Positions 1 to 32,000 of a stretch of DNA of 32,000 bases are shown one piece after another (within the stretch, counting starts at the first letter, position 1; every line of letters starts with the position of its first letter). Source of the stretch: a bacterium (GTDB taxonomy: Bacteria; UBP7; UBA6624; JBBIMK01); contig JBBIMK010000010.1 of the NCBI GenBank assembly GCA_037444445.1, forward strand, positions 30,911-62,910, written 5' to 3'. The translations under genes were made by a program, and so were the position numbers. The notes beneath the pieces are model-generated. The model was not told where the DNA came from. It saw only the letters and a program-made list of their open reading frames with translations, and did not search any database.

Positions 1-2
1 GG

Positions 3-854
3 AACCTTCTGTTTTACTTCCGCATGGTTGGCGATGTAACCGAGAGGATACTGGTTTTTCCAGACGGCACCAGAGATGAGAGTTTTGACTTTGCGGATGC
101 CGGACCACAATTTAGCGTTTTTCCTATTCCATTCATTACTTACAATGAACCCTTTATTGACCTGGATTCCACCCTTCCTACTTCTTCCGTCGTGTACGAC
201 GCTGTGAATAGCCGTATTTATTTTGGTGGTCGCAGTAATTACAACCCTATTCAGGATAGCACCGAGCTCATACCTCAAATTTTCGCTTATGAATCCACAA
301 CAACGGCCCCCACGCCCCCTGCGACGAAGCGAATCTGGGCGGCGCCGGTGTCCAACAGTGAGGGGTTCTTCCGTGGACCTCCCGCCTATTCCCCGCGGTA
401 CAATCTGGTTTTTGGAGCCACCGATGATGGCTACTTAGCGGTGGTGAACGCTACCACCGGTTCAATGCCTATCCCTCCACAGCAGATTTCCGGGGGTGTG
501 CTGGGAGATGTGGCAGTGTATGAAAATCCGGATGGTAGCGGGGGGATCCTCTTCTTCGGTACCGAGAGCGGGGCATTACAGGCCTATAATTTTAACTCCG
601 ATGGCTCTAATCTTACTCCGCGATGGAGCTTCCTGACGACGGATCCCATCTGGAGTTCACCAGCGGTGGACCCGGAGAATCTGGTCGTTTACCTGGGAGG
701 AAATGACAGCAATTTTTATGCTCTGGACCTCCTGACCGGGAATGAACTCTGGCGATTCCGGGGCACGGCTCGCTTTATTTCCTCCCCCATTATCGCCGGA
801 GGAAAAGTATTCATCGTGGATGAAGCGGGCACGGTTTACGCCTTTACCCGCTGA
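3..854 (+). CDS. PQQ-like (BamB-type) beta-propeller repeat protein, C-terminal part; 5' end probably off-window
   Basis: The frame is open from nt 3 (NLLFYFR precedes the listed Met at 24), so the gene probably starts upstream of the window. It shows repeated blade signatures typical of PQQ-like propellers: 'GYLAVVNATTG', 'GALQAYNF', 'NFYALDLLTGNELWRF', 'GKVFIVDEAGTVYAF'. Confidence 0.6.
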   Translation, partial: NLLFYFRMVGDVTERILVFPDGTRDESFDFADAGPQFSVFPIPFITYNEPFIDLDSTLPTSSVVYDAVNSRIYFGGRSNYNPIQDSTELIPQIFAYESTTTAPTPPATKRIWAAPVSNSEGFFRGPPAYSPRYNLVFGATDDGYLAVVNATTGSMPIPPQQISGGVLGDVAVYENPDGSGGILFFGTESGALQAYNFNSDGSNLTPRWSFLTTDPIWSSPAVDPENLVVYLGGNDSNFYALDLLTGNELWRFRGTARFISSPIIAGGKVFIVDEAGTVYAFTR

Positions 855-871
855 AGATTATTCAAGCGTGC

Positions 872-2170
872 ATGAATTCTCCTACTTTCGGGTGTAGAAG
901 AGCGATTTCTTTTTGGGTTGTCCTGGGTTTGACGGTCGTGAGCGTGGGTGCGGCGGCTCCTCGCACCCGCACACTGGAAGTAGGTGCCCCTTTTCCGCCT
1001 TTTAATGCGGTGGATTACACCTGGCAATACTACTCCCTGAAAAATGATTTCCTGGGTTCTCCTTTCTTGATTTATGTGTTTGACCCCTTATCTTCCCAGC
1101 GTATCTCGCTGATAGAACGGCAGGTTCGGTACCTGAATCAGGTCGCACAAGAGAACACAAAAATACTGGGGGTAGCCTGGGGAACCACCTGGGGGGCTGT
1201 GCGGGATTTTGCCCGGCGAAATCAACTGGCATTCCCGGTTGTTTTCGGTGAAACCGATATCTCTTTGAAAAATGTCATAGCGGATGTATCCCATTCCCTG
1301 CCCGTTCTCCTCGTCCTGGACTCCTCCGCCACTTTTCTCATTTCTACCTCGGATGTCTATCTATCTGTTCAGCTTCTCCGGGAAATCCGGGAGAATCAAT
1401 GGGAAGCGTCCGCTCTATCCCGGCTTTATGATGCCCATCAGGCCCTTTTCATAGATTCTCAATTCCAGAAGGCTTTAGAACTTGTTCGGGTGCTCAGGAA
1501 GACCCGGCCTCGTTCTACAACGGTGCAATATCTTTATGCTGTGGCCCTCCAGCGCACGGGAAACACGCTGGAGGCCCTCAGAAATATCCTTTCCATCTAT
1601 GACCCTGAGAATGAACTTCTTCAGGACTACATCTCCAGTAAACTTCTCTTCACTTTTGATTCAGAAAATCTACCCGAAATAGACAAACTCAAAAATCACT
1701 TGCTCATCCTGAAGGAACGGCCGCCCTCCTTCCAGGATGACCCCTGGCTCCTGGAGCAGATGGCCATGCTGGCCCTTTATTCTTTACAGTTAGCCGACGC
1801 CAAGCAGTGGATTGAGCAGGCTTACCGTCAGAAGGTTTCCACTCCTGGTGTTCGTGCTCGTCGGGCTATCATTTACCTCGTCAGCGGTGATGAGAAAACG
1901 GGTATTCAGGAAATAGAGGCTATTGAATCTAAATACCCGGATGACCCTCGTTCTGTTCGCGCCCTCGTAGCACGCACATTCCGGGACCTCTATCTGGTTT
2001 ATCGTATAATGGAGCGAGAGAAGAGAAGTTCCCCTTCCGGTTTTCTGTATGAAGTGGTCAGATACGGTTTCATAACCCGTAACCGCCGCTTAATCAATCC
2101 AGTCATTGAAGAACTGATGAGCCGTAAAGATGAATATGCCCAGCGGCTCAAAAAAGAATTGAAGAGATAA
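872..2170 (+). CDS. Secreted redoxin-fold (AhpC/TSA-TlpA-like, Cys-less) protein with a TPR-like helical C-terminal half
   Basis: There is an N-terminal hydrophobic signal-like segment 'AISFWVVLGLTVVSVGAAAP'. Residues ~40-170 read like a redoxin fold ('VGAPFPPFNAVD', 'GSPFLIYVFDPLSSQRISLIE', 'ILGVAW', 'FARRNQLAFPVVFGE', 'LPVLLVLD'). The C-terminal ~250 aa are helical-repeat-like ('YLYAVALQRTGNTLEALRNI', 'AMLALYSLQLADAKQWIEQAY'). The fold assignment was made by eye only. Confidence 0.5.
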   Translation: MNSPTFGCRRAISFWVVLGLTVVSVGAAAPRTRTLEVGAPFPPFNAVDYTWQYYSLKNDFLGSPFLIYVFDPLSSQRISLIERQVRYLNQVAQENTKILGVAWGTTWGAVRDFARRNQLAFPVVFGETDISLKNVIADVSHSLPVLLVLDSSATFLISTSDVYLSVQLLREIRENQWEASALSRLYDAHQALFIDSQFQKALELVRVLRKTRPRSTTVQYLYAVALQRTGNTLEALRNILSIYDPENELLQDYISSKLLFTFDSENLPEIDKLKNHLLILKERPPSFQDDPWLLEQMAMLALYSLQLADAKQWIEQAYRQKVSTPGVRARRAIIYLVSGDEKTGIQEIEAIESKYPDDPRSVRALVARTFRDLYLVYRIMEREKRSSPSGFLYEVVRYGFITRNRRLINPVIEELMSRKDEYAQRLKKELKR

Positions 2171-2228
2171 AAATTTTTCACTGCGGTCAGCAAAGCATTC
2201 TTTTTCTGAGCCAAAAAAATTTTAGAAG

Positions 2229-5200
2229 TTAGACGGAATTTTCTCCGGGTTCCTCTATTGAAGAAAGAATCTTCTCATGCAGTGTTTTTAGGCGTTGGAG
2301 AAGTTCCGCAACAAGAGAATGCGGATGAGCCCGGTTCTTCAAGAGAGTTCGGAGTTCAAAAGATTCTCCCTCTGGTTTCACTTTCCATCTTTCCTCAATA
2401 GCCCGGGGGAGCCAATCTTTCCGGGAGGTAATGAAGACCACTTCACCAGTGGAAGGGTTCACTCGTATCATCTGAATGTCCAGGGCCTCTGCCAGGACCT
2501 TGATTAGCGCCACATCCAGAAGGGCTCTTACCGGCAGAGGGATTTCTCCCCGGGTGGCTAAAAGCTGGAGTTCCAATCGTTTTAACTCTTCTGGATTTTC
2601 CGCCTGCATCATCCACTCATAGTAATGGAGGCGTTCCCGGACATCGGGGATGAAATCTTCTGGAATATAGGATGCCACGGGAATAGAGAGGAGAGGCGGG
2701 GATTTTTCCTTGACGGGTTTTTTCATCAGACAGGAGAGAGAGCCAGCCAGGATTCGTGTGTAGAGGAAGAAACCCACCTGAGCGGCATAACCATGCTGGC
2801 GTTTCCCCAGGAGGGTTCCTGCACCTCGCACTTCCAGGTCACGGAGAGCCACTTTCAGCCCACTTCCGAGGTCGGTCCAGGTTCCGACAGTGGTGAGCCG
2901 TTCCCGGGCTTTAATTCCCGGAGGGCGGGTGGGGGAATAGAAGAAAAGGGCGTAGGCTTGCTTATCGCCTCTGCCTACTCTGCCCCGGAGTTGATGTAAA
3001 TCAGCCAGCCCGAACCGTTCCGATTCTTCCACAATCAAAGTATCTGCACCCGGCATATCAATACCATTTTCAATGATAGTGGTGCACACGAGGATCTGGG
3101 TATTTTTTCGGAGGAAATCCAGGAGAACTTTTTCCAGGCGTTTGGCGGGCATCTTTCCGTGCCCCATTCCCACCCGAGCGTCGGGGAACATTTCCTGAAT
3201 TTCAGCGGTGCGGTGCTGGATTTTCTCCACCCGGTTATACAGGTAAAACACCTGCCCTCCTCGGTCCAGTTCCCGATGCACAGCCTTCTTCACTCTCTCT
3301 TCCGAGTAAGGGCTTACTGTGGTGATGACAGGCATCCGCCCCAGCGGTGGCGTTCGCAAATAACTGATGCCTTTCATCTGAATTAAAGAAAGGTAAAGAG
3401 TGCGGGGGATGGGGGTAGCCGTTAAACTCAGGATGTCTACCTTTTGATGCAGAAATTTGTAGCGTTCTTTTTGCTCTACCCCGAACCTCTGTTCCTCATC
3501 AATAATCAGCAGGCCCAGATTTTTAAATCGCACATCTGGCTGAAGTAATCGGTGGGTGCCAATCACGATGTCTGTTTTTCCTTCCTGTACCCGGTGCAAG
3601 ATATGACGAATTTCCTCAGGAGTCTTAAACCGACTCAGGAGGGCAATCTCCAGGGGAAAATCCTTTAATCGGCGTTCAAAAGTGAGAAAATGTTGATACG
3701 CCAGGATGGTGGTGGGAGCCAGCACGGCAACCTGCTTACCATTGAGCACAGCATGAAAGGCGGCTCGGATGGCGACCTCCGTCTTGCCGAATCCTACATC
3801 CCCGCACAGGAGGCGGTCCATCACTCGCACCCCTTCCAAATCCCTGCGGATTTCCAGCAGTGCGGCAATCTGGTCTGGAGTCTCTGGATATTCAAAACTC
3901 TGTTCCAACTGCTCCTCCCACTCCGGGACGGGGTGATAAGGGAGACGTTCCACCGTCATCCTGTGTAAATACAGGTCATACAATTCCCGGGCATAGCGGG
4001 CCGTGGCGCGCTTTACCGTGGCTTTTTGCTGTGCCCATCGGCGGCTTCCCAGACGAGCCAGGATGGGTTCCTCGCCACTGACCCCGATATATGGATGCAC
4101 CTGCCCAATCTGCTCCACTGGAACGAACAATTTGTCTCCGTCCTGATACTCCAGGCAGAGATAATCCTTCTCTTCGGCTCCCATTTTTTTTCGCACCAGG
4201 CCCCGGTAAAGGCCGATGCCATGAGATTCGTGAACCACAGGACTTCCTTCCTTCAATTGCGTAAGAAGTGTCAAACCTTCCAGGGCTGGGAGGGAATATC
4301 CCCTGTGCTTTTGTATTTCCCTGCCAGAGAGGACAAGAAGAGAGGAGAGGGAGCAATAAAATCCGGAAGAGATTTCCCCGGGGTAATGCTGAATCCCTGC
4401 TTCCATCCATTCTTTTGGGGGTGAGAGTGGAGAGGAGGTGTAGACGATACACTGGATGGATTTCTGAGTGAGTTTACGGGTGAACTCGTGAAAAATGCCT
4501 TCTTGCGATAGAGAGAGGGTTATTTCCCGGACCCCCAGAGCCAGGTCGGAATCTTCCTCCAGGAATGTGGAGAAGGAAAGGCTTCCACGGTTAGTAAAGA
4601 AAACCCGGAGGTGCTCAGGGTTCATCCAGGTTTTTCCCTGTCCCATCTCCTCGCGAATTCGTTGATATTGTTGAAGGGTCCACTCTTCTTCAAAAATTCC
4701 CACCCGGATAGAGGGATTCAGCCAGTCTGGGATCCAGCATGGGGCTTCCACGCTTCCCTGTCGTAAATCAGGCAAGAAAATCTCTTTCAGTCGCCTTTTG
4801 CCCCTTGTCTCCTCCAGAATTTCTTCCACCTCATTTCCGATGAAGGAGAGGCGATAGCGCTCTCCAGTGAGTAAGTGAAGGAGCAGGGTGTCGCCCATCA
4901 CTTTGAATTCGCCTCTGTCTAAAGGCTCTTCGCCCGGGCCATATTGCATCTGCTGGAGAGAAAGCAAGAAATCTTCCCAGGATGGGATGGAATCCCCCAC
5001 ATGGATGTCAGTGCCATAAAGAGGGGGCTGTGGGATTCCAAGCCCGGTTCCAGTAGCCACCACGATCCCGGGCGAGGCTTTCTTTAGAGCCACCAGCGCC
5101 CGCATCCTGCCCTCCACCATCCGCAGGTGCCCCCGACGCTCCAGAAGCATCCCCCGGGCTACACCCGGGTGCATCGTCTCCAAATCTGCATAAAAGATTT

Positions 5201-5465
5201 GTGCTTCCAGGCTTCCCGGGAGTATGAAAAGAAGACTAACATTCTGTTCTTTCACCCATTGACCGAGAGATAGGGCGAGGAAAGGAAGGGTCACCTGCCC
5301 TGCGCGAATCCTCTTTTTTTGCCCGAGCAACTCCCTGAGCCTCTGTAACTCCACCAGTTCCGCAGTCTTTACCGTCGGTAAAGAATTCTGATTGGCCATT
5401 TCCATTCTTAATTTTATCGCTACGTTTTTCTTTTCCGCGAGAATGAAGCCATTGGCAAGTAGCAT
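2229..5465 (-). CDS. mfd: Transcription-repair coupling factor Mfd
   Basis: The 1078-aa product has the RNAP-interaction/CarD-like segment 'VVHESHGIGLYRGL...YLCLEYQDGDKLFVPVEQ'. It also has the helicase motifs 'GDVGFGKTEVAIRAAF', 'IIDEEQRFGV', 'LTATPIPRTL' and 'QLRGRVGRG'. The start is uncertain: neither the ATG at 5465 nor those at 5405/5399 has an obvious SD. Confidence 0.95.
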   Translation of the reverse strand: MLLANGFILAEKKNVAIKLRMEMANQNSLPTVKTAELVELQRLRELLGQKKRIRAGQVTLPFLALSLGQWVKEQNVSLLFILPGSLEAQIFYADLETMHPGVARGMLLERRGHLRMVEGRMRALVALKKASPGIVVATGTGLGIPQPPLYGTDIHVGDSIPSWEDFLLSLQQMQYGPGEEPLDRGEFKVMGDTLLLHLLTGERYRLSFIGNEVEEILEETRGKRRLKEIFLPDLRQGSVEAPCWIPDWLNPSIRVGIFEEEWTLQQYQRIREEMGQGKTWMNPEHLRVFFTNRGSLSFSTFLEEDSDLALGVREITLSLSQEGIFHEFTRKLTQKSIQCIVYTSSPLSPPKEWMEAGIQHYPGEISSGFYCSLSSLLVLSGREIQKHRGYSLPALEGLTLLTQLKEGSPVVHESHGIGLYRGLVRKKMGAEEKDYLCLEYQDGDKLFVPVEQIGQVHPYIGVSGEEPILARLGSRRWAQQKATVKRATARYARELYDLYLHRMTVERLPYHPVPEWEEQLEQSFEYPETPDQIAALLEIRRDLEGVRVMDRLLCGDVGFGKTEVAIRAAFHAVLNGKQVAVLAPTTILAYQHFLTFERRLKDFPLEIALLSRFKTPEEIRHILHRVQEGKTDIVIGTHRLLQPDVRFKNLGLLIIDEEQRFGVEQKERYKFLHQKVDILSLTATPIPRTLYLSLIQMKGISYLRTPPLGRMPVITTVSPYSEERVKKAVHRELDRGGQVFYLYNRVEKIQHRTAEIQEMFPDARVGMGHGKMPAKRLEKVLLDFLRKNTQILVCTTIIENGIDMPGADTLIVEESERFGLADLHQLRGRVGRGDKQAYALFFYSPTRPPGIKARERLTTVGTWTDLGSGLKVALRDLEVRGAGTLLGKRQHGYAAQVGFFLYTRILAGSLSCLMKKPVKEKSPPLLSIPVASYIPEDFIPDVRERLHYYEWMMQAENPEELKRLELQLLATRGEIPLPVRALLDVALIKVLAEALDIQMIRVNPSTGEVVFITSRKDWLPRAIEERWKVKPEGESFELRTLLKNRAHPHSLVAELLQRLKTLHEKILSSIEEPGENSV

Positions 5466-5662
5466 CCAACCGGAAGGGAGGCAGAAATGACTTCTGCACT
5501 GTTCACAGATTTTCCACTCTTTTTCTATTCTTTTTCAACCCTCTATCATTTAGGCTTTCTGATAGAAACAGGCAGAAGATAGAAAAATGAAAGCATTTAC
5601 CGCTTGCAGAGGGGAGTAAAAATGCAACCGAGGGGCGGCAATTCGCCGGATTTTCACCCGGG

Positions 5663-5691
5663 TTGACGAAGGAAAGAGGATATGGTAAAGT
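5663..5691 (+). promoter_or_regulatory. Candidate sigma70-type promoter of the PKD-repeat gene
   Basis: TTGACG (5663-5668), a 17-nt spacer, then the extended -10 TGgTAAAGT (5683-5691). It lies in the AT-rich divergent region between mfd and the PKD gene. Confidence 0.3.
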
Positions 5692-5716
5692 ATAGTTGGA
5701 TAGGGAGGTGCAAGAA

Positions 5717-8692
5717 GTGAAAAAAATACCATTTTGGGCAATGGGGGTATGCTGGCTCCTGTGGCAATCTTGCAGTGGAGGAGTGGCCCCCGGGCGGGTT
5801 GGTGGAGAGACGGGGAATCTAACGCCGGCGGCTGCCATCAACGCCACGCCGATAAAGGGTCCTGCCCCTTTGCAGGTGACCTTCTTCAGTGATGGCTCCG
5901 CCGACCCGGATGGCTCCATCGTCCTGTATGAATGGGACTTCAACTACACCGGTTTCCCGTCGCAATTTCATACGATGAAAACAGGTCCCATCACCTCTTA
6001 CACCTACACGGTGCCGGGAAACTACAATGCGGCTCTCCGGGTCACGGATAACCAGGGGGGCACCGGAATAGATTGGCTGACCATCACTGTCAGCGCCAGC
6101 ACCAATGTGCTTCCATCGGCAGATGCGAAGGCTGGGACGGTTTCCCCACTCGGTCCTTTCTCAGATGGACCCCTTGGTGCCACGCTTAATCAGGCGGTGT
6201 ATTTTCGTGGAGAGGGGATTGACCCGGATGGGGGAACAGTTACCTTCTTCTGGAGATTTGATGACCCAGCCCAGTCGCCCAACGATTTTTCCAATTTCCA
6301 GAACCCTATCTATGCCTATCAATCCACGGGGACGCATAAAGTGGTTCTCAGGGTAACGGATGATGAAGGGACTACGGCGACGGATGAAATTTTTATCACC
6401 GTCACTCCCCCGGGTGCGAACCAACCGCCTCAAGTGGAGGCTCAGGTTTCTTTAGATGGTTCCGTCTGGACTGATGAGGCGGTCACAGCGCCGGTGGGCT
6501 CTCTGATTTTCTTTCAGGCATTGCCTGTGTTACCCGGGGGAGTTTTTGACCCGGAGGACGGAAACAATGTCCGCTTTCGGTGGGTTTTTGGAGATGGGGA
6601 TGAATCCTCTGCCCAGAATCCCATGCATTCTTACACCACCGCAGGAGCCTACACCGTAACCCTTGCCGTGACAGATACCTCCAATAGTGCAGGATACGAT
6701 ACTCTCAGTGTAAACATCTATGACATTTCAACGCCAATAGCGGATGCAAAAGGCTCTACCGATGGCATTCGTTATGAGGATGGTAGCATATCCGCACCCA
6801 TCTTTGGTCCGGCTCCTCTCACCGTGTTTTTCCGGGGAATCGGAACAGACCCCAGAGGGCTTCCTTTAACCTACACCTGGTCCTTCGGAGATGGAAGCAC
6901 ATCTACCCTTCAGAATCCTACTCACACTTACCCATTAGCCGGGGCGTATAATGCCACCCTGATTGTGACGAATACGGACGGACGCAGTAGTGCACCGGAT
7001 CGGGTGCGGATTCTGGCTGACAGCCCGCCCATAGCCATCATCCGCGTAGACAAGGCTTCCGGCGATGAACCCCTGACCGTTAACTTTGATGGGACTGGAA
7101 GTTATGACCCCGATGGGTCTATCGCCCTTTATGAGTGGGATTTTGACTTACAGGGTGGACAATTTACGGTGGATGCCACTGGGCCCCGGGTATCTAATAC
7201 TTATAGCATCACCACGGGTGGGAAAAGCACCTTTATCGCGGCTCTCCGGGTGACGGAAACTACTCCTCCCGGTGCTGTCCAGGGTCTGGTATCTGACATC
7301 GCCACGATTATCATCAGTGTCATGGGCAATCAGCCTCCGACCGCCGTGATCAATATGACCACCACTACGCCAGGTGCGTATGTAACCACAGAGCCGGATA
7401 CTGGCCTTCTGATGGTCGTGTGCCCCAGAGGGGTTACGAACTGCACAGTGAGATTTGACGGGAGCAATAGTTCTGACCCGGAAGATGGCAGAAATCTGCA
7501 GTTTAACTGGGACTTTGATGATGGCACCCCCCCCAGCAACCAAAACATCACCACTCATATTTACCCCGGCACTCCACTCAGGCGTTACGAGGTGACTCTA
7601 ACGGTCACCGATTTTGGAAGTCCACCAAAATCTGATACGGCTAACGCTGTGGTGAATGTGGGCAATATCACCCTGGTTCCTCCGGTCTTCACCAGTGTAA
7701 CTCCCGATGATGTATTCATCGACCTGAATGCGGGCAACACTGTCACCGTGGCTTTTGTAGCGGATGTTTCAGACCCGGATGGGGGTCCCATTACTTCTCT
7801 CCAGTGGAACTTTGGAGATGGGCAATCCCAGACACAGGACACCAGTACTGCCTCGCCGCCCTACACTATTTCTCACGAGTATGATTACTCCCCCAATATG
7901 GACGAGAATAACCCGAACTACCTGGCTTCCAATTATACGGTAACGGTCACCGCCACTGATGATGATAGCCGGAATAACACTTCAACCTTTACTTACAACC
8001 TGGTCATTTCTCCCATTGTGCCGATACTTACCTCTGCCCCTGTCAAAGCAGTCGTGAACGGCGCCTACGATTTCACCATTTTTGAAGAGACGGGCTCCAC
8101 CTGGCATCTCCTGGATTCCTCTCGCGATGGGAAGGTGATTGTTCTGGAATTCTGTCGCTTAACTCGGACCGGTGATATTGAGAACGAGTTCCCCCCTCAG
8201 GTCTGTCAAAATGATGATTCCATTATGACACGCATCTGGGACAATCGGGACGGCATTTATGGGTCCCTGGCTCAAGACCTCGCCATGGCTTATGTAGCGC
8301 TGGAGGTGGATTTAACCCCTGGACAGGTTCAAAACTGGCATCAGAACAACTCTCAATTTATCCACTACACCCTTTTGAAGGATAGAGACTTACAGCCGAC
8401 TAATGATATTGCAGATGCCTGGGATACTTACACGGAGCCTCCTGTGGGTGGCAATCTGGATGGCTCTCCCGCCAAGAGCTATTCCGACTGTGATACTTCC
8501 AGTTTTTCCGCACCTCCGGATTACTGCCCTCTGAATGTGATTCTGGACCGCAACCACTATGTCCGGTGGTATTACAGGCAGTATGCCAGTATTCAACCTC
8601 AGGGGCTCCTTCCAAGTTTTGATATTCCAGGCTTTGGCACTTTGACCTACGAGCAAGTCATTCTCCACTTCTTAAAGCGATATGTGCCGTAG
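5717..8692 (+). CDS. Large surface protein with seven PKD-like repeats and an uncharacterised ~230-aa C-terminal domain; lipoprotein-like signal
   Basis: I prefer the GTG at 5717, which sits 6 nt after GGGAGGTG, over the TTG at 5696 given in the ORF track. The N-terminus is 'KKIPFWAMGVCWLLWQSCSGG' (signal peptide with a possible lipobox Cys). Seven repeats carry the PKD hallmark W-x-F-(G/D)-D-G ... 'TLxVTD': 'YEWDFNYTG..LRVTDNQG', 'FFWRFDD..LRVTDDEG', 'FRWVFGDGD..LAVTD', 'YTWSFGDGS..LIVTNTDG', 'YEWDFDLQG..LRVTE', 'FNWDFDDGT..LTVTDFG', 'LQWNFGDGQ..VTATDDD'. Confidence 0.85.
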   Translation: MKKIPFWAMGVCWLLWQSCSGGVAPGRVGGETGNLTPAAAINATPIKGPAPLQVTFFSDGSADPDGSIVLYEWDFNYTGFPSQFHTMKTGPITSYTYTVPGNYNAALRVTDNQGGTGIDWLTITVSASTNVLPSADAKAGTVSPLGPFSDGPLGATLNQAVYFRGEGIDPDGGTVTFFWRFDDPAQSPNDFSNFQNPIYAYQSTGTHKVVLRVTDDEGTTATDEIFITVTPPGANQPPQVEAQVSLDGSVWTDEAVTAPVGSLIFFQALPVLPGGVFDPEDGNNVRFRWVFGDGDESSAQNPMHSYTTAGAYTVTLAVTDTSNSAGYDTLSVNIYDISTPIADAKGSTDGIRYEDGSISAPIFGPAPLTVFFRGIGTDPRGLPLTYTWSFGDGSTSTLQNPTHTYPLAGAYNATLIVTNTDGRSSAPDRVRILADSPPIAIIRVDKASGDEPLTVNFDGTGSYDPDGSIALYEWDFDLQGGQFTVDATGPRVSNTYSITTGGKSTFIAALRVTETTPPGAVQGLVSDIATIIISVMGNQPPTAVINMTTTTPGAYVTTEPDTGLLMVVCPRGVTNCTVRFDGSNSSDPEDGRNLQFNWDFDDGTPPSNQNITTHIYPGTPLRRYEVTLTVTDFGSPPKSDTANAVVNVGNITLVPPVFTSVTPDDVFIDLNAGNTVTVAFVADVSDPDGGPITSLQWNFGDGQSQTQDTSTASPPYTISHEYDYSPNMDENNPNYLASNYTVTVTATDDDSRNNTSTFTYNLVISPIVPILTSAPVKAVVNGAYDFTIFEETGSTWHLLDSSRDGKVIVLEFCRLTRTGDIENEFPPQVCQNDDSIMTRIWDNRDGIYGSLAQDLAMAYVALEVDLTPGQVQNWHQNNSQFIHYTLLKDRDLQPTNDIADAWDTYTEPPVGGNLDGSPAKSYSDCDTSSFSAPPDYCPLNVILDRNHYVRWYYRQYASIQPQGLLPSFDIPGFGTLTYEQVILHFLKRYVP

Positions 8693-8746
8693 CCAGTGGA
8701 AAGGCTGTAAAAAAACCGGATTGGAGGAGGAAATTTTTCGTAGACG

Positions 8747-8992
8747 ATGTCGGTGCGGGGTGCGCTTCAAGAAGTTCAAATCGTGAAGTTGTATGAAACC
8801 GTGGAGGAAGAAGAAGCCCGGCAGGTAGAGGAATATCTTTTTCTCCATCGCCTCCACCCCATTCTCCAATACAGCCACGAGGCTTTGTTTCAGGTGTCTC
8901 CCCGTGTTATCCTGTATATTCCGGCAGATGAACTGGATAAAGCGGAGTTCTTCCTGCATCGTTTCTTGACCCGTAAACATTTCACCACCTGA
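8747..8992 (+). CDS. Small hypothetical protein (81 aa), loosely DUF2007-like
   Basis: An in-frame TAG lies two codons upstream of the ATG. The SD-like GGAGGAGG (8723-8730) is 16 nt away, which is far. The segments 'IVKLYETVEEEEARQVEEYL' and 'VILYIPADELDKAEFFL' resemble small beta-alpha signal-transduction-like proteins. The call is weak. Confidence 0.35.
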   Translation: MSVRGALQEVQIVKLYETVEEEEARQVEEYLFLHRLHPILQYSHEALFQVSPRVILYIPADELDKAEFFLHRFLTRKHFTT

Positions 8993-9163
8993 ATCCCGAT
9001 TTTTCGTGGCGTACTTTCGCTGTTCTACTAAACAAAGAAAATAAACTGGACCCCATTAGCGATACTGTGAAACGGATTTCACATCCAGTTTATCCCCATT
9101 TATCGTCAAACCTATCGTTTTCATTTCAGGACCGTTTCGGAATAGAAGCGAGGGGTGCTGATT

Positions 9164-9955
9164 TTATACCTGAACGGTGAGGGACTCCAGGGCAACCTCT
9201 GCTGCGCGCTTTCCGCTCAACAGCATGGCGCCGAATGTAGGACCCATTCTCGGTAGCCCGAAGGTTTCCGCCACGCTCATCCCCGTCGCAATCAAGCCCG
9301 GATAAACCTCTCCGGTGTGCTCCACCACCAGGTCTTCGCTGGCTTCCACCCACATTCCACCCAGGCCCTTAGTCTTTAGCAGTCCGTGCTGTTCCGCTTT
9401 TCGGATGACGGAGGCTTCATGACCCGTGGCGTCAATAATCATTCTGGATTCCAGTGCAATGGGGTCCACGCAGGTAATTTCACGGGGCAAGCCGCGGACG
9501 GGGGTCCAGTTCACGACGACGCCGGCGATGCGGCCATTGCGAACCACGATGTCCTCCGCCATCGTGAGTTGAATAAACTTCACTCCCGCCTCGCAGGCGG
9601 AGGCAATGAGTTTGGAGCAAGCATGGGGACCGTCTGCCACCAGGAGCCCTTTCTTATACTCTTGAAATGGGACGCCAATCTCGGTAAGAATTTCATCCGC
9701 CGGGGCGCGGAAGGTGACCTTATTCATAAAGTAGCCACCGATCCAGAACCCCCCGCCCAGATAGTTATTCCGCTCTAAAATCAGAGTGTTCAGCCCGGCT
9801 TTGGCCAGTTCACGACCCGCCATCAATCCCGATGGACCCGCACCCACCACTATCACATCCGAATCAATGGCTTGATTCAGAATTTTCGTAAATCCCTCCA
9901 GGATTGCCCGGGTCACATCTCGCTCCCCGATTTTTGCAAATTTGTCCATCTCCAA
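9164..9955 (-). CDS. thi4: Thiazole synthase, Thi4 family (ADP-thiazole synthase)
   Basis: The product has the FAD/NAD fold 'VIVVGAGPSGLMAGRELAKAG', then 'LERNNYLGGGFWIGG', 'VVVNWTPV...CVDP', 'IDATGHEA' and 'GLPRMGPTFGAMLLSG'. All of these are collinear with eukaryotic and archaeal THI4. Confidence 0.9.
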   Translation of the reverse strand: MEMDKFAKIGERDVTRAILEGFTKILNQAIDSDVIVVGAGPSGLMAGRELAKAGLNTLILERNNYLGGGFWIGGYFMNKVTFRAPADEILTEIGVPFQEYKKGLLVADGPHACSKLIASACEAGVKFIQLTMAEDIVVRNGRIAGVVVNWTPVRGLPREITCVDPIALESRMIIDATGHEASVIRKAEQHGLLKTKGLGGMWVEASEDLVVEHTGEVYPGLIATGMSVAETFGLPRMGPTFGAMLLSGKRAAEVALESLTVQV

Positions 9956-9964
9956 TATCCCTCC

Positions 9965-10582
9965 TTATGGATTTTCTTGCTGAAATTTCACTCCATCCGA
10001 TGTGGTGATGATGCCCTGATAGAGGAAAGAAACCTGGCGGATTGTAGATTGCTGGTCAAACTCGTTCAGTGCGGCGCAGGCATCGGCTGGCATCACCACC
10101 TGGAACCATCGCAGGGCGGAACTTCCCGCGGTGTGAAGAACGCAAATATTGGAAACTGTCCCGCAGAACACCAGATACTGAATGTTTTTCAATCGTAGAA
10201 GATGCTCCAGAGGAGTGCCATAGAAAGCGTCATATCGCAATTTTTTGACCGTGGGTTCATCCGGGCCTGGCTGGAGTTCCCGGATGATTTCCGCCCCCCA
10301 GGTTCCTGCTACAGCGTGAACGGGCCAGATTTTAAACTCCGGGTCGTCCTTCGCATGCCAGTCCTGGGTGAATACCACGGTAGCACCACCTCTTCTCGCT
10401 TTCTTTAGCAGTCTGACGATGGCGGGAATGGCAGATTTCGTGGAGGGAACATAAAGGCTCCCCTCCGGGTGGGCAAAATCGTTCTGCATATCCACCACAA
10501 TCAAGGCGGTTTCTTTCGCAGGGAGTTTCACCTCTTTCACACTTTTATATTCTGGAACGGTCAGGAGTTTTGGCTTGCTCAT
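9965..10582 (-). CDS. pncA: Nicotinamidase/pyrazinamidase (isochorismatase superfamily)
   Basis: It has '[11 protein letters not shown]' (catalytic Asp), 'TQDWHAKDD' and '[13 protein letters not shown]' (metal site), 'VKKLRYDAF' (Lys) and '[12 protein letters not shown]' (nucleophilic Cys). The start overlaps the thiC stop as ATGA (10579-10582). Confidence 0.8.
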
Positions 10583-11946
10583 AATTCCTCCATCCTGTGG
10601 GCTTGTGCGAGGAGGTGCTGTTTTTCTTCCGCGTCAGTCATTTTCCGAATATCCTGCGTCATTTTCATGGGGCAGAATTTGGGACCGCACATAGAGCAGA
10701 AGGGGGCGGTTTTGAAGTACTCATCCGCCAGCGTTTCGTCGTGATAAACCCGGGCTCGTTCCGGGTCAAGAGCCAGTCGGAACTGCTCCTCCCAGTCAAA
10801 TTGAAACCTGGCTTTTGATAGCAGGTCATCGCGGAATCGTGCTCCTTTTCTGCCCCGGGCGATGTCTGCTGCATGGGCTGCAATCTTGAATGCGATGATA
10901 CCCTGCCGAACATCCTCCACATTGGGTAACCCCAGGTGTTCTTTGGGGGTGATGTAGCAGAGAAGTGCAGCCCCCGCAGCCCCCGCCACAGTGGCCCCTA
11001 TGGCACCCGTAATATGGTCATATCCGGGCGCAATGTCCGTCACCAGAGGACCCAGAACATAAAACGGCGCCTCGTGGCACCACTCCATCTGTTTCTTTAC
11101 ATTCATCTCAATAAGATGGAAGGGGATATGCCCGGGTCCTTCAATCATCACCTGAACATCTTTCTCCCAGGCGCGAAGGGTCAATTCGCCCAGGGTCTTG
11201 AGTTCAGCGAATTGGGCAGAATCGTTGGCATCTGCGAGACAGCCGGGGCGAAGCCCATCGCCGGCGCTGATGGTCACATCGTGCCGTCGGCAGATGTCCA
11301 GAATCCGGTCAAAGTTCTCATACAACGGGTTCTGGCGATTGTGAATCATCATCCAGTGAGCGAGGATACCTCCACCCCGACTCACGATACCGGTGAGCCG
11401 ATGGGCAGTCAAAGGAATATATTCTTTCAGCACACCGATATGAAGAGTCATATAATCTACACCTTGCTGAGCCTGAAACTGTATGATGTCCAGAATTAAC
11501 TCCGGGGTAATTTTCTCCACACTCCCCGCTTCATAGAGGACCTGATAGATAGGAACGGTTCCCACGGGTAGAGGACTTTTTTTTACTACCATCTCCCGAA
11601 TCTCATTGATATTCTTCCCATCGGAAAGGTCCATCACGGTGTCAGAGCCATAATGAATCGCTATGTGAAGTTTTTCCAGCTCTTCCTCCAGGGAAGAAGT
11701 GGTGGGGGATGCACCGAAGTTGGTGTTGATTTTGCACCGGAAATTCATTCCGATGACCGTGGGTTCCAGGCGGGTGTGGTGGATATTGGCAGGGATGACC
11801 GCCCGCCCTCGCGCCACCTCGCTCCGGACAAGTTCTGGCTCCACTCCCTCCCGCTCGGCGCAGGACTTCATCGCCTGCGTGATGATGCCTTTCCGAGCAT
11901 AGTGCATCTGCGTTACACATCGCTCCTTCCCATTTATCAAACCCAT
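10579..11946 (-). CDS. thiC: Phosphomethylpyrimidine synthase ThiC (radical SAM)
   Basis: The 455-aa product has 'IPANIHH', 'VSRGG' and 'MIEGPGH', plus the C-terminal Fe-S motif '[12 protein letters not shown]'. The SD GGAGGGG lies ~9 nt upstream of the ATG. Confidence 0.97.
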
Positions 11947-12032
11947 ATCTGCTTTCCCCTCCTGAGGTAATATCCCTTCATCTCATTTCTTTTCTTTTTG
12001 GGGCATTCCGGGGAAGTGTGAGGAGAAACTCT

Positions 12033-12130
12033 GGCACCTTCCCTCCGCCGGTATTATCCGGATCAGGTTCCAGGGGTCATCCCACTCCAAACTGCGCAGG
12101 ACTTCTCAGCACTCAGGCTCCCCCGGTGCC
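12033..12130 (-). promoter_or_regulatory. TPP (THI-box) riboswitch in the thiC leader
   Basis: The minus strand reads GGCACCGGGGGAGCCUGAGUGCUGAGAAGUCCUGCGCAGUUUGGAGUGGGAUGACCCCUGGAACCUGAUCCGGAUAAUACCGGCGGAGGGAAGGUGCC. P1 is GGCACC/GGUGCC. The conserved CUGAGA, ACCC and ACCUGAUCCGGAUAAUACCGGCG..GGGAA elements are all present. Confidence 0.9.
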
Positions 12131-12137
12131 CACCTTA

Positions 12138-12166
12138 AATATAACACAAAAATTGCCGCCCTGCAA
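12138..12166 (-). promoter_or_regulatory. Promoter of the riboswitch-thiC-pncA-thi4 transcript
   Basis: On the minus strand: TTGCAG (12166-12161), a 17-nt spacer, then TGtTATATT with the -10 hexamer at 12143-12138. It ends 7 nt upstream of riboswitch P1. Confidence 0.5.
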
Positions 12167-12310
12167 AGGGGAGTTCTCACCCGGCGATTTTACGGGAACT
12201 TCCCTGAAAGTTTGGTGCAGGGAACAATGCTGCGTCCCGCAGGAAAAGCATCTAATAGAAAGAAGTATTTGCCCCTGAACGGTTTTAAGCAATTGATGGG
12301 AGTAATCCTT

Positions 12311-12894
12311 TTAACCCGCTGGCAGTGGCATCTCCTTGCCGGGCGATAACGCTAACACCCGTCGGGTAAGTTCTGATTCCGGCATGGCTTCCTTGCCTGG
12401 CTGAATCCACCGGAGATAATGCATGCGTGCAAACATCAGAATCATACCCTTACCCACTATTTCTCTCTTCAGGTCGTTCAAAGGGCAGCGCACCTGCAAA
12501 AATTCCCACTCACCCAGTTGAGGGTATCATTTGTTCTGGCATCAGGAGGCGGAACATCTCGGGAAGCCTCACCCATCCGGGTCCAGATTCCGGGAATATA
12601 GAGGTTTTTCGCAAAGGGTCTACAAAAAGCGCCCGGATATCTGCTCCTCCCTTTCGGAAACTTCTCTTTCACCAGCGTATCTGTCTGAATGAGTGCATCC
12701 CGGTTCCGAGAATACACGACACAATAAACACCCGCCTGATTATCTGGAATACCGCATGCGGATGTTTCAGGGTGCCTTTCACATAAACCCGGATTATATG
12801 CACGGGTATGGGTGGGCGCCCCTGAAAGAGGCACTGACACGCATCCGGAGTGAAGCAGAAAATCTCCGCCGCTCCCCTCCATAATTCTTTCCAT
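12311..12894 (-). pseudogene. Unassigned ORF pair (138 aa + 62 aa); possibly one frameshifted gene of ~194 aa
   Basis: ORF 12894->12478 has coding-like purine-rich first codon positions. ORF 12499->12311 is in the -1 frame, which is open from 12526. The two frames overlap across a T5 run (plus-strand A5 at 12498-12502). I recognise no family. Confidence 0.3.
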
Positions 12895-12977
12895 TTCTCC
12901 AGATGACCTCCACTTTTATTTCTACACGGATTTGTAACTTTCAGTATTGACATTATTGGATATGACTTCACAACCTG

Positions 12978-12986
12978 TGTTACAAT
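12978..12986 (+). promoter_or_regulatory. Extended -10 element upstream of lemA
   Basis: TGtTACAAT lies 25 nt upstream of the lemA ATG. Only a weak -35 (TGGATA at an 18-nt spacer) is present. Confidence 0.35.
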
Positions 12987-13011
12987 ATAGAGCAGTGCGG
13001 AGGTGGAAGAT

Positions 13012-13566
13012 ATGATGGGGGTCTGGATACTTCTGGGCGTGGCGGTGCTGGTGGTTCTCTGGTGGATTACCACTTATAACCGGCTGATACGGCTTCGGCT
13101 GATGACGGGGAATGCCTGGAGCGATATAGATGTGCAGTTAAAGCGTCGCCACGACCTGATACCCAATGTGGTGGAGACGGTGAAAGGCTACGCCGCTCAT
13201 GAGCGCACCACTTTTGAGAGGGTGGTGGAAGCCAGGACGGCGGCTATGGGCGCTTCCACTCCCGCTCAGCGGGCGGAGGCGGAGAATATCCTTACCGGGG
13301 CTTTGAAGTCCCTTTTCGCCCTCGCTGAAAATTACCCCGCTCTCAGGGCCAGCGAAAATTTTATGAACCTTCAGGGTCAGTTGTCGCAGATTGAGGAGGC
13401 GATACAAAACGCCAGACGGTATTACAACGCGGTCGTCCGGGATTATAACAGTCTCACTCAATACTTCCCATCCAGCATCGTGGCAAATACGGGCGGGTTC
13501 CGACCGGCGGAGTATTTCCAGCTCCCCTCGGAAGCCGAGCGAGAAGCCCCGAAAGTGCAGTTTTGA
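13012..13566 (+). CDS. lemA: LemA family membrane protein
   Basis: It has an N-terminal TM helix and then 'YNRLIRLRL..NAWSDIDVQLKRRHDLIPNVVETVKGYAAHE', which is characteristic of LemA. I prefer the ATG at 13012, which sits 5 nt after GGAGGTGG, over the GTG at 13003 in the ORF track. Confidence 0.9.
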   Translation: MMGVWILLGVAVLVVLWWITTYNRLIRLRLMTGNAWSDIDVQLKRRHDLIPNVVETVKGYAAHERTTFERVVEARTAAMGASTPAQRAEAENILTGALKSLFALAENYPALRASENFMNLQGQLSQIEEAIQNARRYYNAVVRDYNSLTQYFPSSIVANTGGFRPAEYFQLPSEAEREAPKVQF

Positions 13567-13614
13567 TGCGAAACCTCTTCTGTTCACATAAGCCAGAAGA
13601 GGGGAAAGGGTGAG

Positions 13615-15366
13615 ATGAGGAGGATGAAGGGATTTAGCCGGTGGTTATTCTTTCTTTTTCTTGTTTTCCTGATTTATCCATTTTCTGCCTTCGGGGAAAG
13701 TATTCGGGAGTTCTCACTGGAACTGGCACTGGACGCCAGCGGGCGGTGGCTGGTCACCGAGCACATCACCTGGGACTTTGAGGATGAGTGGAGGCACGGC
13801 ATCATTCGCCACATTCCCGTTTCATACCAGCGAAACGGATTCCGGTATCGTATCCGTCTGAAAGTGGTGAAAGTAACGGATGAAGACGGGCGACCCTATC
13901 GGTATAAGGTATATACCTCTGGGGGAAAAGTGCACATCAAGATTGGCGACCCGGAGAAAACCATCACCGGCGCACACCGGTACAACATTCAATATACGGT
14001 TCAGCGGGCGGTAGGCTTCTTCCCCACCTACGATGAAATCTACTGGAATGTGACCGGCGTGGAAAATGAAGTCCCTATCCATCAGGCAGAAAGCAGGTTT
14101 TATACTCTCTTCCCGGTGCAAAGAAATCTGGCAGATTCTGTTTGCTACACTGGGGCTTACGGAAGCGAACTCCAGAACTGCCGGAGGGAGATATTCTATG
14201 GTGAGCGGGGGCTCATTCTTACCGTCTCCACCGGCTACCTCTCCCCGAGAGAGGGGCTCACGGTGGCGTTAAAACTCCCGAAGGGGCTGATTCAGAAGCC
14301 CTCTTCGGCACAGGCTTTAACTTACTTTCTGGCCGACAACTGGTATCTCCTTCTTCCCATTTTTGTACTCATCGGGATGCTGTATTTCTGGGGGCAATAT
14401 GGGAAGGAGTTGCCCCTTCCACCGATAGCGGTTCAGTACGAGCCGCCCGCCGGGTTTACCCCGGGGGAGATAGGCGTCGTTGTGGACGAAAGGGCCGATA
14501 TTATAGACATTACTTCCTCACTCATTGACCTCGCTGTAAAAGGATATATCAAAATTCGGGAGGTGGAATCCACCCGGTTCCTCTTCTTTACTTCCAGGGA
14601 TTATGAATTCATCCTGTTAAAATCGGTGGAGCAGGATGAACAATTGAAAGACCATGAACGGTATATTTTACGAGGAATTTTCGGGGTGGCAGGAAAGCCT
14701 GGGACCTCTGTTTTCCTTTCCTCTCTTCGGAACCAATTTTATGTCCACCTGCCGAAAATCCGGGATGCGCTGTATTCCGAAGTGGTGGAGGCGGGGATAT
14801 TTGAGGGCAACCCACAGGCTGTGCGGGTAACGTGGCTGGTAGGGGGGATTGTTTTCTTCTCTCTTATCGGCTTTCTTGCCTTTTATTTCTGGCAAAACCC
14901 GGTGGTTATCATCCCCAGTGGTGTCTCTGCGCTCATCGTAGTGGGTTTCTCGTACCTCATGCCGCGAAAGCCTTTTCGCGGAGTAGAAGTATTGGCTCTC
15001 ATACTGGGGTTCAAAGAGTTTCTCGTCCGGGTGGAAAAGGACCATTTAGAGCGGATGCACCGGGAAGACCCTCTGCTATTTGATAAATATCTGCCCTATG
15101 CCATGGTGCTGGGTGTAGCGGATGAATGGGCAGAGCACTTTCGGGATTTATACCGCGACCCTCCCTCCTGGTATGAGTCCCCTGATTATGCAGGAGGGTT
15201 TTACCCGGTGGCATTTGTTCACGATTTAGGGCGAGGGCTGAACACAATGGGCGCCACGCTGAGCAGTGTGCCCTCGCGGGTCGGGGCGGGCGGCGGAGGG
15301 AGTGCCTTCGGCGGTGGCGGGTTCTCCGGGGGCGGTTTCGGCGGCGGCGGCACTTCCTCCTGGTGA
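13615..15366 (+). CDS. DUF2207 domain-containing membrane protein
   Basis: The protein has a signal/TM segment, a ~220-aa N-terminal domain, several TM helices and a Gly-rich tail 'GAGGGGSAFGGGGFSGGGFGGGGTSSW'. It has the usual position directly downstream of lemA. Confidence 0.8.
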   Translation: MRRMKGFSRWLFFLFLVFLIYPFSAFGESIREFSLELALDASGRWLVTEHITWDFEDEWRHGIIRHIPVSYQRNGFRYRIRLKVVKVTDEDGRPYRYKVYTSGGKVHIKIGDPEKTITGAHRYNIQYTVQRAVGFFPTYDEIYWNVTGVENEVPIHQAESRFYTLFPVQRNLADSVCYTGAYGSELQNCRREIFYGERGLILTVSTGYLSPREGLTVALKLPKGLIQKPSSAQALTYFLADNWYLLLPIFVLIGMLYFWGQYGKELPLPPIAVQYEPPAGFTPGEIGVVVDERADIIDITSSLIDLAVKGYIKIREVESTRFLFFTSRDYEFILLKSVEQDEQLKDHERYILRGIFGVAGKPGTSVFLSSLRNQFYVHLPKIRDALYSEVVEAGIFEGNPQAVRVTWLVGGIVFFSLIGFLAFYFWQNPVVIIPSGVSALIVVGFSYLMPRKPFRGVEVLALILGFKEFLVRVEKDHLERMHREDPLLFDKYLPYAMVLGVADEWAEHFRDLYRDPPSWYESPDYAGGFYPVAFVHDLGRGLNTMGATLSSVPSRVGAGGGGSAFGGGGFSGGGFGGGGTSSW

Positions 15367-15384
15367 GGAGCGGTTCGTAAACCC

Positions 15385-16566
15385 CTACACGGGGGAGATG
15401 GCACGGCACAGTTCCACGGCTTTGTGCCGCGCCCAGTGGTCGGTGGTGAATATGGAATCTATATCAAAAGTTCTGGGGGTTTCACCTTTTTCAAACTCTA
15501 TCAGGGTTTGCTCTATCACCCGGGGAATATCGGTGAAAGAGATTTGCTCCTGCAAGAAGAGACTGACCGCAACCTCATTGGCGGCGTTCATAACTGCAGG
15601 ATACAACCCGCCTTTTTCCGCTGCCTTTCTGGCAATCTGATAGCAGGGAAAGCGCTGGGGGTCTATTTCAAAGAATGTTAAAGTGCCCACCTCGGTTAAA
15701 TTTAACGAAGGTAAAGGGGAAGGGATACGCTCGGGATAACTTAAAGCGTAAAGGATGGCTCCCCGCATGTCGGGGACGCTCATCTGTGCCAGAACGGATT
15801 TATCCACAAATTCCACCATAGAGTGGACGATGCTTTGCGGGTGAATCACTGCATCAATCTGAGAGTAGGGAATCTGGAATAAGTGGTGGGCTTCAATAAT
15901 TTCCTGGCCTTTATTCATCAGGGTGGCGGAGTTGACGGTGACCAGAGGACCCATCTTCCAGTTGGGGTGAGAAAGAGCGTCCGTGGGTTTTACATACTTC
16001 AGTTGAGTCAAGGAGAGGGAGAGGAAGGGACCTCCGGAGGCAGTGAGGAGCAGACGATTCACATAGGGGGTTTCTCTTCCCTGGAGGACCTGGAAGATGG
16101 CGGAGTGTTCGCTATCCACCGGGAGAATCTGGGCGCCGGAAGAGCGGGCGGTTTTCATCATCAGTTCCCCCATGGACACCAGGCTTTCTTTATTCGCCAG
16201 GGCAACGGTTTTCCCAGCCTTCACGGCGGCGAAAGTGGGCTTCAACGCCGAAGTCCCTGCAATGCCCGAGAGCACTACATCTACCTCCGGAGCAGTGGAT
16301 AGGGCTTCCACTCCTTCATCGCTCCATAGCACTTCCACCTCTGGCGTTAACAGATTTTTCAATTCCAGAGCAGCACTTCGGCTGTACACCGCTACCTTTT
16401 TGGGCTGGTAGCGAGCCACCTGCTCCAGCAGGTCCTCTACATTTTTCCCGTAAGCCACCAGCCCATAGAGGCGATATCTCTCCCGAATGGCGGTTTCATC
16501 AAATAAAGCCAGCGCCTGCCGGCCGATGGACCCGGTGGAGCCTAAAATCAATAAATTTTTCATCAC
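15385..16566 (-). CDS. dxr: 1-deoxy-D-xylulose 5-phosphate reductoisomerase
   Basis: 'ILGSTGSIGRQAL', 'LANKESLV', 'PVDSEHSAIFQ', 'HPNWKMG', 'NKGQEIIEAHHLF'. Confidence 0.95.
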   Translation of the reverse strand: MMKNLLILGSTGSIGRQALALFDETAIRERYRLYGLVAYGKNVEDLLEQVARYQPKKVAVYSRSAALELKNLLTPEVEVLWSDEGVEALSTAPEVDVVLSGIAGTSALKPTFAAVKAGKTVALANKESLVSMGELMMKTARSSGAQILPVDSEHSAIFQVLQGRETPYVNRLLLTASGGPFLSLSLTQLKYVKPTDALSHPNWKMGPLVTVNSATLMNKGQEIIEAHHLFQIPYSQIDAVIHPQSIVHSMVEFVDKSVLAQMSVPDMRGAILYALSYPERIPSPLPSLNLTEVGTLTFFEIDPQRFPCYQIARKAAEKGGLYPAVMNAANEVAVSLFLQEQISFTDIPRVIEQTLIEFEKGETPRTFDIDSIFTTDHWARHKAVELCRAISPV

Positions 16567-16697
16567 CGCCTTTATTTTATCATACTTCTTTCATTGTGGG
16601 CAACCCGGCTGGAATGTGGGGTGTGGAGGGCAGGGTGCGGAATGCGTACTTCAGGCTTTGTATATGGTTATAGAATTAGGATAGGGGTGAAAAGGAA

Positions 16698-17615
16698 ATG
16701 AAGGTTTTCGTGACAGGCGGGACGGGGTTCATCGGGAGGGAAGTGGTGAGAAGTCTACTGGAGGGGCTACATTCTGTAACGGTAGCCACGAGGAGTGTAG
16801 AGAGGGCAAAGGGGCGTTGCCCTTCACAGGTGGCTCTCTTTCTCTGGGATGCCCGGACTCCGGAGCCGTTGGTTCCTATGATGGAATCCCACGATGCAGT
16901 GGTTCACCTGGCGGGCGAAAGCATCGGAGCCCGGTGGACGCCCGGGCTGATGGAGCGCGCCCGAACCTCCCGGGTGGACAGCACGAGAGCCATTACTCAA
17001 GCCATTCAGGCGGCGAAAGTGCGTCCTTCAGTTTTTCTCCAGGCTTCCGCCACCGGCTACTATGGAATTCGGGGAGATGAAGAGGTGGATGAATCTTCTG
17101 CGCCCGGGAAGGATTTCCTGGCGAGGCTCTGTCAGGAGTGGGAAGGCGCCAGCGTCAGGTTATCAGAACTCGGGGTCCGGCGGATTGTGGCACGGATTGG
17201 CATCGTGCTTTCTGCGAAAGGGGGAGGGCTGAAAAAGATGCTGTTGCCTTTCAAACTCGGGCTGGGCGGACCTCTCGGTTCCGGTGAGCAGTGGTGGTCC
17301 TGGATTACTCTGAAAGATGTCGCAGAGGCTATCCTCTACCTGTTGAAAAACGATAGAGCGGAAGGGATATTCAATGTTACCGCCCCGGAACCGGTGCGAA
17401 ATATAGAGTTCACTAAAACGCTGGCGAGGATGTTGCACCGCCCTGCTTTCTTCCCTGTTCCCCACTTCGCTTTACGCCTTATTTTCGGAGAGATGGCGGA
17501 TGTTCTGCTACTGAACGGGCAGAGGGCAATTCCAAAACGCCTGCAATCCCTGAATTATTTCTTCCAGCATCCGAGGCTGGAAGCGGGGCTCTCGCATGCT
17601 CTCTCCGACAGATAA
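16698..17615 (+). CDS. TIGR01777-type NAD-dependent epimerase-family protein (YfcH/SDR39U1-like, with C-terminal DUF1731)
   Basis: It has the Rossmann motif 'VFVTGGTGFIG' and 'VVHLAGESI'. The C-terminal segment 'PAFFPVPHFALRLIFGEMADVLLLNGQRAIPKRL' is typical of DUF1731. Confidence 0.8.
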   Translation: MKVFVTGGTGFIGREVVRSLLEGLHSVTVATRSVERAKGRCPSQVALFLWDARTPEPLVPMMESHDAVVHLAGESIGARWTPGLMERARTSRVDSTRAITQAIQAAKVRPSVFLQASATGYYGIRGDEEVDESSAPGKDFLARLCQEWEGASVRLSELGVRRIVARIGIVLSAKGGGLKKMLLPFKLGLGGPLGSGEQWWSWITLKDVAEAILYLLKNDRAEGIFNVTAPEPVRNIEFTKTLARMLHRPAFFPVPHFALRLIFGEMADVLLLNGQRAIPKRLQSLNYFFQHPRLEAGLSHALSDR

Positions 17616-17739
17616 CGGGCGCAGGTTTGTAGCAGCCCCGCTGAAATACGGCCATGATTTCGCCGCTGGTTCAGAATGACGGGCGGGAGGATAACGGTTC
17701 AAAAATTTGATGTATAATGAGGTAGGCAGGGGATAGAGT

Positions 17740-19230
17740 ATGTGCGGGATAGCGGGAGTTTTTTCAGTGAAGGAGCGGGCACCGGAAGCCGCCATTCTCT
17801 GCCTTTTTGCTCAGCAGCATCGGGGGCAAGAATCGTGTGGAATTGTCTATTCCGGGGGTGATACCCTGCGAATTCAGAAAAATATGGGGCTCGTCCGCGA
17901 GGCTTTTCGTGAGGGTGAGGAAAAAAAACTCCACGGCCGGGTGTGCATCGGGCATGTTCGCTATCCCACGCAGGGGAATGTAGATGTGAAGAATGCCCAG
18001 CCCCACCTGATTGACCTGAATGGTCATACTCCTTTCGCCATTGCCACCAACGGTGACATCGTGAATTACTACACCACCCGTCATCTTCTGGAATCGGCTG
18101 GAATTTCCTTTTACAGCGAGAATGATGGAGAGTTATTAGGGAAGTTCATCGGTTATCAGATGGTTAACCGGGGGTTAAGCCTGCTGGAAGCGGTGCGCAG
18201 GATGATGGAGGAAGTGAAAGGGGCGTATTCCGGGGTTCTTGCCACGCCCGCACAATTATGGGTATTTCGTGACCCATTGGGCGTTCGCCCCCTCGTCTAT
18301 GGATATATGAAAGAAACTGGATGTCACATTTTTGCCTCGGAGTCCGTGGCGCTGGATATTCTGGGTGCGGATTATCGCAAAACCGTTCAGCCTGGTGAAA
18401 TCATAATCGTGGACGAAACAGGGATTCATTCCGAGCGAGGGGTGAAATTTCTCCCTCCTCATCACGCTCATTGCGTATTTGAACTCATCTACTTCTCTCG
18501 TCCGGACAGCCTGATTTTTGATACGCCGAAGCCGGAGAAGGGGCTGTTTGGAAAGCCCCCTTCAGACGGCTCCCATCCCTGTTACATTCATGGATTCCGA
18601 AAACGACTGGGGAAGAAACTGGCAGAAAAAGATAGGGTAAAAGCGGATGTGGTGATTGGCATTCCTGACTCTGGCACTTTCATTGCGATGGGCTATTCAG
18701 AGCAATCGGGTATTCCGTTTTCCATCGGGCTGGTGCGAAGCCACTATGTGGGGCGGACTTTCATCCGACCGGAACAGCGATACAGGGACCAGGATGTGCG
18801 GGAGAAATTTAACCCCGTCCCGGGATTCTTTGAAGGCAAAAAAATCATCGTCGTGGATGATTCTATCGTGCGGGGCACCACGATGAAGCAAATCATTGCC
18901 ATGATTCGGGAAGCAGGAGCGAAGGAGGTTCATCTCCGCATCGGCTCTCCGCCCATGCGGTATTCTTGCTTCTACGGTATTGATACACCCAATCGGGAGC
19001 ACCTCATCGCCAATATCGCAGGCATGCAGAAGAACGCACGCCTGGAAAAGATTCAACAGGAGGTGGGGAAGTTCCTCGGTGTGGACTCATTACTGTATCT
19101 ATCTCTGGAGGAGTTAAGAGAAATTGCCCGCCCCCTGGACCAGTTCTGCTATGCCTGCTTCAGTGGGCAGTATCCCATGGGGGTGAAGGATAAACCCCCA
19201 ACAAAACTTCAGGTGGCAAGCCGAAAGTAG
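17740..19230 (+). CDS. purF: Amidophosphoribosyltransferase (Fe-S type)
   Basis: It has the Ntn nucleophile 'MCGIAGV', the PRPP loop 'IIVVDDSIVRGTT', and the cluster Cys residues in 'CVFELIYFSRPDS', 'CFYGIDTP' and 'CYACFSGQYP'. Confidence 0.95.
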   Translation: MCGIAGVFSVKERAPEAAILCLFAQQHRGQESCGIVYSGGDTLRIQKNMGLVREAFREGEEKKLHGRVCIGHVRYPTQGNVDVKNAQPHLIDLNGHTPFAIATNGDIVNYYTTRHLLESAGISFYSENDGELLGKFIGYQMVNRGLSLLEAVRRMMEEVKGAYSGVLATPAQLWVFRDPLGVRPLVYGYMKETGCHIFASESVALDILGADYRKTVQPGEIIIVDETGIHSERGVKFLPPHHAHCVFELIYFSRPDSLIFDTPKPEKGLFGKPPSDGSHPCYIHGFRKRLGKKLAEKDRVKADVVIGIPDSGTFIAMGYSEQSGIPFSIGLVRSHYVGRTFIRPEQRYRDQDVREKFNPVPGFFEGKKIIVVDDSIVRGTTMKQIIAMIREAGAKEVHLRIGSPPMRYSCFYGIDTPNREHLIANIAGMQKNARLEKIQQEVGKFLGVDSLLYLSLEELREIARPLDQFCYACFSGQYPMGVKDKPPTKLQVASRK

Positions 19231-19249
19231 GATGATGAATGCCCTTGTA

Positions 19250-19267
19250 GCGTGCGATACAGCACGC
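19250..19267 (+). terminator. Hairpin downstream of purF (weak terminator candidate)
   Basis: GCGTGC-GATACA-GCACGC forms a 6-bp stem that can be extended with one bulge. The downstream sequence is only loosely T-rich (..TATTGATTTTC). Confidence 0.25.
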
Positions 19268-19328
19268 CTATAACGGTATTGATTTTCATCCTGTAGTATA
19301 ATTAGGAGACGGTGGTAGTGGAAGGATT

Positions 19329-19400
19329 GCCCTCGTCGTCTAACGGTCAGGACACCACTCTTTCAAGGTGGCAACGGGGGTTCGACTCCCCCCGAGGGCG
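19329..19400 (+). tRNA. tRNA-Glu (anticodon UUC)
   Basis: The cloverleaf folds by hand: acceptor GCCCTCG/CGAGGGC, D-arm GTCT..AGGA, anticodon stem CCACT/GGTGG with loop CTTTCAA (TTC), T-arm GGGGG-TTCGACT-CCCCC. The sequence is close to canonical bacterial tRNA-Glu. CCA is not encoded. A TATAAT lies at 19297-19302. Confidence 0.9.
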
Positions 19401-19440
19401 CTACGAGGTGAAAGGAAAAACAGGAAAGGGGGAAGAAGAA

Positions 19441-19761
19441 ATGGCAAGGGAGTTCAGGAGACAAATTTTTGTTTGCACGAAAGAAACTTTTGATGGATGC
19501 TGTGCCCAGAAGGGTGCTCTGGAGGTGTTCAAAGCCCTACGGGAAGCAGTCCGGCAGGCGGGCATCGCAGATGTGCTGGTCTCCGGGTGCGGATGCACGG
19601 GGCAGCATTCCACCGGACCCACCGTGATTGTTCACCCGGACGGCATCTGGTATCAGCAGGTGAAGCCTGAGGATGTGGATGAAATCGTTCGGGAACATCT
19701 TCAGGGCGGAAAGCCTGTAGAACGGCTGGTCAATCCCCAAATGAAAGTCATCCGGGAGTAG
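19441..19761 (+). CDS. Thioredoxin-like [2Fe-2S] ferredoxin
   Basis: I prefer the internal ATG at 19441, because the longer ORF-track version overlaps the tRNA. 'IFVCTKE..GCCAQKGA' and 'SGCGCTGQHSTGPTVIVHPDGIWYQQV..DVDEIVREHL..G..VERL' match the (2Fe-2S) ferredoxin-domain family. Confidence 0.75.
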   Translation: MAREFRRQIFVCTKETFDGCCAQKGALEVFKALREAVRQAGIADVLVSGCGCTGQHSTGPTVIVHPDGIWYQQVKPEDVDEIVREHLQGGKPVERLVNPQMKVIRE

Positions 19762-19789
19762 CCCTTTGAAGATGGATACATAGAGGAAG

Positions 19790-20308
19790 ATGAAGCGAAT
19801 ATATCGGAGCCGTAAGGAACGCATTCTGGGTGGCGTGTGCGGTGGAATGGGGGAGTATTTAAATGTGGACCCGGTAATTCTCCGTCTTCTGTTTGTTCTT
19901 CTGGTTTTCGCCGGTGGGGCCGGGGTTATCCTGTATATCGTCGCCTGGATGATTATCCCCGAGGGGTCCGCAGGGACGGAGAAAGCACCATCCTTTTCAA
20001 CCGGTGAGAAATCCACTGACGCCGTGGTGGAAGGTTTTGTCCGGGAAGTAGAGGAGGCGGCGGAACAGGTAGAGAAACGCCTGGAGCAGGCGGTAGAACG
20101 CCTGGAGAAAAAAGGCGCCTCTACCACCCCTCAGCGTGTCATTGGTATCTTTTTGATTCTCACCGGTATTTTCCTGTTTTTGACGAAGTTTGTGGACCTT
20201 TCCTGGATATGGGTGTTCTTCTGGCCCCTCCTGCTGGTCGTCCTCGGATTATTGCTTCTCCTGAGTGCCTGGCGGGCGGAAAGCCGCCGCACCCTAAAGA
20301 AATTATGA
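19790..20308 (+). CDS. PspC domain-containing membrane protein
   Basis: 'RIYRSRKERILGGVCGGMGEYLNVDPVILRLLFVLLVFAGGAGVILYIVAWMIIPE' is the PspC signature. It is followed by a coiled acidic segment and two further TM helices. Confidence 0.85.
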   Translation: MKRIYRSRKERILGGVCGGMGEYLNVDPVILRLLFVLLVFAGGAGVILYIVAWMIIPEGSAGTEKAPSFSTGEKSTDAVVEGFVREVEEAAEQVEKRLEQAVERLEKKGASTTPQRVIGIFLILTGIFLFLTKFVDLSWIWVFFWPLLLVVLGLLLLLSAWRAESRRTLKKL

Positions 20309-21216
20309 ACTTTGGGCGCCTCAACATCGGCCTCTTGCTGGTTTCCGCAGGTATCCTCATTTTTTTCATCCAGCAAGGGCGTCTCACCTGGGGAGTATTT
20401 CTGGATATGGCTCGTTTCTGGCCTGTTTTCCTCATCGCTTTAGGGGTAGAATTCCTGTTCAGGAAAACCCGCCTGTGGCTTCTGACCCTTCTCTCTCCCC
20501 TTTTGCTGATGGGCGTTTTCTGGGGTGTGGTCTACAGCCATATGCATGGAGAAGAGGGGCTCCCTCTTCCTTATGCTTTTTTTCGCCAGCAGGGGGAAGA
20601 AACCTCCTGGTCCTTTCCCCTGCCTTCAAAAATCGCTCCCTGGTCTCTTACACTCATTTTTGAGGCGGGAAAATTGAACCTGCAAAGCCCTTCTCCCGAA
20701 GAGAACCTGGTCTCTGCAAACTTCTCCTTCACAGGTGCAGAGCCGAAAATCTCCACCTCCGAATCAGAAGAAGGCGTGGAGATTGTGTTCTCCTCCCCTT
20801 CTGTCGGAAGAGGCTATCAAAAGAAATGGGGAGTCAAAGTGTCAGAGAAAGCCCCTCTGAATCTATCGGTGGAAGTCAATGCTGCACGAGTTCAACTCCA
20901 CCTTCAGAGGGTTCCATTGAAATCCCTGTCGCTGGATGCCAATGTCAGCACGGTGAACATCTGGCTGGGCGACAAAACCCGGGGAGAAGCAGATGTGAAT
21001 ATGAAGGCGAATGTAACTTCTCTCATCGTGGTTGTGCCTGAGGAGTGCGGGTTTTCCCTTTCTCCTGAAACCACTTTATCCGCCACAAATATTGAGCGAT
21101 TGAAACTGAAAAAGAAGGAAGGACGGCAGGTCTCCTCTAATTACGACACCGCCGTTTGCCGATACCAGATGAGCATTCAGGCAGATGTTTCACGCTTTCG
21201 TCTTCTCACCGAGTAA
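20305..21216 (+). CDS. LiaF-like membrane protein with a C-terminal Toastrack-type (DUF2154/DUF4097-like) beta-strand domain
   Basis: The start ATG overlaps the pspC stop (ATGA at 20305-20308). The N-terminal TM bundle is 'LNIGLLLVSAGILIFF...FWPVFLIALGVEFLF'. The C-terminal half consists of repetitive beta segments ('LNLSVEVNAARVQLHL', 'LSLDANVSTVNIWLG', 'ADVNMKANVTSLIVVVPEE'). Confidence 0.55.
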   Translation: MNFGRLNIGLLLVSAGILIFFIQQGRLTWGVFLDMARFWPVFLIALGVEFLFRKTRLWLLTLLSPLLLMGVFWGVVYSHMHGEEGLPLPYAFFRQQGEETSWSFPLPSKIAPWSLTLIFEAGKLNLQSPSPEENLVSANFSFTGAEPKISTSESEEGVEIVFSSPSVGRGYQKKWGVKVSEKAPLNLSVEVNAARVQLHLQRVPLKSLSLDANVSTVNIWLGDKTRGEADVNMKANVTSLIVVVPEECGFSLSPETTLSATNIERLKLKKKEGRQVSSNYDTAVCRYQMSIQADVSRFRLLTE

Positions 21217-21231
21217 GCCAGCGTGCGCTGA

Positions 21232-22146
21232 ATGCGAGCGGGGAAGCATCCTGCCCCTGAAGAGAATTCGGAAATGTGGTATGATGAAAGTGCGATGGCA
21301 GGAATCGTGTCATTATGGGAAGCCATGCGTCCTCGTCAGTGGGCGAAGAATCTTCTGCTGTTTGCTCCCTTGATTTTCGCCAATCGCTTCACGGAACTTC
21401 CCCTTCTCTACACCACATTTCTGGCTTTCCTTCTGTTTAATCTCCTCTCCAGTGCAGGATATTTATATAATGATGCTATGGATGTGGAGGCGGACCGGAA
21501 GCATCCGGTGAAAAGAGATAGACCCTTAGCCAGGGGTGCACTCCCTCTGGATGTGATTCTCACATTTTCTTTCCTCTTCGCCCTCGCGGGTCTCCTCCTC
21601 TCTTTCCTCCTTGACCGTGAGTTTGGATACGCATCCGCCGGGTATTTTGCCTTTTCTTTACTGTATTCCCGGCTGATGAAGAATATCGCAATTGTGGAGA
21701 TGCTCATAGTGTCGCTGGAATACCTGCTTCGGGTAGCTGCGGGAGCCTTTGCCATTGAGGTGGTTGTTTCTCCCTGGCTGTTATTATGCACCTTTCTTCT
21801 GGCTCTGGTTCTGGTGGTGGGGAAGCGGAGAGCGGAGTTAAATCTGATGTCTGCCCGCCCCGTCCTTTCCTTTTACTCCAACCCTCTGCTGGACCAGTTT
21901 CTTGCCATTGCCGTGGCTTCAGCCCTGGTGGCGTATTCATTTTATACATTTCAGTCACCCCATACCCGCTGGCTGATGCTCACCATCCCGTCGGTGGTAT
22001 ATGGGCTGTTTCGGTATCTCTACCTGATTTATCGGGAGGACAAGGGTGGAGCCCCTGATGAAGAACTCCTTTCTGATAAGCCCTCTGTGGTTAATTTGCT
22101 CCTCTGGCTCTTCCTGGTGGTTCTGGCATTTCGCCTGGGGAGGTGA
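21232..22146 (+). CDS. UbiA-family prenyltransferase, decaprenyl-phosphate phosphoribosyltransferase-like
   Basis: 'RPRQWAKNLLLFAPLIFA' and 'YLYNDAMDVEADRKHPVKRDRPLARG' give the NDxxDxxxD motif of the DPPR-synthase clade. The protein is polytopic. The start is uncertain (ATG at 21232, 21274 or 21295). Confidence 0.8.
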   Translation: MRAGKHPAPEENSEMWYDESAMAGIVSLWEAMRPRQWAKNLLLFAPLIFANRFTELPLLYTTFLAFLLFNLLSSAGYLYNDAMDVEADRKHPVKRDRPLARGALPLDVILTFSFLFALAGLLLSFLLDREFGYASAGYFAFSLLYSRLMKNIAIVEMLIVSLEYLLRVAAGAFAIEVVVSPWLLLCTFLLALVLVVGKRRAELNLMSARPVLSFYSNPLLDQFLAIAVASALVAYSFYTFQSPHTRWLMLTIPSVVYGLFRYLYLIYREDKGGAPDEELLSDKPSVVNLLLWLFLVVLAFRLGR

Positions 22147-22149
22147 AGA

Positions 22150-22503
22150 ATGGGAAAAGGAATCTGGAAAAGATGGCTGGAGGGTTTGAGCGGAGTGTAT
22201 CTCTTTCGGAAATCGCAGAAGCCTCCATATAGCGTCAGCACTATCACCACGGATGCAGGGGCTCGGGAGAAAATGTTCGTGGTGGTGCTGACGGATGCAC
22301 AGTCGCATTCCACACCCCTGTTGCTGACTCACGATGAGAATCGGGCTCGTGCCCTGTCAGCCCGGATTCAAGCCGACATAGACGCATTGCCCGTTGGCGA
22401 GTTTGAGAAGCGATGGCTTTCCCCTCATCTACCTCCTTCCCTTCTATCAGAGACAACACCCGGGGAAGAGCCTCCGAGAAGAACGGGAAAAACTACCGAA
22501 TGA
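22150..22503 (+). CDS. Hypothetical protein (117 aa)
   Basis: A strong SD GGGAGGTGA overlaps the upstream stop codon, and the ATG follows 4 nt later. I recognise no family. Confidence 0.5.
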   Translation: MGKGIWKRWLEGLSGVYLFRKSQKPPYSVSTITTDAGAREKMFVVVLTDAQSHSTPLLLTHDENRARALSARIQADIDALPVGEFEKRWLSPHLPPSLLSETTPGEEPPRRTGKTTE

Positions 22504-22507
22504 GCCC

Positions 22508-22912
22508 ATGAGCCTGAGCCGTGCTCGTGAGACCGTCTTTCAGGTCCTGTGTGCCTTAGACCTGTCGCCAAGCTCCCCGAAGAAAGCCCTTTCTCTTTTC
22601 AATGGTTATGCCGCTCTTTCAGAGGATGAAAAAAAATATGCTGAAAGCCTGTTAACGAAAGTCTTCCGTTTCCGTCAAAAACTGGATGCCCTTTACAAGC
22701 CTCACCTGAAGCGATGGAAGGTAAGCCGTCTGGCTACGGTGGACAGAAATCTTTTACGCATTGCCTTACATGAAATCTTCTACGGGGATGTTCCTCCTCC
22801 TGTGGCAATTCATGAAGTTCTGGAACTGGCAAAGCGGTATGGAAACGAACAGTCCCCCTCCTTCATCCACGGGATTCTCGGCTCCATCTTGAAAAAGGCA
22901 AGCCGGAAATAA
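22508..22912 (+). CDS. nusB: Transcription antitermination factor NusB
   Basis: 'SRARETVFQVLCALD', 'LATVDRNLLRIALHEIFYGDVPPPVAIHEVLELAKRYG..QSPSFIHGILGSI'. I chose the internal ATG at 22508, because the longer ORF overlaps the preceding gene. Confidence 0.85.
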   Translation: MSLSRARETVFQVLCALDLSPSSPKKALSLFNGYAALSEDEKKYAESLLTKVFRFRQKLDALYKPHLKRWKVSRLATVDRNLLRIALHEIFYGDVPPPVAIHEVLELAKRYGNEQSPSFIHGILGSILKKASRK

Positions 22913-22966
22913 TCTGGAATGAATCAATCCAAAATTCTCAACAAATTCCAGGGGCTTGAATGCGGA

Positions 22967-22975
22967 TGTTATAAT
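22967..22975 (+). promoter_or_regulatory. Extended -10 element (TGtTATAAT) just upstream of the pilin-like gene
   Basis: A perfect TATAAT at 22970-22975 is preceded by TGt. It ends 10 nt before the ATG at 22986, which implies a very short or absent leader. Confidence 0.35.
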
Positions 22976-22985
22976 ACAGTGTGGG

Positions 22986-23831
22986 ATGAGGAAGTGGCTC
23001 ATAAAAGGTGGGAGTATAGGAGTCGTTATCGGGCTTCTACTGAGCGCCGTGTTCGCTGCCTACCTCATCTTCATCCGGATAAATCAGCCGGAACGATATG
23101 CAGGCGTCAGGGGGGACGCCTGGCGAGACCTGGATGTGAAGAAGGGCTTGAGGGTCATTTATGAAGCCCTCCGGGAATACTACCGGGAAAATGGGCAGTA
23201 CCCCATTTACATCTGGGGTGGAAGTTACCAGGCCTGGGAAGACGCCCTGACTACGGGAGCCTATAGCGAATTTGAGGACCCTCTGCTCAGCACGGGTGTC
23301 CTGACAAATTACCCGAAGAATCCTTACTTCCCGGAGGTTCGGGAAATCTGTGTTCAAACGGGTATGGACCCGCGTTTTGGGTGCCTTACTTCCCTGGGGA
23401 AATCCCGGACCGCGGGCGGGGAATATATGGGGAATATCCTCTCGGACAATCGCTTCCGTGCCCGAACTTCTCCACCGAAATCCGTAATAGAAAACCGCCC
23501 CGACTTATATTATGTTTACACAGGCGATACATCTTTTTGGACCGTTGACTGGCTCCCCGGCGAGTTCGGCTATCGTGCCCTGGACAGACAGCATTTTATC
23601 TTATTTGCTTATGGCAGTCGCCGGAACACTGGCCTGGACATTCTGAATCATGAAATGGGTGAAAAAGAAAGGCAGGGCGGGCTCTTGTCTCCCCCCAATG
23701 TTGCCTTCCTTTCCTCCCTTAAAGAAGGCGAGCCACTCCGATATGGAAATCCGGATGGGATTCCCGATGGGGTCATCCTCGTTTTTAACCAGGACGGACC
23801 CCTGATGGAATATTCCTATCCTCTGGAATAG
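22986..23831 (+). CDS. Bitopic membrane protein with a pseudopilin (GspG)-like ectodomain and no prepilin leader
   Basis: 'MRKWLIKGGSIGVVIGLLLSAVFAAYLIF' is a single TM helix. 'GLRVIYEALREYYRENGQYP', 'YPKNPYFPE', 'ILFAYGSRRNTGLD' and 'GNPDGIPDG' follow the order of pseudopilin hallmarks. The ORF track starts at the TTG at 22956, and the choice of start is uncertain. Confidence 0.55.
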   Translation: MRKWLIKGGSIGVVIGLLLSAVFAAYLIFIRINQPERYAGVRGDAWRDLDVKKGLRVIYEALREYYRENGQYPIYIWGGSYQAWEDALTTGAYSEFEDPLLSTGVLTNYPKNPYFPEVREICVQTGMDPRFGCLTSLGKSRTAGGEYMGNILSDNRFRARTSPPKSVIENRPDLYYVYTGDTSFWTVDWLPGEFGYRALDRQHFILFAYGSRRNTGLDILNHEMGEKERQGGLLSPPNVAFLSSLKEGEPLRYGNPDGIPDGVILVFNQDGPLMEYSYPLE

Positions 23832-24070
23832 GTTCCTTCGTTCACCCCCTGATGGGTAAAAAATATCTGATGGTTATCTTTCGGCTCTTATCTACCCATT
23901 CGTTTCGTGTGATGAGAAACTTATGGGTAAGAATTTGGAATGAAATCATCCAACTAACTCTTTACCAATCAGGGAGAAGGAAATGGTGGTGTTCAGAGCC
24001 TGAAGCCCGAAATGTCTTACGGAGGCCACTGGTGTTTCACATCTGGTTTATGTTATGATGAGAATAGACA

Positions 24071-24592
24071 ATGAGGTTGGAGGAGAAACGAGAGAAACTG
24101 GGGGAGTTCCTGAAAGGATGGAAAAGGTTATGGGAGGCCGTGTTTCCCTACCTTTCACTTTCCTATCCTGACCGTCCATTACCGACTACGGAAGAAGAAG
24201 AGCGGTATCTTCGGCTAAAAGGGGAGATTCTCCAGGCTTTCCCGTGGATTGAGGCCCACTTCTGGGAGCCGGAACTGGTGGAATCTTTTCGGAAGGCGAT
24301 GACAATAGCCAGTTCTCTGCGGGAACTGGTAGAAAACCCGGGCGGGAGAGAATTATTTCGCAAGCACTGGGGCATTGTGGACAATGGGTTGAACCTGACT
24401 TTTGGACGGCTGGAGCAGGAGGCGGAAGTCACCCGACACTTCCCCGTCCGTCTCCAGCGCTGGCTATATAAAGCCTTCCCTCCCCTGCTTCGCTTCATTC
24501 TGTTTCTGGTCATTTTTCTCCTCGCATTGTGGAAAGTTATGGAACTGGTGACTCCCTGGTTGTTGGAAAAAAATTTCCTTCTTTCGGGTTAG
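24071..24592 (+). CDS. Hypothetical helical protein with a C-terminal TM anchor
   Basis: The 173-aa product has a charged helical N-terminal ~140 aa followed by 'LLRFILFLVIFLLALWKVMELV'. The stop codon lies 3 nt before the PHP gene start. I recognise no family. Confidence 0.55.
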   Translation: MRLEEKREKLGEFLKGWKRLWEAVFPYLSLSYPDRPLPTTEEEERYLRLKGEILQAFPWIEAHFWEPELVESFRKAMTIASSLRELVENPGGRELFRKHWGIVDNGLNLTFGRLEQEAEVTRHFPVRLQRWLYKAFPPLLRFILFLVIFLLALWKVMELVTPWLLEKNFLLSG

Positions 24593-24595
24593 AGA

Positions 24596-25630
24596 GTGAG
24601 CCTTCCGTCTGCGTTTCATATCCATTCCATTTTTTCCGATGGGCGTGCAACACTGGACCGACTGGTAGAGGCGGCGAAACGCACGGGCACAAAAATCGTG
24701 GCGGTGGTGGACCACGACACGGTGGATAATCGTTCCTGGATGGGCTGGTATAAGGGATGTTTTATTCTATCGGGAGCCGAGATTACCCTGCGAAACGACC
24801 AGCATATCGTGGCTTTTGGGCTGGAGCGACTTCCCACGCCACGAGCAGAAAATGCTGCCACCGTGGCTCGCTTCCTGACAGACAAGCGAACCTTCAGTTA
24901 TATCGCCCATCCGGAGGACCCACCCTGTCCACCTCTTTCGTTGAAGGGATACCCTTTCCAGGAGTGGAAGCAGATGAGCGTATTCAACGGGATAGAAATC
25001 TGGAGCCTCGCTTCCAGCGCGAAGGGGTTCACCACCAACTTGTTGAAAGGGTGGCAGTTATACTGCCGAACCGCCTCCCTCCTGCCCCTGCCCGGCGAAG
25101 AGGTTCTTCAAAAATGGGATTCTGCCTGCTTTCAAAAGCCTTTTTACGCCCTGTGCGGGCTGGACGAGCATTCCTTGCCCTTCAAAAAACTCTGGCTGAA
25201 GGGAGAGATTTTCGGACTGGAGAAAAGTTTTTGCCTGTTGCGGAATTATCTGGATGTGAAGGAAGAGGAATTGAATACCCCGGAGCGGGGAGAATCTGCC
25301 ATCCTCCGATGCCTTCGGGAGGGGCGATTTTACATCGCTTTTGATGCCCTGGCTCCCGCTGGCGGTTTTTCCTTTGAGGTGAAAACGGAAGAAGGCACAT
25401 TCCCTATGGGCGGAACAGCCCGTTTTCGGGAGGTAGCCCAGCTATGGTTCAGGCTCCCTGTGTCCGCTGGTGTGAAGATTCTCCATAACGGAGTGATGAT
25501 GGCTTTTCACAGCGGAACCGAGTTCTTCGTAGAAGTGAAGGCACCCGGATGTTACCGCGCTGTGGTGTTCCATCACGGCCGCCCCTGGATATTCTCTAAT
25601 CCCATCTGGCTGACTCCCTCCCAGCCATAA
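24596..25630 (+). CDS. PHP-domain metal-dependent phosphoesterase (CehA/McbA-like)
   Basis: The gene has a GTG start. 'FHIHSIFSDGRATLDRLVEAAKRTGTKIVAVVDHD' and 'IAHPED' are PHP His/Asp motifs. The C-terminal ~120 aa look like a beta-rich accessory domain. Confidence 0.75.
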   Translation: MSLPSAFHIHSIFSDGRATLDRLVEAAKRTGTKIVAVVDHDTVDNRSWMGWYKGCFILSGAEITLRNDQHIVAFGLERLPTPRAENAATVARFLTDKRTFSYIAHPEDPPCPPLSLKGYPFQEWKQMSVFNGIEIWSLASSAKGFTTNLLKGWQLYCRTASLLPLPGEEVLQKWDSACFQKPFYALCGLDEHSLPFKKLWLKGEIFGLEKSFCLLRNYLDVKEEELNTPERGESAILRCLREGRFYIAFDALAPAGGFSFEVKTEEGTFPMGGTARFREVAQLWFRLPVSAGVKILHNGVMMAFHSGTEFFVEVKAPGCYRAVVFHHGRPWIFSNPIWLTPSQP

Positions 25631-25657
25631 AACTTCTTCCCCTTGCAGATTGATTTG

Positions 25658-25666
25658 TGGTATAAT
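25658..25666 (+). promoter_or_regulatory. Extended -10 element (TGgTATAAT) upstream of the Tyr-rich protein gene
   Basis: TATAAT at 25661-25666 is preceded by TGg. The SD GAGGGAGGTGA follows, and the ATG is at 25692. Confidence 0.35.
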
Positions 25667-25691
25667 GATAGTTGAGGGAGGTGATAGAAAT

Positions 25692-26393
25692 ATGAAACGA
25701 ATTGCGGCGGTGGGGCTGATGAGCCTTCTCCTGCTTTTTACTCCGGCTCTCGCTGGAGCGCAGACCTACTCCTCTTTTCCACAAATCACCCTGATGCCCC
25801 TGTTCCCTTCCTACTACTATTTACCCAATTATTACCCGGGAAACTTCTACGGTGGACTGCCTGCTGGATATTCGGCTACTGGATATATGTCAGGAGTGGG
25901 ATTCCTGCCCGCTCCTTCCTATTTTTATTACAACCCCTTGGGGGATATACTCAGCCAAGCGCCCATCGGGTATCTGGGGAGGGTTGGAGCCACGACCTAT
26001 TTCCAGCCTGTTCCAACCTACGGAAGTGTTGGGTATACCAATCTGTGGTGGAGAACTTATGCCCCTCCCGTGTATGGCTCACTTTACTACGGCGGAAACT
26101 ACATCGGGCCGCCAGCCTTTACACCTTCCGTGCCTTATTACAGCCCTTTCAGAGTCGGCATTGCACCCTGTGAGAATTGGACGCTTTACCTCATCTTTGG
26201 GCTTCCCCTCGGTTACTGCAGTGGAGCAGGAAGCACGCCACCCGCCATCGGCATTCCCGGCTTTCCCTTTTATATTTACCTGAAGACGCCCCCCTCTTCG
26301 CCATCCTTACAGGTAACACCTCCGCCCGTGACGCCGCCAGAGACGCCTCAGCCTTCACCTTCCACCCCTTCTCCAGGCTCAGGGTTAGAATGA
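25692..26393 (+). CDS. Secreted Tyr/Gly/Pro-rich low-complexity protein with a Pro/Ser/Thr-rich tail
   Basis: I prefer the ATG at 25692, which follows a strong SD. The Sec signal is 'MKRIAAVGLMSLLLLFTPALAGA'. I count 27 Tyr in the mature part ('SYYYLPNYYPGNFYGG', 'SYFYYNPLG', 'SLYYGGNYIG', 'VPYYSPF'). The tail is 'PPSSPSLQVTPPPVTPPETPQPSPSTPSPGSG'. Confidence 0.7.
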   Translation: MKRIAAVGLMSLLLLFTPALAGAQTYSSFPQITLMPLFPSYYYLPNYYPGNFYGGLPAGYSATGYMSGVGFLPAPSYFYYNPLGDILSQAPIGYLGRVGATTYFQPVPTYGSVGYTNLWWRTYAPPVYGSLYYGGNYIGPPAFTPSVPYYSPFRVGIAPCENWTLYLIFGLPLGYCSGAGSTPPAIGIPGFPFYIYLKTPPSSPSLQVTPPPVTPPETPQPSPSTPSPGSGLE

Positions 26394-26415
26394 CACACGA
26401 CCAGGTCATTTCGTG

Positions 26416-26515
26416 GTAGCCCCCTAAAATAACTGAGCTTTTGGGGTCTGACCCCAAATAGTGACAGTAGCCCTCTAAAATAACAGCTTTTGGGGTCTGA
26501 CCCCAAATAGTGACA
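26416..26515. repeat. Head-to-tail tandem duplication (51 + 49 nt), each copy containing a 19-bp perfect palindrome
   Basis: Copy 1 (26416-26466) is GTAGCCCCCTAAAATAACTGAGCTTTTGGGGTCTGACCCCAAATAGTGACA. Copy 2 (26467-26515) is GTAGCCCTCTAAAATAACAGCTTTTGGGGTCTGACCCCAAATAGTGACA. The palindromes TTTGGGGTC-T-GACCCCAAA lie at 26440-26458 and 26489-26507. Confidence 0.9.
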
Positions 26516-26620
26516 TTATTTGAGTGAGGAGTCTCCCACTCCGAAAAATACTGATATTTATCATAGAATTTCTTTGTAAAATAGTGAAAATATAGGGTGG
26601 ATAGGGATGAAGAGGGAAGG

Positions 26621-27496
26621 ATGATGAAGGAGATTCGGATACACGGGCGTGGAGGGCAGGGGGTGGTAACCGCCGCAGAACTCCTCGTCATAGCCTATTT
26701 TGAGGAGGGGAAGCATGCCCTCGGTTTTCCTGCCTTCGGTGCGGAGCGGATGGGCGCTCCTGTGCAGGCTTTCGTCCGAATGGATGATAAGCCCATACGC
26801 CTCCGAAGCCAGGTGTATCACCCGGATGTGGTCATTGTTCAGGATGTTTCCCTGATACCCGCTGTGAATGTGCTGGACGGCGTGAGGGAAGATGGGATAG
26901 TGGTTTTGAACACGCGGAGGATAAAGGGATTGGATGCTTTTCCCTTGCCCGCTGGTATGGTGAACCTTTACGCTGTGCCAGCCACAGAGATGGCGCTGGA
27001 GATTCTGGGGCGAGCCACGCCGAATACGACTCTGCTTGCCGCCTACGCCGGGATTACGAGGGAAGTAAGCCTGCATTCGCTGGAGAAAGCTCTCGCTCAG
27101 CGATTTCACGGGAAGGCTCTGGAGTTGAATAAGCAGGCGGTGCAGAGGGCTTATGACCTCGTTCAGACCCTTTCTCCGGTGAGGCTGGAGGGAAAGGCAG
27201 AACAGGCGGTGGTGGAAGTGGTGAAGAAGAAAGTTGACTCGCCTATGCTGGGGCTGGCGGCTTATCCCGGCTCCAGCCTGGAGTATAAAACGGGGGGTTG
27301 GCGAACCTTCCGTCCTCATTTCCTTTCCCAGCACTGCAACGACTGTGGACTCTGCGTCATTTACTGTCCGGAAGGTGTGGTGACTCGCATAGGTGAGAAG
27401 CGATATGAAGCCGATTATGACTACTGCAAAGGATGTGGCATTTGTGCCGAGGTGTGCTCACCCGGGGATATCCAGATGGAGCAGGAGGAGGCATAA
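26621..27496 (+). CDS. 2-oxoacid:ferredoxin oxidoreductase gamma subunit fused to the delta (2x[4Fe-4S] ferredoxin) subunit
   Basis: I prefer the ATG at 26621, which follows GAGGGAAGG. The gamma part is 'IRIHGRGGQGVVTAAELLVIAYFEEGKHALGFPAFGAERMGAPV'. The delta part is 'CNDCGLCVIYCPEG' plus 'YCKGCGICAEVCSPG'. POR versus VOR specificity cannot be decided from the sequence. Confidence 0.85.
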   Translation: MMKEIRIHGRGGQGVVTAAELLVIAYFEEGKHALGFPAFGAERMGAPVQAFVRMDDKPIRLRSQVYHPDVVIVQDVSLIPAVNVLDGVREDGIVVLNTRRIKGLDAFPLPAGMVNLYAVPATEMALEILGRATPNTTLLAAYAGITREVSLHSLEKALAQRFHGKALELNKQAVQRAYDLVQTLSPVRLEGKAEQAVVEVVKKKVDSPMLGLAAYPGSSLEYKTGGWRTFRPHFLSQHCNDCGLCVIYCPEGVVTRIGEKRYEADYDYCKGCGICAEVCSPGDIQMEQEEA

Positions 27497-28668
27497 TGAA
27501 GCGGGTGCTGGAAGGGTCTCTGGCGGTGGCGGAAGCGGTAAAACTATGCCGTCCTCAGGTGGTTTCCGCTTACCCCATCACTCCGCAGACGCATATTGTG
27601 GAGCATCTGGCGAAGTTTGTGGCGGATGGAGAACTCTCTGCGGAAGTGGTGAATGTAGAGAGTGAACATTCGGCCGCATCGGTGGTGTTGGGGGCAACGG
27701 CATCGGGCGCCCGCTCCTACACAGCCACCTCCTCCCAGGGGCTGATTCTCATGGCTGAGGTGCTGTTCAATATCTCCGGGCTTCGCCTCCCGGTGGTTAT
27801 GGGCGTGGCGAATCGTGCCCTCTCGGCTCCCATCAGCATCTGGAACGACCAGCAGGACTCTATGAGCCTCCGGGATTCTGGCTGGTTTCAGGTGTATGCG
27901 GAGAACAATCAGTCTGCCCTGGACTGGCATATTGCAGGCTACCATCTGGCGGAACTCACTTCCCTCCCCATTATGATTTGCATGGATGGATATATACTCA
28001 CCCACGCCTACGAACCCGTAGACATCCCGGAGCAGGAGCAGGTGGATGCCTTCCTTCCATCTTACACGCCGAAGATTCGCCTGGACCCGGATTCTCCCAT
28101 CACTCTGGGCGTTTTAACAGAGCCCGACGCCTACATGGAAACACGCTTCACACTTCATCAGGCTTTGAAGACCGCTCTTGACCATGTGGAAGGGGTGGGA
28201 AAGAAATTTTCAAGGATTTTCGGTCGGGACAGCATCCAACTGGTGGAGGGATACCGTCTGGAAGATGCGGAGGTGGCTGTCGTAGCCACTGGTTCTGTTG
28301 TGGGCACAGTGAAGGAAGCGGTGGATGACCTGCGGAGCTCGGGCAGGCGCGTGGGAGCGCTGGGCCTTCGGGTTTTCCGCCCCTTCCCCCGGCACGCCGT
28401 CCGCTCCGTTCTGGCAAACATCCCCCATATTGCCGTGCTGGAGAAAGCCCTCTCTCCCGGGGGACCTGGCATTCTTTCCGCTGACATCAAAGATGCTCTC
28501 TACGGCGATACTCGCTGGCCCCATATCGCCAGATTCGTGGCAGGACTGGGTGGGAGAGACATCACTGTAGAGCAGGTGGAAGAGATGGTGCTGAAAACTC
28601 TAACAGGCAAGGTGGAAGAGCATTTTTTGGGGCTGAACACCTCCCTTCTGGAGCAAGGCGAAGGCTGA
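27496..28668 (+). CDS. porA: 2-oxoacid (pyruvate-type):ferredoxin oxidoreductase alpha subunit
   Basis: The ATG overlaps the upstream stop (TAATG). 'AVAEAVKLCRPQVVSAYPITPQTHIVE', 'ESEHSAASVVLGATASGARSYTATSSQGL' and 'WNDQQD' are typical alpha-subunit motifs. A VOR assignment cannot be excluded. Confidence 0.85.
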   Translation: MKRVLEGSLAVAEAVKLCRPQVVSAYPITPQTHIVEHLAKFVADGELSAEVVNVESEHSAASVVLGATASGARSYTATSSQGLILMAEVLFNISGLRLPVVMGVANRALSAPISIWNDQQDSMSLRDSGWFQVYAENNQSALDWHIAGYHLAELTSLPIMICMDGYILTHAYEPVDIPEQEQVDAFLPSYTPKIRLDPDSPITLGVLTEPDAYMETRFTLHQALKTALDHVEGVGKKFSRIFGRDSIQLVEGYRLEDAEVAVVATGSVVGTVKEAVDDLRSSGRRVGALGLRVFRPFPRHAVRSVLANIPHIAVLEKALSPGGPGILSADIKDALYGDTRWPHIARFVAGLGGRDITVEQVEEMVLKTLTGKVEEHFLGLNTSLLEQGEG

Positions 28669-28678
28669 GGGATGAAGG

Positions 28679-29572
28679 ATGAAAAGTGGAGATGAAATAA
28701 AGGGATATCCACTCGTGGCGGGGCATCGGGGTTGCCAGGGCTGCGGGCAAGCCTTAGCTGCCCGCATCGCCCTGAAAGCAGCGGGCAGAAAAGTTGTCCT
28801 CGTGAATGCCACCGGATGCCTGGAAGTCTTCACCACCGCTTATCCCTATTCCGCCTGGACCGTGCCGTGGATTCATTCTCTGTTTGAAAATACCGCCGCC
28901 GTGGCATCCGGTGTGGATGCCGCCTACCGCGCCATGGGCAAGGACAATGCCGTCATCATCGCTCAGGCTGGAGATGGTGGAACCGCAGACATCGGGATTC
29001 AAGCCATCTCCGGTATGTTTGAACGCAGGCATCCAATCCTCTTCATCTGCTACGACAATGAAGCCTATATGAACACGGGCATCCAGCGGAGCGGGCTCAC
29101 CCCTCTGTATGCCTACACCAGCACCACCCCCACCGGAAAGGCCTCCCTGGGGAATGTGTCCACCAAGAAGGATATGATTCAAATTGCATTAGCCCACGGA
29201 GTTCCCTATGTAGCCTCCGCTACCATCGCATACTATCGGGACCTGGAGAAGAAGGTTCAAAAAGCCGTGCGGGTGATGGGCCCGAGGTATCTGCATCTTC
29301 ATGCTCCCTGCCCTCTGGGCTGGGACTATGACCCGGCGCTGACAGTGAAGATTTCACGCCTCGCCGTTCAAACCGGCCTCTTCCCGCTGGTGGAGTATGA
29401 AAACGGTCAGCTGGTCTCTGTGCGGAAGATTTCCAAAAAACTCCCCGTGGAAGAGTATTTGAAACTTCAGGGGCGCTTTCACCACCTCTTTGATTCTGAA
29501 GAAGGGAAAAAAGCCATCGCCCGGATACAGGCCATTGCCGACGCCAACATCGCTCACTACCCCTTGATGTAA
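28679..29572 (+). CDS. porB: 2-oxoacid (pyruvate-type):ferredoxin oxidoreductase beta subunit (TPP-binding)
   Basis: 'GHRGCQGCG', 'ATGCLEV', the TPP motif 'GDGGTADIGIQAISG' and 'CYDNEAYMNTGIQRS'. Confidence 0.85.
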   Translation: MKSGDEIKGYPLVAGHRGCQGCGQALAARIALKAAGRKVVLVNATGCLEVFTTAYPYSAWTVPWIHSLFENTAAVASGVDAAYRAMGKDNAVIIAQAGDGGTADIGIQAISGMFERRHPILFICYDNEAYMNTGIQRSGLTPLYAYTSTTPTGKASLGNVSTKKDMIQIALAHGVPYVASATIAYYRDLEKKVQKAVRVMGPRYLHLHAPCPLGWDYDPALTVKISRLAVQTGLFPLVEYENGQLVSVRKISKKLPVEEYLKLQGRFHHLFDSEEGKKAIARIQAIADANIAHYPLM

Positions 29573-29913
29573 TCCTTGCCCCCCCGCCCATCCCACGGTT
29601 TTACTTCCAGTGGAGCCCCAGTACTGATGGGCTGGACGATTTCCCCTCTCATTCTCTGGTTGTTTGCCGGCAAGTTTCAGGGGAAAATAACGCCTGATAT
29701 AAAGCGAGGTCCGGACAGGCACAGACTGAATGTCCGCCGGTACAGGATAATACGGTCCTTTCTTTTTTGCACGCTTTAAGAGGGTTCTCCCTTCCTGCTT
29801 CTGCCCCGGGCGTGGAAGAGAGCGGTTCAGCGGGAGGGGAAAAAAAGAGAAGACGGCCAGGGGGTGGGATGAGGGAAAAAGAGGTTCCGCCCTCTATTCG
29901 GGCTCCACAGCCT

Positions 29914-29951
29914 GGTTCAGGAAAATAATAACACCATTTGGTGCCTGAACC
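29914..29951 (-). terminator. Nested stem-loop downstream of the minus-strand operon (weak terminator candidate)
   Basis: An 8-bp outer stem GGTTCAGG/CCTGAACC encloses the inner hairpin CACC-AAAU-GGUG (minus-strand sense), which is followed by UUAUUAUUUU. It begins 9 nt after the stop codon of the 90-aa ORF. Confidence 0.3.
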
Positions 29952-29959
29952 CAAAAGGG

Positions 29960-30232
29960 TCACTCTATATAAGGCTGAAATGCAAAATAGCCCATCAGGA
30001 AGAAGAAAGTGGGAATGACCCCACCGTATAGCCAGCCGCGACGCCCGGAAATGAACCCAATCAAGAACGGCCCGCCAATGAAAGCAAACCTCTGGATAAC
30101 AGGCTCAACCCACGGCTGTTGCTCCGCACTCCAGATTAAGGACACGAGCCAGTGATAAAGCGGTGAGGTTTTCCCTCCCACGACCCAGAGTAAAACTCCC
30201 AGGCTTAATCCCACACGCTCTCGGCGTGTCAA
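29960..30232 (-). CDS. Small hypothetical membrane protein (90 aa, ~3 TM)
   Basis: The gene has a TTG start ~8 nt after GGGAGAG and lies 16 nt downstream of the preceding gene. The hydrophobic segments are 'VGLSLGVLLWVVGG', 'FAFIGGPFLIGFISG' and 'YGGVIPTFFFLMGYFAF'. Confidence 0.5.
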   Translation of the reverse strand: MTRRERVGLSLGVLLWVVGGKTSPLYHWLVSLIWSAEQQPWVEPVIQRFAFIGGPFLIGFISGRRGWLYGGVIPTFFFLMGYFAFQPYIE

Positions 30233-30248
30233 GATGCCTGCTCTCCCG

Positions 30249-31199
30249 TTAGTGAATCAGCACCAGCTTCTTAATGACTTGCTTGTTTCGGTCCAGCAAC
30301 TTTCCCTCTCGCTCCATGTTGAGGAACTTATCCACTTCCATCGCCCAATCAGGGTCCACTGGTTTTCCGCTCCGGTTATAGCAAAGGGGCACACCTCTAT
30401 GGAACCTCGTGGGAGTGTTACTCATCACTATACCCACATAGGTGAAGTCTCCCGGAGTCGGGTGCTCTCTGGAAACATCCTGAATGGGCTGGCCGGTATA
30501 AGGGTTCTTGAGTGGGAGGACAACTCCGGTTGCCTGCAGGTCGGTCCATGTTCGGGGAAGGTCAAATCCATAAGATGTCACACTCTGCATGAGGGACCCA
30601 ATATACTGGCAAATAGAAAAGAGTCTTTTATCTGCCCGGTCAGCGGAAGAGAGCAGGGCTCTTACCCGGTCCGCCGGGGAAGGTTGGCTCTCTCCCATAA
30701 AGGTGGAGGATGTCCAGAGCTGCTTTTCAGCTACCTTTTGGCTTATGCTGAATAGTGCTGCTTCTACCTCTCCAGGGGGCGAACCCTCCGCCGTGCGTTC
30801 CTGGAAGAAATAAAGACGCACTCCGCCGCCAACCATGGATTCAAAGAGCATATTGCCGAGAAAAGAGGGGTCTACTGAAGTATCTAAACGCACCTCACCC
30901 ACTTCCTCTCTGCTCAACACCTGCAACGGCCTGGAGGTGTAAGGGTTCACTAATTCATCCCGGTTTACCACCAGGTAAGGAGAATTCAGGAGTTCCTCCG
31001 CATCGGTGGGAAACCGCTTCTCTGCCCTCGCAAAAAGCTCCAGGGCGCTCATGATTGCAAACTGGTTCGCAAAATTCCTTTTGAACTTATATGACCTGGT
31101 AGAGTATTGAAAGCCTGCAAAGAGCCCTGAAACACCGAGGGCAAGCCCGACCCACCAGACTAAACCTCTGACCCTCCAATTTCCTGCCTTATATTCCAT
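30249..31199 (-). CDS. Bitopic membrane protein with two pseudopilin-like modules and no prepilin leader
   Basis: A strong SD AAGGAGGAGAAAGGAG precedes the ATG. The TM helix is 'GLVWWVGLALGVSGLFAGF'. 'FANQFAIMSALELFARAEKRFPTDAEELL' is followed by 'VNPYTSRPLQ'. The second module has 'LFSICQYIGSLMQSV' followed by 'LKNPYTGQPIQDV' and 'PGDFTYVG'. Confidence 0.55.
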   Translation of the reverse strand: MEYKAGNWRVRGLVWWVGLALGVSGLFAGFQYSTRSYKFKRNFANQFAIMSALELFARAEKRFPTDAEELLNSPYLVVNRDELVNPYTSRPLQVLSREEVGEVRLDTSVDPSFLGNMLFESMVGGGVRLYFFQERTAEGSPPGEVEAALFSISQKVAEKQLWTSSTFMGESQPSPADRVRALLSSADRADKRLFSICQYIGSLMQSVTSYGFDLPRTWTDLQATGVVLPLKNPYTGQPIQDVSREHPTPGDFTYVGIVMSNTPTRFHRGVPLCYNRSGKPVDPDWAMEVDKFLNMEREGKLLDRNKQVIKKLVLIH

Positions 31200-31226
31200 C
31201 TCCTTTCTCCTCCTTTTTTATTAACC

Positions 31227-32000
31227 TCATACGCATGGTTGACAGAGTATGCATGACCCCGGCTGTGTGCAATCAGTGACAAAGAAATTCGTCGTCCAAC
31301 CGGACTCCGTGCAATCGTTCCGGCTGCTACAGAGGCAATACCATGGACAATCGCTGCAGTCCTGTTCCCAGCACTCACAAACAGGGAATACAAGTTCAAG
31401 TTCACGCAAGGGACCAAGTTTCTCTGCGCAAATCTTTGTGTGCCCCTGAACAGGGCTGTATCTCACGTGCTCGATTATCTGCATACATGGCGGACACCAG
31501 AAAGCATAGCATGCACAGGGTACCTCAGACGGCGGGTCGATATATTCTCTTACCCATTTCACATAGTAGTAATCCAGGCATTTACAGACAGTTCCCGGAG
31601 CGTCACAGGGACAGGTTCCACCACCCCCCAAACAACATCCGCAAGGTTGCTGCTGCGTTGGATCAGGTTCTGGTGGCCAGTAACTTCTCTGGGCGTCCTC
31701 ACACGATACTGGGGCGTAGGCGGGTGCCAGAGAAGAAGGACTAAAGGTGCCAATTCCATTCCCCGCTCCAAACGGGGAAAACACGGGGAACCCGAATCCA
31801 TCCAGAACCCCGTTCTCCGTCCCAGAGGAGAGCGATTGCCCCATCCCGAAAGGTATACCCTTCATCAGCCGGTAAAGGGGGTTCTGCCAGCCGAAGAAGG
31901 CCTCTACTATATCTACCGGCAGGGGGAAACTCTGGTTGGAAGAACTGATAATGCTTCCGCACCTCCCGAGAGTTTCAGCAGAATTCTCCTCCGCGAGGGC
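31227..32000 (-). CDS. Cys-dense (CxC/CxxC) protein, C-terminal part; 5' end off-window
   Basis: The listed ORF starts at Met 31865, but I translated the frame upstream by hand and it stays open to nt 32000 (..ALAEENSAETLGRCGSIISSSNQSFPLPVDIVEAFFGWQNPLYRLMKG..). It has a G/F/S-rich linker and then 24 Cys in the last ~155 aa: CGCC, CPC, CKC, CAC, CPPC, CEC, CSDC, CLC, CILCQPC. I recognise no family. Confidence 0.6.
   Translation of the reverse strand, partial: ALAEENSAETLGRCGSIISSSNQSFPLPVDIVEAFFGWQNPLYRLMKGIPFGMGQSLSSGTENGVLDGFGFPVFSPFGAGNGIGTFSPSSLAPAYAPVSCEDAQRSYWPPEPDPTQQQPCGCCLGGGGTCPCDAPGTVCKCLDYYYVKWVREYIDPPSEVPCACYAFWCPPCMQIIEHVRYSPVQGHTKICAEKLGPLRELELVFPVCECWEQDCSDCPWYCLCSSRNDCTESGWTTNFFVTDCTQPGSCILCQPCV

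Follow-up and report, generated by a model that had tools for sequence, protein, structure and literature searches.

Three minus-strand genes at one end of the window (the whole 32,000-nt stretch of DNA that was analysed) are, judging by sequence conservation, a genuine, conserved and extremely rare three-gene operon. In the reading put forward here, to which we give a probability of roughly one in three, the trio would form an exported, disulfide-locked envelope module, either periplasmic or at the cell surface, composed of families without known relatives. The features of the locus are as follows.

31950..31967, minus strand: Shine-Dalgarno-like GGGAGGTG, 7 nt and an in-frame ATT, read from the sequence
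31227..31865, minus strand: gene 1 (Cys-rich protein), ORF and translation, 212 aa counted from the ATG at 31865
31731..31844, minus strand: conserved 38-aa N-terminal motif MGQ..GTENGVLDGFGFPxFSPFGAGxGIGT, from comparison with the protein P0001
31230..31703, minus strand: 24-Cys domain of 158 aa with a C-terminal CxxCxxC, from motif and residue counts
31464..31520, minus strand: hypervariable loop patch with conserved Cys on either side, from comparison with the metagenomic locus L002
31200..31215, minus strand: Shine-Dalgarno sequence of gene 2, AAGGAGGAGAAAGGAG, directly adjoining the gene 2 ATG
30249..31199, minus strand: gene 2 (middle protein), 316 aa
30247-30241, minus strand: Shine-Dalgarno sequence of gene 3, GGGAGAG, 8 nt ahead of the TTG
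29960..30232, minus strand: gene 3 (small membrane protein), 90 aa, TTG start
29914..29965, minus strand: homology breakpoint (~29963), then a stem-loop and terminator-like hairpins

The intergenic spacing within the trio is 27 nt between genes 1 and 2 and 16 nt between genes 2 and 3. A sequence-only reading of this DNA had described three packed minus-strand genes with these same gaps, well-placed Shine-Dalgarno sequences ahead of the middle and last genes, and a stem-loop after the last gene. The ORF coordinates agree with this description, both AAGGAGGAGAAAGGAG and GGGAGAG were located, and a stem-loop (GGGTTCAGG...CCTGAACC) with an inner T-tailed hairpin is seen 3′ of gene 3 (29952-29914). 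The folding energy of the stem-loop is unexceptional (z = -1.6).

Synteny of the trio in relatives had been proposed as a check, and the gene order was indeed found again in four metagenomic loci. The order Cys-rich, middle, small is present in L001 and L002, and the order Cys-rich, middle in L003 and L006. The orthologs of gene 1 are P0006 in L001 (54% identity), the L002 copy (85%), a copy in L003, and P0008 in L006. The Cys framework is kept at 33-54% identity across the relatives; all 24 Cys columns are shared with L002 and 12/12 with the L003 fragment, and 23/24 align with P0006, the 24th being shifted by one residue, against a non-Cys identity of the domain to P0006 of 47%. The dN/dS of gene 1 measured against L002 is 0.60 and that of gene 2 is 0.50. 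On these alignments the Cys-rich frame of gene 1 is under purifying selection.

About five relatives of the trio proteins exist among roughly 15 billion proteins. For gene 1, three true relatives were found among 1.84e9 representatives, a further protein of 925 aa from the representative search (P0007) being set aside as a tandem-repeat artefact, and the gene 2 family comprises only four proteins among 5.8e9 clusters, with a distant homolog in L006. Comparison of the trio with Pfam, NCBIfam, PADLOC, PHROGs and PDB sequences returned nothing above threshold, in line with the earlier statement that none of the three belongs to a named family. Moreover, the gene 1 product, P0006, P0001 and P0008 match no Pfam family even at E<=10. 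None of the findings that the sequence-only reading had named as counting against it turned up: no known family was found, the genes are syntenic in relatives and the Cys-rich frame is conserved.

The Cys domain of the gene 1 product carries 24 Cys in the 158 aa from its first Cys to the stop (15% Cys), compared with a background of 0.95% in 17 Pfam-supported proteins of the window. Finding 24 or more Cys in a stretch of this length has a binomial P of ~1e-21. The recount matches the original tally of 24 Cys in ~155 aa with six CxC and four CxxC motifs: the CxC motifs are CGC, CPC, CKC, CAC, CEC and CLC, and the CxxC motifs are CPPC, CSDC, CILC and CQPC, plus CGCC (four to five in all). The domain also contains 18 aromatic residues (Tyr, Trp or Phe) and 18 Pro alongside the 24 Cys (about 158-159 aa). 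The pattern CxCx4CxxC occurs twice in the domain, and this candidate internal repeat was not significant in a remote homology test. The haem-binding motif is CxxCH and the ferredoxin-type cluster motif is CxxCxxCxxxCP. No CxxCH is found in the Cys domain and CxxCxxCxxxCP is absent, the sole CxxCxxC sitting at the C-terminus without a trailing CP, and both a multihaem cytochrome c and a ferredoxin-type Fe-S protein were rejected on this basis. An AF2 prediction of the Cys-rich protein from a three-sequence alignment gave a pLDDT of 37.5, which is unusable as a model. Within the domain, the patch at 31464..31520 has 58% nucleotide identity to L002, compared with 97-100% in its flanks, and both pS and pN are elevated there. 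The patch is compatible with an imported segment, and such mosaic hypervariable patches are as expected of exposed or interface loops.

The frame of gene 1 is open up to base 32000 (258 codons); an open frame that reaches the window edge is no proof that the gene extends there. Alternative starts are ATG 31844 (205 aa) and ATT 31952 (241 aa), and neither ATG 31865 nor ATG 31844 has a good Shine-Dalgarno sequence. The ATT follows GGGAGGTG at a distance of 7 nt, and L001 has an identical GGGAGGTG and 7 nt ahead of a GTG that opens a signal peptide; the translated start stretches of the window and L001 align with an E of 0.004. It is possible, from this comparison, that ATT 31952 is a non-canonical start or the relic of an ancestral one. 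The in-frame codon-usage score of 31866-32000 is +0.17 per codon, and that of the non-coding stretch after gene 3 is +0.10. By hydropathy, no hydrophobic N-terminal segment is present in the 257 visible residues of the window copy.

The stretch ahead of the Cys domain had been described as a Gly/Phe/Ser-rich 'linker', a description that has to give way: it is a conserved 38-aa motif common to P0001, with 76% identity (29/38) to the first 38 residues of that protein. P0001 has 238 aa and 28 Cys. Beyond the motif its similarity to gene 1 is undetectable, and a remote homology test of its Cys region against the gene 1 Cys domain likewise detected no similarity. The N-termini vary among orthologs of the gene 1 Cys domain, and scans with the N-terminal motif in metagenome contigs and viral contigs gave no match. 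On present comparisons, the N-terminal motif of the window copy looks borrowed.

The gene 2 product begins with a hydrophobic anchor (aa 13-30); after it come two homologous α/β modules (~aa 36-168 and 169-316), which form a true internal repeat (hhalign probability 81%, E 1.2e-5). Cys197, Cys273 and a C-terminal VLIH are invariant in 4/4 aligned family members, and the AF2 model is of good quality by its own scores (pLDDT 79, pTM 0.79). Together, the alignments and the model show a predicted membrane-anchored or signal-peptide-bearing product with two duplicated modules and an invariant Cys pair. Profile and sequence searches with gene 2 found no Pfam match and no PDB match, and scans with the gene 2 alignment in genome, metagenome and viral contigs found none either. 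Foldseek of the model against PDB and BFVD gave noise only, the best PDB match having an E of 0.93 and TM values reaching at most 0.27. A Pfam match to 2C_adapt (19 bits, 12 residues over 'NPYTG') was rejected as a motif match below cut-off. The protein at 22956-23831, to which the sequence-only reading had attributed the same design (as 22986-23831), shows no homology to the gene 2 product.

The gene 3 product of the window was first described as a 3-TM mini-protein. Three hydrophobic segments are indeed evident by hydropathy in its 90 aa; the orthologs in L001 and L002, however, have 131-132 aa and four such segments, so the apparent mini-protein is better seen as what truncation has left of a 131-aa, 4-TM protein. 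The DNA is ~99% identical to L002 until the codon before the window's gene 3 stop and unrelated thereafter, the homology ending 40 codons ahead of the orthologous stop. No remnant of the missing C-terminus was found anywhere in the window. As the alignment with L002 indicates, the window gene 3 is a 3′-truncated copy that has lost its last predicted helix. The nearest profiles are DUF3792 (Pfam) and TIGR04086 (NCBIfam), four-helix membrane proteins of ~115-130 aa whose function is unknown. Full-length gene 3 orthologs are likewise four-segmented, and their alignment covers almost all 115 positions of the profile. They differ in that the family scores below threshold (15.1-19.2 bits against a cut-off of 31.3 for DUF3792, 14-16.9 bits against 30 for TIGR04086), and the window copy has three segments.

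The envelope assignment made by the sequence-only reading is plausible in view of Sec-type signal peptides in P0006 and two middle-protein orthologs. That of P0006 is MINWKAWIMGIGVTLLAASISWA, starting from the GTG at L001 1208 (by eye and hydropathy), and those of the middle-protein ortholog P0004 and the L006 homolog, both read by eye, are MRNVDRKVYLVLALAVALAA and MMKVFRAICIATLILAVAA. P0008, an 84-aa mini-version of the Cys-rich protein in L006, is without a signal peptide, as is the window copy, so that export of the Cys-rich protein is seen by sequence in one ortholog only. In the proposed mechanism the Cys-rich domain would be exported and fold into a unit locked by disulfides, 12 cystines being possible. 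Outside the cytoplasmic membrane, at its surface, this unit would dock onto the middle protein, and the small membrane protein would be a putative third subunit. That the three products interact physically is suggested by the conserved adjacency of their genes and by that only. Expression may be driven by a sigma factor of the ECF type that responds to envelope, redox or metal signals.

An ECF sigma factor gene (TIGR02937, E 4e-13) lies 140 nt upstream of the L001 operon on the same strand, and the C-terminal tail of its product has 6 Cys (CPCFLC...CTTCKRMC). L001 is the only relative with a visible upstream region, and the sigma link rests on this one locus. The ECF44 sigma factors CorE and CorE2 have a metal-sensing Cys-rich C-terminal domain (CRD), and a CxC between sigma-2 and sigma-4.2 is present in all ECF44 and essential in CorE and CorE2 (PMC4937300). 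The L001 sigma factor is like these in its six-Cys C-terminal extension and in having no adjacent anti-sigma factor. It differs in lacking a CxC between sigma-2 and sigma-4.2 (there is no Cys between residues ~75 and 115), in the length of its Cys tail (47 residues compared with 28-38), and in preceding operon genes that are unrelated to known CorE regulon targets. In the window itself the ECF sigma gene is not visible, the equivalent region lying beyond base 32000.

Other explanations of the locus have to be weighed against an exported, disulfide-locked module. The 24 Cys could bind Cu/Zn/Cd clusters, and the operon would then serve metal buffering or sensing under a CorE-like, Cys-tailed sigma factor, an explanation that is unlikely on balance but credible. 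The dense CxC and CxxC motifs would fit, as would the resemblance of the L001 sigma tail to the ECF44 CRD (PMC4937300) and a weak Metal_resist match near the L006 locus. Furthermore, the host is apparently anaerobic (POR operon, Thi4), so that periplasmic thiols might remain reduced. Against this, the L001 sigma factor has no ECF44 CxC linker motif, and the invariant Cys pair in the partner ectodomain suggests that disulfides form in that compartment. Bacterial metallothioneins are ~50-80 aa, very Cys-rich, and have few or no aromatic residues. The Cys domain shares with SmtA and BmtA the clustered CxC and CxxC motifs; it is, however, two to three times larger, with many aromatics and a Cys content of 15%, it has no profile match at Pfam E<=10, and one gene 1 ortholog bears a signal peptide. 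The term metallothionein-like, as used originally, is not supported in the family sense for a 158-aa domain with 18 aromatics. The original description of the middle protein as a leaderless pilin- or pseudopilin-like subunit of a pilus- or pseudopilus-like apparatus is disfavoured on the sequence and model comparisons, and we consider it highly improbable. A class III prepilin signal consists of a short basic leader, G↓F/M-x-x-x-E and a hydrophobic helix (Pfam N_methyl). Gene 2 recalls GspG in its hydrophobic N-terminus and in a helix ending 'xRFP' followed by 'NPYT'; type II pseudopilins and type IV pilin-like proteins such as GspG similarly combine an N-terminal hydrophobic helix, an amphipathic helix and a small sheet with short 'x-F/Y-P' and 'NPY' motifs, and hhalign sets the first gene 2 helix onto the corresponding GspG helix. 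However, that alignment to E. coli GspG falls short of significance (probability 0.2%, E 0.34), there is no N_methyl, T2SSG or other Pfam match at E<=1, the 50 best Foldseek PDB matches listed include no pilin, and the gene 2 N-terminus, MEYKAGNWRVRGLVWWVGLALGVSGLFAGF, is without a prepilin cleavage motif. Unlike GspG-type proteins, gene 2 has two tandem modules and no nearby assembly genes, neither ATPase, platform, secretin nor prepilin peptidase being encoded in the 32-kb window, L001 or L006.

The state of the window copy raises the question of decay, with the gene 1 start and signal lost and gene 3 truncated in this genome. Such degeneration is doubtful, though it has to be taken seriously. 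The gene 1 ATGs lack the strong Shine-Dalgarno sequences of genes 2 and 3, an ATT stands at the site of the L001 GTG, Asp and Glu lie within the would-be h-region of the window stretch, homology to L002 breaks off before the gene 3 orthologous stop, and the Cys-rich product is missing from the protein collection that includes its neighbour P0002. Retention of all 24 Cys, the absence of internal stops or frameshifts in genes 1 and 2, and a dN/dS below 1 against L002 argue the other way, and a functional alternative N-terminus is suggested by the 38-aa motif, with which the annotated P0001 protein also begins. A decay reading is compatible with any function proposed for the intact orthologs. The same motif underlies an improbable further explanation, namely a polymorphic secreted toxin or bacteriocin-like protein in which a trafficking motif is joined to swappable Cys domains and the membrane proteins act as immunity or partner proteins. 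One 38-aa N-terminus on two Cys-rich domains without mutual similarity, the very rare and patchy occurrence, the mosaic hypervariable loop and the small multi-pass membrane protein downstream would all be accommodated. Nevertheless, no transporter, C39 peptidase or T6SS, T7SS or CDI genes occur in the window, L001 or L006, no middle-protein homolog was detected after P0001 (none of the four gene 2 family members is on a 10.6-kb NCBI contig), orthologs of the same Cys domain differ in their N-termini, and PADLOC and PHROG searches were without matches. RiPP precursors have a conserved leader, a variable core and a maturase or C39-peptidase transporter nearby. A RiPP or double-glycine bacteriocin precursor was rejected since, although a shared 38-aa N-terminus exists, what would be the 'core' is 158 aa long and conserved, and neither the window nor L001 encodes a maturase or a transporter.

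Returning to the envelope module, both ends of the operon look altered in the window genome, gene 1 being without a recognisable signal peptide or a Shine-Dalgarno sequence at its ATGs and gene 3 being shortened, so that this copy may differ in how it works, or may be in decay. A more elaborate version, in which a redox- or metal-active 24-Cys domain is combined with a two-module receptor, a four-helix partner, a Cys-tailed sigma factor sensing the same signal and a new 38-aa export or targeting tag in place of the Sec signal peptide in this lineage, is quite unlikely. If the envelope reading is correct, the trio would bring envelope biology three new protein families, including a new cysteine-framework fold and a new duplicated ectodomain, and could show how a poorly sampled, probably anaerobic lineage stabilises or redox-tunes its surface. 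The 38-aa motif, which unrelated Cys-rich domains share, might represent a new targeting signal. For now, the locus is a well-documented orphan operon more than a system of demonstrated role, and offers a defined target for structure prediction from deeper alignments and for expression work.

The nearest functional analogy would be with the Cys/Pro-rich envelope proteins of planctomycetes; for YTV-domain proteins, it has been suggested that their richness in Cys regulates how rigid the cell wall is (PMC8567305, PMC10632474). The Planctomycetales YTV cell-wall proteins are similarly very Cys-rich, lineage-restricted envelope proteins; gene 1 is also Pro-rich, and the motif 'C-x-D-Y-x-Y-V' recurs in the gene 1 family and P0001. 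In contrast to YTV proteins, gene 1 has a single ~160-aa domain rather than repeats, two dedicated partner genes and no Pfam match at E<=10, assuming that the YTV model is in the Pfam copy used. Of the YTV features, a signal peptide is present among the Cys-rich relatives only in P0006. The YTV proteins belong to the class Planctomycetia, and the best Mfd match of the window host is 47% to a Planctomycetia MAG (two matches).

Three genes lie close together on the minus strand near the edge of the window, separated by gaps of 27 nt and 16 nt. The ORFs are as follows:

31227-31865, minus strand, gene 1, Cys-rich protein (212 aa from the first ATG)
30249-31199, minus strand, gene 2, middle protein (316 aa)
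29960-30232, minus strand, gene 3, small membrane protein (90 aa, TTG start)

AAGGAGGAGAAAGGAG stands directly in front of the gene 2 ATG, and GGGAGAG is found 8 nt 5' of the gene 3 TTG. The ORFs and motifs were re-read directly, and the observations of the sequence-only reading (ORFs, gaps, SD sequences and Cys counts) were correct.

A search of 5.8 billion protein clusters yielded just four members of the middle-protein family; one, identical to the window copy, is encoded on an NCBI contig of 62.9 kb. Gene orders were read from the contigs of the remaining three and from one metagenomic locus reached via the Cys-rich protein:

L001 (13 kb): Cys-rich, then middle, then small membrane gene
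L002 (2 kb): all three genes, in the order of L001
L003: Cys-rich, then middle gene
L006 (11.5 kb, in seven samples): mini Cys-rich gene, followed by a remote homolog of the middle gene (hhalign probability 88%, E 2.7e-6)

Synteny of the whole trio is seen in L001 and L002, and of the Cys-rich and middle genes in L003 and L006. Relative to L002, dN/dS is 0.60 (Cys-rich gene) and 0.50 (middle gene); both genes are fast-evolving, yet under purifying selection in these frames. An exhaustive HMMER search over 1.84 billion representatives returned as true matches only P0006 (the L001 ortholog of the Cys-rich protein), the fragment P0008 (the mini protein of L006) and P0001, a different Cys-rich protein; a fourth match, P0007, was a repeat artefact. 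A profile search with the Cys-rich family found no further relatives, and no additional locus turned up when GTDB genomes, JGI metagenomes and IMG/VR were scanned. The shared arrangement, the dN/dS values and the few database matches thus show that the trio is real, conserved and extremely rare. The three proteins and their orthologs have no match in Pfam (with the limit relaxed to E<=10 for the Cys-rich ones), NCBIfam, PADLOC, PHROGs or PDB sequences, with the sole exception of a weak alignment of the small protein to DUF3792/TIGR04086. Because no relatives are detectable, the families formally stand outside every known kind. Given these searches, the conserved gene order and the signal peptides in orthologs, the earlier description of an undescribed, syntenic and probably envelope-associated system holds, whereas its pilin-like and metallothionein-like assignments, and the design it saw repeated at 22986-23831, do not.

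An AF2 model of the middle protein, built from four sequences only (pLDDT 79, pTM 0.79), starts with a membrane helix, after which a unit of one long helix plus a small sheet occurs twice. When the two halves were aligned with hhalign (probability 81%, E 1.2e-5), RFPTDAEELL...VNPYTSRPLQ paired with DLPRTWTDLQ...KNPYTGQPIQ. The halves are true internal repeats, and the two modules proposed before are therefore right. A pilin-like nature found no such backing: the protein lacks a prepilin cleavage motif and any N_methyl or T2SSG match in Pfam, alignment to E. coli GspG recovered the expected helix, yet with a probability of 0.2%, Foldseek against PDB and BFVD returned only noise (best E 0.93 and 0.15), and no secretion or pilus assembly genes lie nearby. 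These results make a pilus-like apparatus highly improbable. There is also no detectable homology between the middle protein and the protein at 22956-23831 (plus strand), an orphan with an N-terminal membrane helix and without a Pfam or NCBIfam match.

Judged by eye, the N-terminal hydrophobic stretch of the middle-protein ortholog P0004 resembles a cleavable Sec signal (MRNVDRKVYLVLALAVALAA/N), as does that of the L006 homolog (MMKVFRAICIATLILAVAA/N), while the other family members carry an N-terminal membrane anchor. From these two Sec-like signals, the bulk of the middle protein would then be extracytoplasmic. Within that part, Cys197 and Cys273 are invariant in the four aligned members, which suggests a structural disulfide.

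Of all points, the 5' end of gene 1 is the least secure. The gene 1 frame is open up to base 32000. In the L001 ortholog, GGGAGGTG and a further 7 nt precede a GTG that opens a textbook signal peptide, MINWKAWIMGIGVTLLAASISWA/QQ, as judged from sequence and hydropathy. The window has the identical GGGAGGTG (31967-31960) and 7 nt, followed by an in-frame ATT (31952); the stretch aligned to the L001 signal peptide (E 0.004) holds Asp and Glu, and no hydrophobic segment was found by hydropathy across the 257 visible residues. Neither of the gene 1 ATGs (31865, 31844) has a convincing SD. The motif MGQ...GTENGVLDGFGFPVFSPFGAGNGIGT (31731-31844, minus strand) is 76% identical (29/38) to the first 38 residues of P0001, a protein of 238 aa with 28 Cys from an NCBI assembly (10.6-kb contig), the Cys-rich remainder of which has no detectable similarity to the gene 1 family. 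What had been read as a Gly/Phe/Ser linker is thus a conserved motif; it may serve both proteins as a tag for targeting or processing, or represent a recombination module. The first residue of P0001 is exactly the Met matching ATG 31844, which argues for a start within the window; the open frame and the missing SD argue for one further upstream. One of the two ATGs is tentatively favoured, initiation at ATT 31952 is possible, and a start beyond the window is rather unlikely. The Cys-rich product is missing from the protein collection that includes its neighbour, the window's middle protein (P0002), so gene 1 may have been passed over in annotation or gene calling.

The gene 3 orthologs in L001 and L002 are 131-132 aa long with four hydrophobic segments; the window gene ends after 90 aa and three segments. 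Window and L002 DNA are ~99% identical over the first 297 nt of gene 3, and similarity ends abruptly at ~29963, one codon ahead of the window stop. The breakpoint region (29914-29965) leads into unrelated sequence with a stem-loop, which takes the place of the last ~40 codons and with them of the fourth helix; no remnant of the lost C-terminus occurs elsewhere in the window. The '3-TM mini-protein' does have three segments, but is therefore a 3'-truncated copy, and the stem-loop noted after it is present, but belongs to the replacement sequence and is of unremarkable stability (z = -1.6). Either a genuine rearrangement or a chimeric assembly could account for the breakpoint. DUF3792/TIGR04086 is an uncharacterised membrane-protein family of about 115 aa; the gene 3 product and both of its full-length orthologs align with it, the latter two over nearly its whole length, but the scores of 14-19 bits stay below the cut-offs (30-31).

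In L001, an ECF-type sigma factor gene (379-1092; TIGR02937, E 4e-13) lies 140 nt upstream of the operon on the same strand. Its product has a 47-residue C-terminal extension with six Cys (CPCFLC...CTTCKRMC), resembling the metal-sensing Cys-rich domain of CorE and CorE2 (group ECF44). Unlike ECF44 proteins, it lacks a CxC motif between sigma-2 and sigma-4.2, which is described for all ECF44 members and as essential in CorE and CorE2 (PMC4937300). On the window side, the corresponding region falls beyond base 32000. The gene 5' of the mini Cys-rich gene in L006 (683-1378, 231 aa) differs from this sigma factor; a partial second copy of it (3070-3210; 38% identity, 47 aa) lies downstream of the middle homolog. 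Just 3' of the L001 operon, two tandem ~45-codon repeats (3482-3751, minus strand; MAK[H/Y]PVWSAVAGL.NLGNEERP.FP) look like a repetitive intergenic element.

The conserved and tightly coupled gene order, the signal peptides of one Cys-rich and two middle orthologs, with anchors in the other middle members, and the invariant Cys pair in the middle-protein ectodomain point to a putative extracytoplasmic three-protein module, probably activated by an ECF sigma factor, since one adjoins the operon in one relative. The Cys-rich domain of gene 1 has 24 Cys in 158 residues (counted from the first domain Cys to the stop), with six CxC and four to five CxxC motifs; background Cys is 0.95% (17 Pfam-supported proteins of the same window), giving P ~1e-21. 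Cys is retained in 23/24 aligned columns of P0006 (54% identical), the 24th being off by one residue, at a non-Cys identity of only 47%, and in 24/24 columns in L002 and 12/12 in the L003 fragment. A metal buffer, with this domain binding metal, would fit the CorE-like tail of the L001 sigma factor and a host that looks anaerobic; the AF2 model of the domain is poor (pLDDT 37.5). A metal buffer is nevertheless doubtful, and the metallothionein-like label was not sustained: because the domain is large, contains many aromatic residues (18) and prolines (18), is only 15% Cys and is devoid of metallothionein, haem (CxxCH) or ferredoxin motifs, a disulfide-locked fold is considered more likely than a metal-thiolate cluster.

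With gene 3 truncated and neither a signal peptide nor an SD to be recognised for gene 1, the extracytoplasmic module may have been altered in the window genome or be in decay there; local degeneration, compatible with the other readings, is itself unlikely. That the trio comprises a polymorphic toxin with immunity partners is improbable. Functionally, the closest analogy is with the YTV cell-wall proteins of Planctomycetales, which are likewise rich in Cys (PMC8567305, PMC10632474). No Pfam family is matched, and hence no YTV profile if that profile is in this Pfam copy. Among deep-branching uncultured bacteria, exported orphan proteins rich in Cys are not surprising per se, and the role here is putative.

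Window and L002 are 97-100% identical through most of the operon, with sharply divergent patches. One (31464-31520; 58% nucleotide identity) encodes a loop between conserved Cys (REYIDPPSEVPCACYAFWCPPCMQIIEH versus REVIEQSLAPCSCYNPFCVEPCLKPLLR), and a second (31020-31070) falls in the middle protein at helix 45-60. The first patch is enriched in synonymous as well as non-synonymous differences, a pattern that points to the import of divergent segments and not just to selection on point mutations. Mosaics of this kind are typical of exposed or interface surfaces, and the two hypervariable patches may form a co-varying interface.

The remaining window is ordinary bacterial chromosome (Mfd, ThiC, Thi4, Dxr, PurF, NusB, PspC/LiaF); the best match found for Mfd was 47%, in a Planctomycetia MAG. 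One RNA element was placed as follows:

12022-12134, minus strand, TPP riboswitch (66 bits), 5' of a thiC / isochorismatase-family / thi4 cluster (9164-11946)

Where ORF 19312-19761 begins, a tRNA-Glu(UUC) gene (19329-19401, plus strand) overlaps it; Suc_Fer-like similarity sets in only at residue 48 of this ORF, and the true start is probably downstream of the tRNA. A three-gene pyruvate:ferredoxin oxidoreductase (POR) operon, ending at 29572, converges on the trio. Its gamma/delta ORF (26597-27496) and alpha ORF (27433-28668) have 64 nt in common (27433-27496), and an internal Met (MKRVLEG...) is the more likely alpha start.
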